Shown: one piece after another, positions 1 to 64,000 of the stretch | How positions within the stretch are numbered: position 1 is the first letter of the stretch | How the letters are laid out: every line of letters begins with the position of its first letter | Source of the DNA: Promethearchaeota archaeon | Lineage (GTDB): Archaea; Asgardarchaeota; Lokiarchaeia; Sigyniarchaeales; SOKP01 | DNA length: 64,000 bases | Direction: 5' to 3' | Assembly (NCBI GenBank): GCA_019894975.1 | Contig: JAGXNO010000001.1 | Span: forward strand, 165,677 to 229,676 | Made by a program: the position numbers and the translations under genes | Notes under the pieces: generated by a model | Databases searched by the model: none | What the model saw: the letters and a program-made list of their open reading frames with translations, nothing else | What the model was told of the DNA's origin: nothing

Positions 1-398
1 CCTATTTCTAGATTGTCAGCAGCTAGTCGAATATCACAAGCAAGTGCCAGTTCGTATCCCGCTCCTAAGCAATATCCATGTAATACAGCAACAACAGGTA
101 TTGGTATCGTTCTTATTAAATGGATTAGTTTGTGGTGCGGTAATTTAAATCTTTCATCGAGAGGGGGAAAATCATCCACCATAATTTGAAAATCATCCCC
201 AGAACAAAAACTTCTACCTGCTCCATTAAAAACAATAACCCGAATAAGTTTATCTTTCAAAATAGATTCGAAAACCTCAAGAATTTCCCTTATTGTAGGA
301 TATTGAATAGCGTTTAGTTTTTCTGGACGATTGAGGGTAATAGTACAGACTCCTGATTCTACAGAGTAAATTATATCTTTAAACTCTTTTTCTGGAAT
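1..398 (-). CDS. enoyl-CoA hydratase/isomerase (crotonase family), 3' part outside window
   Basis: Not in the ORF track. Hand translation gives IPEKEFKDIIYSVESGVCTITLNRPEKLNAI..., with crotonase motifs TLNRPEKLNA, AGRSFCSGDD and AVVHGYCLGAGYELALACD. An in-frame TAG lies at 411-413 with no ATG/GTG/TTG before the conserved region, so the start is uncertain (ATT at 398 assumed). Confidence 0.85.
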   Translation of the reverse strand, partial: MPEKEFKDIIYSVESGVCTITLNRPEKLNAIQYPTIREILEVFESILKDKLIRVIVFNGAGRSFCSGDDFQIMVDDFPPLDERFKLPHHKLIHLIRTIPIPVVAVLHGYCLGAGYELALACDIRLAADNLEI

Positions 399-481
399 AG
401 TTAATCTCTCCTAAATTTATTAGTTTAATAAAACTAATTCTTTGAATAATATTGAATTAAAGAAAAAAAAAGAAAAAGACT

Positions 482-1147
482 TTACCAAAATCCAAACTTT
501 TCATCTAATTTTGGCCCAAATACAAGGAAATATGGAACGGCAAGATCTAAAGCACCTGCATATAGATTAATTAATGGAGTAAAAATTAATACTGCGGATA
601 CACCAGTAATATCCCCTAATCCAAGAACTTCAAGATTAACATAAGGTAAATTTTCTATCCCCCAAACAGTAACAAAAAAGAGGAAATTCATACCAATCAT
701 TACCAAAATCCGGGCAATGATACTTATAATACCTGTAAGGGCAAAATTCCGAGGATTTCTTACTTTTGAGCTATTAGTTACATTTCTTTCCCATAATTTT
801 AATATTAGAAAAGGAATAACTATTAACGGAACTGTAGCACTAAATTTAAATACGGGACCAATCCATCCACTTGGATCAATAAGTAATAGACCAAAAGAAC
901 CAGTTAGACAACTAATTAATCCTGCATAAGTACCAAAAACTAAAAAACAGATTATCCAAACCCAGGATGTTGGGTCAAATAAAGCTATCCCCCAACCAGT
1001 AATTCTAGATGCGTTAATGATCGGTGAGAGCACAACTGCCATAACAGTAGATAAAGCACCAAAAATAGCACCTCCTGCAAGTTGTATTATTAAATCTGAT
1101 TTTTCTGATCTCACAACTTCTATTTCTCCAGCTTTAATTTCAGACAT
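482..1147 (-). CDS. membrane protein, probable ECF transporter S-component
   Basis: 221 aa with about 6 hydrophobic segments. The 'LFDPTS...FLVFGTYAGLIS' pattern resembles ECF S-components. Substrate unknown. Confidence 0.6.
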   Translation of the reverse strand: MSEIKAGEIEVVRSEKSDLIIQLAGGAIFGALSTVMAVVLSPIINASRITGWGIALFDPTSWVWIICFLVFGTYAGLISCLTGSFGLLLIDPSGWIGPVFKFSATVPLIVIPFLILKLWERNVTNSSKVRNPRNFALTGIISIIARILVMIGMNFLFFVTVWGIENLPYVNLEVLGLGDITGVSAVLIFTPLINLYAGALDLAVPYFLVFGPKLDEKFGFW

Positions 1148-1543
1148 GGTATACTGTTAATTATTTTGTATATTTTTAATTTGCAGAAATTAGAGATTTC
1201 TATTTAAATTTACGGGTAATGAAGATCTTTAATCTAATGAAGTTTATAACATATTTTCTTGATAATTTAGAGATTATTCGAACTTTCCTTTAATTTAACA
1301 TATTGAAATATATAAATTAGTGATAAAGTGTTAAATTAAAACCTTTTCTTATTCCAGATTTTAATATTTAATCTACCCATTTTTGGAGATAGAAACAAAA
1401 ATGAATATGGTAAGGAACGTATGAAAAAACTCTTAGCATATCCAGAAAAACATAAAATGCTTATTGACAAAGCTTATGATGAAGCTTGGCAAATTTATGT
1501 TGAACAGCTTTCTAAGTATCAAGCAAATTAAAAATTAGATAAT

Positions 1544-2905
1544 CTATTTCAACATTTTTTTTTGTTTTGCATCTAATTCCAGCCAATCACTAACATTCTT
1601 GAGTTGTTTTCTTGAAGATGTGCACAATATCTTTAAAAATGGGAGTAAATTCCGGATAAAATCTACCTGGGAGATCTCATATTTTTTCTGTAACTTCTCA
1701 ACAAAATCTTTTTGTGTACTATTTAAGGAAAAATAGCTACCCGTAGTATATCTTGGAAAAACTACCCTTCGAAACCCTTTTGCTTCTGGAGTTTCTTTCC
1801 TTGATAACGCAACCCCCCCCGCAAAGAGGTCGAAAAAGTATGGCAATAATCCCCAATATTGATTAGTTTGGATTCTACTAAATATTTCGTCTGCTAATGA
1901 GAGATTTTCAAACGCATTCGCAAGTTCCTCATTAGTTTTAATGAATGTTGGAAGGTTTTCATTGACCCATTTATACAAGAAATTATAATCAACATCAGAT
2001 TTATCCGTTAAATTTCGAGCACCTCTTAAAGAACTTACCTGAAATAAGTCTCTTATAAGGGTAAAAATTTCTTCAAAAGAATCCCTCCGTAAACTAAGAA
2101 TAAGTTCTCTAATATTACCATCCATTTTACCTTGAGTTATTCCTTGGAGATCATTAATAACTCCTCTTAAATCTCCACTATTCTTATCAATTAATAATTC
2201 TAAGTCTTCTTCTTTCAGTTGGGTTATATTTTCTTTTTTAAGGATATTCTTAGCAATTATTAATACTTCTTCTTTAGGCAAAGAATGGACTTCAAATCTA
2301 CGAATATTATTATACAAAGGTTGGAGATTTGACTTATATTCGTTTGAACACATAATAATTGGGAATTGAGTGTTCTGTACTAATTCAATAATAGTTGGAA
2401 CTGCACCTCTATCTTGAACACCGTAAATTCCATCTACTTCATCAATAAGGATGAGTTTCTCTTTGGATTCGCTAATAAAATCCATGATTCCACGTGATTT
2501 AGATGTTTCTTTTAATCTGTCTTCTAAGGCTTTTCTTGTTCTTGTATCAGACGCATTTGTTTCTACAACTTCCATGCTAAAGTCATTTGCAAGCGCAAAT
2601 ACAATTGAAGTTTTTCCGATTCCTGGAGGACCCTCTAAAAGAACAGCTGCTTTATCTGTCTCAATTTGAATATAATCCTTTTGTTCCTTTTCAATAACGG
2701 TTTTATTCTGTTCTTTTATCTTAGCATTTTCTCTATTTATTCTTTTTCTTTCAATAAAAAAATTTGTAATAAAGCTGGTTAATTCTTCAGCAAGCTTCAC
2801 TCTTTGACCATTTGCTCTTGCAGTAGGTAAAGCCATATCTTTCAAGCTTTTTGGTCGATACTTTTCCACCCATACCGTATCAGTTTTCTTAGAAATTTTA
2901 TTCAC
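1544..2905 (-). CDS. rfcL: replication factor C large subunit
   Basis: WVEKYRP, Walker A GPPGIGKTS, ETNASDTR, Walker B LILIDEVDG, GDLRGVINDLQ, WVNEN collar motif; no SRC motif. Confidence 0.93.
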   Translation of the reverse strand: MNKISKKTDTVWVEKYRPKSLKDMALPTARANGQRVKLAEELTSFITNFFIERKRINRENAKIKEQNKTVIEKEQKDYIQIETDKAAVLLEGPPGIGKTSIVFALANDFSMEVVETNASDTRTRKALEDRLKETSKSRGIMDFISESKEKLILIDEVDGIYGVQDRGAVPTIIELVQNTQFPIIMCSNEYKSNLQPLYNNIRRFEVHSLPKEEVLIIAKNILKKENITQLKEEDLELLIDKNSGDLRGVINDLQGITQGKMDGNIRELILSLRRDSFEEIFTLIRDLFQVSSLRGARNLTDKSDVDYNFLYKWVNENLPTFIKTNEELANAFENLSLADEIFSRIQTNQYWGLLPYFFDLFAGGVALSRKETPEAKGFRRVVFPRYTTGSYFSLNSTQKDFVEKLQKKYEISQVDFIRNLLPFLKILCTSSRKQLKNVSDWLELDAKQKKMLK

Positions 2906-3952
2906 CTACAGATATTGACTGTATAAACAAATTTTTGATAATAAAGCAGATATTTGTATGTCACTGTCTCGACTATTAATCGCTCTGAAATCAGCATCCG
3001 CTATTAAATTAATCATTTTACTTCTCACATGTTTACTTAGAGGCAATTTATTAATTTCCTTAAGTAAAAGATTGAATAATTCATTAGATGTATACTTATA
3101 ATTGGTTATGATTTTACGGGCTAACTCCCTTGATTTTGGAAAATCACCTTTTAGTGATATTAATAGAAGGCTCCTTATTAGGTCATTTTGAAATCTCTGA
3201 GCATTTTCATACAAAATATTTTTATCGATCTTATCTCCAGGGATACTGCTTAACTGTAAAATATCGATCGCTTGAAAGATTTTTCCCTCAGAAATTTTAA
3301 ATAATACTTCAATAGCATCAGAAGAAACCTCAATTGATTCATTTTCGGCAATATCGTTTATTAATTTACGAAAATGTTCAAATTTGACTCGAGGAATTAA
3401 AAATATTTGACACCTACTTATAATAGGGTCAATTATACTCGAAATTTTTGGAGTAATTAAAATCATTCTACAATTTGAACCATATTTTTCCATTAATCTT
3501 CTGAATCCCTGTTGGTTGTTACCTATAGCTTCAAAATTTTTCACAACTAAAATCTTAAAGGGAGCATCTCCTAACACTTTCAACTGAACAAAAGGTTTTA
3601 CCTTAACTTGGATAAATGCAGGAGTTGTGATCCTTCTTCCCGCGATACTCCCAATTTTGCTTGTCGATACGTATGCCTCCGATCTAGCTAATTTTCTTTC
3701 TTCTTCACTTAACGGAACATTTGCATAAACCAGTTTAAAGTTGGCATCAAATTCTCTACCTAAGAATTCTTTTGAAAACATTGAGGCTAGAGTTGTTTTC
3801 CCGATACCCTCAGCCCCAATTAATAATAAATGTGGAAAATTTCTTCTTGTTATAAAATTCTTTAACGCTTCTTTAATTTCATGCCGACCACAAATTTGAT
3901 CTAAACTCTTTGGATAATACTTAATTCTCCATATGGGTATTTCTTCGCTCAA
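2906..3952 (-). CDS. replication factor C small subunit 2 (divergent, Walker B degenerate)
   Basis: WRIKYYP, FPHLLLIGAEGIGKTT and IISRC (arginine finger) are present. Walker B reads ILVVKNFE and the ELNASD motif is replaced by an insertion. Abuts rfcL. Confidence 0.85.
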   Translation of the reverse strand: MSEEIPIWRIKYYPKSLDQICGRHEIKEALKNFITRRNFPHLLLIGAEGIGKTTLASMFSKEFLGREFDANFKLVYANVPLSEEERKLARSEAYVSTSKIGSIAGRRITTPAFIQVKVKPFVQLKVLGDAPFKILVVKNFEAIGNNQQGFRRLMEKYGSNCRMILITPKISSIIDPIISRCQIFLIPRVKFEHFRKLINDIAENESIEVSSDAIEVLFKISEGKIFQAIDILQLSSIPGDKIDKNILYENAQRFQNDLIRSLLLISLKGDFPKSRELARKIITNYKYTSNELFNLLLKEINKLPLSKHVRSKMINLIADADFRAINSRDSDIQISALLSKICLYSQYL

Positions 3953-3964
3953 ATTTTCAAATTC

Positions 3965-4936
3965 TCACTTTTTAATAGTATCTATAATTTGTGCTAAAAG
4001 GGCTGAAATTTGGATCTGTTCATTTGCACCTTGGCTTATCCTATAATCTATCTCTCCAATAAAAGACCTTAAAGAAGGCAGTTTATTTGGATCAATATCT
4101 ATATTTGATAATTCTTCAATTAACTGTCTAATAAAACTGCGACTGTCAAGGGTTTCTATTGAATCAAGAATTTCTTTTGATTTCGTGAAATCTTTATTCT
4201 TCAAAGCATTTACTAAATCCTCTAAAGTCTTCTCACCCAAGAATCCCGAAATCTTCAAAATCTCATTTAAATCTAAATTATCCACCAGTTCCAAAGCAAC
4301 AGCCATCTGAAGAGTATTAATAGCTTTTCTCAAATCTCCCCCTGAAATAAAAAATAATAATTCATAAAATTTCTTTGATTGGTCCTTTGGTATTTCCAAT
4401 TTTTCTTTAACAACAATATATTTCAATCTTTCTACAATCTTTTCCCTAGGTAAATTTACAAATCTAAATACAGCACATCGAGATATTATTGGATCTATAA
4501 TTCGATTTATATAATTACAGAGTAAGATGAATTTTACATTAGTTGATGCTTTTTCTATGATTCTTCTGAGTGCTTGCTGAACTTGACCGGGAATATTATC
4601 TGCCTCATCCAGAATAACAAACTTTAAGGAACCATCTTTTAAAATATTCTGACCAACAAAATTTTTTAAAACATTTCTTACAAAATCCATTCTTACAGTA
4701 TCGGAAGCGTTTACTTCTAAGAGATTAGTCCTAAGTTCCTCCTTTTTGAGAAAATTCTTTACAATTATTAAAGCAGTGCTCGTTTTTCCAGTCCCTGCTG
4801 GGCCTGTAAAAATCATATGAGGCATATCAGGATTCTTGATAAATTCCTTGATATTATTGATAGCAATATTTTGACTTATAATATCACTAAAGGTTTTTGG
4901 CCGATATTTCTCCACCCAGGGGATTTCTATACTCAT
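3965..4936 (-). CDS. rfcS: replication factor C small subunit
   Basis: PWVEKYRP, GPAGTGKTS, EVNASD, ILDEAD, QQALRR, IISRC, GDLRKAINTLQ. Confidence 0.95.
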   Translation of the reverse strand: MSIEIPWVEKYRPKTFSDIISQNIAINNIKEFIKNPDMPHMIFTGPAGTGKTSTALIIVKNFLKKEELRTNLLEVNASDTVRMDFVRNVLKNFVGQNILKDGSLKFVILDEADNIPGQVQQALRRIIEKASTNVKFILLCNYINRIIDPIISRCAVFRFVNLPREKIVERLKYIVVKEKLEIPKDQSKKFYELLFFISGGDLRKAINTLQMAVALELVDNLDLNEILKISGFLGEKTLEDLVNALKNKDFTKSKEILDSIETLDSRSFIRQLIEELSNIDIDPNKLPSLRSFIGEIDYRISQGANEQIQISALLAQIIDTIKK

Positions 4937-4959
4937 TTTTCTATGTAAAAGTTATACTT

Positions 4960-5424
4960 TTAGCTCTCGGGTCTTAAATCTAATTCTAACACTTCATAGA
5001 CTTTTTTAAATTTCATCTTTTCATACAAATTTAAGGCTTCCATAGCTTTTTCTTTTATATTCACTTTTACTTTTTCCACCTTGATTTTTTTTAGATGTTC
5101 CATAGCTTTTTCTAATAAAAGATGTCCAGTACCCCTGCTTCGATACTTTTCTTTCAAAAAAAATTGCCTAATATATCCCTCAGATGATCCTAAGGGGTCA
5201 ATGCGAAGTTCAGCTACTATCATTCCTACTACGGAATTATTATCTTCATCAATAGCTATAAGTATCCCATGACGTTGAAGAGGATCAAAAAGCCGACGTC
5301 TAATACCCCAATCAAATCGTTTAGGATCAAATTTTTGCCCTAACCCTTCTACTAACTGTTTAGTCAAATCCTGCAAATCCTCAATTTGCTCCGGATTGGC
5401 TATTTCTACGCGAATTGAACTCAT
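4960..5424 (-). CDS. GNAT family N-acetyltransferase
   Basis: Acetyl-CoA motif A 'KYRSRGTGHLLL' and 'ALNLYEKMKF'; 23 nt upstream of rfcS, likely co-transcribed. Confidence 0.85.
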   Translation of the reverse strand: MSSIRVEIANPEQIEDLQDLTKQLVEGLGQKFDPKRFDWGIRRRLFDPLQRHGILIAIDEDNNSVVGMIVAELRIDPLGSSEGYIRQFFLKEKYRSRGTGHLLLEKAMEHLKKIKVEKVKVNIKEKAMEALNLYEKMKFKKVYEVLELDLRPES

Positions 5425-5597
5425 ATTTCATCATCGTATGCTTTGTTATTACCATAATTATTGCAATTTTAAAATTTAAATTTTCTTAACTCAAATTTAA
5501 TAAAACTACAAATGAGGTGTTTATTAATACAGCTTTTAATTAAAACAATAGCATTTTAAAAAAATTAAAATAAATTTTGCGTTAGTGAAGAATACTT

Positions 5598-5885
5598 TTA
5601 AAAATGACGAGCAGACGTCCCATCCCAGACTTTTACAGTTTCATTTACCCATCCACATTTAGGACATTTGTCTGTAAGTTCCCAGCTCTCAAGAGCGGGG
5701 TGTATACGACAATATAAACCTCCACAGTTAGAACACACTAGAAATTTAGCTCCACATCCCGCACACATTTTCAACTGACCTTGCTCCACAAACGGAAAAG
5801 CTCTCCGCATCCATTCGTCATGAGCAAGAGAAAATTGGTCTTTTCCACAAACAATACAATGAACTCCATCTTCTTGAAGAGCCAT
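5598..5885 (-). CDS. small multi-CxxC zinc-binding protein
   Basis: 95 aa with CIVC, CAGC, CSNC and CPKC plus CRIH. Confidence 0.75.
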   Translation of the reverse strand: MALQEDGVHCIVCGKDQFSLAHDEWMRRAFPFVEQGQLKMCAGCGAKFLVCSNCGGLYCRIHPALESWELTDKCPKCGWVNETVKVWDGTSARHF

Positions 5886-6534
5886 ATTATCACACTATAT
5901 TTAATAATAATTGAATAAAAGTCTATATCTTTAGAATTTTATACGTTTTTTTTATAATAATAATAAAATACTGAATTAAAAATTAAACGATTTCGAAAAG
6001 GGAATTATAACGAACTTCTATAAATTCTCATTTTTTTTTAAGATATTATGTAAAATCAAGAAATGGGAAAAAAGTGGGAATATTGTGAAATGTATCAATA
6101 ACATGTTTTCCCACAATATTTTGATGTGAACTAAAATTATATTTTCATTACCCGTCAAACCGAAGATTTAAATTAATACTTTCAGTGATATAAAACATAG
6201 AATAAGTTAATCAAAAATTAAATTTTAAATTTACATTCAAATCCATTACACTCGAATTACGATATTATCTTTGAAGGGAGAGTTAAAAACGGCGTACTTA
6301 AGAGAAGTATATCTGTAGAAATCCGCGACAAAATCAATAACTTAGAAGATACTGGCTTATCTAAGGAATAATTAAGAATTATTAAATATATTAAGAAGAT
6401 CATCGAAATTATCAAACTAATATTTAAAAAAATGAATTTTATAATCTTTGGCCAAATTGGTTTAATTGTTGTTCTTTTACGCGCATTTTTTTATCAATTC
6501 TGTTTTTTAATATCCATTTCCATATTGAAAAACG

Positions 6535-6575
6535 TAGAATCGCCTCCTAGAAGTTATACTTCTAGGAGAATTCTA
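6535..6575. repeat. inverted repeat/hairpin in a long intergenic region
   Basis: CTCCTAGAAGT (6544-6554) + TAT + ACTTCTAGGAG (6558-6568) is a perfect 11-bp stem; outer arms TAGAAT/ATTCTA. Confidence 0.75.
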
Positions 6576-6870
6576 TTTTTTCCAGAGTATTCTTTATTCA
6601 ATATCTCGACAAGTGGGAATAATGTGGGTGCGAGTCACAATTTTTTAATATCTTGAAATGTAGAAAAAATCAATTTTCTTGCGATATCTTGATATGTAGG
6701 AAAAATTGGTCTTCATAGACTCTTAAAAAGAAAACTTAAATAAAGATTTTCTTGTTATTAATTACCCTAAATATAGATATATAAAAGAAGTAAAGTTAAG
6801 TAATATTTTACTTCAAAATAAAACCAAAATTTATAAAAACAAATAATTAAGCAAACCAAGTGTAAAAAAT

Positions 6871-8649
6871 ATGGAACTTGAAAAGAAAAATTTAGCTATT
6901 ATAATATTGTCAGTTGTACTTGTCGCTTCTGGAGTAGGTAATGTTATTCTCGCGATTACCAGTGGATTAATAGTTGAACCTGATCGTCGAAACACTATAA
7001 TTGTAGGCGCCGGATCAAATCTAGCAGCAATAGATCCTCTCGATACATGGGATGTTCCTTCAAACGTTGCCGAACATCAAGTTGCTGAAGGATTGGTTGA
7101 CTATGACTATACAGATCATCCTAATTATAGGATAGTACCAAAACTCGCTGAATCTTGGATATGGAATGGTCCTCAAGAAATTTCATTTAAAATAAGAGAA
7201 AATGTATATTTCCATGACGGCAATCTCCTTACTGCTAATGATGTAAAATGGAATTTTGACAGACTTATGTACTTCATCAATTGGACTGGAGATCTTGTTG
7301 CAAATGATACCTCATGGGAAGCGTTTCCATCAGCATTATACTTCTTCTCTGATGGTAGTCCAATTTTAAACAGAACTGAAGTATCAAGTGATTACAACTT
7401 TACTGTTTATTTAAACAAACCTTTTGGTGCATTTTTAGACTTGATGACATTTTCTGCGACTTATATTTTATCTCCAGCATCTACACCAAGATATAGATAT
7501 CTTGATATGACTTCTGAGAAAATAGTTGGTACTGGACCCTTTCAATTTATCCGCTTTAAATATGATGTTGATGTTAGATTTGAAAGATGGGATAGATACT
7601 GGGCAACTGGACCATGGGCAGAACTCCTAGTATTTAAAATACTTGAAGATGATACAGCAAGGATGACTGCTGGGTTGGCAGAGCAATTTGATTATATAGG
7701 AGGAGTACCAAAATCCTTTATTCCGAGTTATATCTCTGATCCAGATTTACATGTACAGGATGTTGGTGAAGATCTCTGTTATTTCTATTTAGAAATATAT
7801 TGTGGTCCTCCCGAAGGGGAATCTCCTATTGTTGGTGGACAAGTTAATCAAAAAAATCCAGCAGAATTCAGAAAGGCTCTTGCTTTAGTGATAAACTACA
7901 CCTATATTCTTGAAGAAATACAAAATGGATATGCGTTTACCGGCTGTCCAGCTGTCCCACGAGCAATGCCGGGATACAATAGTTCACTTGAAGGTAAAAT
8001 GGCAAGTGACAACCCATTTGGTGGAACATATGAGAGCAGTATCAAAAAGGCTAGAGAAATAATGATGTCCTTATATCCTACTAACACTTCAGGCCTTGAT
8101 CCAAATTATCCTGGTACTACTGAATCTGGTTGGTCGAGTTTATCAATTGATACATTAGAAGTTAATCAACATTTTGGAGATCTCACAAATCTAAGATTAA
8201 ATCAATTAATGACGGCTAACTTTGATCTAATTGGAATAGATATTGATATAACTACAAGAACCTGGGGAGAATATTTAGATACTGGTGAGCATACTCCTTG
8301 GGAAATGGATCTTGGATATATAGGTTGGTGTCCTGATTATCTTGATGCTTTTAATATGCTTGATCCACTATTCAATAATCTTTCGGGATCATGCTTTTCT
8401 CGAATCAGTGATCCTGATTTAATAACGATGTTAGAAACAGCATCAGCATTGACTAACTCCACGGAAAGACAAGAAGTTTATATGGATATTCAATCTTATA
8501 TCTATGATATCACCAGAACTACTCCCGCATCTTATACTCACATACCTGGTTGGGTGTTCTTAATACAACAAGTTCACAAAACCGATTTGAAGGGTGTTGG
8601 ATATAATGTTATGGCTATGCTAGATTGCTGGAATTGGTATAAGGAATAG
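6871..8649 (+). CDS. ABC transporter substrate-binding protein, peptide/nickel family (family 5)
   Basis: N-terminal TM anchor; PKLAESW, FKIRENVYFHDG, VGTGPF, FRKALALVIN, GWCPDYLD. Confidence 0.92.
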   Translation: MELEKKNLAIIILSVVLVASGVGNVILAITSGLIVEPDRRNTIIVGAGSNLAAIDPLDTWDVPSNVAEHQVAEGLVDYDYTDHPNYRIVPKLAESWIWNGPQEISFKIRENVYFHDGNLLTANDVKWNFDRLMYFINWTGDLVANDTSWEAFPSALYFFSDGSPILNRTEVSSDYNFTVYLNKPFGAFLDLMTFSATYILSPASTPRYRYLDMTSEKIVGTGPFQFIRFKYDVDVRFERWDRYWATGPWAELLVFKILEDDTARMTAGLAEQFDYIGGVPKSFIPSYISDPDLHVQDVGEDLCYFYLEIYCGPPEGESPIVGGQVNQKNPAEFRKALALVINYTYILEEIQNGYAFTGCPAVPRAMPGYNSSLEGKMASDNPFGGTYESSIKKAREIMMSLYPTNTSGLDPNYPGTTESGWSSLSIDTLEVNQHFGDLTNLRLNQLMTANFDLIGIDIDITTRTWGEYLDTGEHTPWEMDLGYIGWCPDYLDAFNMLDPLFNNLSGSCFSRISDPDLITMLETASALTNSTERQEVYMDIQSYIYDITRTTPASYTHIPGWVFLIQQVHKTDLKGVGYNVMAMLDCWNWYKE

Positions 8650-8742
8650 AAATCCTGAGTCTAATTAAAATAAAAATCTAAAATAAAAATTTTCTTTTTT
8701 TTTTATCTTTTAACTCTTAAATTGAAAAGAGTTTTATTTCAA

Positions 8743-9673
8743 CTAGGATTTAGTATATTCTTTTATCGCTCTTACAATATCTGCTTTTCGATAAGAAGAG
8801 AGGAATTTTATATTATTTTTCACGACAATATTGTTTTAATTGTTTTACAGTCCATGTACTATACTCTACTTGACTGTTCTCTTTTTTTGGTTTAACAACA
8901 GGTAAGTCTTCTTCTAGAATTTCTATAGCTTCAATTTCTTTATGTTTAAGATCTAAATAAATTCGGAGTTTCTGCCCATCAAGTTCAATTATTTGCTTTG
9001 GAAGATTAGAAATCAATTCCCATTCCTTTACTTCCACACTTTTATCAAAAATTTCTGCTTTCTTTGTAATTTGACCATAGAGAACATTATTTCCTATAAG
9101 TATACTCGTGCGTTTGAAATTTTCGGGGATTCTTTCTTTTAAAACTCGGTCAAGTATATTTCTTGAGCTTTGATTCTTTTTTAAATCCCGAAAAGACGGA
9201 GAAATTTCAGGTTTTTTACTCAAATCTCTAACTTTTTCTATTTTATTTTCTTCGTACTTATCTTTCCACTCAAAATTAGACGAATTATTTTTTATTTCTA
9301 AATCGTTTGGGATGTTGGAATTAACCACAAAAGGCATTTCTTTAAATCCAAAAGCACTGAGAAAATCCTCAGGTTCATCTCCTTGGTCTACTGAAATAAT
9401 TTTGCATCGATGAAAATTAGATGAAACTATCAATCTCCTTTGCAAATCTGAGGCTACTCGAGACGCTATGAATTTTTTTCTGACTGAAGATGATATCCCT
9501 TTCCAGATATAAATCCTTCTAAGCGCTTCTTTAATTATTACCACTACTTGTAGGGGATTTAATATTATATTTCCATTGTTCTGTCTGAATGCCTCTTCTG
9601 TAATATTTATTTTATCCTCCTCACCATTATCTTTAACCTCAAATAGCATAAAATCTGTATAAGTCTCTAACAT
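8743..9673 (-). CDS. gelsolin-domain protein with C-terminal SAP/HeH-like domain (frameshift near 8816-8820; track ORF ends at 8813)
   Basis: Gelsolin-type motifs RRIYIWKGISSSVRKKFIA and SVDQGDEPEDFLSAF. The ORF ends ...YSTWTVKQLKQYCREK; removing one A from the A5 run continues it as NNIKFLSSYRKADIVRAIKEYTKS to a TAG at 8743-8745. Confidence 0.75.
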
Positions 9674-9794
9674 TTTAATTCTATATGTATGTAGTTCTTT
9701 CGTGATTTAATTAAATAGAGAGAAAATAAAAGGATAGAGAGTAGTAAATTATTATAAATTAAAAAGAAGTAAAATAATAGTTAATTTTTTTTTT

Positions 9795-10118
9795 TTACAT
9801 TTCCAATTTTTTTGCTTTTGCATTCCCAGATACTTCGGGATTTACTTTTTCTAATTCACCAATTAATTGGAATGTCTTATCATCATTTAATGCTTCACTA
9901 AATTTAATGAGAAATTCTTTACTCCCAACAAACAGACCTTTTCTCTTTAATGGCTTGCCATCCTCTTTAAGAGGGTTTATCTCTAAGAAAAGAAGTGCTG
10001 GTCTTGTTTTTGTAGCGGGAACTTTGACAACGTTCACACCATCAACGGGAGTTTCCATTTTTTCCCAATCAGCAGCATTTTTTAAATGAGCTTTTAATTG
10101 TTCTTCTATGCTTGACAT
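9795..10118 (-). CDS. hypothetical protein, possibly PC4-like nucleic-acid binding
   Basis: Likely start MSSIEEQ at 10118. 'LEINPLKEDGKPLKRKGLFV' loosely resembles the PC4/Sub1 'P.KKGI.L' strand. Confidence 0.6.
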   Translation of the reverse strand: MSSIEEQLKAHLKNAADWEKMETPVDGVNVVKVPATKTRPALLFLEINPLKEDGKPLKRKGLFVGSKEFLIKFSEALNDDKTFQLIGELEKVNPEVSGNAKAKKLEM

Positions 10119-10390
10119 AATATGTAACATGTAACACCTATGTCTTATAAATTTTAGTAAAAATAATATGAGTCACTTTTTTGAAATAAACTGTGATATC
10201 AAAACAGTCTAAAATTCTTGAAATTTTTGTCTATTAAAAGTAATATTCTATGTTATACCTTGAATTATATAATAAAGAAAAATTATTTATTCTGTCGGAT
10301 TTCTTGGGGTCAACTTCCACTAAATCTTTAAATATATCACTCTCGTATATATCTGTATTAATTAAAACTAAAAAATTTAAGGTGATTTTT

Positions 10391-10612
10391 ATAAAATTAA
10401 TTTCTGTTAATCTTCCTGAATCTTATCTGAAAGTTTTGGAGGTCCTCGTCGCTGAGGGCAAATTCCCGAATAGGAGTGAAGCAATTCGAGTTTCAATTAG
10501 AGATTTAATCAAAACTGAATATTTAATTGAAGAATCAATTGAGAGAAATACTCGTCATCCCATTTTAGAGCCTGAAATTGTAAATAAAGTAGAAGAAAAA
10601 TTATTTACATAA
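10391..10612 (+). CDS. ribbon-helix-helix transcription regulator, CdrS-like
   Basis: KLISVNLPESYLKVLEVLVAEGKFPNRSEAIRVSIRDLI matches archaeal RHH/CdrS (G.FPNRSEAIR). GGTGA RBS at 10381-10385 precedes an in-frame ATA at 10391; the track start at 10250 adds low-complexity residues. Confidence 0.85.
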   Translation: MKLISVNLPESYLKVLEVLVAEGKFPNRSEAIRVSIRDLIKTEYLIEESIERNTRHPILEPEIVNKVEEKLFT

Positions 10613-10653
10613 AAAGAGATTCATAATTCCTGATAATATAATTTATTTCCTTC

Positions 10654-13600
10654 CTATTTTTTTTTTAATAAATCTAAGACTTTTTTCCTTCTTTCTTCTC
10701 TTCTAGCAGCAATTCGAGCTTTCAACATTTCTGAATCACTTGGTTGTTCTTGGTCAGTGATTTCTATTTTTTTACCTAACTTCTTCTGAAATTCTATGAT
10801 TTTACCATCAATTTCAGCAATTATTTCTTCGTTAATATTGAGTTTTTCAAGGTGAAACTTAGATTCATTTAATTCGGAAATTACTTTCATGAAGCGATTA
10901 TTTAGTATTGAGTCTTGTGCTCTATCTAAGGCTTTATATGCGGCTTCTACTTGTGTTCTGCTTCCTAAATTATCTGTTGGTAGTAAGGTAATAATTGGGA
11001 CATTTGTTTCTTCTTTTACTTTTAAGATCAATTTATCTATCCTGTTCACTTCATCTTTTCTTCCTGATTTTTCTAATTTTCCACGCTCTATTATAAGGAT
11101 TTTTATTCCTTCATTATATTTATAATTTTCAATTAATTTTTCAGCCCTGTCTACTTCTTTGATACCTTTTCTTTCAGATTTTTCTTTTTCTAATTTTCGT
11201 TTTTCTGCTTTCTGTTGCGTTGCATATTCACGGCGTTCTTTTTCTGTTTCTTCCTTTAACACTTCCCTTTTCTTTACTTCATCTGCTCTTTTCTTCTTAA
11301 TATCTTCAAGAACGTCGTGGGCTTTCCTCTCTCTTTGCAATTTGAACAGAAGATCGTTATTTATACGAGATACTTCTCGTTTCCATGAAATTTTGTTAAA
11401 TAATTTACGTGCTTCCATATATTTGGCATAACCCTCATCAAATTTCTTACTATCGACTAAAGAAGTACCTTGCTTTAGAAGTTCATAGGCTTCTTCTGAG
11501 ATTTCTCTTTCCCATTGCTTTTCACTCTGTAATTTTAAAAATTCCTTTCTTTTTTCTTCTTGTTGACGTTTTTGTAATTCTTCTGCTTTCATAAACTTTT
11601 CTTCTAATCTTTCTTCAATTTTCAATTTTTCAGCTCTTTTATCTACTATAGTCTGTTGTTCATGTTCAAACATTTTCTGCTTCCTCTTAATCATAGCAAC
11701 AGAATCTCTAACCATGTTAATACCCTCCTGCCAGCTGATTTGAATAAAGATTTCCTCACTATTTTTATATAGTTCTATTGCTTTTTCGAAGTTATTCTGC
11801 TTTAATTCATTTTTTGCATGATCCATTAGCTGAAATGCTCTATCTTTTGTAGTTTCAAAATCCCTTGCTTTTTCTTCCCTCTCAATTAAAGATTCTTTTC
11901 GTTTTTTGATTATCCTTTCTTGTTCTTCTTTTGCATTTGCTTGCCTTTTTTTCTGTTTCAATTGTTCCTCTTCTTGCTTTTTTACTTTTTCAAATTCTAA
12001 AGACCTTAACCTTTTATCTTTCTCTAATTTATCCTTGTAAAATTGAATAGTATTTAAGAGTTTCATCGATTCTTCCATCCATCCAATTTCCTCGAATTTT
12101 TTTCTTGCTTCACGATAAATTTTGAGTATTTCTTCATAAGGGGGTTCATGATCAAAGTTTTTTTCTCTGATTTTTGATTCATATGCTTGTGCCATCCTCT
12201 CAGCATCATGGATTTCATTAAAAATAGTTTCTGCGATATTAGCTCGATCTTTCTTCTTTTTCTCAATCTCCAAAATCTTCTTTTCTTTTTCAAATAAATC
12301 TTTTTCAGTATGAGTTTTGGCAGCTAATAATTCTTGTTCTGGTTCTTCTAACTTCTTTCTTTCAATTTCTCTTAGTTTTTCGTCTTTTTCTTTCTTATCT
12401 GTATAGAATTTAATAGTATTAATTAAACGACCGGCTTCATCGTTCCACCCAATTTTTTGCAATAACTTTTTAGCTTCATTATAATACGAAATAGCTTTTT
12501 CATACGGGCTCTCATATAAAAGGACATCCGTTTTTATACTTATTTCATAATTTTTTACTAATTTCTCCGCTTGGTCGATGAGATTCATAGCTTTATCTAA
12601 TAATATATCTTCTTCTTTAGCACTTGTATCAATTTCTTTTATTTTATCAGATTTGGCTGGTTTGAATTCATCTTTAACTCTATGCATTTCTTCAATATCC
12701 TGTATTCTTTTTGCTTTTTTAGCTTCTACCTCACGTAAAATTTCGTTTTTCTTCAATTTTTCTTGGTAAATTTTAATTTGGTTAAAGTAAATTTTTGATT
12801 GATCAACCCAACCTCTCTCAAGCAATTCATTTTGGATTTGTCTATAAATTTCAATGATTTCAAGATAAGGTGTTTGTTCAATGAATTCTCCCTTTTTTAA
12901 AGCCTTTTTCAGTGCAGAGTCATATTCTCGTTCAAGCTTCTCTGCGTTGTTGATTATTTCTAAAATATAATTTTGGAATTCATTTTCCTCCTTTTTACTT
13001 GCTAATCTTTTCATTTTGCTTAGATCTAATTCAGTAGTAGCTTCAGCTTTATGCAAATCTTCAATGTCTTTTTCTCTTTGAAATTTTTGAGCTTCTACTT
13101 CAAGTAGTTTGATGTGCCTTTCCAATTTATCCTGATATATTTTGATCTGATTTGCATATACCTGTGCTTGTTCTTTCCACCCTCTAGCATAAACTTTTTC
13201 ACGAATTTGATGATAACTTTCAATCACTTCTTCATAAGGTGTACTCTCCAAAATCTCTCCTTTTCTCATGGCTTTTCTCATTGCGATTTCATGTTCTCGT
13301 ACTAATTTTTCTGCTTTATTAACCATATCTGTAATAAAACTTTCAAAATCCTCTTCTTCCTTTTTTTTCTCAAGGAGTTCTAATCTACCCTTATCAATCT
13401 CAACTTTTCTTCCACCTTTATGCATTTCTTCAATTTCAGTTTGCTTTTGGATTTTTTGAGCTTCAACTTCGCGTAAGTTGTTATCTTTCTCCCACTGTTG
13501 AGCATAATAACTAATTTGATTATCAAAAGTTGATATGTCTTCCGTTCTTCCTTTAGTAAGGCCTATCTGCCTTGCTCGTTCATAAATCTTGATAATATCC

Positions 13601-15567
13601 TCAAATGGAGGATTTTCTCCTAATTTACCTCTTCTTACAGCTGTTTTCATATCTGTATCATATTCTCTTGCCAATCTTTCAGCTTTGTTAATCATGTCAT
13701 TAATTAACTGTTTAAAATCCTCCTCTTCCTGCTGTTGTTGCCTTTGTTCTGTAATCTTCGTCAATTTTTCATCTTCAATACCAATTTTTTTCTCTTCTTT
13801 TTGTATTTTTAATATATCTTCTACTTGTTTCTGTTTTAACTCCTTTTCCGCTTCAATCTGTCTTAATTTTTTATCTTTTCCTAGTTTTTCTGTATAAGCT
13901 TGAACTTGGCTCAAATATATCGCAGCATCTGTTTCCCAACCTCTCTCAAGGGATCGTTCTCTTGCTGTTTTGAAAATATTGATAATTTCGGGATAAGGGC
14001 ATTCTAATTCAAATTTTCCTTTTCGGAGAGCGACTTCATATTCTCTGGCTAGTCTTTCAGCTTTATTAGTCATTTCTTCATTTTCAGTTCTAATTTTTTG
14101 GTTTTCTATTTCTTTACTGAATTTTTCATCCGATACTTGTGGACCTTTTTCTTTTAGAGCAGGTATTTCTTCCACTCTCGTAACTTTTAAGAAATCCTCT
14201 GCTTCTTTTTGTTTTATAACTTTTTCAGCTTCAATCTGTCTAATTTTTTTATCTTGTTCAAATTTCTGAATATAGACATTGATGGTATCATCATAAATTG
14301 CTGCTTCACTTCTCCATCCTTTATCAATTAAAAGCTCCTTTATTTTCTTATAGATTTCAATAACTTGAGGATAAGTACAATCTTCAATTAACTCCCCTTT
14401 TTTAATTGCTTTTTGCATTGCTAATTCATATTCACGAGCCATGCGAGACGCTTCGGTGACCATATTATCAATTTGGGCTTTAAAAAACTCAGTCTCCATC
14501 TTTTGAAGCTCAATTCCTCTAAACCTCTCCAATTTTTCAATTCTTACGTCTGACGCTATTTCCTTTACTTGTTGTTCAAGAGAATCTACTTGATCCTTTT
14601 GAGTTTCAATCTCCATTTCCGGCCCTACTTCTTTTTTCTCCAACTCTTCTACATAAGTTAGGTGTTCTGCATTCAATTGAGCGAGAGTTTCGTCTATTTT
14701 CTTTACCTCATATTCCCAACCTAGCTCTTGAAATAATTTACGCCCTTCACCATATAGTTGTAACGCCTCCTTATACTGTTTATACCTGGATAATTCCGCT
14801 GCTTGTCCTAATAGGTCGTATGCCTGTGTTGAGAGTTCCTCCTCCTTTTTTTTAGAACTAAGGTATTGTGTTAATTTATCATCTTTTAATTGACCTTCGG
14901 CAGGAGTTTCTCTTAGTTCTGGTTCAACTTGAGTCTCAGACGTACCGACTTTTACGCTCCGCAGAAATTCTGCTTTTTTAATGTAACATTCTTCAATTAG
15001 TTTAAAAACGCGATCAACTTCGTCTGGTTTATTCATACTTTCGAAAATCTCAATAGCCTCATCATATTTATCTAAAGCTTCTTCGAAACTATTATTTTGC
15101 AGCAAATTATTACCATCATTGATTAAATCGACTGCTTTTGCTAATAAATCTACTATAAATTCCTCTTGAGCTAATTCAAGTTGGAGATCAGAAGCAAGAG
15201 GTTCATCAGGAATATCCACCACAATGGCTTTTTCAGCATCTTGATCTTGTTTAATTTCATCTTCTCGAAATGCTTGCTCCTTTAATAAATAGACTTCAGA
15301 GATTTTATCGTTAATGGCTTTAATCTCTTCTTCTCTATTAATTTGGGCATAGAGTCCAATAGCCTGGCGTAAAACCTCTATACTGTCATCATAATATTTG
15401 GTTTTTATAAGATTTAATGCATGTTCAACCCGTTCATACGCTTCAGAAGCAATATCCTCTTCCATTCCAATTAAATCTGAAAAAAACGCTTCTTTTGTTG
15501 GATCAAATCCATCCTCATCATCTTCTTCAAACTCATCTTCTTCATGCTCATCCATACGAATCACCAA
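10654..15567 (-). CDS. 1637-aa charged helical-repeat protein (TPR/MIT-like three-helix modules separated by coiled-coil linkers)
   Basis: Seven copies of 'AE+LAREY...PY.EII.IY...GW..E...I..Y..K...D..LR..E..K' plus shorter TPR-like units at both ends; acidic N-terminus. Confidence 0.8.
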   Translation of the reverse strand: MVIRMDEHEEDEFEEDDEDGFDPTKEAFFSDLIGMEEDIASEAYERVEHALNLIKTKYYDDSIEVLRQAIGLYAQINREEEIKAINDKISEVYLLKEQAFREDEIKQDQDAEKAIVVDIPDEPLASDLQLELAQEEFIVDLLAKAVDLINDGNNLLQNNSFEEALDKYDEAIEIFESMNKPDEVDRVFKLIEECYIKKAEFLRSVKVGTSETQVEPELRETPAEGQLKDDKLTQYLSSKKKEEELSTQAYDLLGQAAELSRYKQYKEALQLYGEGRKLFQELGWEYEVKKIDETLAQLNAEHLTYVEELEKKEVGPEMEIETQKDQVDSLEQQVKEIASDVRIEKLERFRGIELQKMETEFFKAQIDNMVTEASRMAREYELAMQKAIKKGELIEDCTYPQVIEIYKKIKELLIDKGWRSEAAIYDDTINVYIQKFEQDKKIRQIEAEKVIKQKEAEDFLKVTRVEEIPALKEKGPQVSDEKFSKEIENQKIRTENEEMTNKAERLAREYEVALRKGKFELECPYPEIINIFKTARERSLERGWETDAAIYLSQVQAYTEKLGKDKKLRQIEAEKELKQKQVEDILKIQKEEKKIGIEDEKLTKITEQRQQQQEEEDFKQLINDMINKAERLAREYDTDMKTAVRRGKLGENPPFEDIIKIYERARQIGLTKGRTEDISTFDNQISYYAQQWEKDNNLREVEAQKIQKQTEIEEMHKGGRKVEIDKGRLELLEKKKEEEDFESFITDMVNKAEKLVREHEIAMRKAMRKGEILESTPYEEVIESYHQIREKVYARGWKEQAQVYANQIKIYQDKLERHIKLLEVEAQKFQREKDIEDLHKAEATTELDLSKMKRLASKKEENEFQNYILEIINNAEKLEREYDSALKKALKKGEFIEQTPYLEIIEIYRQIQNELLERGWVDQSKIYFNQIKIYQEKLKKNEILREVEAKKAKRIQDIEEMHRVKDEFKPAKSDKIKEIDTSAKEEDILLDKAMNLIDQAEKLVKNYEISIKTDVLLYESPYEKAISYYNEAKKLLQKIGWNDEAGRLINTIKFYTDKKEKDEKLREIERKKLEEPEQELLAAKTHTEKDLFEKEKKILEIEKKKKDRANIAETIFNEIHDAERMAQAYESKIREKNFDHEPPYEEILKIYREARKKFEEIGWMEESMKLLNTIQFYKDKLEKDKRLRSLEFEKVKKQEEEQLKQKKRQANAKEEQERIIKKRKESLIEREEKARDFETTKDRAFQLMDHAKNELKQNNFEKAIELYKNSEEIFIQISWQEGINMVRDSVAMIKRKQKMFEHEQQTIVDKRAEKLKIEERLEEKFMKAEELQKRQQEEKRKEFLKLQSEKQWEREISEEAYELLKQGTSLVDSKKFDEGYAKYMEARKLFNKISWKREVSRINNDLLFKLQRERKAHDVLEDIKKKRADEVKKREVLKEETEKERREYATQQKAEKRKLEKEKSERKGIKEVDRAEKLIENYKYNEGIKILIIERGKLEKSGRKDEVNRIDKLILKVKEETNVPIITLLPTDNLGSRTQVEAAYKALDRAQDSILNNRFMKVISELNESKFHLEKLNINEEIIAEIDGKIIEFQKKLGKKIEITDQEQPSDSEMLKARIAARREERRKKVLDLLKKK

Positions 15568-15677
15568 AATTCATGGTAAATAATTTGTAAAATAATCGAT
15601 AATGATTATTGTCTAAAAAAAATGTAATAATTCTACTATTACTATTATTCATAAATCAAAAATAAAAATTTAATTAA

Positions 15678-16070
15678 TTACAGTTCAAACTTTCCCAATT
15701 TACTATTAAGAAATTCATCACAAATTTTCCCTCCCTCGTTTGTCAAAGACCACCCATTTGAATCTCTTCTAACCAAATTTAGTCTTTCTACTTCTGTTAA
15801 AATGTCATGAACTTCCGCTTCAGTTTTACGGATATTAAAATCTACTCTAAGACTAAATGCAATCTCATCGATTGGGACCGCACCTCCAAGTTCATCCTCC
15901 ATTACCCCAAGAGCAGCAATGATACGATTTTGTTCAGTCATTCCTGCGTCCATGGAACTTGAAATCTCGCTTTGTAGCCAAGGATTTTTCTCAAGCATCT
16001 TTTTTATTTTTTTCTCATCACCATTCTTAAACGCGCCATCAAATTCTTCTCTAATCTTCTTCTTTGCCAT
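15678..16070 (-). CDS. winged-helix domain protein
   Basis: 'QNRIIAAL...GGAVPIDEI...VHDILTEVERLNLVRRDSNGWSLTNEG' is a wHTH wing pattern. Confidence 0.65.
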   Translation of the reverse strand: MAKKKIREEFDGAFKNGDEKKIKKMLEKNPWLQSEISSSMDAGMTEQNRIIAALGVMEDELGGAVPIDEIAFSLRVDFNIRKTEAEVHDILTEVERLNLVRRDSNGWSLTNEGGKICDEFLNSKLGKFEL

Positions 16071-16188
16071 AATAGATGCCTGTCCTAATTTAATTATCTG
16101 AAAAAATTTGAAATTATTTATTACTATCTATATAATAAATTTAGATAATAAAATCTTTTATGATAACTAAAACTAATAAAAAAGAGAT

Positions 16189-16908
16189 TTATACTAATTT
16201 TTTCAGAAATCCTTCGACTTCTACCTTATCAGCCATATGAAATTTCTTATCTTCACCCTTAATATAAGCCAACCGGATGTTATCCTTGGTTGCCTCCTCA
16301 TCTATTGAATCTTTTAGGGCATTTAAGGTTGCACTTACTAACTCATCAAAGGTCATTCCTGCATTCCAATTGTCAATAAGATATTGTCGGGCATTAGCTT
16401 CACCGTTACCTAGCGCGTATGCTTTAAAAGGACGGTAAATCCCACTTGGAGATGTAGTGTATATTTGAGTACCCATAGCATCAATTCCGATAAAGAAAAG
16501 TGCGCAACCCCATGGTCTTACGCCTCCAAACTGCGTATACTGTTGTTTTAAGTCTGCAACTGCCTTTGCTAACATATTTAACCGAACTGGCTCATCATAA
16601 GTTAATCTAAACGATTGAGCTTGTACTCGTGCATAATTAATTAGTGATCGAGAATCAGCGTGTAATCCAGATATAGCAACTCCAATATGTTCGTCTACTT
16701 GAAAAATCTTATCTATCGAGTTAGCATCCATCAAACTAGAAGAGATCTTTATCTGGGCAGCTATGCATACATCCTCCTTAGATTTTACCGCTACGGCGAG
16801 TGTTCCTCTTCTAACTGCTTCTAGCGCATACTCAACTTGAAATAGGCGCCCCTCGGGGCTAAATACTGTCAAAGCCCGGTCATATGCTCTACCTTGTCCA
16901 CCAAACAT
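16189..16908 (-). CDS. psmA: proteasome alpha subunit
   Basis: Signature YDRALTVFSPEGRLFQVEYA; GVRPWGC; SPSG. Confidence 0.97.
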   Translation of the reverse strand: MFGGQGRAYDRALTVFSPEGRLFQVEYALEAVRRGTLAVAVKSKEDVCIAAQIKISSSLMDANSIDKIFQVDEHIGVAISGLHADSRSLINYARVQAQSFRLTYDEPVRLNMLAKAVADLKQQYTQFGGVRPWGCALFFIGIDAMGTQIYTTSPSGIYRPFKAYALGNGEANARQYLIDNWNAGMTFDELVSATLNALKDSIDEEATKDNIRLAYIKGEDKKFHMADKVEVEGFLKKLV

Positions 16909-17002
16909 ACAGTTTCCAACCTTCTTTATATAATATTAGTATGAATTTAGTATCTAAAATAATTTAAATAATTTTAACTTAATGTTTATACTACATAAAA
17001 AG

Positions 17003-17566
17003 TTATTTCTTCTGGGTGTTATTCAAAATAGCGAGGGTTACTTCTTTAAAAATATCTTCAACTTGAAAGTTTTGCTTCGCACTCGCCTCATAATAAGAGA
17101 TCGAATTCATTTCCTCCTTGAGTGCTTCCCCATCTGTTGCTCCTACTTCTCTAGTCCCTTGATCTGCTAAATCCATTTTGTTTCCTACTAAAATACTTGG
17201 TCGACTGTTACCAATAACTTTTTCAACCTCATCTTTCCATTCTAGCATATTTTGAAACGAGCTCCTTCGCGTAAGGTCGAAGACGTATACAATAGCAGTC
17301 GCTCCTCTATAAAAAGGAGGCCGTACGAAGCTAAAATGCTTCTGTCCTGCGAGATCCCAGATTTGTAGCTTAACGAGATAATTTGGGTACTCTTCTAAAT
17401 TAATTTGTTTAGTAGAGAAATTAGATCCAATTGTCATGATATAGTTATCTTTAAAAGTGTTTTCACAGTAGCGAAGAACCATGGAAGTTTTACCTACTCC
17501 ACCATCACCAACAACACATACTTTATAAATAAAAGATCGGACAGAGCTATCTGGAATTTTACCCAC
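17003..17566 (-). CDS. Rab-like small GTPase (Ras superfamily)
   Basis: G1 GDGGVGKT, G2 TIG, G3 WDLAGQ, FYRGA, G4 NKMD, G5 SAK; no C-terminal Cys. Confidence 0.95.
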   Translation of the reverse strand: MGKIPDSSVRSFIYKVCVVGDGGVGKTSMVLRYCENTFKDNYIMTIGSNFSTKQINLEEYPNYLVKLQIWDLAGQKHFSFVRPPFYRGATAIVYVFDLTRRSSFQNMLEWKDEVEKVIGNSRPSILVGNKMDLADQGTREVGATDGEALKEEMNSISYYEASAKQNFQVEDIFKEVTLAILNNTQKK

Positions 17567-17890
17567 TCACCTTTCTAATTAATCTAAATAATACGATACA
17601 AGTCTAAATCCAAGAATTTAATATAGACTAATTTATCTAAAATTATTGAATTTTTCATGCTTGAGTAATACTATTAATATATTTGATTAATAAAAATTCT
17701 TTTATTAAATTTTTATGTTTTATAAGGAATTTTCTTGAGCATCTTATAATTTTATATCGAACAAATTTAGCTGCTGTAATTCCTCTAATTGAAATATTTT
17801 AAGGTTGCGTATTTGGGAAGTGATTTAGGTTCGTAATTTACGATTTGCAAATATTTAAAAATTCGAACTAGATTATTCATATGAAAAGCT

Positions 17891-18520
17891 GTGATTGGGA
17901 CTGAGGAAACTGCATTAGTAAATATGATATGCCCTTACTGTAAGGAGAGTTTTAGAAAGCAGGTTGAGTTTCAAAAAAAAACTGGGCTTTTTACAATATC
18001 AATTAAAAACCATCCAAATAGCGAAAATTGTCCTCCGTTTATAGCTTTTATAGATAACAACGGAAGACACAGAGGATCTCAGAAAATTGATGATGTAGAA
18101 GAGGATGCTTCCATTAATGAGCAACTCCTTGAAAATGCACGGGCAAACATAGGTGAATTAGAGAGCACTTTGAGATTTTACCATTTGAAAGTACCTAGGA
18201 AAGGAGGAAGAGGATTTGATCATAAAGTCGCCAGTGTCAAAGATAGACCCTTCCTAAGTTCAAAATTTTATAATCAGCTTATTGATTTTTTAACTGAAAC
18301 TGAAGATGACAACTCTTTTGGTGTAATAACAACAGAAGGTATATCAAATTTCGAAGGAGGGCTCATCATCTACGGAAAGTATCTTGGTATGATATTTACC
18401 ATGTTCTGGGATGATCAAAAAGGAGTTCAAAATAAGACTCTCGACGACATAAAAGGTTACTCCTATCTTACAGTAGAAAAATTATTAGACCTCTATGATT
18501 TGATGGATTTCTTCTTTTAG
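17891..18520 (+). CDS. hypothetical protein with N-terminal Zn-binding module
   Basis: CPYC...NH...C...FIAFIDNNG..RG pattern followed by an alpha/beta C-terminal region. Confidence 0.65.
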   Translation: MIGTEETALVNMICPYCKESFRKQVEFQKKTGLFTISIKNHPNSENCPPFIAFIDNNGRHRGSQKIDDVEEDASINEQLLENARANIGELESTLRFYHLKVPRKGGRGFDHKVASVKDRPFLSSKFYNQLIDFLTETEDDNSFGVITTEGISNFEGGLIIYGKYLGMIFTMFWDDQKGVQNKTLDDIKGYSYLTVEKLLDLYDLMDFFF

Positions 18521-18611
18521 AATGGATATTTAGGAGTTTTTATTTAAATCTTCTCATCTCGATATTTCTTTATTATAGTTATGTCACTATTTAATCAAAA
18601 TTTGGTGATAA

Positions 18612-19001
18612 ATGTTGAAAAGAGGAAATCAATATTATAGTGTAGAAGTAGACAAAGAAAAAAACAGAGTTAACTTCTCAATGACAGGATCTATTCCTGA
18701 TGTACCATCTGTAAGTAATTTTGAATCAGATTGGCATGCTACAGTTGGTGAATTAAATTCTGGTTTTACAATCATTGGTGATTTAAGCAAGTGCGATCCA
18801 CTTTCCCCTGATGTAGAAGCTCTTAATACAAAAGTTCAAGGCTGGATAATGGGTCAAGGGTGTAGTAAGGTTGCTCAATTAGTCGGGGATTTAAACACGA
18901 TGAGTCAAGTCAATGCTTTTGCTGAGAAATCTGGGATGAGAGAAATTTTAAGAGCTTTTAATATCGAGAGAACCGCTGTAATGTGGCTCGATATGAAATA
19001 A
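18612..19001 (+). CDS. STAS/SEC14 (SpoIIAA-like) domain protein
   Basis: 129 aa; 'FTIIGDLS', 'GCSKVAQLV' and C-terminal 'AF...TAVMWL' fit this fold; GGTGA RBS. Confidence 0.6.
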   Translation: MLKRGNQYYSVEVDKEKNRVNFSMTGSIPDVPSVSNFESDWHATVGELNSGFTIIGDLSKCDPLSPDVEALNTKVQGWIMGQGCSKVAQLVGDLNTMSQVNAFAEKSGMREILRAFNIERTAVMWLDMK

Positions 19002-19033
19002 ATTTCAATTTTTCTCTAGAATACAAATTAAGA

Positions 19034-19070
19034 ATTTTGGTTGTACACCAAAATCTATTTCTTTTTTGTT
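19034..19070 (+). terminator. hairpin plus T-tract terminator candidate
   Basis: ATTTTGGT/ACCAAAAT 8-bp stem (19034-19054) followed by a T-rich run, 33 nt after the stop codon. Confidence 0.5.
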
Positions 19071-19162
19071 TTATCTTAAATATGTTATAATTAGTCTAAA
19101 CTAAAGTTTAAAACTCATTCTCATATATATTAATTTATTTAGAAATGATCTAGATATACAAT

Positions 19163-19930
19163 ATGTTTATAGATGTCAATGGAATTAAAATAAATACCGT
19201 TTCTTTTGGTTCAGGAGAAGATACATTTCTTGGGATCAGTGGATTTGTTGCGGATTGGCGTGTTTGGTCGTTCGTTTTTGAGGAATTGAGTACTAGAATG
19301 CGATGTGTGGGCTTTGATCATCGTGGTTCAGGAGAAAGTACTGCGCCTCTTGAAACTATTTCAAAACAGTCTTATGTTGACGATTTGTTTAGTGTTATGG
19401 ATAAGCTTGGGATTGACAAGTGTTATTTAGGAGGAGAATCTTTTGGTGGAGCTATAGCTTTGCTTGCTGCATTAAAACAACCTGAACGTTTTAAGGGGCT
19501 CATCTTAATTGACACAAACTTACCAGATGCTAAACCGATTGATGAAAATAGAAAACAGTTTATCGATTTCTTGAGATCAGATCATAGAGGCGCAATAGAA
19601 GCTTTCATCGAATCTGTCATGCCAGAACCTAATATAGAGCATCTGAAACAAATGGGGGTTCATATTTGCTTGCGATCTGATATTGAGACAACTATTAAAA
19701 TACTTGAAATGGTTACTGAGGGAGAAGCGGATTATCCACTCAATGAGATTAAGACCCCAACGCTTATAGTTTATGGAGATAAGGATGGTGAAGATATTAT
19801 AGGAAACTCTCATTATCTTGAAAAAATACTACCTTATTCTGAATTGGTCGTTATTAAAGGTGCAGGGCATGTTCCTATAATTACTCGATCCCAAGAAGTT
19901 TTAGCTGCGATTAAAAGGAATTTTTTTTAA
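19163..19930 (+). CDS. alpha/beta fold hydrolase
   Basis: DHRGSGES, nucleophile elbow GESFGG, PTLIVYGDKD, GAGH. Confidence 0.92.
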   Translation: MFIDVNGIKINTVSFGSGEDTFLGISGFVADWRVWSFVFEELSTRMRCVGFDHRGSGESTAPLETISKQSYVDDLFSVMDKLGIDKCYLGGESFGGAIALLAALKQPERFKGLILIDTNLPDAKPIDENRKQFIDFLRSDHRGAIEAFIESVMPEPNIEHLKQMGVHICLRSDIETTIKILEMVTEGEADYPLNEIKTPTLIVYGDKDGEDIIGNSHYLEKILPYSELVVIKGAGHVPIITRSQEVLAAIKRNFF

Positions 19931-20028
19931 AATTTATTAATTATCGGATAAGTTTCTTTTAATTAGCTTCACACAATTTCATTAAATCGCTGAGGAAATC
20001 ATCTAAAGTAATGAAAAAAGAAAAATTA

Positions 20029-21744
20029 TTAGTTGTTTCTTAATAGTTTCTTATCAACTTTCCCGATAACTGTTAAAGGGAGCTCCTCAGAGATCTCTAG
20101 GAGTTTTGGAACTTCATAGGCAGCACAATTTTCTTTCGCAAATGCTATTATATCTTCTTTCAAAGCTTCTTCATTTCCATCATACTCAAAGTTAGGATCT
20201 AGTTGAAAAAATGCCTTCACAATTTCAGAGCCAGGTCTGTCTGGATTTGGGATACCGATAGTAGCAACCGTTTCAATCGCAGGATGCTTGGTAAGAGTAT
20301 CTTCTAATTTAGCCGAAAACACTTTGAAACCACCAACTATAATCATGTCTTTGGTTCTATCAACGATTCTCAAATAACCTTCTTCATCCATGATTGCGAC
20401 ATCCCCTGTATGCATATAACCATCTTTATCAATTGCTTTTTTCGTTTCTTCTGGTTTATTATAATAGCCTTTCATTATTTGAGGGCCTTTAACACATATT
20501 TCCCCTGGTTCACCAAGAGGAACTTCTTTGTCTGTCTCTGGATCTACAAGTTTTAATTCGGTATTTAATAAAGGTAGTCCTATTGATCCCAATTTCCGTT
20601 GACCTTTATAAGGATTCATCGTAGTTAAGGGAGAAGTTTCAGTCATACCGTAAACTTCTAATAATTTGCCCTCTCCAACCATACTCTCCAACTGTTTTTG
20701 AGATTCAACCGGAAAGGGAGATGCAGCAGAAATACAAATTTCTAATTTGGAGTGATCTAATCTTTTGAATTTTCGTGTATTGATTAGTATTTGAAATAAT
20801 GAAGGTACGTTTACAAGTGCAGTTGGTTGATATTTTTTCATCTCATTACAAATCTGTTGGGTATCCCTTGGATTAGGTATTAGAACTTGACCCCAACCAA
20901 GCCAAAAACAGTTCTCACAGAAAAATGTGCCTGCTATGTGGAAAAAAGGAAATCCTGAAAGAGCTATTTTTGCTCCTTTTTCCCAACTGAGCCATTTTTG
21001 CACAATTAATATATCCGATACACAATTTCTGTGCGTTAACATAGCACCTTTAGGTGGACCTGTAGTTCCTCCAGTATATTGGATAAATGCTAGATCCTCA
21101 GGGGAAACCTTAACATTCGGTAAATCTTTGGAGTATTTTGCTAAAACTTCATCATGAAAATCGAGAACCGTTTTTCCTACTAACGGAGTTACCTCCCCTG
21201 ATGGGACTTCTGTAACTGCTTTGATTTTTTCTTGTTGTTCTTTCGGGAAAGAACCTACTACACTCGTCCAAACTACTAGCTTTAATTGTGGTAAATCTGA
21301 TTCAATTTTTTTTAGCCTGGCTTCAAAAATTGCATCTAATGTAACTAATGCTACATTTTTCTTTCCCGCTCCTAAATCTTTCAACTGATAATGCATTTGA
21401 ATATCAGACATGAGAGGACTTACACCAGATACCACACATCCTGCTTTTAAAGTTCCTACAAGGGATATTGGGTATTCTGGTATATTAGGTAAGTTGATTC
21501 CAACGACATCACCTTTCTTAAATCCATTTTCAACTAACATATTCGCAAACTGATTTGAGTATTCATCGATTTGAGAAAATGTGATTTCTAATCCTTGATA
21601 TGTAAATGCTATTTTATCAGGGAATTCGTCAAAAGTACTTCGGATTGCTTCGGTATAAGAGATCTCCCAAATGCTAGGGTCAAGATCCGTTAATCCTTTG
21701 TCCCAACTCTTACGCCAAAATCTATTTGCATATGGACTTTCCAT
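20029..21744 (-). CDS. long-chain acyl-CoA synthetase (AMP-forming)
   Basis: QYTGGTTGPPKG, YGMTETSP, TGD, VDRTKDMI, GKVDKK. Confidence 0.93.
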   Translation of the reverse strand: MESPYANRFWRKSWDKGLTDLDPSIWEISYTEAIRSTFDEFPDKIAFTYQGLEITFSQIDEYSNQFANMLVENGFKKGDVVGINLPNIPEYPISLVGTLKAGCVVSGVSPLMSDIQMHYQLKDLGAGKKNVALVTLDAIFEARLKKIESDLPQLKLVVWTSVVGSFPKEQQEKIKAVTEVPSGEVTPLVGKTVLDFHDEVLAKYSKDLPNVKVSPEDLAFIQYTGGTTGPPKGAMLTHRNCVSDILIVQKWLSWEKGAKIALSGFPFFHIAGTFFCENCFWLGWGQVLIPNPRDTQQICNEMKKYQPTALVNVPSLFQILINTRKFKRLDHSKLEICISAASPFPVESQKQLESMVGEGKLLEVYGMTETSPLTTMNPYKGQRKLGSIGLPLLNTELKLVDPETDKEVPLGEPGEICVKGPQIMKGYYNKPEETKKAIDKDGYMHTGDVAIMDEEGYLRIVDRTKDMIIVGGFKVFSAKLEDTLTKHPAIETVATIGIPNPDRPGSEIVKAFFQLDPNFEYDGNEEALKEDIIAFAKENCAAYEVPKLLEISEELPLTVIGKVDKKLLRNN

Positions 21745-21971
21745 TTTAGATTCCTTTTTAACTTCATTTGGATTGAATTTTTATATAAAAGTGTTAATAT
21801 TAATTATAGCTCTAATCAGTTAAAAAGTTTTAATTAATAGTTAGATGTAATAAAAAAAGAGAAAATGAAAAAAATGCTTTTATCGATATATCTCTATTAT
21901 TTAGTTTTATTCACGAGTATTAATTAAACTGTTGAGGAAAACATCTAAAATAAAGAAAAAGAAAAATGTAT

Positions 21972-23690
21972 TTAATTTTTACGTAATAACTTCTTATCTA
22001 CTTTTCCAACACTCGTAACTGGCATTTCATCGATAATTTCAAACGATTTTGGCACTTCATATGAAGCACAATTCTCTTTAGCAAATGCTATAATATCATC
22101 TTTTAATGCTTCCTCATTACCATCATATTTAAAATCAGGATCCAGTTGAATAAACGCTTTTACAGTTTCAGAGCCAGGTCTGTCGGGATTTGGAATTCCT
22201 ATAGTAGCAACCATTTCAATAGCAGGGTGCCCGGTTAAAGTATCTTCTAATTTTGCGGAGAAAACCTTATACCCTCCAACAATAATCATATCCTTGGTTC
22301 TGTCTACAATTTTTACGTATCCTTCATCATCCATGACGCCCATATCCCCTGTATGCATGAATCCATTAGAATCTACAGCTTTTTTAGTTTCTTCCGGCTT
22401 GTTATAGTATTCTTTCATAACCATCGGTCCTTTGATACAAATTTCTCCTGGTTCACCAATTGGTACCTCTTTCCCCGTTTCAGGATCAAGTAATTTGAAA
22501 TCTACATTTGGGAATGGAAGACCGACATGTCCAAGCTTCTTTTTGCCTTTCGAAGGATTTCCAATGGTTAAAGGTGAAGTTTCAGTCATACCATATAATT
22601 CTATTAACTTTCCTTCTCCAATAACACTTTCTAATATCTCTTGTGACTCTTTTGGGAAAGGTGCTGCTGCTGAAATTACAAAATCAATCATTTCCTTATC
22701 GATTTTTTTGAATTTTGGATTCTTTAGGAGCATTTGATATAATGTTGGAACATTCGCTAATATACTTGGTCGATATTTCAACATTTCTTTTATGATGTGA
22801 CCAGTATCTCGTGGATTTGGGATTAAGATTTGACTCCAGCCTAACATTATTACATTTGCACAAGTGAATAATCCCGCGATGTGAAAAAATGGAAATCCTG
22901 ATAAACCAAAACCCTTACCAAACTCCCAGCTAAGCCAATATTGGAATATAATTACATCAGATACAAAATTTCTGTGACTAAGCATGGCTCCTTTAGGCGG
23001 CCCTGTTGTCCCTCCAGTGTACTGGATAAAAGCAATATCGTCTGGTCCAATTTTTGTTTTTGGTAATTCTCCAGAAAATTTTCCTTTAATATGTTTGTGA
23101 TATTCAAGAACAGTTATTCCTTTGAGTGGAGTAACTTTTCCTTTGGGAATTTTCCCTACTAACTTTCCCATCGTTGCTAAGAACTTCGGCATGAACCCAC
23201 CTACACTACTAGTAACCACTAATTTTAGTGCGGGAATCTGAGTATAAATCTTCGTTATATGACCAGCAAACACGGCATCCAAACACAGAAGTGCTACTTT
23301 TTTTCCACCAGATCCTAAATCGTTCAATTGATATTGGATTTGAACTGCTGAAAGAAGTGGAGAAACTCCAGAAATTATTAATCCCGCCTTTAATCCTGCT
23401 AACACACCAATTACATACTCTGGTATGTTTACAAGACATATTGCCAAAACATCTCCCTTTTTAAAACCATTTTCAATTAACATATTAGAAAATTCATTTG
23501 AGAGCTTATCCAATTCAGCATATGATATTTCTTCTCCGTAGAAAAAGAAAGCTGCTTTTTCGGGAACTTCTTCAAATGTTCTTCTTATCGCTTGAGTAAA
23601 AGATGTTTCAAATTCCTTAGGATCTACATCGCTTATGCCCTTGTCGTAGCTTTTAGCTTGCCAGAAGCGATCTTCATATTTTTTTGACAT
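21972..23690 (-). CDS. long-chain acyl-CoA synthetase (tandem paralog)
   Basis: Same motif set; C-terminal domain closely similar to the neighbouring gene. Confidence 0.93.
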   Translation of the reverse strand: MSKKYEDRFWQAKSYDKGISDVDPKEFETSFTQAIRRTFEEVPEKAAFFFYGEEISYAELDKLSNEFSNMLIENGFKKGDVLAICLVNIPEYVIGVLAGLKAGLIISGVSPLLSAVQIQYQLNDLGSGGKKVALLCLDAVFAGHITKIYTQIPALKLVVTSSVGGFMPKFLATMGKLVGKIPKGKVTPLKGITVLEYHKHIKGKFSGELPKTKIGPDDIAFIQYTGGTTGPPKGAMLSHRNFVSDVIIFQYWLSWEFGKGFGLSGFPFFHIAGLFTCANVIMLGWSQILIPNPRDTGHIIKEMLKYRPSILANVPTLYQMLLKNPKFKKIDKEMIDFVISAAAPFPKESQEILESVIGEGKLIELYGMTETSPLTIGNPSKGKKKLGHVGLPFPNVDFKLLDPETGKEVPIGEPGEICIKGPMVMKEYYNKPEETKKAVDSNGFMHTGDMGVMDDEGYVKIVDRTKDMIIVGGYKVFSAKLEDTLTGHPAIEMVATIGIPNPDRPGSETVKAFIQLDPDFKYDGNEEALKDDIIAFAKENCASYEVPKSFEIIDEMPVTSVGKVDKKLLRKN

Positions 23691-23912
23691 TTTTTTTCTC
23701 TAATTATTTGTTTTAAAATTGATAATATATTATTTGACGTGACTTATTATAAAGTTTGATTAATACAGATGGATGGAAGAAATTCGCTAATTAATGAATT
23801 GATAAACCGTGAAGTAGAAGTTCTTTAGAACTAAAAATACAGAACTAAATTATAAAAAAAAAAAAATTAATTATTCAAGATCCTGTTTTAATAATTTACC
23901 TTTTTTACCATT

Positions 23913-24146
23913 TTAGCGTGGATGACCTAAGCTATAATAAGATCTTAAGGCATCTAAATTAACTGTGTATGATTCTTTTTCCTCCTTATATCTCGGATTA
24001 TATAACATATTTAATTGAAGTTCTCTAAATTTGCGATTTTGCTTCTCTTCTTTTATACTATCTTCTTTATCATCTTGATAAATTTCAACTACAACAGAAC
24101 CTTCTTCTTTTGCCCATTCTTTTAACTTTAACAAATTTTTCACCAT
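23913..24146 (-). CDS. small hypothetical protein
   Basis: 77-aa ORF with an ATG and an AGGT-containing upstream sequence; no recognised motif. Confidence 0.5.
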   Translation of the reverse strand: MVKNLLKLKEWAKEEGSVVVEIYQDDKEDSIKEEKQNRKFRELQLNMLYNPRYKEEKESYTVNLDALRSYYSLGHPR

Positions 24147-24844
24147 AATTTTTTACCTTTTTTTTTAATTTACTTTTATTTTTAAATAAACATATTTAAT
24201 TATTCAATTTTGGAGCTTAAGAGCATCAGAGCTATTACTGTGTAGAAGAACAGTAAGATATTTGAGTAAAACAATTGTAGCAGTACTAAAATTTCTCAAA
24301 TTGTTTAGAACACATAAACAATCATACTTTTCGAATAAAATCTTCTAATCATAATTCATCAAATTTTAGTTAGTGATTTATGAAATCTAGTTGGATCGAC
24401 AATTCTAAAAAAGAAATTTAGCTATTTATGTCTTATAATTTTCCAAGATATTACGCCAATGACCGGTAACTTTGCTCAAAAAAGCAAAGATATATATTCG
24501 AAGCGATCTTATTGTCACATGAGCTAAACCAAAAAAGCAAAACTTTATATACATAAGTGTCTTAAAATATATTATAAATCCTAAAATCATTTATTTCATT
24601 TTTTTGTAAAAATTTTGAGAATAAACCAGAGTATTTTTGTCGGATATCTCTCATCTTTTTAACCTTTACCTCGTTTTATTTTTACTTCTACTCTCCTCTC
24701 CCTGTCTCCATATAACAATTATTCTTTTAAAGATAAAACTATTCCTAAGAAAAGGAATGATATTTCTGAATCTTGGATAAAACCCGTATATTTCAGAAAA
24801 TTGTCGGTGTATTCTTGTTTTATTTTGAAAAATCGTTATGATAT

Positions 24845-25594
24845 ATGATGAGTTACAGATCAGGATATGCGGTGTTCAAGAAGAACAGCCATTCTCCACC
24901 CATTTCAAGCGGAGATAAAACCCTTGATGAGTTGCTTTCTGGAGGATTCCATCAAGACTTAGTTTATTTGCTTTATGGAGATAAAAAATTAACCACTAAT
25001 ATTTTGTTAACAACTTCCGTCATTGTCCAAAAAGCATTTAACAACGGAGGGTTGGGTGAGGGTATCAGAGTGGCCTTTGTTGATGGGAATAATCGCTTTA
25101 ATCCCTACAACGTAAGCAAATATGCGGTTTCACAAAATTTATCCCCTCAGAAAGTCTTGGAAAATATCTTGATCTCACGAGCGTTTACATTCGACCAAAT
25201 CATTGAAATTCTGGAAAATAGGCTTTCAATGCTTGAAGATGTGAAAGTTGTGTTAATCTCTGGAATTACCACTATGTTCGAAGGATATGAAAAGCAGACT
25301 TTCGAAGAACTCCTAAGAGCAATAGATGGAATCAAACAAATGCTCTGGAAGACAAAACCCCTCATTATAATAACTGCCCCTTTGCATGAGCATTCTCTTT
25401 TCAGACCAAAAGGGGGAAAAATTCTTTCGCATTTTGGGAGTGTGTTGGTGATGATAAATGATGATGAAAGATACGATGAATATGTTCTCGTACAACACCC
25501 TTATCTTCCGGAGAACCGGTTACTAAAATGGAAACCTCGAACTTCTAAGAAGAAAGTCCCGTTAAAGAATGCGACGATAGATTGCTGGATTTAG
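24845..25594 (+). CDS. inactive RadA/RecA-like protein (PolB2-associated, ImuA-analogous)
   Basis: SSGDKTLDELLSGG, AFVDGNNRFNPY and LENILISRAFT are RadA-like; Walker A is degenerate (LYGDKKLTT); C-terminal NATIDCWI. Confidence 0.85.
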   Translation: MMSYRSGYAVFKKNSHSPPISSGDKTLDELLSGGFHQDLVYLLYGDKKLTTNILLTTSVIVQKAFNNGGLGEGIRVAFVDGNNRFNPYNVSKYAVSQNLSPQKVLENILISRAFTFDQIIEILENRLSMLEDVKVVLISGITTMFEGYEKQTFEELLRAIDGIKQMLWKTKPLIIITAPLHEHSLFRPKGGKILSHFGSVLVMINDDERYDEYVLVQHPYLPENRLLKWKPRTSKKKVPLKNATIDCWI

Positions 25595-25794
25595 AGATAT
25601 CACCAAAAAGCTTTCTCGAATTTATCTATAGTGTCCAGCAAACTATCTTTAATTCATAACCTTGAGCTTTTTAATGACTTACTTGTCAAAAATCACATTT
25701 GTTAAGAAAATGTGAGTTTGTATAAGCTTTTAAATAATATGCAATAATTTTCAGTATTATCTAAGAAAAATAATTTGTATGGATGTGAATAAAA

Positions 25795-26322
25795 TTGGAC
25801 ATGAAAACATTTAAAAAGACATTTATATTTGTCTGTGATGATTGTGGAGAATTTGCACCTGCAAAACTGGAATATTGCGAAAATTGCGGGGAAAAGACTT
25901 TAAGGAAGGCAACAAATGAGGATTATACGAGATATGAAATGGAAACAAAAAGAGACGATAAAGAACAGCGGATAGAATTTGAGAAAGCTGATGAAATTAG
26001 GATGGTTGCTGAGAGGGCTGAGAACGTAGTTGAGAAAGCTAAGAACGTAGTTGAGAAGGCTGAGAAAAAAGCTAAGAAAGCGTCTGAGAAGCCAGTCAAG
26101 ACAACTGAGAATGCTGAAAATATAGCTAAGAAGGCGTCTGAGAAGGCTGAGAAGGCAGCTGAAAAAGCTGAGAAGGCAATTAAGCAGGCCGCTGAAAAAG
26201 CTAAGAGGAAAGCAGAGAAAACTAAGCAGACCGCTGAGAACGCTAAGAAAGAGGCTGAGAACGCTAAGAAGAAAGTTGAGAGAACTAAACAGGAAGCTAA
26301 GACGAAAACAGAAAAGTCATAG
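25795..26322 (+). CDS. Zn-ribbon protein with Ala/Glu/Lys-rich repetitive tail
   Basis: CDDC...CENC, then about 100 aa of AEKA/AKKA repeats, with 21-nt repeats at DNA level. Confidence 0.75.
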   Translation: MDMKTFKKTFIFVCDDCGEFAPAKLEYCENCGEKTLRKATNEDYTRYEMETKRDDKEQRIEFEKADEIRMVAERAENVVEKAKNVVEKAEKKAKKASEKPVKTTENAENIAKKASEKAEKAAEKAEKAIKQAAEKAKRKAEKTKQTAENAKKEAENAKKKVERTKQEAKTKTEKS

Positions 26323-26539
26323 CTTTTTGATGTTAATCTATTTTTTTTTCGAGGTTTAGTGATAGTCTAGTTATTTTAAGAGATTTGTAGCATATGACTA
26401 ACTAAAAATCTTTGAGTGACGTATTTATTCGTTTTTTCTTCATAATGGACTTCAAAAATCAGAAAATTTGTTATGTACTTTCTTTTTAATCAACTGAAAC
26501 ACTTCTTTTCTGGGATTTAAAAGAACAGATGTGTGAAAA

Positions 26540-26812
26540 ATGGGAAGAACAGTTCCGTCATTTAGACCTGCATTGGAACATGAGATTGAAAGCTGGAAGA
26601 ATTTCAAAAGGGCTCTAAGGCCTGAAGAACAAAAAATATTTAACAAGCTGATGAATTATGCTCGAATCCATGCAGATGCAGGCAGTATGAGTGCACGCCC
26701 AATGCTCTCAGAAATATTATTCATCTCCTTTGCGGTTGAACAAGAAAAAAGGATCGAGATACTAGAAGAGAAGGTTGAAGAATTAGAAAATGTACTAAGA
26801 GGAAAAGAATAG
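26540..26812 (+). CDS. small PolB2-associated protein (arCOG07300-like)
   Basis: The MGRTVPSFR...W..FKRALR.EEQ.IF..L...AR.H pattern matches the small protein encoded upstream of archaeal polB2; 2 nt from the polB2 start. Confidence 0.85.
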   Translation: MGRTVPSFRPALEHEIESWKNFKRALRPEEQKIFNKLMNYARIHADAGSMSARPMLSEILFISFAVEQEKRIEILEEKVEELENVLRGKE

Positions 26813-26814
26813 GT

Positions 26815-29223
26815 TTGGTTTTTCAAGAAAAATTTGATGGTTGGCTTTTAGATGTATCCACCTATGGCAATGGGGTTATTCTTTGGGTAAAAACAATAAA
26901 AGAGCAAAAGATTGTAAAAATATTTCATGATTTTTGCCCTGAATTTTTTGCGGTTCCAAGACGACATGCGGGTAAGGATTTTAAGAGATTAATACAAATT
27001 CTCAAATCACATGATAATGTAAGTAAAGTGAGAATTTGTGAGAAATATGTAAAGCTAGAGGAGCATGAAAAAACCAAAATCTTTGGCGTTTCTGTAATAA
27101 AACCTTCAGTATTTAAAAAAACAATCAAAGAAATCGATGAAATTGAGCTTTTTACACTATATAACACAGATCTACCAATCGCTCAGATGTATTTCTACGT
27201 AAATGACTTATTTCCTATGTCTTTATGTGGGTTTAAGGTCAAACTTGAAAAGAAGAAGAAAGCTGATGGATACTTTATGCGTTTAGTCTCGTTAGAATTA
27301 AAAGACGATAACGAAAAGTTGTTTTACGATTTACCTCCTCTTAAAGCGGTCTGGTTGGATATTAAGATACAGCAACAAGGAATGAGATCATATTTTAACG
27401 ATCCTCTAGCATACGTCGAAGTGAGTATTGTTGAAAAAGATGAAAAAGCCAACATTCCACGGGCAGACGGACAGAGAAAGAAAAAAATTCTAATTGATGA
27501 AGCTGATGAGGCTGAAACTATCAAGAAGATCAGTAAAGTAATTGAAAGATTAAATCCCGATATTATCCTTACGCATGGAGGTGATGAGTTTGTGTTTCCA
27601 TACTTGGTTGCACGAGCATCAGTAAATCATGTCTCTAAGGATCTATATCTCTCTCGCACCAGGACACCCCTTAAAAACTGTATTTTTCAGCTTTCAGGAA
27701 ACTCTGATCATTATATGACCTATGGGATGATAATGCGCCGTTCCAAGACTCAAGTATATCTTACTGGTCGTTTTCATTTGGATACTACTACTTATGGCAG
27801 TTTGCACTTTAGTGAAGGTAATATACCTGGTGTTATTGAAGTCGCAAGAATCTCTCGAGTACCAATGCAAAGATTATGTAGGGTAACTATTGGGGGGGCA
27901 CTTCAATCAATACAGTACTATAATGCATATAAGCTAGATCATCTTATTCCTCCTTTTAAGAAGAGCCCAGAAGACTTTCGAAATGGTATGGAACTCATTG
28001 TTAATGATCGAGGAGGCCATATTTTTGAACCCTTAATCGGTGTTTTTGATCAAGTTGCGGAACTAGACTTTTCAAGCATGTATCCTTCTCTAATGGCTAA
28101 CTTCAACATTTCTTCAGAAACTATAAACTGTAAGTGCTGTAAGGATGACGGAACAGGAGTTAAAGTTCCTGGCACAAGTTTCCACATCTGTTCAAAGCGA
28201 GAAGGAATCATCTCCAAATCCATTAGCTTACCTCTCAAAAAACGCCTATATTACAAGGAATACAACAAGACACATGATGATCTACGGTACAAATTTACTG
28301 ATATTGCATTAAAATGGGTGCTTGTAGTGAGTTTTGGGTATCTGGGTTTTAAGAATGCTCGTTTTGGTAAAATTGAAGCACATCAGACGGTTTGTGCTTT
28401 TGCACGCGAATTCCTCATGCGATCTGCAGAAATAGCTCAAAATCATGGTTGTAAAGTTGTCCATGGAATTGTTGATTCAATGTGGCTTCAAGATACGAAA
28501 GGAAGAACTCCAAAAGAATTCGAAGAATTAACAAAGAAAATTGCAGATGAAATATCTGATAATATTGGTATTCCAATGAGTTGGGACGGATTATTTGATA
28601 CTATCGTCTTTTTACCCTCCCGAGCAGAACCTGATATCCCCGCACTTAGTCATTATTGGGGAATAAAAAATGATGGGGAGATCAAGGTAAGAGGTATTGA
28701 GGTCAGACGTAGAGATATACCAAAAATAGTAAAAGATGCTCAATATGCTTTTATTGATATTTTTCAAGGTGCAAAGACTGTTGAGGAGTTTACAAAAAGG
28801 ATTCCAGAAGCAAAGAAAAAACTTTATGAATATGCCGAAAGAGTCTATTCGGGTAATGTTACACGTGAAGAACTTACAATTCGACAAAAGATCTCTCGTC
28901 GACCTTCACAATACAAAGTTAACAGTTACCAGGCTGTAGCTGCTAAACAGCTTGAGCGCTCTGGAGTAATAGCATCAGCAGGAAAAAACGTTCGTTATAT
29001 TATTCTTAACGCTGAAGCAAACCCTGATTTTCCCGAAAAGAAGGTAATCCTATCCGATCTATTTGATGAAAAAAAGCATGAGTATGACAGAAAAAAATAT
29101 GTAGAATTGCTAAAAAGATCTTTTGAAAACATTCTTCCTTTCGAATTTCCTGAACTTGAGGAATTACTAAAATCTGATTATAACAAAAAATCAATTCAAA
29201 GAGATCTATCTTGTTTTATTTAG
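26815..29223 (+). CDS. polB2: family B DNA polymerase, PolB2 group
   Basis: Motif A ELDFSSMYPS, motif B KWVLVVSFGYLG, motif C HGIVDS (instead of YGDTDS), KVRGIEVRRRD, eroded exonuclease motifs, CKCC..HIC insert, C-terminal PIP-like QRDLSCFI. Confidence 0.92.
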   Translation: MVFQEKFDGWLLDVSTYGNGVILWVKTIKEQKIVKIFHDFCPEFFAVPRRHAGKDFKRLIQILKSHDNVSKVRICEKYVKLEEHEKTKIFGVSVIKPSVFKKTIKEIDEIELFTLYNTDLPIAQMYFYVNDLFPMSLCGFKVKLEKKKKADGYFMRLVSLELKDDNEKLFYDLPPLKAVWLDIKIQQQGMRSYFNDPLAYVEVSIVEKDEKANIPRADGQRKKKILIDEADEAETIKKISKVIERLNPDIILTHGGDEFVFPYLVARASVNHVSKDLYLSRTRTPLKNCIFQLSGNSDHYMTYGMIMRRSKTQVYLTGRFHLDTTTYGSLHFSEGNIPGVIEVARISRVPMQRLCRVTIGGALQSIQYYNAYKLDHLIPPFKKSPEDFRNGMELIVNDRGGHIFEPLIGVFDQVAELDFSSMYPSLMANFNISSETINCKCCKDDGTGVKVPGTSFHICSKREGIISKSISLPLKKRLYYKEYNKTHDDLRYKFTDIALKWVLVVSFGYLGFKNARFGKIEAHQTVCAFAREFLMRSAEIAQNHGCKVVHGIVDSMWLQDTKGRTPKEFEELTKKIADEISDNIGIPMSWDGLFDTIVFLPSRAEPDIPALSHYWGIKNDGEIKVRGIEVRRRDIPKIVKDAQYAFIDIFQGAKTVEEFTKRIPEAKKKLYEYAERVYSGNVTREELTIRQKISRRPSQYKVNSYQAVAAKQLERSGVIASAGKNVRYIILNAEANPDFPEKKVILSDLFDEKKHEYDRKKYVELLKRSFENILPFEFPELEELLKSDYNKKSIQRDLSCFI

Positions 29224-29331
29224 GAGATTAGGAGTCCCGACATAAAAATGTGATAACTTATTTCTAGCGACAAAAAGGTATAATAACCCCTTAATAGTTT
29301 CCTTTAAATATGGATCACTCAATACATATAT

Positions 29332-29617
29332 TGTTCATATCTGACAATGTGAAGCAATTCGCATCTCATATGAATGTCGAGAAGTAGTATTAGCAAGTCA
29401 GTGTGTTGCGCCAATTGAATTACTTTCGAGTAAGACAATCTGGTAAAATTGAACTTCCCTCACGGGAAGAAAAACTATATTTTCGGGTATAGAATTGAAT
29501 AATAGGTTTCCGGATCTGCTATTCAAATCGATTTAATACATTGAAAATCTGTAGGAAACTATGGATAGCTGATACCTCGTCGATGAAACCTTCGGGATTC
29601 ATTAACGGCTTCTCGTC
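29332..29617 (+). ncRNA. candidate large structured ncRNA of unknown family
   Basis: Nested long-range helices 29378-85/29608-15, 29387-94/29568-75 and 29398-408/29534-44. Hairpins are capped by GCAA, UUCG (three times), GAAA, UCCG and UCAC. Upstream TTTAAATA at 29303-29310; downstream pyrimidine/T-rich tract. Confidence 0.75.
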
Positions 29618-29696
29618 CCTTTATCTTTTAATCTTTCTTAAACTAAGAGTAATTTCTTTATCCTTGAATGTTCATAAAATAGAGAAAAAAAAAAAT

Positions 29697-30239
29697 TTAG
29701 GGAAGTGTGAGTACTTCAAAGAAATCAAATATAATTATTATTAAGCAGAGCAATTCGATTAAAATCCATATATTTCTTTTCAAACTTCTCAGCGCACCAA
29801 GAGGCTTACCGAAATAATTTAAAAGATTGTATATGAAGATAACGATCCAAGCAGTCACTAGAAACACAATAGGAAGAAGCAATGTAATGATTTCACGACC
29901 CTCATATTTCAGTAAATACTCATATCCAAGGATTGAAAACCCAACAATCACAAGAGTAAAACCAAAACCAAATGTATATTCTGCGAAGGTTACAAAACGT
30001 TTAACTCTCTCATCACTATTATCTCTTGAATTGGCTTCAAAATTTGCTTTTGAATTAGCAGATACGGAATTAACAAAGAAGATAAATGAAAGCATCAGCA
30101 AGAAGGTTATAGTAACAATACCATTATCCGGAGGTAATTGCCAAATTAAGGCAAGAATTGTTAAAACTGCGCCAATCATTACAGTACTTAATGTTATCCA
30201 GTCCTTTACGTTTAATTTCTGACTTTCTTCACTACTCAT
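29697..30239 (-). CDS. hypothetical membrane protein
   Basis: 180 aa, about 5 TM segments. Confidence 0.7.
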   Translation of the reverse strand: MSSEESQKLNVKDWITLSTVMIGAVLTILALIWQLPPDNGIVTITFLLMLSFIFFVNSVSANSKANFEANSRDNSDERVKRFVTFAEYTFGFGFTLVIVGFSILGYEYLLKYEGREIITLLLPIVFLVTAWIVIFIYNLLNYFGKPLGALRSLKRNIWILIELLCLIIIIFDFFEVLTLP

Positions 30240-30347
30240 TTTTATTACCTTAAAACAAAATGAATTAAATCTACTGTAACCTCAGTATTTAAAAATGTTA
30301 ATATTGCTTTTGACAGAAAAGAATCAAAAAAAATTGGGATTAATAAG

Positions 30348-30968
30348 CTAAAAAGGTTGTCTTATAACCGTCTTCATAGTAGCGGGATTTGCTTTTCGTG
30401 GATCACTAAGATAAATCTCATGATGTTTAGCTTTAAGCCCATCAAATTTACCTCCCTCTTTCTGAATATGATCATGAACCTTTTGGACTGTAGGTCCCTC
30501 CTCCGAATAAGGGCCTATATGCATAATCTGAGCTGCTTTTCCTTCCTTATACTTTTCTAAACGGAGTTTTGGCAATAACTTCAAGAGTTCAGGTTTTTTA
30601 TCTTTAGTAATTGTAATCGCTTCATCAATCATTTCTTGAGTAATCCAATCTGGTTGCCTTATCATCATCGTCCATTTCCATTTGTCCCGATTTCCCTCTG
30701 TAAAGTCATTCAGGTTATCTGCCCACCACAGACCCTCCAACGGAGGTACTACATAATCTTTACCTTTAGCTTTGCTAAGGAACTTGGTTCTAAATGATAC
30801 AGGATATAACACTGAGAGAGCATCTTGGTATTCTTGGGAATCTCCGGGAGAACCCATCCCATCAATCATCAGAAATTGCATTTCCGGTACTTCAATTATT
30901 ACTGGATCTTTAGCATTTGGTTGATAAAGCTCTTTTTGAGTCTTTTTGTAATCAATTTTTACTGGCAA
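30348..30968 (-). CDS. GyrI-like small-molecule-binding domain protein
   Basis: DYVVPPLEGLWW, WTMMIRQPD, HIGPYSEE, HHEIYLSDPRK; GAGGTG RBS. Confidence 0.9.
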   Translation of the reverse strand: MPVKIDYKKTQKELYQPNAKDPVIIEVPEMQFLMIDGMGSPGDSQEYQDALSVLYPVSFRTKFLSKAKGKDYVVPPLEGLWWADNLNDFTEGNRDKWKWTMMIRQPDWITQEMIDEAITITKDKKPELLKLLPKLRLEKYKEGKAAQIMHIGPYSEEGPTVQKVHDHIQKEGGKFDGLKAKHHEIYLSDPRKANPATMKTVIRQPF

Positions 30969-31020
30969 TTATATCTACACCTCTTTTCTAAAATATTTTA
31001 ATCTCTTGGTTGAAATACCA

Positions 31021-32232
31021 TTAGAACCAAAATTCAACTTCTTCTTCCATATCTTCTCTTATTTGCCTATTAAATCCTTTATATATATCCTTTTGAATGA
31101 TATATTTCATAATTTCGTCAGTTCCACCACCAATTCGATGAAGTCTTATATCCCGGAGCAACCTTTCTATAGGATATTTGTTCGTATACCCAATACCCCC
31201 CATAATTTGCAATGCTTCATCACATATCTTATGTGTAGCGGTGACAATAAAGAGTTTACATGTTGCTGCTAGTGCAGGGTTTTGTGCCTTTTGATATGCT
31301 CTAAAGTATAATGCTTTTCCAGCTTCATAGTTAGCAACCATTTCAGCAACCTTAAAACTTATCCCTTCAAATTCGCTTATGGGTTGCTTAAACTGTACTC
31401 TTTCCTGAGAATATTTTATCACTATTTCGATTGCTCTCTTAGCAACTGCAAGGGCTTGTAGTGACATAGCTACTCTTTCTGGGCCAAGGAATTGCTGCAT
31501 ACTTGAAATAGCAGATGTTCTCTTTTTCTGAGATCCTTCGGTCTTAGGTTTTAACTCACTATAAAATAGCAGATTTTCTTTAGGAACTTTCACATCAGTA
31601 AATTTCAGATGTCCCAAATTTAAACCATGAAGTCCCATTAATTTATATTCTTCAAGCATTTCAAATCCTTTAAAACCAGATTCAACAATAAATGCTCCGT
31701 TTCGTCCATAAACACACATTATATCAGCAACACTACCATTTGTTATGAACCTTTTCTCCCCGTTAAGTATAAAATCACCATCATCATCCTTTTTATAGGT
31801 GGTTTTCATCCTTGAAAGATCAGATCCTGCATCTGGTTCGGTAAAACAAAAACAACCTTTTTTTTCACCAGTTACTAAAGGTTTAATATATTTCCCGAGA
31901 TGCTCTTCTCTTCTAAAAGCTCTTATCAAACCTGCGGGATAGACGCTTGAACCCCGCACCATGTCATAGACCAAACTTTCATAGCATAATGCCTCTACGA
32001 GTAACATATCTTGGAAATAAGAACCACCTCTCCCTCCCATTTCTTTGGGATACGTTAATCCAAGCAAACCTTTCTTTCCCAAAGGCTCCAAAACATCCCA
32101 AACGTTAATCTTACCATCTTCCATGTCCTGTGTTTTAGGAGCAACCTCAGACGCGATTATTTCATCAATTTCCTTTTTAAACTCAATATTTTTTTCACTG
32201 AGGGCATCATGATCAATTACAATTTTTTTCAT
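31021..32232 (-). CDS. acyl-CoA dehydrogenase
   Basis: FTEPDAGSD, LNGEKRFITNG, RVQFKQPI, QIMGGIGY, RIGGGTDEI. Confidence 0.93.
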   Translation of the reverse strand: MKKIVIDHDALSEKNIEFKKEIDEIIASEVAPKTQDMEDGKINVWDVLEPLGKKGLLGLTYPKEMGGRGGSYFQDMLLVEALCYESLVYDMVRGSSVYPAGLIRAFRREEHLGKYIKPLVTGEKKGCFCFTEPDAGSDLSRMKTTYKKDDDGDFILNGEKRFITNGSVADIMCVYGRNGAFIVESGFKGFEMLEEYKLMGLHGLNLGHLKFTDVKVPKENLLFYSELKPKTEGSQKKRTSAISSMQQFLGPERVAMSLQALAVAKRAIEIVIKYSQERVQFKQPISEFEGISFKVAEMVANYEAGKALYFRAYQKAQNPALAATCKLFIVTATHKICDEALQIMGGIGYTNKYPIERLLRDIRLHRIGGGTDEIMKYIIQKDIYKGFNRQIREDMEEEVEFWF

Positions 32233-32335
32233 TTTTCATCAATTTGGGTAATTTTTTATATGTAAAGTGAATTAACTAAATTTTATATTCTTTCTGACAG
32301 TTGTAGATATTATTTTTTTTTAAAATTGATTAGAG

Positions 32336-32548
32336 TTAATTAATGAGTTTATTTATTATATAACTTGGATTTATCCATCTGCCAAGCTGTGCATTAGATG
32401 TAATCACGATTAAAATAATATCAAAGAAAAGAGTTGTTTTTCCTGAACCACTAACACCAGTAGCAGTAACTATTTTATTTTTCGGAAGTGATATATCAAT
32501 GTTCTTTAAATTATGAAGATGGGCATTATAAATTTCAATAGTATTCAT
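32336..32548 (-). pseudogene. uvrA: truncated uvrA(-like) N-terminal fragment
   Basis: [43 protein letters not shown] is the UvrA N-terminus with Walker A; similarity stops after about 45 aa and the ORF ends shortly afterwards. Confidence 0.85.
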
Positions 32549-32848
32549 TTTTATAATATTCTCAAGTTCCAATAAAAAAATAAAATGTCCATATAATTTT
32601 TGATTTTCTAAATTTTCTTTATTCTTCTTCTTTAAATTTCTATACGAGATTTTTGTCGGAGACACTCAACCCAAACAACAGTAGGTTTTTTGTCGGCATC
32701 ATCTTACAAAACTGTTAATTACGTTCCTTTAGTACGTAATTTTGACAAAATATTCAAAACTAAATATTTAGATTTTTATCATGGTATTGAATATTAGAAA
32801 ATTTATACACTGTATCCATTTATTTGATTAAACTAGTAAAATATAATT

Positions 32849-33013
32849 ATGTCAAAAGCAGTTTCATATTACGATTGGGAATTATCATTTCAAAGGAAAA
32901 TTGATATTGAGAAGGAAGAAGTCAATGATAATAAACCGATTAATACATTAGGCATTTTTAAAACTGATTTTAAAGATTTTGTAACAAATTGGAAAGAAAA
33001 AAATCTTAACTAA
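32849..33013 (+). CDS. small hypothetical protein (54 aa, below track cutoff)
   Basis: Hand translation MSKAVSYYDWELSFQRKIDIEKEEVNDNKPINTLGIFKTDFKDFVTNWKEKNLN*, followed by a T-rich tract. Confidence 0.5.
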   Translation: MSKAVSYYDWELSFQRKIDIEKEEVNDNKPINTLGIFKTDFKDFVTNWKEKNLN

Positions 33014-33077
33014 ATTGCTTGTTTTTTATCCTTTATTTGCTCGATTTTGATTTATTTGTACTATTTTATAATTTGAG

Positions 33078-35675
33078 TTATTCGATTATATTATAACGGT
33101 TAAAGAGTCGTACTATAACTTTTATAAGCCAAAAATATTTCTTCCTCATTCTACTGACTAATGAATTTAAATTAAATGGCATTGAATCATCTGCTCGTGA
33201 ATGAATATTCTTTTCGAAATCGGGATAATTCAATCCACCAGTACCTTTAGGAGGTCTGCCAAAACTTCTAACATTTATCCATTCATCTTCATTTGTTTTT
33301 GAACCCACCCATGTTTTATCTGTTTTTATCTGAATTATCTCTCCTGAACTTAATGTTACTATCCCGTATACATTGATTGGCCCTATACCACCAATATAAT
33401 CAATGTTTTCAATCATCACTACATTTTCACCTTTTTTCAGAAATTCTGTGATGTTAAAAATCTGAATATTGTTTTCGATCCCAACATAATTTAGTGTTCG
33501 TCTTGAAATAACATGTCCCACATACTCTCCATTAATAAATATCTTAGAAAAACAACCAGCTATTACCTGTATAAAGGATTGCTCAACCTGTTCATCGATC
33601 TGGATGGTTTTTTTATAAAATGTAGTATGGATTTGATGGATATGATTTGAATCTAGGTAAATCAATTCACTTGGTATATTAGGATTCTCCCACTTTTTAT
33701 TAGCTCTAAGATCCTCTAATTTTTTATTATAGAATTTCAATAACCATAGATATTTTTGGTTAACCGATTTAAAACCATCTTCTTTTGCACAATTAAACCA
33801 AAGAAACTCATACTCATTTAAAAGATTCCGTAAATCTGTTATTAGGTTCTCAATTTCAATAATGCAATAATCCTTAAGAACGGTTCTTTCACGTTTAAGA
33901 TGAAAGTCAACAATATTTAGTGAGTTGATTCGTTTTTTACAATAAAATCTTATATGTTTTGCTACAAATGAAAGATTTCTGATATTGATATTATTTTTTA
34001 CGATTATTTTTCCCAATTCTTCACATTTTTCAATAATTGCATCCATATCAGAAATTAAACTCTTAAAACCCTTAATTTTAATATTTTTTTTATATTTCGA
34101 CGTGTTTTTGTTAAAAGGGTGAGCAAAAAAGTGATTATAATAGCTTGATGTGCGTGTATGCAACAGATTTTTTTCTTGTATCACTCGAAACTTACTAAAT
34201 ATCTCAATAAAACGATGATCAAGTATACCAAAGAAATGAATAAATAATCCTTTCCAGAAATTAGCTTTATTGATCTCTTTACTTGGGTCCCAACCCACCA
34301 TAGCAGAGAATATAAATCCATAAATTCTATTCTCTCGAATTTCTTTATTCCTATAATCACCCCAACTTGAGGTAATTTCCCCAATTATTTCTTTTTTATA
34401 CCCATACTTAATTAAGTTGGTTATATTTTGCTGACATTTATCAATGGATGGAAAAATTCGATTGAAATCCATTATTGAAGGACTTACCAATATTGGAAAA
34501 TTATAATCCTTAATTTTTTCTATTATTGAATGATTTTTCTTAATGCTATAGTTCCAATACATTATTATCATGTCTTTAGGAAGATTTTCAAGAACATCCT
34601 TATATTTGTAAAGAATGTCATGATAAATAATCACCTTCTTATACCCATGTTTTTTGGCTATTTCGTATACTTTTGTATAATGTTTAAAGTATGCATTTCC
34701 AAGTCCCCTTTCTTCTATATAGTGCTTTGAATTAACTTTCCCAACATCAAAACTTTCATCCGCACCAATATGAAAATATTCAGAAGAAAAAACTTCACTT
34801 AGTTCTCCAATCATTTTATCCAACATCACATAAATTTCTTCATTTGCAATGTTTAGACTATTTGAACCAGGGAATTCTCCATACTCCCAATAATCAGGAT
34901 TCTGTAGGATGTTATCCCAATGACCGATAGTTTGGAATATGGGAATTACTTCAACAAAATGATTATTAGCGAAATCAATTAAATCTTTTAAATTTTCCTT
35001 AGAATACGCACCTCGATTCTCCCCGATACTCGGATAATTTTTAAATCTAAACATATCCTGCATATAAACTAAATAATATTGGTTTATCTTGAAATGACTC
35101 AAATTTTTGATGAATTTCTTCAAATTTTCAATCGTAGGTGCTTGTCCTCTTGAAATATCATCAGAAACACCACGAATTTGTAAAGCGGGGAAATCTAGTA
35201 ATATCATATTATTTAAAGAGAGTTTATCTTTAGCGGAGTTTATTATTTGAATAAAGGTTTGTACACCATAAAAAATCCCTTGGATTGAATCCGCTTCGAT
35301 TATTAATTTAGAATCGTTAGAGATCAAGAGATATCCCTGAACCCTATATAGTTCCTTTACTGAAACTGTATTAAAAAGATTTTCTGGAAAAAAGCTTATG
35401 TTATCTTCTAAAAATGTTTTAATTTGTGGAGATTCCTCAATATGCTGAACTCGAATAACTTCTAAAGGGTTCTTAAGGCTAAATGATAATAATACATCTT
35501 GTATCTGTTTGATAATATATTGAAATTTTTCTGTTAAATCCGTGAAAATTTTCGAATCTTCACTAATTATTCCTTTATGTGAATTCTTTATTTTAAAATA
35601 TCGAGGTGGAGGGATTAAATAGATTTCTTCTTTTGTACCCTCCTCTTTATCTAAATTCTCTAGATATATGAACAT
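33078..35675 (-). CDS. glycoside hydrolase family 20 (beta-N-acetylhexosaminidase-like)
   Basis: [15 protein letters not shown], catalytic HIGADE, MYWNY; C-terminal beta-sandwich-like extension. Confidence 0.9.
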
Positions 35676-35788
35676 ATTATTACTTAAATTGTATGATAAA
35701 AATAAACTTAGCTAAAATTTGAATAATTAGAGAATTGAGAATTTAAAGAACTGTGTATTAAAAAAGAAATTAGTCTAAATAATTAAAA

Positions 35789-37486
35789 TTAAACTTCTTC
35801 TCCTCTTCTTCTGGCTTCAATATCTTTAAGATCTTTACGTAGAACTTTACCCACAAGTGTTTCCGGCAACTCTTTTCTGAACTCTATTTCTCTTGGAACC
35901 TTATAAGGAGCAACATTCGTTCTACAGAATTCTTTAATTTCACTCTTCATCTCATCGCTTTCTGTATATCCATCTTTTAACACAATATATGCTTTTACCT
36001 GCTCATTCCCTTGAAGTCTAGGATCTGGAATTCCTATAATTGCGACATTTTCAACAGCTTCATTTTCAAACAATACATCCTCGAGTTCCCTTGGATAAAC
36101 TTTAAATCCACTCACATTTATCATATCTTTCTTACGATCTACTATGTATAGATAACCATCTTCATCCATTCTCCCGATATCTCCTGTCAAAAGCCATCTG
36201 CCTTTCAATTGTCCCTCCGTTTCTTCTGGTTTATTCCAATACCCCATCATAACTTGAGGGCCTTTAATCATTATCTCTCCTGATTCACCTTGAGGAACAA
36301 TTTTAGTGTAATCATCAATATCTACAATCTTATATTCCGTATTGGGTAATGCTAATCCAACTGAACCTATCTTTCTTGTACCTTTTAAGGGATTAACATG
36401 AGTAGCAGGTGACGCTTCAGTCATTCCATATCCTTCTACGATTACAGCACCAGTTCTCTCTTCAAACTCCTTAAGAACTTCAGGTGGCATTGGAGCAGCA
36501 CCAGTATTACAAATTTTAATTGATTTGAGATCTTTTGCATAATCTTCAAGATCATCACGTTCCAATAGACGCATATACATCGTTGGCACACCAGGAAACA
36601 TTGCGGGATGAGTTGCTTTAATAGTTTCAAAGAGCCCTTTTTGATCTCGAGGATCAGGATGTAAAGCGATGGTCGTTCCACTATATATAAAACTGTTCAT
36701 ACAAACTTGCATCCCGTAGATATGGAACAATGGTAGTGTCGTAAGCGCTGTCATTTTTCCTCTCTCAGCTATAGATTTTGTCCATTCATACATTTGTACA
36801 CAGTTTGCTACGAGATTATAATGGGTGAGCATTGCTCCTTTAGGTAATCCTGTAGTTCCTCCGGTATATTGAAGAACTGCTATATCCTCTTTTGCATTTG
36901 TTTCAAATGTGGGGGGATTTGGCTTAGTTTTTTCAATTAAGTTTAGAAACTGCATAGTCCCCGCTATTTCTGGTGGATTTTTTGTTGCCATGGGGCCAAA
37001 ACCTGGACCATAATCCATTACATTAGTAATAATGATATGTCTAAGACTTGTTCTGTCTTTAAGATTTCTTATTTTCTCTAACTGGTTGTCCCAGGCGATA
37101 ATAATCTCTGCTCCAGAATCATTAATTTGATATGCCAATTCATGTTCTGTGTTAAGAACACTGCAAGCGGTGACTACTGCACCTGCTTTCTGGATACCAT
37201 AAAAACTAAACGGAAATTGAGGCATATTGGGAAGCATAATCGCAACAACATCACCTTTCTTCACTCCTAAATCAACTAAGACAGTAGCCAACCTCTCAGA
37301 AATATCTTTGAATTTCTTATAGGATATCTTATTTTTCATAAACCATATAGCTGTACGTCCTCCAAATTCTTTCGCAGTATTATCAAGAAACTCGTAAATA
37401 TTTATTTCAGGAATTTCTACTTCAATGGGGACTCCTTCGTCATAATGTTTTAGCCAAGGTTTTGCTTCATATGGATTTTCACTCAT
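35789..37486 (-). CDS. long-chain acyl-CoA synthetase
   Basis: QYTGGTTGLPKG, EGYGMTEASP, TGDIG, DRKKDMI, GKVLRK. Confidence 0.93.
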   Translation of the reverse strand: MSENPYEAKPWLKHYDEGVPIEVEIPEINIYEFLDNTAKEFGGRTAIWFMKNKISYKKFKDISERLATVLVDLGVKKGDVVAIMLPNMPQFPFSFYGIQKAGAVVTACSVLNTEHELAYQINDSGAEIIIAWDNQLEKIRNLKDRTSLRHIIITNVMDYGPGFGPMATKNPPEIAGTMQFLNLIEKTKPNPPTFETNAKEDIAVLQYTGGTTGLPKGAMLTHYNLVANCVQMYEWTKSIAERGKMTALTTLPLFHIYGMQVCMNSFIYSGTTIALHPDPRDQKGLFETIKATHPAMFPGVPTMYMRLLERDDLEDYAKDLKSIKICNTGAAPMPPEVLKEFEERTGAVIVEGYGMTEASPATHVNPLKGTRKIGSVGLALPNTEYKIVDIDDYTKIVPQGESGEIMIKGPQVMMGYWNKPEETEGQLKGRWLLTGDIGRMDEDGYLYIVDRKKDMINVSGFKVYPRELEDVLFENEAVENVAIIGIPDPRLQGNEQVKAYIVLKDGYTESDEMKSEIKEFCRTNVAPYKVPREIEFRKELPETLVGKVLRKDLKDIEARRRGEEV

Positions 37487-37575
37487 TTTTTTTCAATTAC
37501 CTCTTAATTATTATATATGATTACATTCAAGTGAAACTATTTTTATACTTAATAAAAGTTAATTACTTAATAAAA

Positions 37576-38916
37576 TTATTTTTCTGTTAGACTATCAATG
37601 GCATTAATTGCAGATTCGCATACATAATCGCATTTATCATGTATTAGATTATTTAAATTTGAAATTATTTCTTCTGAATCTACTCCGATTAGTCCTAATG
37701 CTTCGGATGCTCTCCATCTAACATCAGGTTTTTTATCCATCAAGAGATTAATTAATCCTGGAATCGCAACTTTAGCAGCAGGACCAATCTTACCTAAGGA
37801 GAGTGCAGCTTCTCTGCGAACTTTCTTGTTTGAATCATTTAGAATTTCATATAATGCATTACTAGCTATTTCAGAGCCTATCGCGATTTTTCCCAAAGAA
37901 CGTGAAGCTTCTACTCGAACTGTAGTACTTTTTTCTTTTAATAGTTCAATTATTGAGGGAATTGCATCTTTAGCATCAAGACGCATACTCCCTATCGCTG
38001 AAGTTATAAGCCTTTTCATTTCTTTATTAGAATTCTTCATTGCTTCAACTAAATTGGGGATGGTATCTTTACCAATGTTACGAAGGGCATCAGCAGATTT
38101 ACTACGGACATGTGGATTTTTATCTTGTAAACATAATGATAGACGATCTATTATTTTTCTATCAGAAATTTTTAATTCTCCTAGAGCCTCTATTGCACCT
38201 CTTCTAAATATAGGATTTTCATGTTCTAAAACTTCTAAAAGATTTGGTACAACTATTTCTCCTAATTGTACTAGAGTTTCAATAACTCTGTAACGCACTC
38301 TCCAGTCCATATCTCCCATGGAATTAATTAGGGTTGGAATTGCTGTTACCGAACTTTTACCAATTTTACTAATTGCTTGGGCAGATGTGGTTCTTACACT
38401 CCAACTTACATCTTTTAAACCTTCCATTAGGTTTGAAATGACATTATACTCGTCAGAACCAACCTCTCCAAGTGCTTTAGCTGCTTCCATTCGAACCTCT
38501 TCACTTTTATCTTTTAAGGAATTACTTAAACTAGTAATCGATTCCTTTGAAGGATGCCCAATTTTTCCTAAAGCTATTGCTACTTCTTTTCGAATTGATT
38601 CTTCCTCGCTTTGTAATAGTTTAGTTAAACTGGAAGTTACTTCTTTTGCTAAATTCCCAATTTTTCCTAATGCTTTAGCGGCTTCTCGGCAAATACTCCA
38701 ATCATTATCTTCTAAGCATTCATTTAGCCTTGAGACTGCAAATTCAGATTGTTCTCCTAATTCACCTAGAACAAAGATAGAATTGAAACGTATTGATCTA
38801 ATTTCACTATTTAAATGGTGAATTACTTCTTCTATAATAGAAGGATTTTTTTCTATTCTTGCTAGTACTAAATCTACTCGAGCATCTCTCAATAAGGTTT
38901 CTAACGGAGCTGACAT
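37576..38916 (-). CDS. HEAT-repeat (PBS lyase-like) protein
   Basis: About 12 repeats of 'L.D....VR..AA.ALG.IG'. Confidence 0.92.
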   Translation of the reverse strand: MSAPLETLLRDARVDLVLARIEKNPSIIEEVIHHLNSEIRSIRFNSIFVLGELGEQSEFAVSRLNECLEDNDWSICREAAKALGKIGNLAKEVTSSLTKLLQSEEESIRKEVAIALGKIGHPSKESITSLSNSLKDKSEEVRMEAAKALGEVGSDEYNVISNLMEGLKDVSWSVRTTSAQAISKIGKSSVTAIPTLINSMGDMDWRVRYRVIETLVQLGEIVVPNLLEVLEHENPIFRRGAIEALGELKISDRKIIDRLSLCLQDKNPHVRSKSADALRNIGKDTIPNLVEAMKNSNKEMKRLITSAIGSMRLDAKDAIPSIIELLKEKSTTVRVEASRSLGKIAIGSEIASNALYEILNDSNKKVRREAALSLGKIGPAAKVAIPGLINLLMDKKPDVRWRASEALGLIGVDSEEIISNLNNLIHDKCDYVCESAINAIDSLTEK

Positions 38917-38928
38917 CTTTAAATCACC

Positions 38929-39642
38929 TTAAATTCCTAAATAGATTTTTTTTATTTTTGGTTCTTTTTCTAGTTCTTCTTTAGTTCCTCTCATCTCAAT
39001 TTTACCTTCCTCAAGAACATAGATATTTTCAGCAACATTCATAGCAAGTACAGCATCTTGTTCAACCAATAATGTAGTAGTACCCTCTTCTTTTATTGCT
39101 TGAATTGCCTTAAAAATACTTGTCTTAATTTTTGGGGCTAATCCTAATGACGGTTCATCCATTAGAAGTAATTTAGGATTAGAAATAATCGCTCGTGCAA
39201 TCGCAAGCATTTGTTGTTCTCCCCCACTTAACGTACCAGCGCGTTGTCTTTTTCTTTCCTCAAGACGAGGGAAGAGCTCATAAATGAATTTTAATATTTC
39301 TTTATATCTTTTTTTATCTTTTAATAGATTTGCTCCTAACTTTAGATTATCAATGACACTCATATCATAAAATAATCTACGGCGTTCTGGGCAATGAGCA
39401 ATTCCTTTTCTAGCAATTTTATAAGCTTTTAATTCATCTATCCTTTCACCCAAGAATTCTACCTTTCCCCTATCAGGTTCTTCTAAACCAGATATTACTC
39501 TAAGAAGCGTCGATTTCCCAGCTCCATTCGGGCCGATAACAGAATCTAGAGATTTTTCTTCTACCTTTAAATTAATTTCTTCAAGTGCTTTAGCCTTACC
39601 ATAATAATGATAAATTTTTTTTATTTCAAGCAAATCCTTCAC
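38929..39642 (-). CDS. livF: branched-chain amino acid-type ABC ATPase
   Basis: GPNGAGKST, LSGGEQQML, DEPSLGLAP, VEQ. Confidence 0.92.
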   Translation of the reverse strand: MKDLLEIKKIYHYYGKAKALEEINLKVEEKSLDSVIGPNGAGKSTLLRVISGLEEPDRGKVEFLGERIDELKAYKIARKGIAHCPERRRLFYDMSVIDNLKLGANLLKDKKRYKEILKFIYELFPRLEERKRQRAGTLSGGEQQMLAIARAIISNPKLLLMDEPSLGLAPKIKTSIFKAIQAIKEEGTTTLLVEQDAVLAMNVAENIYVLEEGKIEMRGTKEELEKEPKIKKIYLGI

Positions 39643-40366
39643 CTCTTCCTAAATAAGCTTCAAGTATAAGTTTATGATTAGCCACCTCTCTTGGAGGTCC
39701 ATCAATAACAAATTTACCTTGAACCATAGCAATAACCCTTGGAACTAAATTCATTAATTCACGTAAAACATGACCTGTTATGAAAATAGTAAGACCTTCT
39801 TCCCTTAATTTATTGATTAAAGAAGTAATACCTTCTGCTTCTTCATGAGATAAACCACTAAAAGGTTCATCAAGAAGAAGTAATTGAGGATTTGAACCAA
39901 GAGCTTTAGCTATTTCTAGTCTTCTCAAATCACCATGAGGTAAAATAACGGGAGGTAACCTTGCTTTATCTATAAGACCTACTGAGGCAAGTAGAGTACT
40001 TGCATAGTTATTTATCCCTACAATATTAGAAATTTCTTTTCCTCTTTGCGAAAGACATGCAACGGAAACATTATCAAGAGTTGTAAGATAATGAAATGAT
40101 CTAACTAATTGAAAGGTTCTGGAAATACCTAAATTTACAATTCGAAATGGTTTTAGTCCAGTAATGTCCATTCCATCGAATCTTATTGAGCCTGAGTTAG
40201 GCTTTTCAAATCCAGATATAACATTGAATAAGGTTGTTTTACCAGCGCCATTTGGACCAATTAAACCAATAAATTCCCCACGCATTATTTCAAAACTCAT
40301 ATCATTAACAGCTGTTAAACCACCATATTTTTTAGTTAGATTCTTGATTTCAAGTATTAACCCCAT
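39626..40366 (-). CDS. livG: branched-chain amino acid-type ABC ATPase
   Basis: GPNGAGKTT, RTFQ, RRLEIA, LLLDEP. Confidence 0.92.
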   Translation of the reverse strand: MGLILEIKNLTKKYGGLTAVNDMSFEIMRGEFIGLIGPNGAGKTTLFNVISGFEKPNSGSIRFDGMDITGLKPFRIVNLGISRTFQLVRSFHYLTTLDNVSVACLSQRGKEISNIVGINNYASTLLASVGLIDKARLPPVILPHGDLRRLEIAKALGSNPQLLLLDEPFSGLSHEEAEGITSLINKLREEGLTIFITGHVLRELMNLVPRVIAMVQGKFVIDGPPREVANHKLILEAYLGRGEGFA

Positions 40367-40413
40367 TATTTATACCTCCTATAATTATTTTTTTTAAAAA
40401 ATAAATTCATACA

Positions 40414-41499
40414 TTATCTACCCATCAGTAAATCAAATAATTCTTTTAAACGCTCCACAGCTGGTTTCATGATGCCTTGATCAGCAAAACGAATAACAAG
40501 TATTAAGAAGATTGAGAAAACTAGTACGGGTCCATAATTTGCAAATGCTTCCATTTGTCCACCAGACGCGGCGAATAACTCACTAAATATTTCTTGAATT
40601 ATAAAAAATATAAACGATCCAACTGCTGCCCCCGTTATGGTGCCAAGTCCACCTATAGCCGCCATAATGATTGCGTAAAATGAGTACAAGGGTAAGAAAT
40701 TCCCGTAACTCACACTTGAAATCTTTACCATATAAAGACCCCCAGCAATCCCTGCAAAAAAACTACTAATTACAAAGGCGATTAATTTATATTTAGTAGT
40801 ATTGATACCTGAAGCATCAGCACAAGTTTGATCATCACGGATCGATTTAAAAATTGTACCTAGTTTTGATTTAACTATTATAAGCATAATAGACAGTGAA
40901 ATTATCATGAAACCCATAAGAATGAAATATTGTAAAATATAGTTTAAATCAGTGAAAGATTGGGTGACGTTTAATTCGTCTTGAGATAACATTAGATTAA
41001 ACAGGATCAAGGCGAATGCTTGGGTGCCTAATGCCAAGTATGGTCCTTTTAATCTCAAACAGGGTGTTGCAATGAACAAACCTAAAAATATGGCGACTAT
41101 TGCGCCCAGAAAAATAGAAGCAAACCAAGAAATACCAAGATTTTGAATTAATAGTGCTCCACTATATCCTGAGATTCCGAAAAACATTGCATGACCAAAA
41201 CTTATTTGTCCGACAAATCCTACTAAAAAATCCCAGCTTGCTGCTAGAATAGCAAAAATCATGGCATACATTAAAAGACTGATATAATACTCAGTTTCAG
41301 GAAATATTGGAAATAAAATCAATATAATTAGACATAAAATGGTTAATCCGCTTTTAAAGGTAAAGATCCGCATTTTAACGTTATTTAACTGGTTAGGGAG
41401 GTCTTTAACTATATTTTTTGTTCCAGCTTTCAATGAAGGAAAGAAGTTCTTAATAGATTTTTTATAAATAGAAAGTAATTGACGAATTTTTGTTAGCAA
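40414..41499 (-). CDS. livM: branched-chain amino acid-type ABC permease
   Basis: GQISFGHAMFFG, LRLKGPYLALGT, IGGLGT. Confidence 0.9.
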   Translation of the reverse strand: MLTKIRQLLSIYKKSIKNFFPSLKAGTKNIVKDLPNQLNNVKMRIFTFKSGLTILCLIILILFPIFPETEYYISLLMYAMIFAILAASWDFLVGFVGQISFGHAMFFGISGYSGALLIQNLGISWFASIFLGAIVAIFLGLFIATPCLRLKGPYLALGTQAFALILFNLMLSQDELNVTQSFTDLNYILQYFILMGFMIISLSIMLIIVKSKLGTIFKSIRDDQTCADASGINTTKYKLIAFVISSFFAGIAGGLYMVKISSVSYGNFLPLYSFYAIIMAAIGGLGTITGAAVGSFIFFIIQEIFSELFAASGGQMEAFANYGPVLVFSIFLILVIRFADQGIMKPAVERLKELFDLLMGR

Positions 41500-41502
41500 A
41501 GT

Positions 41503-42396
41503 TTATTCCACCTCCTTTTTTCCAAGCAATCCTTGGGGTCTAAATACAAGCATAAATACGATGATAATAATTGGAAATATCTCAGCAAATTGAGTTCCGA
41601 TAAAATAACTACAAAAAGTACGGGAATAACCTATTATAAAAGCTCCAAGAACGCTTCCAGGAATGCTTCCCATGCCTCCCAAAACCACAATTGCAAATGA
41701 TTGTATTAGGAACCCCCACCCCATAGAGGGGTAAACCTCCTCTCCCGCACCATATAAGATTGTCGTGAAAGCCACAAGAAGGCCCGATATTATTATTGTC
41801 ACCATAATAATCAAATTTGCGTTAATCCCCATAAGTTGCGCTGCCTCACGATCTTGGGCAACTGCTCGGATTGATTTCCCGAGTTTTGCTTTAGTAATAA
41901 AAATATAAATTATTACTACAGCAATAATAGCCCCTATTATTGTCCAAAGATATCGAACAGGAAAATTAATACCAAATAATTCAATAGGGTTACCTGCAAT
42001 AATAGTAGGAACCCAGTGCGTTTTATTATCACTCCATGGCAATACTTTTACAAGCTGCTCAAAAAAGAATGCTAACGAAAAAGTAGCAATAAGAACACCA
42101 ATTGCACTATCCTGTAGAGGTTTTATTAACAATACAAATGCGAGTATGCAAATAATTACGATTACTATTAATGTAATAATTATACTCATTAGTATTGTCT
42201 GTTCCCAAACCTTAATGCACCAATAAAACGTATACATTGTAGCTAAATAAAATCCACCATGAGCTAAATTCAACACACCTCCCACCCCATAAACTAATGA
42301 AAATCCTAAAGCTAACAATGAAAAAACAGCTCCCTGCACCGATCCAAAAAGGAATACAGAAAATAAGTCTGACGCAACTTGATCAATCACATTCAT
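41503..42396 (-). CDS. livH: branched-chain amino acid-type ABC permease
   Basis: LNLAHG, GKSIRAVAQDREAAQLMGIN, VLGGMGSIPG, RPQGLLG. Confidence 0.92.
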   Translation of the reverse strand: MNVIDQVASDLFSVFLFGSVQGAVFSLLALGFSLVYGVGGVLNLAHGGFYLATMYTFYWCIKVWEQTILMSIIITLIVIVIICILAFVLLIKPLQDSAIGVLIATFSLAFFFEQLVKVLPWSDNKTHWVPTIIAGNPIELFGINFPVRYLWTIIGAIIAVVIIYIFITKAKLGKSIRAVAQDREAAQLMGINANLIIMVTIIISGLLVAFTTILYGAGEEVYPSMGWGFLIQSFAIVVLGGMGSIPGSVLGAFIIGYSRTFCSYFIGTQFAEIFPIIIIVFMLVFRPQGLLGKKEVE

Positions 42397-42565
42397 TCAC
42401 ATCCTTTCAACTGAAGGTCATTTAATTAAATATTTTGGTATTATATTCAAATTTATTTAATATTATTTAAATTTTTGATTATATATATTTTTAATTTTTT
42501 ACATGTAGAAAAATAGAAAAAAAAAAATTAGTTAAATATTAATTTATTCTAAAGAATATAACAAT

Positions 42566-44041
42566 TTATGGTATTAACCATGGTGGAATTGTGATAGGCG
42601 TGTCTACAATCCATTCGGGATAGATATAACCATCTGTTGTTACAACTGTTTTATAACCAGTTATTTGCCATTGTACCCACAGTGTAACAGAATAAATTAC
42701 TTTTGTAACTGGATTATATCCTTCAAATAGGTCATGATTCGCGGTAAAAGCAGTGTTTCCTCCAACGCCTTCCATAGGACTTGCTACGGTTATTGTCTCT
42801 AATTGGGGTATAATAACATCTGAATCAATGGAGTTAGTAGCCGCAATTGCCCATTTTAACATATAGATGGTCCCATAGGATCCTACTGCGGTATAAATAG
42901 GATCTACATTATACGCCGCCCGGTAAGCATCCCAAAATGCGATTGTTAGAGATGTTTTATTCGTGCGTGTGGTTGATTGCATGATTATTTCGTAAGCACA
43001 GCCTCCAGCTGTATCATACCAGTAACCAGTTTTATCATCTGGATCGTCTCCTAATTGTGACATTACATCAATGCCAGCAATCATATAATCTGGTTTAAGA
43101 CTGTTATACTGAGTCACCATTTTAATTCCCCCTTGAGCTGAGATGATAGGACAAACTATTTGGGCTCCATCTGTTTCCATTGCGTTTATATATCCGGTAA
43201 AGTCTGTTGAGGTAGCTGTGATTGGATAAGCAGTATCTGACACTATTGTAAAGTTAAACCAAGGATTATCATTAAACCCATGATAATCTTTAAGGTACCA
43301 ATATGTTGTTGAGTTCATTCTCCAAAGAGACTTATAAAAACCGTTTAATATATTTAACATTGGGACTGTCCATGCGAGATTTTCTCGTATAATAGCAACT
43401 TTGCTTATGTTAACGCCACCACCTATCGCAGTCTCCATGGCAGGTTTAAGTGCCAGAGCATAAAATTCAACAATTTCCTTTGCTAACGAAGTTGAATTGA
43501 TTGGCATTGTTCGGAACAAATATTTGTATGTATCATAATCTGCTAAAACACTCAGACAATAAGAATCTGTAGCAGCACCTGTATTCATAAAAAGCTTTTG
43601 TTCAGCGATGACAACCTCCCGATATGCCATTACTGCTTCTGTTCTGAATCCACCCACAACAAAATCAGGATCGCGTTGTGTCATCAGTTTTTCTGCTGCC
43701 AGAACTCCCTTGGTTGTATCGAGTTGAGGTTCAGCTTCATATGTATTTTCAGATGTGATACCGAAATAGCGGGCTGTCCCATTGATCATAACACCACCAG
43801 CTTCATTTATTTCCTTTACTGCTAAGTACGCACCCTTATAATTGCCGTCTCCCGTAATATCACCTGTGTCTCCAAGGCATCCAATTAGTATCGCTTCATC
43901 CTTATCGAAGCCACTTGGTGCCCCAGGATATTTAATTGCTGCTGTTGGAGTTGCAAGGAAAATCCAAGCACCTACTCCGATCCCTACACCGATAACTGCG
44001 ATGAGAACGATGGCTAAAATTCTTTTAGTTAAAGATTCCAT
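42566..44041 (-). CDS. LivK-type ABC substrate-binding protein
   Basis: N-terminal TM; GAYLAVKEINEAGG, VVGGFRTE, YLFR. Likely start MESLTK at 44041. Confidence 0.9.
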   Translation of the reverse strand: MESLTKRILAIVLIAVIGVGIGVGAWIFLATPTAAIKYPGAPSGFDKDEAILIGCLGDTGDITGDGNYKGAYLAVKEINEAGGVMINGTARYFGITSENTYEAEPQLDTTKGVLAAEKLMTQRDPDFVVGGFRTEAVMAYREVVIAEQKLFMNTGAATDSYCLSVLADYDTYKYLFRTMPINSTSLAKEIVEFYALALKPAMETAIGGGVNISKVAIIRENLAWTVPMLNILNGFYKSLWRMNSTTYWYLKDYHGFNDNPWFNFTIVSDTAYPITATSTDFTGYINAMETDGAQIVCPIISAQGGIKMVTQYNSLKPDYMIAGIDVMSQLGDDPDDKTGYWYDTAGGCAYEIIMQSTTRTNKTSLTIAFWDAYRAAYNVDPIYTAVGSYGTIYMLKWAIAATNSIDSDVIIPQLETITVASPMEGVGGNTAFTANHDLFEGYNPVTKVIYSVTLWVQWQITGYKTVVTTDGYIYPEWIVDTPITIPPWLIP

Positions 44042-44277
44042 ATTTTTGATCACTTTTTTATTTTTTTAAGTTTTTAATAAAATTTAGATTGTCTATTAAT
44101 AGTTCATTTTAGCATGTATATAAATTTTATAACTTTTTGTTTACAAAATTGGAATATTGACAAGACAAATTTTTTTTAAGTAACAAGTTTTGTTATAGTT
44201 CAGAAGTTGAATAAATCTTAGCAAATGGTGTTTCTTAACCTATAAATAAGAAGTTAATGTTTTCTTAATATGTGGTT

Positions 44278-47200
44278 TCAGATATTAATTGTAAGAAGTT
44301 GGATAAAGAATAAAATCCCGAAGATTATCAAGAAAATGAATAGAGAAAGGAGCGTGTAAAATCTCCACTTTACTGAAATCTTTTCCCTTTCCTCCTTTCT
44401 GCCAATAAATATTAATACAATTGAACCTGCGACTGCAATTGATATAAAAATGGTGAAAATATACCAAACGGGGGTTATATATATAAATAAAAATGCAATA
44501 ACACTACCCCAACCGTATGATAGACGTAGCATTCTCCTTTTAAATAGTACATCGGGATCACTCGTTTTTGAAGAAGGAACAACTAGGATCAAAAATGCAA
44601 AAATTGCAATAGTTAATAAAGTAGGATGAAGAACGCCTAATAAAAGGCTTAAAAATAGTTCGGATAAAAGAATTCCAAGAAAAATCGCAACAGAAGCACT
44701 AAATAAAAACCATATTATTTTGAAATGGGTCTTTACAAACTTAAACAAAGCTTTAAAGGCATTTATAATTAATAATTCAATTTTCCTTAAGAACATAATA
44801 AGTTTATCAACGAACTTATTAAAAACTTTACGTAGTTCTTCTAATAAAAATACAAACGGATATATTAAAAGCGTTAAAGGAACTAAAACAAGCAATATTT
44901 GCCAAAATTGAGATAATTCAGAGATTATTACACTTAATAGTGAGAAAATCGAGGCCCAGAACGCAAAAGCTTTCAATGAGTGTCCTTTAAATGGTTTAAC
45001 AACAATACCTAAGAAAACCACAAATATAAGTAAAGAAACGCTAAGATTTAATGAAAAGGTAGTATTTGGTGTATGACTTAAGAGTATAAACACATTTATT
45101 GAAAGTAATAACCCTAATGTTAGAAATGAAGTTATTCTAACCGTTTTTAATGCTTTTTCCTTCAGCACTCCAAAATATTTATCAATATATGAGAAAAAGA
45201 TCATAATAATTAAGGAAAGAGTAAATAAATTGAGCGTCAGGATCGGATCTAATCTAACGAAATAGATTGGCCAGCTGATGAAATCAAAATATGAGATTAA
45301 CAATAATGAAGATCTAATCTTCCTTTTATGTAGAGAAATATATTTCCAAAAATCTAATAACTTGAATAAGTAAGTCATCTCAAGTATTAATATAAAAATA
45401 ATGAGTGGTATTGAAGTAAGCAAAAACTCAATAAAGAAGTCTACATAAAGCCAGATTAAATAAGTAGTCGTAAAAATCATAATAAAAATCCAAGAAATCA
45501 CCTTGAAATAGTTAGCAACTTTTCCCAGAAATTTTATCAATAAAATATCAATTATCGTTATTCCATGTATCATTAAACTCAAACTCAATAATATTAGTTG
45601 AGGTTCTGTTCCTACTAAAATTAGTGCTTGAACTAAAATTAGGCATAAATCTATGTAAAGACACGTCCCTAATACATGATTAAAATTAGAGTACAATTTT
45701 TTATTCCGGTCTAACTTTTCTGGCTTGAAGTGTCTTAATGAGGCAAAAAATGAATAAGTGGTATAAAATTGCATTATGATGAAGATTAATGCTTCTAAAC
45801 TTAGCAAAATTGGATATTGCGAAATAAAGGAATTTAATATAAAGACAATCAATAATGAGATTACAAAGAAACTAAGTGTATGGATTAACAAGGCAAAGTT
45901 CTTCTTGATTCTTTTTAAGGAATAAATATCTAATAATGTTAAAGTGAAAAACAATATTTGAGATACAAGGATACTCTCCAATATTCCTGCACCAACAAAA
46001 TCAAACATCAAACCATAAATCAATAAGCTTACTTCAAAGTATAATAGTACAATGAGGAAGGAAAATACTCTGGGTACGAAATTCGGATGATTATCTTCAA
46101 AAAATATGGATTTGATATATTTGACGAGTTGGAAGGTCAAACAAGTTTCTATTAAGATTAATAAATTGAGTGTAAAGAAATTTATGAGATTGAGCACATT
46201 AAAGTACCATATTAAATAGGATGCAGTAAAAATCCCAATACATAACCAAGATAAAAGTTTGAGGTAACTTACAGATTTTCCTAAAAACTTCATTATGTAT
46301 GTATCGATTATCATTAAAATATAAGTTAAAACGCTTAAACCTAATAATATTAATTGAAGATCAGCATTGAATAATAATAGCACTTGGAATAAAACAAATA
46401 ATAAATCAGTATAGAAACCTATTCCTAAGAAGTGTTTTATGTAGGATCTCCCTTTTATTATAGACTCTTCTTTCTCTGGATTTAATTGTTTTATTGAGTT
46501 GAAAAATGAATAATTTGTATAAAATTGCATAAAAATTAACAATAATAATTCTAAACTCAATATAATGTTAAACTGGGTAACATAACTGTTGAGAATTAAA
46601 AAGATGGAAACTGAAATTAAAAGATAACTAATAGTGTGGATTAATTGGGCGTAGCCTTTCTGAATTTTCTTTATAGAATAAATATCTAGTAATGTTAAAA
46701 CAAAAAAGCTTAACTGAGAAACTAAAATGCTCTCAATAAACCCAACATCAACTATTTCAAACATCAAACCGTAAATTAAAACACTTATTTCAAAATAGAG
46801 CAAAATTATGAGAGATGAAAATGTCCTTGAAAGAAATTTGGGCTTTTTTACCTCAAAAAATAAGACATTAAAGTATTTGACCGTTTTAAAAAGGAAGCAT
46901 GTTTCAATCAATGTGATCAAGATTATAGAAAATAGGTTTAAACTATTAAACAAGCTAAAGATGATAATCCAATTCATGGCAAATAATCCTTGAAATGCTG
47001 TGAAAAGTATCAGCTCTATTAATGATTTTAATTTTATGTCAATTTTAATAAGGAAGATACTTAAAACAAAGATAATTAGAATTGAATTTTGGAATAGCAA
47101 AGTATAGTAGGTTATTCCAGCAAGTTCTTCAAATATACTTACTAATCCATCAGAAATCAGAGAACCTAAATAAAATGAGCCGCTAATAAATAAAGTATAA

Positions 47201-50200
47201 TATAGTATCACACGTCCACTGGAAATCTTTTCTTTAGGAATACCTAAATAGGAAAGGAAATAAAGTGATAGTTGATTTAAAATTGAAATCATAACTATAA
47301 GTAGAAAAGGTTTTGGGTAAAAAATAAAGAAAAAGAATGAAAAAATGTTACAAAAAACAGTCCAAGACCAAAATGTGAATTTTTCCCTAATTGAATTAAA
47401 TAAGAAATAGAAATATTTGCGCTCTATTATATAAAATTCGAAAAATACAACCCCACTTATAGATAATAAAAACGTAAAAAATGAGATTATAAAATCTACT
47501 TCAATAAAGAGCATAAAAAGCAAAATATTAATAGCTAAAGCTAGTGGGATAAGTAAATATATTAAAAGAGAGATTCTATTGAAGTAAAGGAGGGGATCTT
47601 TTATTTTTAAATCGAATTCTGAATTTTCCATATATTTTAGGCTAAACAAAATAAAAACTGGCCATATTATCAGAAAATCAAGAATTTGGTAAACAAAAGT
47701 AATTCCGCTAAATAAGATTTGATCGATTAGAAGGGGAATAAGAATTGATATTAATAGAGAGAAAAAGACAGAATTAAGAAACATACTCGTTAAATTCAAC
47801 AGTCTAAGTTGCTTTTTATCCTGATAGATCTTTAATATACTATTTTTTATTTCTTCGGAGTCATCTGTAATTTTAACCTTAAATAAATTGATAATAATTT
47901 GAAATAGAATGAGATAAATTGTTGAAAAGCTTAAGAACGCCAAAAACCATATTGATCGAATAACATCAATTGTTACTAAAAATCCTAATATAGGTAAAGT
48001 TAAAGGAATCGGAATTAAAGCCCAAAGGAAGTATCTATATTCGATAACCAGGAAATATAAAAATATTATAAAAATTCCTGAGAAGATGCTAATTTGGATG
48101 TATAATGATAAACGGAATAAAATCGAAATTAAGGATGATATAGATGCTGAAGCCCCAAATGCAACAGCCAAGAATGGAATTGCTTTATTTATATTAAGTT
48201 TCATTTTATAACGATTGAAGATAAAAAATGAGCATCCAAAAACGGTGATCGCTAAAAATATAGCTACCAGGTCTAAACGTGGTAATAAGCTGAAGGTATT
48301 AAACGTAAACCAAGAGAAATTTATGATTAAAATCCAAGATATGAACTGATCAACTAGTTTACTCATTATTTTCAATGGTTTAGATGAGAATAAACTAAAA
48401 CCCATTACCATAAAACTAATATTAATTGAAACTGCGAAGTTTAACACAATCGAATAGATGACAAAATAGATAACAAGAAATATACCCGAAAGTACTATGA
48501 AATAACTGATTAATAAAACAACACCTATTGATCTGATGTTAGGGAAAAAGGAGTACACCATTAAGAATAAGCCAATAATTAAAATATCTAATGCTACAGT
48601 AATTTCAAAAACCAGACCAATTGAATTTAAGTAAAAATAGAGAAAGAAGGCATTAATCAGCATTAAGCCTAGCCAGAATAACGAAGCTAATTTCCAATAT
48701 TTAAGACCTGTTAAGAAGGGCATTAATAAAACTACTGAAAATAGAATAAATGAAAGATTTCTCAAACCAGAATCTCCTGAAAATAGATTTTGACTAATCC
48801 AGTAGAGTAAAAATAAGCTTTCAGCCCATACAACTAAAATTATCTTGGAAAAGTGTTTTTTTATTTTTGTGTACAGAACGGGTATGAAAAACAAGGAACA
48901 AATTATAATTGCCAGAATTGATGAACCTTTCAGCTCATAAATCCCAAATAATTCTACAGATTCTGTAAGAATATCCACCCCACCAAGACTTCTATATATT
49001 ATCCAGAAATTAACAAAAGGTAAAATATTCCACACATACCATCCTGATTTCCAGATTGCCCAAGAAAATCTCCAATGATAAATTCCAACAGATAGATAAT
49101 AGAGAAAAACTCCAACATTAATAACAATTATAATCGGCACCGGATCTCCTATAAGAGCGGGAAGAGATGCGATAATTAGGAAATAGAGAAACATTGGGAA
49201 ACTAATAATAATCGCAAATAAAATGAAGTAGAAAGACATTTTTCTGAATCTTGTAGGAGCCTTATTATATAATAGTATAAATGTAAACCCGGTTAAACTC
49301 ATTGTTAAGCTGAATGTTAAAATTGGGTTGAAGTTTATATAAGTTGGATTATTAAACAGTATGGCATAAGAAATGAAACTGACAAAATCAAATACGAGTA
49401 AGAGAACACAGGGTCTAATAAACCATTTGTAAAACTCATTATTCTGACGATAGAAATAAATTCCAATAAATAACAAGAATATGAATAATGATATCGTAAT
49501 ATTGTAAAGTAGCAGAATATTTGTGAAAGCGTTTAATAATACAAAAGATAATAAAGAAAATAGACTATACACTACAACCTTTTCCAGATTATTATTTCTT
49601 TTATAGTTTAACCATATTGAAAAAAGTAATACAGTTATCAAAGTGAGTAGATAGGTACCAACTAAAAGCCCAAATAATGTTAGATTTAATCCCCCTAAAA
49701 GCCCAACATCGCTAAATATGCTCAAAAGATCTATGAATATAACATAACTCAGAAGAAAATAAGAAACAAATCTGAAAATACTATTAAGACTTCTTCGATA
49801 AAGTAGAAGTATTAGAGTAAAGAAAATAGGAACAATTAGAAGTATCATATAGACATAAAGCAGACTTAAAAACAATATTATGGAGGTTAAATAAAATCCG
49901 AATATTTGAAGTGTAGAATCTTCTTCAAGAACCGAATTAAATCTCAATAGAAAGAAATAACTATAAAGCAATAAATTGACGAAAATAAAGCTAATTTTCA
50001 GGGATAGATTACTGTTAAAGAACACTACATTAGCTATAAGCTGATTGAAAAGATCAATGTACAATACTAAAATCGAAATGATAAATAGTCCTAGCATAAA
50101 AATTTTAATACGATGTTGGGTTTTCTCTGAAAAAATCTTTAATTTATGGAGATAAGATAAGGTAATTGGAGTAAAAAATGAAAACGTTAATAAAAATGAA

Positions 50201-53200
50201 ATTCTCTGTCCTAAAATGGTATAAGAAAAAATTATCGAAATAAAAATACAAATAATTATTTTTAAAATCAACCAAGATCCAAAACCAATTCCATTATTTA
50301 CTTTTGTATAGTGAATTTTTACTAACGAACTGAAATGTCGAATCAGAGGAAGAAAAGTCAAGAAAAACAATCCTAAGTACCATAAAGCATTATAGGAGTT
50401 CAAAGCTGATGGTATAAAATTGAAAACATCGCTAAATTGAATAATTGATGTAGTTAGAAAAGAGAAAGAAATTATTAGGCCATACAATAAAAACTCTTTA
50501 AGAATATTAATGATCTTCAATTGTTTTGAATAATAAATTAGTAATTTTAAGGTAAAGATGTTTAATATGAAAAACACAAAAATCGAAATACTTAATGAAA
50601 TACTATATATATCGTAGGAATAGATTACAAAAGCCATAAATAGAGAAATTGAAAACCATGCAAAAACCTGTAATAGCCTTATGGAATTAACCCATTTTTC
50701 TTTTATGTGGTACCATTTTCCAATGAGATTTAAAAAGGTCAACCCCAGAAATAAAAGTAATAAAGATGCTGCAACAATAATATATATATTAGTTCCAAAT
50801 CCTAATTGTGCCAATTCTAATCCAACTATTGATGGAATTAAAGTAACTAACCCCGAAAGAAATATACTATTTGCCATCAACGATTTCTTCACAATACTCT
50901 CTTTAAAGTATCGCTTTCTATAACAAAATATACTTGGTAAATAAAAGAAAATTGATGCAGCAATTAAGGGAAAAAGAAAACTAAAGAAGGTTCCATACAA
51001 CATGATAAAGGTGTAGTAGTATACCGTTGTTCCAGCTATAATTAATTCAATAAAGATCTGAGATTTTAAAATTCGAGTACTATAAATTTCTTTTAGGTTA
51101 TATTGCTTTATTAAATAGTATGTAAAAGCAAGAATAGCGAAAGCTATATATAAAGTAAAATTTAATGTTGTCATTATGTCAATGGGAATACCCCTATGAA
51201 CAAACTCCAAATTAACAATTGTAGGGATAAGAGTTATGAAAATAGCTATGGAGATACAATCTATTAACAAGATCCGGTGGATAAACCTTTCAAAAATATT
51301 CATTTTGAGCATATAATAGATAGGGAAGAATAAAATTGAGAACAAACATAAAGAAGGTATTAATAAAACGTAATAGGTATTTAACGTTAGTAAGAAGGAA
51401 TAATAATATGCAAGACCTGCGCTAAAGGTTAATGTCAGAATATTCAATCTCACTGTTAAAACTTTTGAAAATACTATTTCATTTCTCGATAGCAAATTAA
51501 CTAATATAGTTATTACGAGTAGGGAAACGTACAAAGATAAAAGAATATCAATCAATACTATCGTGAAAAAGAAAAAGAAAGATAATGCAAACAGTTCTCC
51601 TGTCATTACATAGGAATTGATACCGACATATTTTTTAACTGTAGAATCCTTTACTTTATCTAAATTCACCCCAAACTTTAAATTTAGCGGACTAAAGACC
51701 GATAGAAACAAGAAACTTAATGTTAAATAGACAAAATTTGGTACTGAGATTATAAATAATACAATAAATATATCTATAGTTAAAATCCATAACAGATAAT
51801 AACTATAAGCAAAAAAATGTTTACGAGATAACAAGCTTAATAAATAATCAGTGAATCCAAAAAATAAAAACGTGAACGGGAAAAGGAGCAAAGTATAATT
51901 AGCTATGATTAACACGTTTACGTATTGTCCCATTTGGGAGAATTCAAGTCCAATTATGGCTGGTATTAATGATATAAATCCTGCTAATAAAGCAGAATTG
52001 ATCAGTAAAGCTTTTTTAACAGAACTCCCATATATCCTCTTTTTTATTAAGTACATAAATGGGAGATACAATGTTATAAACAAACCTATGAAGGGAAGTA
52101 AAAATATATAAAATGTGCCAATAGAGAGCATATATGGATAGTAAAAAGCTAATCCTGAGCTTAAAAATAAAGAAGCTATATTTATTTTATTTACCATTGA
52201 ACTTGAAAACACAACATCGTTTTTAGATAAGATATTAGCTAGCACAGTCATAATTAAAAACGAGAAGTAAGTAGAGAGGATTATCTTGTCAATTAAAGCA
52301 AATTCAGCTAAAGCAATAGAAAAAAAGAAAAAGAAAAATAAACTTATAAGTTCAATTGTCATAAAGTAGGAATTGGCTTTAACAAATCGTTTAACAGTAG
52401 ATTCTGGCACCCTTTCAATTTTTAGACCATACTTTAGATTTAAATGACTTAGAAATGACAAAATAAGGAAATCTAAGGTAACGATGACGTAATTATTAAG
52501 ATAAACGAGTAATAATGAGAGAAAAATATTCCCGATTAGTGCCCAAAATAAATAATAACTTAATTTCGAGAAGTAAGCTTTCGAAAATACCCCTATAAGA
52601 AAATTAATAAAAACAAAACACAGCAAAATAGATGGAAATAGTAAACTTGAAAACATTAAAATTTCGATGGAGAAAAAGGTTCGAAAATTAATTAAAAGAA
52701 ATATGAAGAGTTCAATCAGAAAAATGTTTATCAGTAAACAGGATCTAAAAAGTGTTGAAGGTTTATGAGAGAAATATCGAAAGAATAGGACATAAAATGT
52801 AATTATAGATACTATTGAAATTAACAACCCATGTATTAGGAGATTTGAGATGAAAATTATTATAGGATCTGCGTTAAATAAGGCAAGTTCAAAAATAGCT
52901 ACATCTTCAAAGGTCGTGTATTCGAAGAATGAATACATTATTATAGTGAAACTTGATATAGCAAGTATATTTTGAATGACAATAACATTTTCTCTTGAGA
53001 AATATTCATTCCTGACAAAAATCTCAAAAACAAAATATAAAGATAACAGAATTATTAAAAATTGAAAATTTAGTGGTACATCTGAGAGGAGTCCAAATGA
53101 TATTGAAATTAGAAAGACAAGAGAATTCAATAAATAAATAAATCTATTATGACTCTTAGGACAGATACCTGCTTTTTGTTCAGAATAAGAAAAAATAAAG

Positions 53201-54273
53201 AGAAATGGTACAACTATGATGATTATTAATGGAATCTCTACTAAAAACGCAAATGTAGTTATAAAAACTATCAAAAATCCTGATAGAAAAGAATTATAAC
53301 GTTGGTATTTAATACTTCCTACATAAGGTTTCTCATCAGCGGTTGTATCCTTGATAGAATCAGTATAAACTTTAATTCTATTTCTGTAATAGATGTTAAT
53401 GTAGAAAATCGATTTCAAATATAATAATAGGAAGATAAGGCTTAAAAAAGAGTTATTTAATAGTTCTAAACTTGTATATTGAACACCTAGAATACTTATA
53501 TTGATTAACGGTAATTGAATTAATAAAATGAACACTAAACTTGTTATTAAGGTTAGGAATTTTTGTTTAAATCTAGTTAAATCAATTAAAATTGTTTGAT
53601 TTAATTTAATTGTTTCTTTGATAGTACTGCATGTTTTATTTGTAGTGGCTAAAGTAATAATATACAGAAGCATATTAGTCAATAGCCCAAAAACCCAAGA
53701 AAGGTTTGTATGAGCAGTAATAGCAAGAAAAATAATTTGGACTATGTAATTTATAAGAATTATAAAATTATAGGGTTGTCTTATTGTTAGCTTAAAATCA
53801 ATTCCGTGTTGAAATTCCTTCTCGGTGACATTGTAAAAAGCGATAGGTTTGTACCTAAAGTAATAGTAGACTATATTATAGAGTAGAGCAAAACTTATTA
53901 GTGGAAGCAGTTCAAATGAATCTGCTGGTGATATTAATATAAAAATTGGAGTAACGATAAAAGACAGAAGAGATATTAAAAAAATAATGTGAATCCTTGC
54001 CATTAGATTGTTTTCTTTATTCAGAAAAAAAGAATTGTCTCTATACTTATCATAAGCTTTTAGGAAAAAAAGAAAGGCAAACATAAATACGATAACTGAA
54101 AGAGATAAAGCGGCATATGTCCCAAGTAGGAATACCCGAAAAATCCAGAAGCTCACAAAACCTATCGCCAAGGGTGATATTACTAAGTAGAAAGAAAACC
54201 ACCACAATTTTTGAAGTAGTTCTGTGGCTTTTGTAATCCTTTCTTCCGAATTTCTGTTGATTTCAGATTTCAT
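44278..54273 (-). CDS. giant multipass membrane protein (3331 aa) with internal duplications
   Basis: A 10-kb uninterrupted ORF made almost entirely of hydrophobic helices with short basic loops; two visible 252-aa tandem duplications. Confidence 0.85.
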   Translation of the reverse strand: MKSEINRNSEERITKATELLQKLWWFSFYLVISPLAIGFVSFWIFRVFLLGTYAALSLSVIVFMFAFLFFLKAYDKYRDNSFFLNKENNLMARIHIIFLISLLSFIVTPIFILISPADSFELLPLISFALLYNIVYYYFRYKPIAFYNVTEKEFQHGIDFKLTIRQPYNFIILINYIVQIIFLAITAHTNLSWVFGLLTNMLLYIITLATTNKTCSTIKETIKLNQTILIDLTRFKQKFLTLITSLVFILLIQLPLINISILGVQYTSLELLNNSFLSLIFLLLYLKSIFYINIYYRNRIKVYTDSIKDTTADEKPYVGSIKYQRYNSFLSGFLIVFITTFAFLVEIPLIIIIVVPFLFIFSYSEQKAGICPKSHNRFIYLLNSLVFLISISFGLLSDVPLNFQFLIILLSLYFVFEIFVRNEYFSRENVIVIQNILAISSFTIIMYSFFEYTTFEDVAIFELALFNADPIIIFISNLLIHGLLISIVSIITFYVLFFRYFSHKPSTLFRSCLLINIFLIELFIFLLINFRTFFSIEILMFSSLLFPSILLCFVFINFLIGVFSKAYFSKLSYYLFWALIGNIFLSLLLVYLNNYVIVTLDFLILSFLSHLNLKYGLKIERVPESTVKRFVKANSYFMTIELISLFFFFFFSIALAEFALIDKIILSTYFSFLIMTVLANILSKNDVVFSSSMVNKINIASLFLSSGLAFYYPYMLSIGTFYIFLLPFIGLFITLYLPFMYLIKKRIYGSSVKKALLINSALLAGFISLIPAIIGLEFSQMGQYVNVLIIANYTLLLFPFTFLFFGFTDYLLSLLSRKHFFAYSYYLLWILTIDIFIVLFIISVPNFVYLTLSFLFLSVFSPLNLKFGVNLDKVKDSTVKKYVGINSYVMTGELFALSFFFFFTIVLIDILLSLYVSLLVITILVNLLSRNEIVFSKVLTVRLNILTLTFSAGLAYYYSFLLTLNTYYVLLIPSLCLFSILFFPIYYMLKMNIFERFIHRILLIDCISIAIFITLIPTIVNLEFVHRGIPIDIMTTLNFTLYIAFAILAFTYYLIKQYNLKEIYSTRILKSQIFIELIIAGTTVYYYTFIMLYGTFFSFLFPLIAASIFFYLPSIFCYRKRYFKESIVKKSLMANSIFLSGLVTLIPSIVGLELAQLGFGTNIYIIVAASLLLLFLGLTFLNLIGKWYHIKEKWVNSIRLLQVFAWFSISLFMAFVIYSYDIYSISLSISIFVFFILNIFTLKLLIYYSKQLKIINILKEFLLYGLIISFSFLTTSIIQFSDVFNFIPSALNSYNALWYLGLFFLTFLPLIRHFSSLVKIHYTKVNNGIGFGSWLILKIIICIFISIIFSYTILGQRISFLLTFSFFTPITLSYLHKLKIFSEKTQHRIKIFMLGLFIISILVLYIDLFNQLIANVVFFNSNLSLKISFIFVNLLLYSYFFLLRFNSVLEEDSTLQIFGFYLTSIILFLSLLYVYMILLIVPIFFTLILLLYRRSLNSIFRFVSYFLLSYVIFIDLLSIFSDVGLLGGLNLTLFGLLVGTYLLTLITVLLFSIWLNYKRNNNLEKVVVYSLFSLLSFVLLNAFTNILLLYNITISLFIFLLFIGIYFYRQNNEFYKWFIRPCVLLLVFDFVSFISYAILFNNPTYINFNPILTFSLTMSLTGFTFILLYNKAPTRFRKMSFYFILFAIIISFPMFLYFLIIASLPALIGDPVPIIIVINVGVFLYYLSVGIYHWRFSWAIWKSGWYVWNILPFVNFWIIYRSLGGVDILTESVELFGIYELKGSSILAIIICSLFFIPVLYTKIKKHFSKIILVVWAESLFLLYWISQNLFSGDSGLRNLSFILFSVVLLMPFLTGLKYWKLASLFWLGLMLINAFFLYFYLNSIGLVFEITVALDILIIGLFLMVYSFFPNIRSIGVVLLISYFIVLSGIFLVIYFVIYSIVLNFAVSINISFMVMGFSLFSSKPLKIMSKLVDQFISWILIINFSWFTFNTFSLLPRLDLVAIFLAITVFGCSFFIFNRYKMKLNINKAIPFLAVAFGASASISSLISILFRLSLYIQISIFSGIFIIFLYFLVIEYRYFLWALIPIPLTLPILGFLVTIDVIRSIWFLAFLSFSTIYLILFQIIINLFKVKITDDSEEIKNSILKIYQDKKQLRLLNLTSMFLNSVFFSLLISILIPLLIDQILFSGITFVYQILDFLIIWPVFILFSLKYMENSEFDLKIKDPLLYFNRISLLIYLLIPLALAINILLFMLFIEVDFIISFFTFLLSISGVVFFEFYIIERKYFYFLFNSIREKFTFWSWTVFCNIFSFFFFIFYPKPFLLIVMISILNQLSLYFLSYLGIPKEKISSGRVILYYTLFISGSFYLGSLISDGLVSIFEELAGITYYTLLFQNSILIIFVLSIFLIKIDIKLKSLIELILFTAFQGLFAMNWIIIFSLFNSLNLFSIILITLIETCFLFKTVKYFNVLFFEVKKPKFLSRTFSSLIILLYFEISVLIYGLMFEIVDVGFIESILVSQLSFFVLTLLDIYSIKKIQKGYAQLIHTISYLLISVSIFLILNSYVTQFNIILSLELLLLIFMQFYTNYSFFNSIKQLNPEKEESIIKGRSYIKHFLGIGFYTDLLFVLFQVLLLFNADLQLILLGLSVLTYILMIIDTYIMKFLGKSVSYLKLLSWLCIGIFTASYLIWYFNVLNLINFFTLNLLILIETCLTFQLVKYIKSIFFEDNHPNFVPRVFSFLIVLLYFEVSLLIYGLMFDFVGAGILESILVSQILFFTLTLLDIYSLKRIKKNFALLIHTLSFFVISLLIVFILNSFISQYPILLSLEALIFIIMQFYTTYSFFASLRHFKPEKLDRNKKLYSNFNHVLGTCLYIDLCLILVQALILVGTEPQLILLSLSLMIHGITIIDILLIKFLGKVANYFKVISWIFIMIFTTTYLIWLYVDFFIEFLLTSIPLIIFILILEMTYLFKLLDFWKYISLHKRKIRSSLLLISYFDFISWPIYFVRLDPILTLNLFTLSLIIMIFFSYIDKYFGVLKEKALKTVRITSFLTLGLLLSINVFILLSHTPNTTFSLNLSVSLLIFVVFLGIVVKPFKGHSLKAFAFWASIFSLLSVIISELSQFWQILLVLVPLTLLIYPFVFLLEELRKVFNKFVDKLIMFLRKIELLIINAFKALFKFVKTHFKIIWFLFSASVAIFLGILLSELFLSLLLGVLHPTLLTIAIFAFLILVVPSSKTSDPDVLFKRRMLRLSYGWGSVIAFLFIYITPVWYIFTIFISIAVAGSIVLIFIGRKEEREKISVKWRFYTLLSLFIFLIIFGILFFIQLLTINI

Positions 54274-54476
54274 AGTTCTGACTATTCACCATTGGAGTTG
54301 ATTTCTTGGATATAACAACAATATTACTTTATAAATTTTTATAAAAACCATTTACTAATGTGTTCCAACAACTTATAAATTTTTATTAAATTTTAACAGA
54401 ATATTCATAAAAATATAAAAAACCTTACATTTTATTGATTTAAATTGCTCATCTTGGACTACCATAACTAACACCT

Positions 54477-54755
54477 TTATTCCCAAATATAAATTCTGCG
54501 TTTACCCTTTATAAAGATGTGCTCAGGCCTAACCACTAAACTCGTAATATTACTACTAAACGATGTAAATTTACCCCTAATATTTAATCCGAGTTTCGGT
54601 ATATAAAACGAGTCCTACTAAATATGTCTTAAATCGGATGCATCAAATTCAAAAGGGTTATTGAAAGAGGGGTATCCCCCCTTATCCATACTGAAAAGTA
54701 ATATAGGCTCCTCTTTAACTAAATCTGGAGGTTCTACTGCTCTTAACAATTCTTC
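54477..54755 (-). pseudogene. possible decayed coding fragments
   Basis: EELLRAVEPPDLVKEEPILLFSMDKGGYPSFNNPF..** followed in the same frame by ...SLVVRPEHIFIK...*; no convincing start or RBS. Confidence 0.3.
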
Positions 54756-54756
54756 C

Positions 54757-56082
54757 TTACTTAAACTGTGGCAAAAAATCTTTTTGTTTTTCACTCATCT
54801 CTTTAAAAATTCTTTCTGCCATGTCAAAACTGCCAACATTAGGATCTATCGCAAGACAGGCAATAGCCAGATCTTTAGATTTATTCAATACAGCCTCAAC
54901 ACAGAGATCTTGTATCGTAGCTTCAATGCGAAGTACTGCTGCGATATTCTTTGGTAAAGCGCCTATTTTAGCCCCATGAACTCCCTCTTTATTGACGGTT
55001 GCTGAACATTCAAGAATTAAGTCTTGAGGAAGATTTTCGATAATGTTATCATTTGATATATTTACAGCAAATTCATAAGAATTTCTATCAGTAATAATTG
55101 CTTCAATAATTGGAATTGCTCTCTCTCCAGAACGTCTCCCAAATAACAGAGTTTTCTTGGAATATCTACTTTTTTTAAATAACTTATAAAAATGTTGAAA
55201 TCTTGCATATACAAACTGTCCTGTCTGATCATTGCGGTCTATCCAATCTATCATATCTTGAGTTTCTGTAAATTCTGAGCCGATTTGCAGGAATTCCCCT
55301 AGGTGGTTATCACCAACATAAGGGAAATATCCAAATCTCTTAAAAAATTCAAGGGTAAGTTTAGAAAACCGGAACCTATCCTGATGGTCATTAAAATAGT
55401 TCAATGCTTTTTTATTAAATTTTGACATTAAATCCTTCCCTGTTGATAAATCCTCAAGACCTAAAAGAAATCCAAAATGGTTGAGGCCTCCTACTTTCAT
55501 CCGTAGATTTTTTATTGATGTGTTGAACATTCTAGGTAAATAATGTACCATAAAAGCAATTTGATGGCATAACCCAATGAATTTTAAATTCTTAACACTT
55601 CTTTTTATTGCCAAACATACTCTAGATAAAGGATTAGAAAAATTGATAAAAAAAGCATTAGGACAAATTCTTTCTGCATCTTTAACGATATCTACTATGG
55701 GAGGTATTATCCGCCAAGCATGAAGAGAACCTCCTGGACCTCCACACTCACCTAAAATCTGAGGTGAACCGTGTTTTCTTGGTATTTCATAATCTTGTCT
55801 CCATAGTGTATATCGTTCACCTACTTCTATCGAATTTATTATGAAATCCGCATCTTTAAAAGCCGATGACCTGTCAGTCGTTCGTTCAAGGTTGATTTTA
55901 TTATGTAATCGTTCATTTTCAACCATTAGCAGATCATAGATCATTTCTAATTTCTCTTTGTTAATGTCATGAAGGACCACTGTAGAACCTTCCAGAACAT
56001 CACTAAGAAAAATGTCGTTCATACTTGCTGTTCCAAATGAAGTCGAACCCGCACCTACTAGCACAATCTTGTTTGAGCTCAT
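54757..56082 (-). CDS. glycoside hydrolase family 4 (NAD-dependent alpha-glucosidase/alpha-galactosidase)
   Basis: KIVLVGAGS, GECGGPGG, NFSNP, IGLCH, GLNHF. Confidence 0.93.
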   Translation of the reverse strand: MSSNKIVLVGAGSTSFGTASMNDIFLSDVLEGSTVVLHDINKEKLEMIYDLLMVENERLHNKINLERTTDRSSAFKDADFIINSIEVGERYTLWRQDYEIPRKHGSPQILGECGGPGGSLHAWRIIPPIVDIVKDAERICPNAFFINFSNPLSRVCLAIKRSVKNLKFIGLCHQIAFMVHYLPRMFNTSIKNLRMKVGGLNHFGFLLGLEDLSTGKDLMSKFNKKALNYFNDHQDRFRFSKLTLEFFKRFGYFPYVGDNHLGEFLQIGSEFTETQDMIDWIDRNDQTGQFVYARFQHFYKLFKKSRYSKKTLLFGRRSGERAIPIIEAIITDRNSYEFAVNISNDNIIENLPQDLILECSATVNKEGVHGAKIGALPKNIAAVLRIEATIQDLCVEAVLNKSKDLAIACLAIDPNVGSFDMAERIFKEMSEKQKDFLPQFK

Positions 56083-56475
56083 TTTTAATTATCATTTAAG
56101 AAGAATCTAAGCCAGTTTAAAAAAATTTTTATTAGTTATTTTATTCAAGTCCCCTCTTATTTCATTGTCATTTTCGCATAGAATTCAATGACAAATGGGA
56201 AATTGATGGGTAAAGTTTAAATAGGACATTAAACATCTTTTTAATAATGAGTTTTTCACATAATACTACGAATTATGGTTGTGGCTTTACATTATCAGTA
56301 AAGCCGGTATTTATCCGTAGTATTATTAAAAGAGAATAAATCTTCTTTACCTTTTTCTTATAATTTTTACTGATTTGTTCTCTTTTAAAACTACATCTCA
56401 TAAATATTATTAGAAATTGGCCAGGGTAAGATATTATTTTCCAGTGAAGGACTAAATTAAAAATGGAGGTGGAAA

Positions 56476-56658
56476 ATGCTGGAAAAAGAATCAGATAAGA
56501 TCGATCTAATATTGGATTATTATAAAGATTGGGATTCGGAAAATACTCCCCCTATGATGATGCTCGAAGGATTGGATGGATTTGCTGAAACTCTTCAAGC
56601 AGAAGAAGAAAAAAAACTAGGATATATCCGGAAAAAATATACTAAATCTTCTAGATAG
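56476..56658 (+). CDS. small hypothetical protein (60 aa)
   Basis: Strong GGAGGTGG RBS immediately upstream; T-rich tract downstream. Confidence 0.6.
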   Translation: MLEKESDKIDLILDYYKDWDSENTPPMMMLEGLDGFAETLQAEEEKKLGYIRKKYTKSSR

Positions 56659-56703
56659 GAATTTTTTTAAGAGAAATATGATATAGTCTTTTTTTATCAA
56701 TTC

Positions 56704-57897
56704 TCAAATTAATAATTTATTTATTCTTTCTAATGCTTCTTTTATTCTTTCTACAGGTTGTGTTAAAGCAAATCGTACAAAACCTTCTCCGTATTTACCA
56801 AAACCCGTACCTGGTGTAATTATTACTCCGATCTCTATCAGTTTTTTAACAAATTCCATACATGTCAAATCACCAAATTTTTCAGGTATTTTAGTCCAGA
56901 TATAAAATGTTGCTTTAGGCAAGTCAGTTTTCCATCCTATTTCATTCAAACCTTCAACCAGAACATTTCTGCGTTTTTCATATATTTTAATACTCTTCAC
57001 TATAATATCAGGCTTTTTTTCAGATTGATAGAGCCTTAGTCCTTTAGCAACTGCTTTTTGAATGAAAATAGGTCCCCCAGAGTCGATTTGGGATTTAACC
57101 TTTCTTAATCCTTTGATCACTTCAGCATTTCCTGCAACCCACCCACATCGAAATCCCGTCATATTAAACATTTTTGAAGCACTATTGATTTCTACATGAT
57201 TATTATTTATTTGTAATATACTTGGTGCAATATAATCTTCAAAAGTGAATTCAGAATAAGGATTATCATAAATTATTATAAAATTATAATCTTCAGCATA
57301 ATCAGACACTTCTTTTAAAAACTCCATGGATGCAATTGCTCCAGTAGGGTTATTTGGGTAGTTTAAGTACATTAACTTAGCTTTTTTAAGATATTTTTTA
57401 TCAATTTCTCCCAAATCTGGAAGAAAACCATTTTCCTTTTTGAGAGGCATTAAATATGGCATTCCATCACATAATTTTGTAGCACCATTTGCATATACAG
57501 GATATCCCGGATTAGGACATAATACAACATCTCCAGGATTCACAAAAACCCGTGCTATATTTGCAACCCCTTCTTTACCCCCCATCACATGTGAAACTTC
57601 AGTTTCAGGATTTAAATCTACTCCATATCTTTTTTTATTCCAATTAGCAACAGCTTCTCTAAAAAATTCTTCTCCCATACTAGAGGGATAGTTTTGATTA
57701 TTAGGGACTTGAGCCTGTTCATTCATTTCTCTAACAATTAATTCAGGAGTAGGTAAGTCAGGATCTCCTATTCCTAGAGGGATAAAATCAATCCCTTTTT
57801 TCCTCCCTTCCGCAATTAATTGCTCTATCTCAACAAAGATATAGATTGGTAATTGTTTTACCCTTTCAGCATATTCGAGATTAATTTCCAACACCAT
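56704..57897 (-). CDS. PLP-dependent class I/II aminotransferase, LL-diaminopimelate aminotransferase-like
   Basis: LGIGDPDLPTP, GGKEG, YLNYPNNPTG, DNPYSE, SASKMFNMTGFRCG, TPGTGFG. Likely start MVLEIN at 57897. Confidence 0.85.
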   Translation of the reverse strand: MVLEINLEYAERVKQLPIYIFVEIEQLIAEGRKKGIDFIPLGIGDPDLPTPELIVREMNEQAQVPNNQNYPSSMGEEFFREAVANWNKKRYGVDLNPETEVSHVMGGKEGVANIARVFVNPGDVVLCPNPGYPVYANGATKLCDGMPYLMPLKKENGFLPDLGEIDKKYLKKAKLMYLNYPNNPTGAIASMEFLKEVSDYAEDYNFIIIYDNPYSEFTFEDYIAPSILQINNNHVEINSASKMFNMTGFRCGWVAGNAEVIKGLRKVKSQIDSGGPIFIQKAVAKGLRLYQSEKKPDIIVKSIKIYEKRRNVLVEGLNEIGWKTDLPKATFYIWTKIPEKFGDLTCMEFVKKLIEIGVIITPGTGFGKYGEGFVRFALTQPVERIKEALERINKLLI

Positions 57898-58210
57898 TTC
57901 TTTAAAATATGAAGAAATAAACACTTTTAAAAAATTTAAAATTTTGCTGTTTTATTGGTATAAATATATAACTTAAAAGAAGAAAAGATTAGGATTAGTT
58001 TTCTAAATTTATTTCATACTCATTAGGATCCATCAATTTAAAGGGAATAAAATCAACAGTTATTAAAATCCCCATGATGAGAAAAACCTAATGGTCTTTA
58101 GCTAAGATTTAAAATTAAGGTTAAAAACTATTATTATTTTCCTAATTAATAACAGTGCTGGTTGACCAGCAAAATCGAAAAACTTCTCTTTACCAACCTA
58201 AAGAAAAAAG

Positions 58211-58381
58211 TTATATTAAGAAATTTTCATGTAGTTGAAGCTCTTCTCTATAAGATTTAATTTTTCTTTGTATTTTTTCTAATGGAAAGTGTTTATCCTG
58301 ATCCCTTAATTTCTGTAGAATTAATTCTAAAAATTTTACAGAATTTTGCAGGACAATTATTCTTTCTTGAATTATACTCAT
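58211..58381 (-). CDS. small helical hypothetical protein
   Basis: MSIIQERII... amphipathic 56-aa ORF. Confidence 0.35.
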   Translation of the reverse strand: MSIIQERIIVLQNSVKFLELILQKLRDQDKHFPLEKIQRKIKSYREELQLHENFLI

Positions 58382-58563
58382 CTTAAAATTGACTCTCAAA
58401 TCCTTATTCTTATTAAATTCAATAAGTTAGATTTTCCATATATTTCAATAGAGTCACAAAATTTTGTGAGTTGCATTATAGAAGTAGTTTGATGAATTCT
58501 ACTCGAAATTTAATTAAATCATCAAGGTTTTTATCAATTATTAATTGTCATAGCTGGAAAAAA

Positions 58564-59661
58564 ATGATTGATAATTTATGGAAAAAAGTAGCAAGAAATA
58601 TTGCTAGCGCTGGAGTCTTTCCAGTCCCAATTAGCGATAGTCTAATAGAACTCTTGCAAGAACTCATAACTGAAGAACAGGCAGAATTTCTATTAATCTT
58701 TAAAAAACCTTCAAAAACTCTTGAGCAGATAAAAGAGCTAACAGATATGGATGAAGGATCTATCCTTAAAATGCTTGACACCCTAATGTATAATGGGATT
58801 ATTATCGGTACAAAAAGTAGAAGTGTTGGAAAGATGGTCTACAAATTAATGGGACCCTTTCCGGGTATATTTGAATACACGAATCTGAGAGGAGAGACTG
58901 ATGAAAGACACGTAAAAATCGCAAAATTGTTCCAGAAGCTAGATTCAGAAAGAAAAAAGTTAGATGAAGCTGGTCTCAAAGCAATTATGAGCGTATTCAA
59001 AAATTTACCTCCTACAGATAGAACAATACCAGTAGAAAACCAAGTAGAAGTTGGAACTGAAACTGTAATGCCTTATGAAGATGTTAGAAAGTATGTTGAA
59101 GAATATGATGACATCGCTGTAGCACATTGTTACTGCCGTCACCATAAAGATCTTATAGATGATCCTTGTAAATTAGGCGCTTCGAAGAATAATTGCTTCC
59201 TTTTTGACAAAAGTGCTGTATTTGCTATTGAAAAAGAATTTGGAAATCGTATTTCTAAAGAAGAAGCTATGAAAATCTTCAGAGAAGCAGAAGATCAAGG
59301 ATTAGTTCATAAAGTCTTCCATGTTCGTTCCGATGTAAATAGAGGGATTGAAGCGATTTGTAATTGTTGTAAGTGTTGTTGTGGAATAATAGGAATGTAT
59401 AGAGGGGGAATTTCACCCTTACACACCATGTCTTCTTACCTTGCTGAAGTAGATGAAGAATTATGCGTGGGATGTGGTACGTGCCTTGAAATGTGCCCGA
59501 TGGAAACAATATATGCTGACAATAATAAAGCTATTGTCAACCCAGAAAAGTGTTTTGGATGTGGAGTATGTGCTCACCATTGTCCTGAAGAAGCAATACA
59601 TCTTAAAAGAACAGGTCCAAGAGATGTGTTGATACCCCCATCAATCACCCCCTCAGATTAA
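58564..59661 (+). CDS. 4Fe-4S binding protein (C-terminal 2x[4Fe-4S] ferredoxin domain plus extra Cys clusters)
   Basis: HCYCR, C...NC, ICNCCKCCC, CVGCGTCLEMCP, CFGCGVCAHHCP. Likely start MIDNLW. Confidence 0.88.
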   Translation: MIDNLWKKVARNIASAGVFPVPISDSLIELLQELITEEQAEFLLIFKKPSKTLEQIKELTDMDEGSILKMLDTLMYNGIIIGTKSRSVGKMVYKLMGPFPGIFEYTNLRGETDERHVKIAKLFQKLDSERKKLDEAGLKAIMSVFKNLPPTDRTIPVENQVEVGTETVMPYEDVRKYVEEYDDIAVAHCYCRHHKDLIDDPCKLGASKNNCFLFDKSAVFAIEKEFGNRISKEEAMKIFREAEDQGLVHKVFHVRSDVNRGIEAICNCCKCCCGIIGMYRGGISPLHTMSSYLAEVDEELCVGCGTCLEMCPMETIYADNNKAIVNPEKCFGCGVCAHHCPEEAIHLKRTGPRDVLIPPSITPSD

Positions 59662-59771
59662 CAAATCATCTCACTTCATTTATTTTATACGGAATAATCT
59701 TTTTATTTCAATTTACTTTAATTCCTTTAATTATTCAATTTAAATTGAATTACAATCAAAAAGGAATTAAT

Positions 59772-60599
59772 ATGAGCGAAAAAAATTATGTTTTAGTTGA
59801 GGAAAATGAAGACCAAACAATAACTACTATAAAGTTAAATCGTCTAGAAAAGAGAAATGCTTTAAATTGGGACGTTTTAAATGGTTTAGAAAAAGCAATA
59901 GAAGATGCAGAACGGTCGAAGACCCGAGTTATTGTTATCACTGGCGCTGCAGATTATTTTAGTGCAGGAATTGATTTAAATACTCTCGCAGGTCAAGATA
60001 GCTCTGGAGGGGAAAGAGGTCCTGATTTGAATACACCCCCACATTTCAGATATTTCTTAAATACAAGATTTCATCCTTTAATAGTAAAAATTAGTAAAAT
60101 TGAAAAACCAATAATAGCAAGAATTGAAGGATTTTGTTTGGGTTTAGGCTTTGAGTTAGCCCTTGCATGCGATTTCCGATTTTGCCTAGAAAATGCTACA
60201 TTCAGCATGCCTGAGGTAAAGGTAGGGATCATTCCTGATGTTTCTGGGACAACCAACCTTACTCGCCTCTGTGGAATATCACACGCGAAAGATATCACAT
60301 TAACAGGTAGGACTTTTGGTGGCATTGAAGCATTCAGAATGGGTGTTGTAAACGGAGTTGCAAATAGTAGAGAAGAATTAGATGCATTAGTAAAAAAATA
60401 TTCAGACGAATTAATAGAAAGTGCTCCACTAGCAGTTGGTTTAGGAAAGAAGCTAATTAATGATATTTATGGTCAAAATCTTGAATTTGGTTTAGAAATG
60501 GAGGGTCTGGTTAACTCCCAATTATTAACTTCAAAAGATTTTATGACGGGAGTAATGGCTAAAATTCAAAAGAAAAAACCAAAATGGCAAGGAAAATAA
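59772..60599 (+). CDS. enoyl-CoA hydratase/isomerase
   Basis: LNRLEKRNAL, FSAGIDL, GFCLGLGFELALACD, MPEVKVGIIPD. AAGGA RBS before MSEKN. Confidence 0.93.
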   Translation: MSEKNYVLVEENEDQTITTIKLNRLEKRNALNWDVLNGLEKAIEDAERSKTRVIVITGAADYFSAGIDLNTLAGQDSSGGERGPDLNTPPHFRYFLNTRFHPLIVKISKIEKPIIARIEGFCLGLGFELALACDFRFCLENATFSMPEVKVGIIPDVSGTTNLTRLCGISHAKDITLTGRTFGGIEAFRMGVVNGVANSREELDALVKKYSDELIESAPLAVGLGKKLINDIYGQNLEFGLEMEGLVNSQLLTSKDFMTGVMAKIQKKKPKWQGK

Positions 60600-60646
60600 G
60601 TATTATTTAACTATTATTTTTTAAATTTTATTGGAGATCCAGATTT

Positions 60647-61531
60647 TTGGTAGTTCAAATAGATTATCATTGTAATGATGAAATAATTGAATGGAAATGG
60701 TCAAGTGACAGTAAATTAATGACCACTCCTTTCTTTACATCATGTTACTTAGTTGATGGGCTTCTTATCGATTCTGGAGCCCCCGGAGGTGTTAATGACT
60801 TACGGGAGTTTGTGAACTCTTTAAATCCCGATAACATGATTGAAAAATGTTTTATTACTCACGCTCATGAAGATCATGCTGGTGGCGCCAATTTATTAAG
60901 TAGGGAATTTGGGATTCCCATATATGCTGGGGAAAAAGCCATTGAGCTATTGAAATTAGGGAATTCATATCCAGATTATCGTCAAATGGCTTGGGGACCT
61001 AAATTACTACCTGTGGATGCTACAACAACTGAGGAATTAATATTTACTAAATCTAAGAAGTATAAATTTGAGTTTTTTCCTATGAATGGTCATGCTCCAG
61101 AATTGATTGCTCTCATAGAAAGAGAACAACAATGGGCTTTTGTTGCAGATGCAGTACAGCCTAAATACAAGATGATTTTTGGTGGACATAGCGATATTCA
61201 AGAAGATATTTCATTGATCTATCATTCTCTTGGGGAACTGTATGAATTTACAGAGGGAATGGATAATTTGCTAATTTTTTCAGCAGGAAATGGTGTATTT
61301 CATGGTAGAAAAACGCTATTGGAAAGAAGGAATGAAATAAAAGTCCTACATTTAAAGATCCATGAAATGCTTAGAGAACTGCCTACAAATATACTTACTG
61401 AAAAACTAATCGTGAGAAAATTATTAAGAGAAATTCATGGTAAAGAAAGTTTTATTGGACAAATGACTCGAGGAGCTTTGTCTAGGAAGAATTTGATTAG
61501 GTCTTTGCTTAAATGGGCAGTTAAAAATTAA
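60647..61531 (+). CDS. metallo-beta-lactamase fold hydrolase
   Basis: LIDSG, THAHEDHAGG, NGHAPE, FVADA. Confidence 0.88.
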   Translation: MVVQIDYHCNDEIIEWKWSSDSKLMTTPFFTSCYLVDGLLIDSGAPGGVNDLREFVNSLNPDNMIEKCFITHAHEDHAGGANLLSREFGIPIYAGEKAIELLKLGNSYPDYRQMAWGPKLLPVDATTTEELIFTKSKKYKFEFFPMNGHAPELIALIEREQQWAFVADAVQPKYKMIFGGHSDIQEDISLIYHSLGELYEFTEGMDNLLIFSAGNGVFHGRKTLLERRNEIKVLHLKIHEMLRELPTNILTEKLIVRKLLREIHGKESFIGQMTRGALSRKNLIRSLLKWAVKN

Positions 61532-61581
61532 CCAAAGAAGAGATCAAGAAAAATTATAAAGCAAACTTTAGATCTAATTAA

Positions 61582-61737
61582 CTAGCTTATTTTTTTGAAG
61601 CTTTTAATAATCGATTCACGTAATTCTGGATGAACCTGAATTTGTAGTTCCTCCCCTAGCCAAATGCGGTTTAATATTTCATCACGTGAAATCTCTAATC
61701 TTATATCATAAGCAATTTCTTCTGATCTTTCCGACAT
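61582..61737 (-). CDS. small hypothetical protein
   Basis: MSERSEEIAYDIRLEISRDEILNRIWLG..., 51 aa. Confidence 0.35.
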   Translation of the reverse strand: MSERSEEIAYDIRLEISRDEILNRIWLGEELQIQVHPELRESIIKSFKKIS

Positions 61738-61972
61738 TAATTGATTAATGAAATTACTTGTATTTAAATTCATGTTTAATGAAAAATAGGTTCTTAAATT
61801 CATTATTAACACGTTAACAATTAGTAGTTTCCTACATAACTCTTATTTGAATGAAGATTTACAGTAACATCATAAAATTAAAGTTTATTTGTGAACTATA
61901 TAGAACTATATATTCATTTAACTGTTTTCTTAAAAGTTATGTAATCTATATTTACATAGATAATATTTTTAT

Positions 61973-62644
61973 TTGATTTATATGCAAGAAATTGACGAGA
62001 AAGAGCTTAACAAGCTAAGTATAGATAAATTAACGCATCTATTCATGGATGCCATAAATCAGCAAAACATAGTTCTAATTGAAGGTATTGAGTTTCTTGT
62101 ACAGGAAAATTTTGATAATTTTGAAAAAAATTTGCGTTATGTAATAGATACTGATGCAGAAGTCAGAATTAAGAAGAAATTCGAGTCTAAAATATTTAAG
62201 TCAAAACTAATGTTTTCAAAAGCAGATAGATTAAAACTTTTTACCAGAATAAATGAGATTAAGAATATTGGGGAATTCATAGCAAATAAAATGCTCCTTT
62301 ATAGAGTCGTATTCCCTGATGAGAATTTTAAATCGCAAATTCAGGATGTTCTCAAATCTCTCAAATCAATCTCAAATAATTTATCTACTGCTGTTAAATC
62401 TATAGGATCTGATTTAAGCAAAGCTCATGATATATGCGAAGAAGTTAAGGATGAAAGAAGAAGAATGAGAGAGAAAGAATGGCAACTTTTAAATCGATTG
62501 TATAACTACGATATGGATTATTTATCTAGAACTTTCATATATCTTAAAGAATTGGTCGAAGATATCATGATGTTAGCTGACCATATTAAAACCTTCGCTG
62601 AATCTATTCAATTCTTAGCAACAAAATACCTAGTTTATGATTAA
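61973..62644 (+). CDS. DUF47/PhoU-like phosphate transport regulator
   Basis: Two-fold helical bundle pattern ('MFSKADRLKLF', 'LKELVEDIMMLADHI'); directly upstream of a PiT gene. Confidence 0.7.
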   Translation: MIYMQEIDEKELNKLSIDKLTHLFMDAINQQNIVLIEGIEFLVQENFDNFEKNLRYVIDTDAEVRIKKKFESKIFKSKLMFSKADRLKLFTRINEIKNIGEFIANKMLLYRVVFPDENFKSQIQDVLKSLKSISNNLSTAVKSIGSDLSKAHDICEEVKDERRRMREKEWQLLNRLYNYDMDYLSRTFIYLKELVEDIMMLADHIKTFAESIQFLATKYLVYD

Positions 62645-62663
62645 AACTTTATTATGATTTGAT

Positions 62664-63701
62664 ATGGCTGCTGAAACAAATTTAATTCTAATCATATTTC
62701 TAATAGTTATGGCTGTTGCCTTAGCTTTTTCAATCGGTTCGAATGATGAAACTCTAGCCAGCCTCATAGGAGCGGGTGTCCTAAAATTCAAAGTTGCCCT
62801 TATCCTAGGAGGTATCGCTTTAGGAGCGGGGATGATTATCTTTAGTGGAGGTTTTGTCCCTGAGACCGTAGGGAGAAGTCTTTTAGGTGAAGGATTATCA
62901 TCAGAATACACTAATATTATGCTTCTAACAGTTTTAATCAGTAGCATTATATGGTTAGTAGTGGGTAGTTTTGCAGGAATTCCATTAAGTAGCACTCATG
63001 CTTTAATTGGTAGCATTTTCGGGGTAGTTATAGTATATGCCATATTTCAAGGTGGAGTTACTATCGAAAACGCATTTAACTATACAAAGCTAGGAAATGT
63101 TGTGCTAAGCTGGTTTATATCCCCAATATCAGGTTTAGTAATAACATTTCTCCTCTATAAACTAAGTGCAAAATTCTTTTTATCCCGTCTTAAAGGTCTT
63201 AATCAGATTGAAAAATCCGAGAAAAATTTTAAATGGTTACTCTTGGTTTCAGTTATATTTGCTGAGCTATGGGTTGGTGCAAACTCAGGGGAAGCGTTAG
63301 GTATCTTATTAGGTCTTAGGGTAAATGGGTCGATAGACGGTGGACAATACATCACATTTGCAATTTTTTGTGCAATTTTTGCATTCTTAGGTATCTATTT
63401 TGCAGCTCGATATGTTATTCGAAATCTAGCTTCTCATATGATAGACACACGTCCTAGTGAAGGATTTATTATTCAAATGAGTTCTGCTTTTATTTTAATG
63501 ATAGCTACTTTATTGGCACTTCCTATAAGCCATTCACACGTGATCGTGTTTTGTATATTTGGTATGAGTATTGCCCAAAAAAAGGAGGTAGATTATAGAG
63601 GTTTAGGCAAAATGGGGCTCTATTGGGTTCTTACATTTCCAATAGCTGCTTTATTATCAGGATTTTTATATTTTATTTTAAGTTCATTTGGATTATCATG
63701 A
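62664..63701 (+). CDS. inorganic phosphate transporter (PiT family)
   Basis: SIGSND, GIPLSSTHALIGSIFG, SWFISP, VGANS, LPISHSH, WVLTFP. Confidence 0.9.
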   Translation: MAAETNLILIIFLIVMAVALAFSIGSNDETLASLIGAGVLKFKVALILGGIALGAGMIIFSGGFVPETVGRSLLGEGLSSEYTNIMLLTVLISSIIWLVVGSFAGIPLSSTHALIGSIFGVVIVYAIFQGGVTIENAFNYTKLGNVVLSWFISPISGLVITFLLYKLSAKFFLSRLKGLNQIEKSEKNFKWLLLVSVIFAELWVGANSGEALGILLGLRVNGSIDGGQYITFAIFCAIFAFLGIYFAARYVIRNLASHMIDTRPSEGFIIQMSSAFILMIATLLALPISHSHVIVFCIFGMSIAQKKEVDYRGLGKMGLYWVLTFPIAALLSGFLYFILSSFGLS

Positions 63702-63760
63702 TAAAAATTAAAAAGATAAAAGAAATATATAATAATAAGTGAAACAAAATGGTGGTATAA

Positions 63761-64000
63761 ATAGGGTCATTAATCGAATTTTTGAAAAGAAAAACAGCGG
63801 TCAATGCGTTAGAGAAATCCGTCAAACATGCTCAAATTGTTCAAGAATGTGTTAGGCATCTAGATGTTGGTTTACAGACTTTATTGAAAGACAGAGATGT
63901 TGAAAAATCTCATGAACTTTTTCATAAAGTCGATGTTTTAGAAAGAGATGCTGATAATTTAAGAAGGAAAATTCAAAGTGACATTTCAAAAGGAGAATTA
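63761..64000 (+). CDS. DUF47 family protein, runs off window
   Basis: Hand translation IGSLIEFLKRK...KHAQIVQECV...KVDVLERDADNLRRKIQSDISKGEL contains the DUF47 'LE..AD.LRR.I' motif. ATA start after GGTGG and an in-frame TAA. Confidence 0.8.
   Translation, partial: MGSLIEFLKRKTAVNALEKSVKHAQIVQECVRHLDVGLQTLLKDRDVEKSHELFHKVDVLERDADNLRRKIQSDISKGEL

Follow-up and report, generated by a model that had tools for sequence, protein, structure and literature searches.

The window, a 64,000-nt stretch of a Promethearchaeota archaeon contig (JAGXNO010000001.1, positions 165,677 to 229,676; assembly GCA_019894975.1), carries on its minus strand an open reading frame of 286 codons plus a TAA stop (8813..9673, ATG at 9673), the product of which was 89-90% identical to the intact 310-aa homologues P0001 and P0002. 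The frame, which encodes a gelsolin-type protein, ends in ...YSTWTVKQLKQYCREK, followed by the TAA (8815-8813), and this stop falls in the middle of a HeH/SAP motif. The first half of the motif (YSTWTVKQLKQYCRE; 8819..8866, minus strand) lies in the main frame and corresponds to positions 2-16 of the 37 in the SAP profile. The second half (NNIKFLSSYRKADIVRAIKEYTKS; 8746..8817, minus strand), identified by translation and by tiling on homologues, comprises 24 codons in the +1 frame. Read from 8820, that frame gives KNNIKFLSSYRKADIVRAIKEYTKS and ends in a TAG stop (8743..8745, minus strand), one codon before the end of close homologues in the alignment.

An initial sequence-only reading had proposed that one extra A in the run of five A's at 8816..8820 (minus strand) creates the premature stop, and that the shifted frame completes the motif. 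Dropping one A of the run yielded the 24 further codons that make up the missing half of the motif. Since this off-frame piece was 92% identical to P0001, it is not a chance frame. On the HeH motifs of the intact proteins P0001 and P0003 the two pieces tiled without gap or overlap, the break falling immediately after CRE. In agreement with the proposed insertion, when aligned with three orthologous loci (79-89% protein identity) the window DNA was longer by exactly one base here (GAAAAAT compared to G-AAAAT, A-ATAAT and G-AGAAT). The TAA at 8813..8815 (minus strand) is a product of the shift. The relatives read GAAAAT, TAATAAT and GAGAAT; neither the A-run nor the stop was conserved.

A search of 5.8 billion proteins returned 350 homologues, nearly all of them about 310 aa long (the equivalent of 286 + 24), with identities of 87-90% for the best. 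Their source names covered Promethearchaeota, Loki-, Thor-, Hermod-, Odin-, Heimdall- and Hodarchaeota. Whether such homologues carry the full tail in frame had been raised by the sequence-only reading, and they did so in 119 of the best 120 of the 350 (108 with one HeH motif, 11 with two and one with none), running on in frame through CR(D/E)NNIKFLSSYRKADI(I/V)RAIKE. As written, the window gene would encode a protein with the gelsolin and X domains described below, without the second helix of the tail, and the 286-aa ORF should be flagged in annotation as frameshifted and not as a new short form. Reading through the TAA in frame 0 under an alternative genetic code was also considered; it gave sequence unlike the family and was rejected.

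A second single-base difference was observed at the end of the gene (8743-8748), where the window reads TCCTAG and three close relatives read TCTGGTTGA, which brings the stop of the tail frame forward by one codon; because the difference lies outside a homopolymer, it looks like natural variation. An inverted repeat that could be read from the sequence 3' of the gene (AACTCTT, 8 nt, AAGAGTT, then A/T runs; 8712..8733, minus strand) is a possible transcript end. It aligned in all four loci, and one of these (L003) had base changes in both arms, none of them demonstrably compensatory.

The upstream neighbour (9795-10130, minus strand) encodes a 111-aa protein that was 87-95% identical across the syntenic relatives, compared to 50-89% for the gelsolin gene, and that matched no Pfam family. 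The other neighbours (an RHH gene, a gene for a giant MIT-repeat protein, a GNAT gene and an RFC operon) were syntenic only in the closest lineages and did not occur near the remaining orthologues in the genus. The gene neighbourhood yields no functional inference for the gelsolin gene. In the interval that separates the gelsolin gene from its next syntenic neighbour (5886-8742), the window contains a 592-aa gene (6871-8649, plus strand) whose product resembles ABC substrate-binding proteins by sequence. This gene was absent from the same place in three related loci (L003, L024 and L031) and was represented only by its last ~43 codons in two others (L001 and L002), which points to an insertion or deletion in this interval.

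Cause of the additional base

The sequence-only reading had included, among the explanations for the break, a slippage switch between isoforms. For such a switch between tailless and tailed products, the ribosome would have to move by +1 at AAA-UAA in a programmed way, or the polymerase would have to slip while transcribing the five A's. Shifting by +1 at AAA UAA would yield a product whose length matches the family exactly, and in Euplotes this sequence is known to direct +1 shifts. However, none of the eight same-genus orthologues of the 310-aa type found in a search of 40 related genomes contained an internal stop, the three metagenomic loci of the DNA alignment were likewise in a single frame, and the slippery run and the stop both lacked conservation. 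Furthermore, polymerases do not slip efficiently on as few as five A's, and recoding of this kind was not found described for Asgard archaea in the literature searched. The unbroken state of all eight orthologues and the lack of conservation of the A-run excluded a conserved recoding site. Judged from these comparisons, the shift is neither programmed nor conserved. A switch specific to this lineage would have only the match in length in its favour, and we consider the isoform switch very improbable.

The two other explanations were a sequencing or consensus error, in which case the organism has an intact 309-aa gene and there is no biology at the site, and a real, very recent mutation, in which case the lineage would make GelX without a folded HeH motif or would be losing the gene. 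These were regarded as about equally likely, each at slightly less than an even chance. The break must be either very young or not real, because the tail was undamaged and there was no excess of non-synonymous change. On the window lineage, 7 codon changes were non-synonymous and 8 synonymous; the corresponding ratios in two intact relatives were 12:10 and 19:21. This lack of excess, together with an off-frame tail that was intact to within its final codon and the position of the indel within a homopolymer, is what would be expected of an error, and under a real mutation the absence of further decay in both tail and body means that the event must have been very young.

The quality of the assembly bears on both explanations. 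The genome is a 175-contig MAG with 8.55% contamination, and another of its contigs (C122) contains a second one-base frame break by a short homopolymer stretch (CCCTTTTTC); both points favour a consensus error. In contrast, all 13 of the 13 syntenic neighbours of the gelsolin gene were full length, including a 1637-aa Lys/Glu-rich gene that is rich in A-runs, and 138 of the 149 genes compared with a congener were full length and in a single frame. When the other 11 were checked by hand, one proved to be the C122 break and the remaining ten had no second piece in another frame. A run of five A's is also short for a systematic homopolymer error. An assembly that is locally clean by these counts argues for a real mutation, as does the dispensability of the 310-aa subfamily: of 25 genomes of the genus that were searched, only 9 contained it, and a longer paralogue was found in all 25. 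The source genome likewise has an intact 373-aa paralogue (contig C120, L007:718-1839, minus strand). Two exact-pattern scans of metagenome contigs for same-species sequence, in which either A4 or A5 was allowed, returned nothing relevant; their sole match (L023) was unrelated and due to chance.

The second frame-broken gene lies on the minus strand of contig C122, at about 5249-6369. It has a one-base deletion near CCCTTTTTC, judged against the congener orthologue L024:2634-3791, and by its look the product would be an acyltransferase-like membrane protein.

Domain architecture and family membership

The domain anatomy was read from the AlphaFold model of P0001, a 90%-identical homologue (mean pLDDT 73). 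This model contained a gelsolin-type domain (residues 1-112), a disordered segment (114-162), a helix followed by six strands (161-255) and two C-terminal helices (276-285 and 296-308) connected by an extended segment. The order of a gelsolin-like domain, a charged linker, a middle domain and the tail, as given in the sequence-only reading, was reproduced in the P0001 model; the description of the middle domain as beta-rich had to be corrected, since a long helix precedes the six strands.

The gelsolin/cofilin-fold domain of the window protein (residues 1-112; 9338..9673, minus strand) was assigned by profile, Foldseek and VIA comparisons. A profile built from 60 family members matched Thorarchaeota ProGel (7c2f_B, E 5.4e-6) and 2DGel3 (E 3.1e-5). 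Consistent with the profile, the domain in the P0001 model matched 7c2f in Foldseek (E 2.2e-5, TM 0.83 by target) and in VIA (Z 13.9, rmsd 1.7, 88 of 88 residues aligned), followed by dozens of gelsolin, villin and adseverin domains with Z values of 9-12; fragmin domains were also among the matches. With the Pfam Gelsolin model (PF00626) the window protein scored 14.9 bits, below the cut-off of 21, and family member P0094 scored 21.7 bits, above it; DUF7904 was also sub-threshold on the window protein. Because of the low Pfam score, assignment to the gelsolins is based on the family profile together with the fold. The N-terminus as modelled has a gelsolin fold, in which a central sheet packs on a long helix, and this confirmed the gelsolin-like domain of the sequence-only reading; the absence of such a fold, which would have counted against that reading, was not observed.

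The linker that follows (residues about 113-160; 9194..9337, minus strand) is charged and poorly conserved, with alignment columns that lacked a consensus, and is predicted to be disordered (pLDDT <50 at 114-162). The core of the region known as domain X (residues about 161-257; 8903..9193, minus strand) formed a long helix and then six antiparallel strands in a stand-alone model, with a pLDDT of 85.9. Comparison with solved folds gave no significant relative: the best VIA result was to hot-dog thioesterases (Z 4.7, rmsd 4.9) and no Foldseek match fell below E 0.3; a sequence profile of the domain had no match in the PDB, and a search of the ESM Atlas returned only its own family. One family member had a weak Pfam ENCP4 match (E 0.023). 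When 1.84 billion representatives were searched exhaustively with a profile, only 78 proteins were recovered, and almost all of these shared one architecture. By these sequence searches, domain X is an Asgard-specific alpha/beta domain confined to the GelX family.

The sequence-only reading had pointed to the Asgard gelsolins with an extra X region, and this placement was upheld: the published family has a single gelsolin domain and a C-terminal X region and is Asgard-only (PMC7444086). By its sequence, the locus is a member of this known family, GelX/1DGelX, belonging to an HeH-tailed subfamily and represented here by a broken copy. Identity with the assayed Thor 1DGelX was inferred from the architecture, the taxon and the number of paralogues. 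The Thor protein bound rabbit actin with a Kd of 7.7 uM and showed calcium-independent severing and nucleation in vitro, and monomer binding was likewise demonstrated in vitro (PMC7444086). Akil et al. predicted a coiled coil for X and suggested that an actin side-binding element resides in it (PMC7444086). In human cells GFP-1DGelX was located outside the nucleus (PMC7444086), a location that says nothing either way on DNA binding. In the source genome there are two 1DGelX paralogues, as in strain MKD1, which has two 1DGelX genes (PMC9433394). Work on L. ossiferum renamed the family GelX, grouped B35_GelX with Thor_GelX, and described X as a disordered domain of unknown function (bioRxiv 10.1101/2025.11.30.690169). 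In the published form of that work, co-immunoprecipitation with Lokiactin enriched five gelsolin homologues (PMC13716822).

The window gene thus shares with the published 1DGelX/GelX proteins one N-terminal gelsolin domain, a linker, a non-gelsolin C-terminal region and an Asgard-only distribution. It differs from them in two respects. In the published proteins the C-terminal region was described as unknown, coiled-coil or disordered, whereas here it consists of an alpha/beta domain and an HeH/SAP module; and the window copy is frame-broken inside the HeH motif. A full-text literature search for gelsolin with SAP, HeH or LEM in archaea returned no paper describing the tail, and fusion of a SAP/HeH/Rho_N module to a gelsolin domain was not described in the literature searched.

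The C-terminal HeH/SAP module

With the window tail read through and an X placed at the break, the SAP model scored 25.6 bits, above its Pfam cut-off of 23.9, and the Rho_N model 25.9 bits, above its cut-off of 24.9. When 60 members were scanned with Pfam, SAP matched 50 of them, HeH 45, Ish1 34 and Rho_N 33; several members passed curated cut-offs, with P0094 passing all of SAP, HeH, Ish1 and Rho_N, and the precomputed Pfam hits in the protein database also list SAP/HeH-type domains on homologues. The last 44 residues of the P0001 model had as neighbours the Rho N-domain (1a62; Z 6.3, rmsd 1.9, 44 residues aligned), the CDNF C-domain (9i5y_B, Z 6.3), the Hcc-1 SAP domain (2do1, Z 6.1) and the emerin LEM domain (7ndy, Z 5.7), with an overall range of Z 5.7-6.3 and rmsd 1.8-2.6; on its own, a Z of about 6 for a modelled 40-residue two-helix motif is modest. 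The SAP/HeH/Rho-N pattern that the sequence-only reading had recognised in the tail was therefore borne out by both the Pfam cut-offs and the neighbours 1a62, 2do1 and 7ndy, and the lack of any such match, which would have spoken against it, was not found. The SAP, HeH, LEM-like and Rho_N modules (PF02037, PF12949, PF10281 and PF07498) have the same two-helix fold and signature, and occur elsewhere in eukaryotic chromatin and inner-nuclear-membrane proteins and in bacterial Rho.

The C-terminus of the wider domain-X family was variable. Among 40 representatives, 11 had only the HeH motif, 4 had the motif together with a C-terminal peptide, 21 had only the peptide and 4 had neither. The peptide, [KR][KR]xL[PK]x[IV]P, stands at the extreme C-terminus and is followed by acidic residues (representatives P0121-P0189). 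Its pattern is compatible with that of class I SH3 ligands and is also similar to the LKKV part of WH2 motifs; no description of it was found in the literature consulted. The 373-aa paralogue in the source genome belongs to the group with both elements (RRQLPKIPSMDD is an example of the peptide). Since 21 of the 40 representatives end in the peptide without an HeH motif, the HeH tail is a module that can be exchanged and does not belong to the core mechanism.

The whole source genome was then searched with a profile of the tail only. This profile matched both halves of the window motif, the paralogue and three further proteins. When the Pfam HeH and SAP models were run directly on the genome they detected the paralogue only; the other proteins, ScpA and topoisomerase VI-B among them, came to light only with the tail profile of the family. 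The first match was to the N-terminus of a 318-aa protein (E 2e-11). The next gene downstream encodes ScpB (E 1e-21) and the C-terminal part of the protein itself was weakly ScpA-like; from these two observations it was identified as ScpA, the kleisin of the SMC complex. The second match (E 2e-8) was to a 1124-aa protein with a topoisomerase VI-B transducer domain (E 2e-29), and the third (E 4e-3) was to a 318-aa protein with a Rho_N domain. The modules had in common the pattern W(T/A)V..L(K/R)..(C/A)....I..P...(R/K)K..I(I/V).

Proposed role of the tail

Overall, we consider it likely that the locus is an HeH-tailed GelX gene, that its frameshift is not programmed and that the tail of intact members is a targeting module. 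It is most likely through their gelsolin domain that intact members act on Lokiactin filaments, and the HeH tail would probably serve to direct them to a target. That this target is DNA or chromatin is put forward tentatively, at somewhat below an even chance. It is supported, by association only, by the fact that ScpA, topoisomerase VI-B and the gelsolin protein have the module in common. The sequence-only reading had suggested an actin-to-nucleic-acid tether, and from sequence such a link in the family appears plausible.

Alternatively, the HeH tail may not bind nucleic acid at all and may instead bind the side of the actin filament, in the manner of a villin headpiece, or another protein. 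A side-binding element in the C-terminal extension was proposed to explain severing together with bundling (PMC7444086). SAP-like folds can bind actin-fold ATPases, as in the complex of the CDNF C-domain with the BiP ATPase domain (9i5y_B, Z 6.3), and many family members have a peptide motif resembling a protein ligand in place of the tail. However, the nearest relatives of the tail within the genome are on ScpA and topoisomerase VI-B, which work on DNA and are not known for actin, and all of the matched Pfam families are DNA-, RNA- or chromatin-associated. On balance a protein-binding tail was judged rather unlikely, and less probable than one directed to DNA or chromatin. A co-fold of the Lokiactin of the genome (L032) with the X-plus-HeH region scored 0.00, a result that was counted neither for nor against binding.

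Several known proteins resemble the predicted arrangement in part. Like villin and supervillin, the HeH-tailed protein has a gelsolin-fold part, a flexible linker and a small C-terminal helical module with a second binding activity, which in the present case would be a predicted one. Villin itself has six gelsolin repeats and a three-helix F-actin-binding headpiece, in contrast to the one repeat and the two-helix HeH motif found here, which belongs to another superfamily. MRTF/myocardin proteins have RPEL actin-binding motifs and a SAP domain, by which the state of actin is coupled to a DNA-associated function, so that they too have an actin-binding part and a SAP-type module in one polypeptide. 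RPEL motifs are not of the gelsolin fold, however, and these proteins are nuclear transcription cofactors; homology beyond the SAP-type motif is not implied. The closest working analogy for an actin-DNA connection is the ParR-ParM system, in which DNA is tethered to the end of an actin-like filament. ParR, which binds the centromere site, is a filament-end binder that also holds DNA; it has no sequence or fold relationship to GelX, for which the holding of DNA is speculative.

By this analogy, HeH-tailed GelX might couple the ends of Lokiactin filaments to the chromosome through the type of HeH motif that is found in ScpA and topoisomerase VI-B. We consider this specific proposal improbable as it stands. 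If it were true, it would imply actin-based positioning or segregation of DNA in Asgard archaea, and a prokaryotic forerunner of the eukaryotic actin-chromatin and HeH/LEM links. Asgard archaea have few actin regulators, GelX proteins being one group of them, and in vitro assays on actin exist for the Thor member. The window itself, as a broken copy, adds little to this; it is the domain map of the family, an Asgard-only fold joined to an exchangeable module (HeH, a KRxLPKIP-type peptide, or both), that provides a testable hypothesis on the cellular site of action.

Additional observations were made on genes carrying the module. In the ORF of ScpA, the HeH motif (contig C98:91367-91480; L050:1501-1614) precedes the earliest ATG, GTG or TTG; the frame is open over 340 aa, and translation from the first common start gives the 318-aa product. 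The ScpA gene may use an unusual start codon, or gene callers may miss the module. In the topoisomerase VI-B protein the HeH motif follows the transducer domain (contig C98:111222-111320; L054). On contig C131 (10963-11058; L055), a 318-aa protein was found to have an N-terminal HeH motif of the Rho_N type (E 1.6e-9) together with a CxC...CxH arrangement that resembles a SWIM zinc finger.

Follow-up and report, generated by a model that had tools for sequence, protein, structure and literature searches.

An Asgard PolB2 mutasome locus divided by a variable spacer, with a candidate promoter element common to its two units and a neighboring structured RNA gene

RESULTS AND DISCUSSION

Organization of the locus

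The locus occupies part of a 64,000-nucleotide window, that is, the whole stretch of DNA that was analyzed. Its features, in window coordinates, are as follows.

24790 to 24828, + strand: shared promoter element, copy 1, directly upstream of iRadA; nearly invariant in six aligned genomes of the genus
24845 to 25594, + strand: iRadA, a 249-aa protein of RadA/Rad51 fold with a dead ATPase site (Pfam Rad51; E value, 1e-15)
25595 to 26539, no strand: hypervariable spacer between iRadA and PPB2, holding only the Zn-ribbon gene in the window
25795 to 26322, + strand: Zn-ribbon protein (175 aa; CxxC...CxxC ribbon) with a repetitive Ala/Glu/Lys (AEK) helical tail
26455 to 26493, + strand: shared promoter element, copy 2, conserved upstream of PPB2-polB2
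26540 to 26812, + strand: PPB2 (arCOG07300), a 90-aa helical PolB2 partner with an N-terminal MGRT arm
26815 to 29223, + strand: PolB2, an 802-aa family B DNA polymerase of the translesion (Dpo2) group (PF00136 and PF03104)
29237 to 29310, + strand: promoter of the RNA gene, nearly invariant in 24 aligned genomes
29330 to 29624, + strand: unclassified structured RNA of ca. 295 nt, followed by a T-rich tract (folding and covariation)

The Rad51/RadA-like, Zn-ribbon, 90-aa, and family B polymerase reading frames are all on the forward strand, and we confirmed the four genes and the strongly folding stretch that a preliminary description had placed here. The same description went further and proposed a five-part Asgard variant, in which the Zn-ribbon protein and the RNA would both be working components of an expanded PolB2 damage-tolerance machine. 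The arrangement in the window's genome, with all five features on one strand within 4.8 kb, speaks for this proposal.

The core genes form a PolB2 mutasome

Judged by its sequence marks, the core of the locus is the PolB2 mutasome known from the literature (iRadA-PPB2-PolB2) in a Lokiarchaeial (Promethearchaeia) version: iRadA no longer has its Walker A and B motifs, PPB2 has the MGRT arm with Arg3 and Arg9, and PolB2 has IVD where active enzymes have DTD. The preliminary naming of these genes as the PolB2, arCOG07300, and inactive RadA module was correct by these marks and the published criteria. Aligned to Pyrococcus furiosus RadA/Rad51, iRadA shows a gapped KLTT at the position of the Walker A GSGKT and a Ser (LISGIT) where the Walker B IVDSLT has its Asp, the marks of a RadA/Rad51-fold protein whose ATPase site is inactivated. 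PPB2 is defined as a helical protein of ca. 90 aa whose MGRT arm has Arg at positions 3 and 9 (PMC11791011); the 90-aa protein in the window starts with MGRTVPSFRPAL (MGRTVPSFRP), with both arginines in place, and GRTVPSFRP is retained in nearly all family loci read. PolB2 is recognized as a family B polymerase with a substitution at the first Asp of the motif C DxD (PMC11791011). Alignment to Pyrococcus PolB revealed precisely this change, with HGIVDS in place of YIDTDG, together with a retained motif A (LDFSSMYPS).

Two of the three proteins end in clamp-docking tails. That of iRadA (NATIDCWI) resembles a PCNA box and follows the pattern KN[TAM]T[LI]D[CY]W[FIV], conserved in ca. 50 family loci, and PolB2 has a C-terminal PIP box (QRDLSCFI) whose pattern, Q[KR]DLSCF[I], is conserved family-wide. 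Both bear on how the complex would be seated on PCNA. By homology, iRadA, PPB2, and PolB2 would assemble into the PolB2-iRadA-(PPB2)3 complex predicted in the literature, an assembly expected to synthesize DNA in a damage-tolerant manner on PCNA, and would have translesion or mutagenic activity.

The three genes are co-oriented and keep the order iRadA-PPB2-PolB2, with one inserted gene in the window and 0 to 4 kb of inserted genes in relatives, an arrangement for which the published definition leaves room ("interspersed with other genes" [PMC11791011]). PPB2 was directly upstream of polB2 in every locus of the genus whose flank could be read. The three genes are contiguous in order-level relatives (loci L039, L041, and L045) and in L150/L151, and genome G005 has the bare form. 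As a cassette, it is unremarkable, one more instance of a system already published, here from close archaeal relatives of eukaryotes.

A variable spacer and its Zn-ribbon gene

The distance between iRadA and PPB2 ranges in relatives from 43 to ca. 4,000 nt, and the genes within it are at least seven, unrelated, on both strands, and mixed differently from one relative to another (longin-like, membrane protein, Zn-ribbon, DUF3795, amidohydrolase, GH20 hydrolase, and QueG-like). In this family, an ancestral contiguous operon has probably been split at this point by a spacer that gained and lost unrelated genes, with the Zn-ribbon/AEK gene among its passengers.

The Zn-ribbon protein matched Pfam Zn-ribbon models only below threshold, and no recognizable functional domain was found by Pfam and homologue searches. 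Its tail is encoded by tandem units of 21 and 54 nt. Near-length homologues numbered 6 in 5.8 billion proteins, all of them unnamed, and the ribbon itself belongs to a multicopy family of ca. 52-aa proteins, with paralogues dispersed across every genome of the genus (54/54). Only 12 of the 51 scorable polB2 loci of the family contain the gene, all in one genus. Within the window's own clade, it is present in three of seven scorable loci (window included) and missing in four of the six scorable relatives, among them the closest (L141, with 92% PolB2 identity); it is absent from every scorable locus at ≤78% PolB2 identity and outside the genus. Mapped on the PolB2 tree, this distribution needs at least nine gains or losses.

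These data led us to regard the Zn-ribbon/AEK gene as a lineage-specific, sporadic passenger of the spacer: it occurs in 12 of 51 loci, demands at least nine changes, is missing in the closest relative, has many paralogues, lacks the promoter element shared by the core genes (see below), and in most genomes is separated from PPB2 by opposite-strand genes. Across relatives, the gene does not co-occur with the module, and its proposed role as a component failed completely when the polB2 loci of close relatives were compared.

Alternatively, the protein could be a young accessory or regulator restricted to part of one genus, for instance, a nucleic-acid-binding coiled-coil adaptor. Its long-tailed form, where present in the loci read, does sit between iRadA and PPB2, and the gene has its own conserved upstream region. 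However, descent by itself would keep the gene in this spacer, the position within the spacer varies, and the tail evolves fast through repeat slippage; with the sporadic distribution and the lack of a functional domain described above, we consider such a role quite improbable.

A promoter element common to iRadA and PPB2-polB2

Upstream of iRadA, copy 1 of the shared element reads TCAGAAAATTGTCGGTGTAT and is followed by the TATA-like TTTTATTTT ca. 25 nt before the ATG. Copy 2 reads TCAGAAAATTTGTTATGTAC, followed by TTTTTAAT, and is present upstream of PPB2 in all loci of the genus, regardless of which gene precedes it. The consensus is TCAGAAAAYT-N5-TGTAT plus TATA. A joint nhmmer profile gave two significant matches in the whole 3.9-Mb genome, precisely the iRadA and PPB2 sites (E values of 6e-7 and 3e-6), the next match being at 0.49. 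When the profile was built from the PPB2 sites of other genomes, the iRadA site was the best non-self match in the genome, weak when taken alone (E value, 0.47). Along similar lines, exact 20-mer matches in 54 genomes fell only at iRadA and PPB2 promoters, among the matches listed. Neither the Zn-ribbon promoter nor that of the RNA had a match above noise, which also counts against the five-part proposal.

As read from these promoters, iRadA and PPB2-PolB2 are separate units in this genus that have in common an element of ca. 40 nt. Given that both halves keep this element, they are probably still switched together. A mutasome may be able to split and yet share control: its two units here keep a single promoter element that the rest of the genome lacks, a concrete DNA site at which a regulator of the Asgard DNA damage response can be sought.

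A structured RNA gene downstream of polB2

The 477 nt that follow polB2 fold strongly on the forward strand (−117 kcal/mol; z score, −4.97; none of 100 shuffles as good), while the reverse strand is no better than its shuffles (z score, −0.33). The RNA belongs to the short class of a family of 260 to 360 nt. In the short-class alignment, 19 of 94 pairs have compensatory changes. For the long class, 97.4% of alignment cells were paired, against 33 to 44% with the partners slid, and 20 pairs showed double changes, against 2 to 10 with the partners slid, a level that none of 500 shuffles reached. This is a real, strongly covarying structured RNA gene, single copy in the window's genome. Rfam gave no match in the RNA region at E values of up to 1 (in the window and 10 homologous loci), and a tRNA search of the region downstream of polB2 found none. 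RNase P and SRP RNA were rejected as identities, the genome having its RNaseP_arch at C86 and its Archaea_SRP at C175. The RNA represents a previously undescribed Asgard family of large structured RNAs, which BLAST confines to one family of Promethearchaeia.

Its promoter comprises two CGAC-A-rich boxes (29237 to 29248 and 29267 to 29278), the conserved block TATAATAACCCCTTAATAG, and, at 29303 to 29310, the TATA box TTTAAATA; this promoter accompanies the RNA into other genomic settings. Of 67 scorable loci, 20, in at least three clades, have the RNA downstream of polB2 on the same strand, 110 to 180 nt after the polB2 stop codon; in some clades, genes were inserted between the RNA and the next gene, and none between polB2 and the RNA. 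The proposal that it belongs to the module fared unevenly among close relatives. The RNA is kept behind polB2 throughout the window's clade (8 of 8 members) and at 12 of 17 loci of a sister clade, but at least 17 genomes of the same genus have it elsewhere, under its own promoter and at three or more unrelated places. Many genomes have the unit of ca. 470 nt cleanly missing from the polB2 locus and next to unrelated genes instead, such as a set formed by an Lrp/AsnC ligand-binding-domain protein and a gelsolin-repeat protein, a nitronate-monooxygenase-like gene, or a 125-aa protein of unknown function.

We interpret the RNA as an independent gene, since it carries a conserved promoter of its own along, occurs in at least four contexts with unrelated neighbors, and has formed tandem duplicates. 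The promoter indicates that it is transcribed separately from polB2, and the adjacency of the two would be a frequent, probably old, and dispensable synteny.

The adjacency could also mean that the RNA alone has a functional connection with PolB2 and serves damage-tolerant synthesis, perhaps as a scaffold, guide, or regulator, selection having kept an ancestral neighborhood wherever it survives. Both short and long RNA classes are represented among the 20 adjacent loci, which include clades with PolB2 only 71 to 77% identical to the window's, and contigs from RNA libraries of one sediment metatranscriptome study cover polB2 as well as the RNA, as evidence of presence only. Against this stand the separate, strongly conserved promoter, the clean loss from many polB2 loci, and the fact that BLAST did not find the RNA in the order's remaining families with a PolB2 module. 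A tie of this kind seems unlikely to us, and marginally less likely still is its stronger form, in which the RNA would be an ancestral partner of the module (an RNA subunit or regulator of the translesion complex) and the adjacency in at least three clades would reflect function.

Overall interpretation

The reading that we favor, and consider probable, is that of a known mutasome split by a variable spacer into two halves with a shared promoter element, with a Zn-ribbon passenger and a separate RNA gene. The five-part variant was not supported: conservation of the RNA behind polB2 throughout the window's clade is consistent with it, but comparison of close relatives' polB2 loci largely refutes it, and we judge it very improbable. 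Since the two extra components would not be components at all, modeling and bench work on a five-part complex can be spared.

Comparison with known systems

In order to put the locus into perspective, we compared it with described systems. The RNA resembles OLE, GOLLD, ROOL, raiA, and archaeal RNase P RNA in being a large multihelix structured RNA (260 to 360 nt here). It is single copy, has its own promoter, is rich in GNRA and UUCG-type loops, and covaries strongly; unlike those RNAs, it matches no Rfam family and is restricted to one family by BLAST.

The bacterial ImuA-ImuB-DnaE2 and Pol V (UmuD'2C-RecA) systems follow what may be a similar logic, a clamp-tethered error-prone polymerase with a RecA-fold partner and a small accessory protein. 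Their polymerases belong to families C and Y, unrelated to the family B enzyme found here, so the likeness is one of analogy. No ImuB-like or UmuD-like protein is present at the locus, and none of the four proteins has an ImuB-like domain. Membership in ImuA-ImuB-DnaE2 was rejected, the polymerase being of family B, with neither a C-family DnaE2 nor a Y-family-like ImuB.

Sulfolobus dpo2 is NQO inducible, an effect exerted by Orc1-2 bound at ANTTTC (Sun et al. 2018, PMC6061795). The Dpo2/DDRE regulon is similar in that a PolB2 module may have a dedicated promoter signal, but the element described here differs from the ANTTTC hexamer. A conserved block ca. 130 to 150 nt upstream of iRadA has ACTTTC in three of six aligned genomes and ACTTCT in the window; no orc1/cdc6 was seen among the reading frames read around the locus.

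The closest counterpart, the PolB2 mutasome described earlier (Makarova et al. 2014, PMC4104785; Timinskas et al. 2025, PMC11791011), has in common with the window the three proteins with their defining marks, their order and strand, and clamp-binding tails. PIP-like tails, called rare in PMC11791011, occur here family-wide on both iRadA and PolB2. The locus departs from the published system in that a variable spacer breaks its operon into two units and in the one promoter element that both units have in common.

Gene content and identity of the core module

Four ORFs, all on the + strand, span positions 24845 to 29223 of the window, and the 477 nt after polB2 gave a folding z score of -4.97 on the + strand and -0.33 on the - strand. 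The ORFs and the folding scores thus confirm the layout proposed in the preliminary description, with all genes on one strand, a Zn-ribbon gene between the core genes and a folded stretch after polB2.

Features of the polB2 locus (window positions)
24845-25594, + strand: iRadA, 249 aa, with a Rad51/RadA match within the first 145 residues only (Pfam E value, 1e-15)
25795-26322, + strand: Zn-ribbon/AEK protein, 175 aa, CxxC...CxxC ribbon followed by an Ala/Glu/Lys tail of 21- and 54-nt tandem units
26540-26812, + strand: PPB2 (arCOG07300), 90 aa
26815-29223, + strand: PolB2, 802 aa, family-B polymerase (PF00136 and PF03104)
ca. 29330-29624, + strand: structured RNA, from its fold, covariation and conserved upstream region
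29697-30239, - strand: DUF443-like membrane-protein gene, convergent, bounding the 477 nt downstream of polB2

The NCBIfam models for RadA, Dmc1 and RadB all scored far under their cut-offs for the 249-aa iRadA, and the 90-aa PPB2 ORF matched no family. PolB2 has been linked with arCOG07300 and an inactivated RadA (Makarova et al. 2014, PMC4104785), more recently renamed PPB2 and iRadA (Timinskas et al. 2025, PMC11791011). The latter study defines the module by a PolB2 whose DxD motif has lost its first Asp, a PPB2 with an MGRT arm at the N terminus (Arg3 and Arg9) and an iRadA with a dead ATPase site. All of these marks are found here. In the alignments, PolB2 has HGIVDS opposite YIDTDG of Pyrococcus PolB, with motif A intact, and iRadA has KLTT with a gap in place of the P-loop GSGKT and Ser for the Walker B Asp; PPB2 begins with MGRTVPSFRP, which is kept across the family. 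Judged by these residues, the three core genes are the published PolB2 mutasome, as had been proposed.

Just upstream of the locus lie two tandem paralogous acyl-CoA synthetase-like genes (571 and 572 aa; 20029-23690, - strand), and copies of this cluster also flank the polB2 loci of several relatives.

Variation of the iRadA-PPB2 spacer and the Zn-ribbon gene

Two sets of polB2 loci, placed by a PolB2 tree, were surveyed: 16 from the same genus with 9 from other families of the order, and 72 from public Promethearchaeota metagenome-assembled genomes, with PolB2 59 to 92% identical to that of the window. PPB2 directly preceded polB2 in every genus locus with a readable upstream flank, and iRadA lay upstream of the pair on the same strand. 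What varied was the distance between iRadA and PPB2. They are contiguous in three order-level relatives (L039, L041 and L045) and in L150/L151 (gap of 43 nt), almost contiguous in L129 and L155, and 0.5 to 4 kb apart in most family members. In one complete genome, G005, the module is a bare iRadA-PPB2-PolB2. The spacer occupants, which include a longin-like gene, a membrane protein, the Zn-ribbon gene, DUF3795, an amidohydrolase, a GH20 hydrolase and a QueG-like gene, vary in combination, are unrelated to each other and lie mostly on the opposite strand. Another copy of the GH20 hydrolase is found at 33078-35675 of the window.

The Zn-ribbon gene occupied this spacer in 12 of the 51 scorable loci, all within one genus, a distribution that the PolB2 tree can explain only with nine or more gains or losses. 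Even within the eight-member clade of the window, it was present in only three of seven scorable loci, and the closest locus (L141; 92% PolB2 identity) has an opposite-strand DUF3795 gene instead. Where present, it is usually separated from PPB2 by opposite-strand genes and has a conserved upstream stretch of its own. The ribbon itself belongs to a multicopy family, with one to six matches in each of the 54 genus genomes, mostly free-standing ORFs of ca. 52 aa and some tandem fusions; the genome of the window has a second copy on another contig (C131). Among 5.8 billion proteins, the long-tailed form had only six homologues of near-equal length, none of them named, and no function emerged from the protein atlas, from Pfam and NCBIfam or from the search for homologues. 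The preliminary description had put this gene forward as a possible mutasome component. Its sporadic occurrence, its absence from the closest relative and its paralogues throughout the genus do not bear this out, and point to a passenger.

Several other arrangements were seen in the survey. The Cys-rich DUF3795 gene (L131, L136, L141 and L091), on the opposite strand and divergent from PPB2-polB2, has the widest distribution of the spacer occupants, over two genera, and is absent from the window. In three order-level relatives (L037, L038 and L040), an iRadA of 283 to 286 aa overlaps the start of an 823-aa PolB2; tblastn found no separate PPB2 gene in these loci, where it may be too diverged, fused or encoded elsewhere. 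Neither iRadA nor PPB2 lies within 4 kb of polB2 in L042 to L044. Finally, in three genomes of the genus (G009:C76, G011:C83 and G019:C138) iRadA sits near a contig start with no PPB2 or polB2 anywhere in the assembly, and G010 has iRadA with no match to either. Since these absences may reflect an assembly break in the variable spacer, they were left out of the evidence.

A promoter element shared by iRadA and PPB2-polB2

The ca. 50 nt upstream of the iRadA start codon are near-invariant in nucleotides across the genus. As the reading frame through it stays open in only some of the genomes and is closed in the rest, the stretch is a signal in DNA or RNA and not part of a coding sequence. Similarly, ca. 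85 nt before PPB2 are conserved regardless of the upstream gene. The two sites (copies at 24790-24828 and 26455-26493) align over ca. 40 nt as TCAGAAAAYT-N5-TGTAT-N5-7-TTTTAATTT. A joint profile of both sites found them as the sole significant matches in the 3.9-Mb genome (E values, 6e-7 and 3e-6; next, 0.49). With a profile built from the PPB2 sites of other genomes, the iRadA site was the best non-self match genome-wide, at an E value (0.47) that is weak alone. Among the matches listed, an exact 20-mer search of 54 genomes returned just these two promoters; a recurrent third site from a one-mismatch search was rejected, as it falls inside the coding sequence of rpS19e (ribosomal protein S19e). 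No copy of the element was found at the promoters of the Zn-ribbon gene or the RNA. Because the element is common to both promoters, we infer that iRadA and PPB2-PolB2 are co-regulated.

Contigs from two sediment metatranscriptome runs of one study cover iRadA, parts of polB2 and positions 29379-29588 of the RNA, and none from these runs covers the Zn-ribbon gene. One of them passes directly from iRadA to a PPB2-type element, which fits relatives without the Zn-ribbon gene. All of these contigs belong to relatives (90 to 97% identity), and contigs indicate presence only and cannot rank expression, so no conclusion on expression was drawn.

The structured RNA downstream of polB2

The 477 nt after polB2 matched no Rfam family and no tRNA, and the genes for the RNase P and SRP RNAs lie at other sites in the same genome, where this RNA is single copy. 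Upstream of the RNA, its homologues have a highly conserved succession of box CCGACATAAAAA, ca. 20 nt, box CGACAAAAA, then TATAATAACCCCTTAATAG and the TATA box TTTAAATA. In the homologue alignment, the RNA starts ca. 22 nt downstream of the TATA box, opens with a common 5' hairpin (UGUUCA.../...UGAAC), is closed by a long-range helix (CGAGAAG/CUUCUCG) and has a T-rich 3' end. Covariation is strong. In 17 sequences of a long class, 97.4% of the cells were paired versus 33 to 44% with the partners slid, and compensatory changes occurred in 20 pairs versus 2 to 10; none of 500 shuffles was as good. The RNA of the window belongs to a short class, in which 19 of 94 pairs were compensatory. Fold, covariation and promoter argue for a real, new and separately transcribed RNA.

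The preliminary description had named this RNA as a possible part of the module, and its position gives some ground for a functional tie to polB2. It lies on the polB2 strand, 110 to 180 nt past the stop codon, in 20 of the 67 scorable loci, comprising 8/8 in the clade of the window, 12/17 in a sister clade (seven RNAs of the long class and five of the short), and also L139. An impression from the first 16 genus loci, that only the two closest relatives had the RNA after polB2, was overturned by the 72 loci. Against such a tie, at least 17 further genomes of the genus have the membrane-protein gene within ca. 20 nt after polB2 and carry the RNA elsewhere with its own promoter, in at least three other contexts: after a gene for a 125-aa unknown protein, before two paired genes, one for an Lrp/AsnC ligand-binding-domain protein and one for a gelsolin-repeat protein, and flanked by a DUF1326 gene and a nitronate-monooxygenase-like gene. 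The RNA gene and promoter form a discrete unit of ca. 470 nt (window 29224-29696), with promoter boxes identical at the other sites and no terminal repeats noticed. Many genomes (L096 and similar) cleanly lack this unit at the junction of polB2 with the membrane-protein gene. Tandem duplicates occur in L091, L124, L131, L135, L155 and G059. The PolB2 module is order-wide, but BLAST found the RNA in one family only. A functional tie to polB2 is thus improbable; we read the synteny as old but dispensable and the RNA as an independent gene, which merits study in its own right.

Box CGACAAAAA is rare (42 per genome), and the genome has just two same-strand pairs spaced 15 to 60 nt, at the RNA promoter and upstream of a UvrA-like N-terminal remnant. 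This remnant (70 aa; 32339-32548, - strand) ends just past the Walker A GSGKT and has ahead of it two CCGACAAAAA boxes with a spacing of 37 nt (32648-32695, - strand), 3.4 kb from the pair at the RNA promoter. The idea of TTTTTGTCGG as a damage operator was not borne out for UvrA-like genes, as 25 intact UvrA-like paralogues in relatives had no such box within 300 nt. The motif copy at 24634 is not kept in relatives. Given these results, the motif was not taken to tie the RNA to DNA repair.

Comparison with known systems

The five-part expansion proposed at the outset is not upheld, with a sporadic Zn-ribbon gene, an independent RNA and the shared promoter element at neither. Within the core, both PolB2 and iRadA end in PCNA-box-like motifs, QRDLSCFI at 29197-29220 (family form, Q[KR]DLSCF[I]) and NATIDCWI at 25568-25591 (family form, KN[TAM]T[LI]D[CY]W[FIV]), kept over about 50 to 70 family loci. 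In the published PolB2 mutasome (PMC11791011), PIP-type motifs in both proteins are rare, whereas the window has both. The shared promoter element also differs from the Sulfolobus damage element (DDRE), ANTTTC; in a second conserved block, about 130 to 150 nt before iRadA, a possible DDRE-like ACTTTC is present in only three of six genomes. Overall, the locus represents an already described system whose arrangement is new and specific to its lineage.

Follow-up and report, generated by a model that had tools for sequence, protein, structure and literature searches.

The locus analyzed here raises a simple question: what is encoded by the roughly 285 nt that follow polB2 in a 64-kb stretch of Promethearchaeota DNA (the window), a segment that an earlier note, written from the letters alone, had taken for a large structured RNA? 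The upstream neighbor is polB2 itself (26815..29223, + strand), which encodes an 802-aa B-family polymerase with Pfam DNA_pol_B and exonuclease domains and lies outside the RNA gene; downstream, in convergent orientation, is a gene for a 180-aa membrane protein with a weak DUF443 match (29697..30239, - strand). The segment 29332-29617 (+) has a predicted folding energy of -90.3 kcal/mol, compared with -60.5 +/- 4.6 kcal/mol for 200 dinucleotide-preserving shuffles. None of the shuffles folds as well, and the z-score of -6.46 is remarkable by the shuffling test that the note had proposed. The reverse complement reaches a z-score of only -2.18, in agreement with the + strand asymmetry claimed earlier.

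Every helix and hairpin of the earlier description is present in the minimum-free-energy fold of this segment. The predicted RNA, which is supported by the fold z-score, covariation and a covariance model (R1, which gives 310.9 bits on the window copy), has a length of ca. 293 nt (29333..29625, +) and belongs to the form that we call type A. It begins with a 5' hairpin, HP0 (29333-29375), which contains the helix 29332-40/29368-76 and a GCAA hairpin and lies outside the closing helix, P1 (29378-85/29608-15). Nested within P1 are helices P2 (29387-94/29568-75) and P3 (29398-408/29534-44). Four of the six side hairpins belong to the central part (29410-44, 29454-69, 29475-92, and 29495-526), where the minimum-free-energy fold adds to the earlier description one helix, 29446-52/29527-33, which closes a three-hairpin junction. 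The other two are He (29547-66, GAAA loop) and Hf (29578-607, UUCG loop), and the RNA ends with the 3' tail UCCCUU. All of these elements are on the + strand. On sequence grounds, this is a genuine gene that has a promoter of its own and encodes an extensively folded non-coding RNA.

The promoter comprises three elements on the + strand. The TATA-like box reported earlier was found as TTTAAATA at 29303..29310, 23 nt ahead of G29333, with which the 5' hairpin begins; we infer that transcription starts at G29333, since archaeal initiation at this base would fit the TATA geometry. Directly 5' of the TATA box is a direct-repeat element, TAATAA-CCCC-TTAATAG (29281..29297), which is nearly invariant over four size forms of the RNA (types A, A2, B, and C) and is a candidate BRE or regulator site. 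Farther upstream, between about -66 and -58 relative to the predicted start, is the box GCGACAAAAA with the core CGACAAAA (29267..29276). Of the 41 homologous genes for which upstream sequence is available, most have the core box, at a constant distance and regardless of their locus; in the same 41 homologs the TATA box reads TTTAAATA or TTTATATA, and its spacing to the TTGTTCA that follows is fixed at 20 nt. The consensus order is thus CGACAAAA, TAATAAyCCCTTAATAG, 5 nt, TTTAAATA, 20 nt, TTGTTCA. In almost all copies for which it is available, and at whichever locus, this upstream region of ca. 70 nt is conserved to the same degree as the RNA. With a position weight matrix built from these 70 nt, the window gene scores 81.6 and the runner-up in the 3.9-Mb genome 2.5, and the RNA promoter motif is unique in the genome. 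A promoter common to stable RNAs was considered and rejected, as the SRP and RNase P promoters lack the motif and there is no second genomic site; matches to the promoter pattern in genomes that lack the RNA proved to be the promoter of a Cdc6/Orc1 gene. Because it has a dedicated and conserved promoter, the RNA gene can be regarded as an independent transcription unit, and this promoter is probably regulated.

At the other end, the T/pyrimidine tract noted earlier corresponds to a CCCUUU tail and U-rich tract after the closing helix. This conserved CCUU tail with its U-rich tract (29616..29645, +) is a candidate transcription stop. In all types, the terminal copies have (U/A)CCUU(U/C)U followed by T-rich sequence after P1, and the first modules of tandem loci in a sister genus do not have this tail. 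The element thus probably serves as the site of termination.

A BLAST search for homologs turned up full-length relatives in three genomes of the genus, including one with two tandem copies. With the covariance model R1, built from five sequences, a full-length match was obtained in 36 of the 54 genomes of this genus; eight of these carry type A (ca. 295 nt) and 28 carry a longer type B (345-360 nt). When 185,579 species genomes were then scanned for a motif, 11 bacterial and 43 archaeal stretches emerged, the latter labelled Promethearchaeota (Asgard) or uncultured archaeon. All but one of the archaeal stretches (42) and none of the bacterial stretches were recognized by R1, and the scan brought out a shorter form, A2 (258-277 nt), and a longer one, C (382 nt). 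Some 31 JGI metagenome contigs also carry the same RNA forms. All forms fold well, with z-scores of -6.5 to -10.8 (-7.2 and -8.3 for type B).

The homologs also show the compensatory changes that the earlier note had asked for. In 22 type B sequences, 94.2% of the cells in a 119-pair consensus structure are paired, compared with 37-44% in slid controls, in which the pairing partners were shifted by 1-3 columns. Double changes occur in 32 pairs (115 cells) of the type B structure versus 5-18 pairs (11-32 cells) in the controls, and none of 500 shuffles reaches the observed covariation. When all types were considered, 91.4% of the cells pair in 51 aligned copies (37-43% when slid), with double compensatory changes in 86 of 109 pairs (33-42 when slid) and in 576 cells (70-114 when slid); this alignment was fitted to the model and leans towards it, but an independent MAFFT alignment of the 22 type B sequences agrees. 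Here, too, none of 500 shuffles reaches the observed value. Covariation of this strength indicates that the RNA structure is real and under selection.

Comparison of the aligned copies reveals a conserved shell around a variable center. The features shared by all forms are the 5' hairpin (GUUCA/UGAAC), helices P1, P2, and P3, the two 3' hairpins, and the (U/A)CCUU tail. The shell helices are conserved in sequence, beyond what pairing demands, and P1 (CGAGAAG/CUUCUCG) and P2 (GUAUU/AAUAC) are invariant. The 3' hairpins occupy fixed places: the GNRA-capped He separates the 3' strand of P3 from that of P2, and the UUCG-capped Hf separates the latter from the 3' strand of P1. The 5' hairpin, P1, P2, Hf, and the tail all gather at the 5'/3' end of the RNA. 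The window copy has both this shell and the TAATAA/TTAATAG-TTTAAATA promoter, the features common to the 51 aligned copies by which the family is defined. The central domain, on the other hand, is variable and expandable, such that the whole RNA ranges from 258 to ca. 750 nt. The window RNA has three hairpins in this domain; types B and C, which align well with each other, have five. Some loci in the sister genus that appear to be tandem copies fold as one RNA of ca. 660-750 nt closed by the family P1. In two of these, L182 (1186-1856, +; z = -10.8) and L088 (6020-6768, +; z = -7.7), both after polB2, the P1/P2/P3 shell surrounds A-like and B/C-like central modules. As there is no promoter between the modules, L182 and L088 may each represent one giant RNA instead of a tandem gene pair. 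A separate observation concerns the 5' strand of P2 and its neighbors in type B (GAGGUAUUGUUACCUC; columns 32-47 of alignment A5, e.g., in L030), which are self-complementary and form an alternative local hairpin when the 3' strand of P2 is absent. Type A lacks this hairpin, a possible folding intermediate or switch.

None of the known RNA families that we considered accounts for the segment. Rfam 15 gave no match at gathering score anywhere in the 64-kb window, no match at E<=10 inside the window RNA, and no match at E<=1 for types B, A2, or C or the giant forms. The cmscan check proposed in the earlier note thus leaves the novelty of every size form standing. The models for OLE, GOLLD, ROOL, HEARO, and raiA likewise show no covariance-model similarity to any size form. 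The genuine RNase P RNA of this genome lies on another contig (G000:C86:41383-41706; 132.3 bits, above the cut-off), as does a full-length match to SRP RNA (G000:C175:9948-10242; 56 bits), and because both are found elsewhere, an RNase P or SRP identity was rejected. Neither RF00373 (at E<=10) nor the archaeal SRP model RF01857 matches the segment, and the P4 pseudoknot core of RNase P (CR-I GAGGAAAGUCC and CR-V) is absent from its sequence. Group I and group II introns were dismissed in the same way, there being no Rfam match and the RNA being intergenic with its own promoter.

Other candidates were also discarded. ARAGORN predicts no genes in 28500-30500, which eliminates a tRNA-like RNA or tmRNA. 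A Y RNA of a Ro60 RNP is disfavored by the genome (95% complete), in which the TROVE domain (PF05731) was not found, although control genomes did match; searches of the genome for La and Vault domains gave no match, but their controls likewise matched nothing anywhere. A riboswitch or cis-regulatory leader does not fit, as at type A loci, and at most loci of type B, the genes that follow are transcribed towards the RNA. For a mobile-element guide RNA (omega RNA, bridge RNA, or retron ncRNA), no TnpB/IscB, recombinase, or reverse-transcriptase gene was found among the neighbors examined, that is, the flanking genes in the window and representatives of the main type B neighbors, which were compared with Pfam, the others being clustered by BLAST only. 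By eye, no K-turn, bulge-helix-bulge, C/D, or H/ACA motif in the conserved regions is both canonical and conserved. No homologous ORF was found across the RNA copies, and literature searches found no description of the RNA. The only C/D-box-like signal, a weak cmscan match to SNORD14 (18 bits, E = 1.9) at 29914-30021 (-), falls inside the ORF of the 180-aa membrane protein and is almost certainly due to chance. As far as these models can detect, the window RNA is thus a member of a previously undescribed family without a relative. The "new class of large ncRNA" put forward earlier has proved to be conserved, supported by covariation, equipped with its own promoter, and unrelated to any Rfam entry.

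The distribution of the family is narrow and patchy. A total of 151 genomes of the order were searched with a second covariance model (R2), which spans the first 273 positions at the 5' side of types B and C. R2 detected the RNA in 36 of 52 genomes of this genus and 21 of 42 of one sister genus in the same family, but gave no hit in 11 other genera of the family (36 genomes) or in three other families (19 genomes); R1 similarly found no match in 24 genomes outside the genus. Because 12-75 first-look candidates were scored per genome, this absence is provisional, and the family appears, as far as the models see, to be confined to two sister genera of Asgard (Promethearchaeota) archaea. Even there, the RNA is missing from about one-third to one-half of the genomes in both genera, including some that are 100% complete. 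One genome, G064, retains both flanking genes of the type B locus with no RNA between them, and its site after polB2 is empty as well. The RNA is therefore dispensable. As a rule there is one functional RNA locus per genome, and the window genome has a single copy. An exception is G025, with two full tandem type A genes (L065, G025:C76:5172-5998), each with a full promoter and 78-84% identical to the window RNA; this pair is a true gene duplication. Another genome, G067, has an intact type A gene at polB2 and a decayed B-like copy elsewhere (ca. 14760-15131, -, in L217, G067:C48:13300-16700) that has lost the conserved promoter and has a mutated 5' hairpin and a degenerate P1 3' strand, which points to a duplication and a subsequent reciprocal loss that left one functional locus in place.

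Does the position of the RNA next to polB2 reflect a working partnership? The earlier note had suggested a partner of the PolB2 cassette, and such an RNA could be a scaffold, a regulator, or a co-regulated damage-response RNA of PolB2 translesion synthesis that works in trans from the loci to which it has relocated. Types A, A2, and C do lie 100-170 nt past the polB2 stop codon, on the same strand and before the convergent gene for the 180-aa membrane protein, in nearly all sister-genus loci for which the fetched flank is long enough and in an eight-genome clade of this genus, and they do so despite large divergence of the RNA. Where the RNA is elsewhere or absent, only ca. 25 nt separate the polB2 stop from the end of the 180-aa gene, and the window RNA gene therefore occupies an insertion of ca. 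455 nt. However, the tabulation of homologs proposed in the note places the RNA after polB2 in these eight genomes and at other, unrelated loci in 28, where the site after polB2 is empty; type B is never found after polB2 and mostly follows a gene for a 126-aa membrane protein without a Pfam family. Orthologs of polB2 are present in 45 of the 54 genomes of the genus, of which 32 have both genes and 13 have polB2 without the RNA, while the RNA occurs without a detected polB2 in four (92-99% complete) and five have neither. No RNA gene was found downstream of polB2 in two to three other genera of the family or in a second family, the RNA has its own promoter, and an in-silico study of PolB2 mutasomes does not mention an RNA (PMC11791011). 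An obligate link is not supported by these counts. Relocation, mixed presence and absence, and the pattern of duplication and loss in G067 mean that the adjacency is best read as synteny inherited in one genus and one clade.

The one feature that might connect the two genes is a shared motif. The promoter of the radA-like/polB2 operon carries a conserved AAAATTGTCGG, which has the same TTGTCG core as the conserved CGACAAAA box of the RNA promoter but on the other strand, and four copies of CGACAAAAA lie within 8 kb here. The shared motif is a 6-mer that differs in orientation and position, and CGACAAAAA was rejected as a genome-wide regulon motif because it is not over-represented, with 42 copies in 3.9 Mb versus ca. 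50 expected. The common core is a weak hint of a link, and a functional partnership with PolB2 seems improbable overall. Three related observations were made along the way. The proximal promoter of the radA-like gene, which heads the polB2 cassette, is highly conserved in both RNA-carrying genera (ATTTCAGAAAATTGTCGGTGTA...TTTTATTTTGAAGAATCG; window 24790-24845, also L205, L207, and L210). The TTGTCGG core recurs in the window as an exact TTTTTGTCGG at 24634-43, 32650-59, and 32687-96. Finally, in a genome of another family (L215, G050:C1:195939-197238), TTTTTTTTGTCGG, the core of the repair-gene promoters in the window, is found ca. 330 nt after polB2.

Other explanations invoke the RNA itself. 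Many GNRA- or UNCG-capped hairpins radiating from multi-way junctions suggest a compact tertiary fold, the RNA has grown in modules to 660-750 nt inside one closing helix, and in no case is a nearby partner gene conserved, all of which might be expected of a ribozyme or a self-assembling RNA-only particle comparable to ROOL, GOLLD, or OLE. Yet catalytic cores have conserved junctions and loops, whereas the conserved nucleotides here are mainly in terminal helices; no palindromic kissing loop or tetraloop-receptor pair was noticed when the folds were read by eye, and no Rfam ribozyme or ornate-RNA model shows similarity. We therefore consider this possible but unlikely. The same holds for the bolder proposal that the family is a new class of modular "ornate" Asgard RNA (0.26-0.75 kb) that works as a ribozyme or self-assembles, as RNA or as an RNA-protein particle, and is possibly co-induced with a PolB2 DNA-damage regulon through the CGACAAAA box, which we view as speculative. 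The RNA of a mobile or conflict-related element, such as a defense or decoy RNA or the remnant of a mobile-element guide RNA, could explain the patchy presence within two genera, the relocation together with the promoter, the extra copies in G025 and G067, and the fast-evolving central domain. An active mobile element is argued against by the single locus per genome, by the lack of convincing direct repeats or of a target-site duplication on either side of the window copy, by the lack of a transposase, integrase, or reverse-transcriptase-like gene among the neighbors examined, and by a search with the 5' motif that gave no match in 2.9 million viral contigs; moreover, the differences in context track phylogeny, like ordinary rearrangement. 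An origin of this kind is thus quite improbable. Finally, the size and multi-helix shape, with a terminal closing helix, resemble those of RNase P and SRP RNAs, and the RNA directly follows a gene, but a diverged housekeeping RNA is hard to reconcile with the genuine RNase P and SRP RNAs elsewhere in the genome and with absence from many complete genomes, and a cis-acting 3' UTR or terminator of polB2 with a conserved TATA promoter of its own and with the occurrence of the same RNA after unrelated genes. These last possibilities are very improbable and largely refuted.

The reading that we prefer, with a probability of roughly 45%, is that the window RNA is an independently transcribed, stable RNA that would act in trans, with the shell as a protein-binding platform and the center as an evolvable scaffold. 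The shell (the 5' hairpin, P1, P2, Hf, and the CCUU tail) would be a recognition and stability module and, most likely, a platform that binds protein and protects the ends. The tetraloop-rich central domain would be a scaffold that can be remodelled and expanded, from three hairpins here to five in the 355-nt form and to several modules at 660-750 nt. In favor of this reading, conservation sits in the terminal helices and tail rather than in junctions, hairpins at or beside both ends would suit a long-lived RNA, one functional locus is as a rule kept by selection, the promoter is dedicated, and no neighbor gene is conserved. Three points weigh against it: no partner protein was identified, and the neighboring genes differ from one RNA locus to another; dispensability would be unusual for a core housekeeping RNA-protein complex; and the sequence-conserved helices of the shell could be processing signals or take part in alternative pairings instead of binding protein.

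To our knowledge, large RNAs with complex folds proven by covariation and with unassigned function are rare, and the known examples are almost all bacterial. The family described here is a rare archaeal RNA of this kind, large and ornate, with natural minimal and giant variants, and would be a new entry for RNA family databases. Its conserved core, its variants from 258 to ca. 750 nt, and its distinctive promoter make it amenable to RNA-seq, pull-down, and cryo-EM. Asgard archaea are the archaeal lineage closest to eukaryotes; nevertheless, the two-genus range and dispensability limit the general importance of the family and argue that it is not ancestral to any eukaryotic RNA.

Three groups of known RNAs come closest to the family. 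Archaeal RNase P RNA (RF00373) is likewise ca. 300 nt, with a P1 that joins the ends, nested P2 and P3, branched domains, and GNRA loops, and is stable and transcribed from its own promoters. In contrast, the window RNA lacks the P4 pseudoknot, the CR-I/CR-V motif, and a model match and carries an additional 5' hairpin beyond P1, and many genomes can do without it. Y RNAs and bacterial YrlA-type RNAs, the partners of Ro60, share with the window family a closing stem in which the 5' and 3' ends pair and the sequence is conserved, a pyrimidine- or U-rich 3' tail, a variable interior, and a patchy distribution, but the window RNA is far larger, has no tRNA-like module, and occurs in a genome in which no TROVE/Ro60 gene was found. 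The large ornate bacterial RNAs OLE (RF01071), GOLLD (RF01998), ROOL (RF03087), and raiA (RF03072), whose functions are at best beginning to emerge, differ in that the window family does not match their models in sequence or structure, has an archaeal (Asgard) host, is not tied to phages or tRNA clusters, and conserves a terminal shell rather than internal junctions. Nonetheless, they resemble it in being large, independently transcribed, and noncoding, with many tetraloop-capped hairpins, multi-way junctions, and strong covariation, in having a narrow and patchy phylogenetic range, and in reaching forms of up to 600-750 nt.
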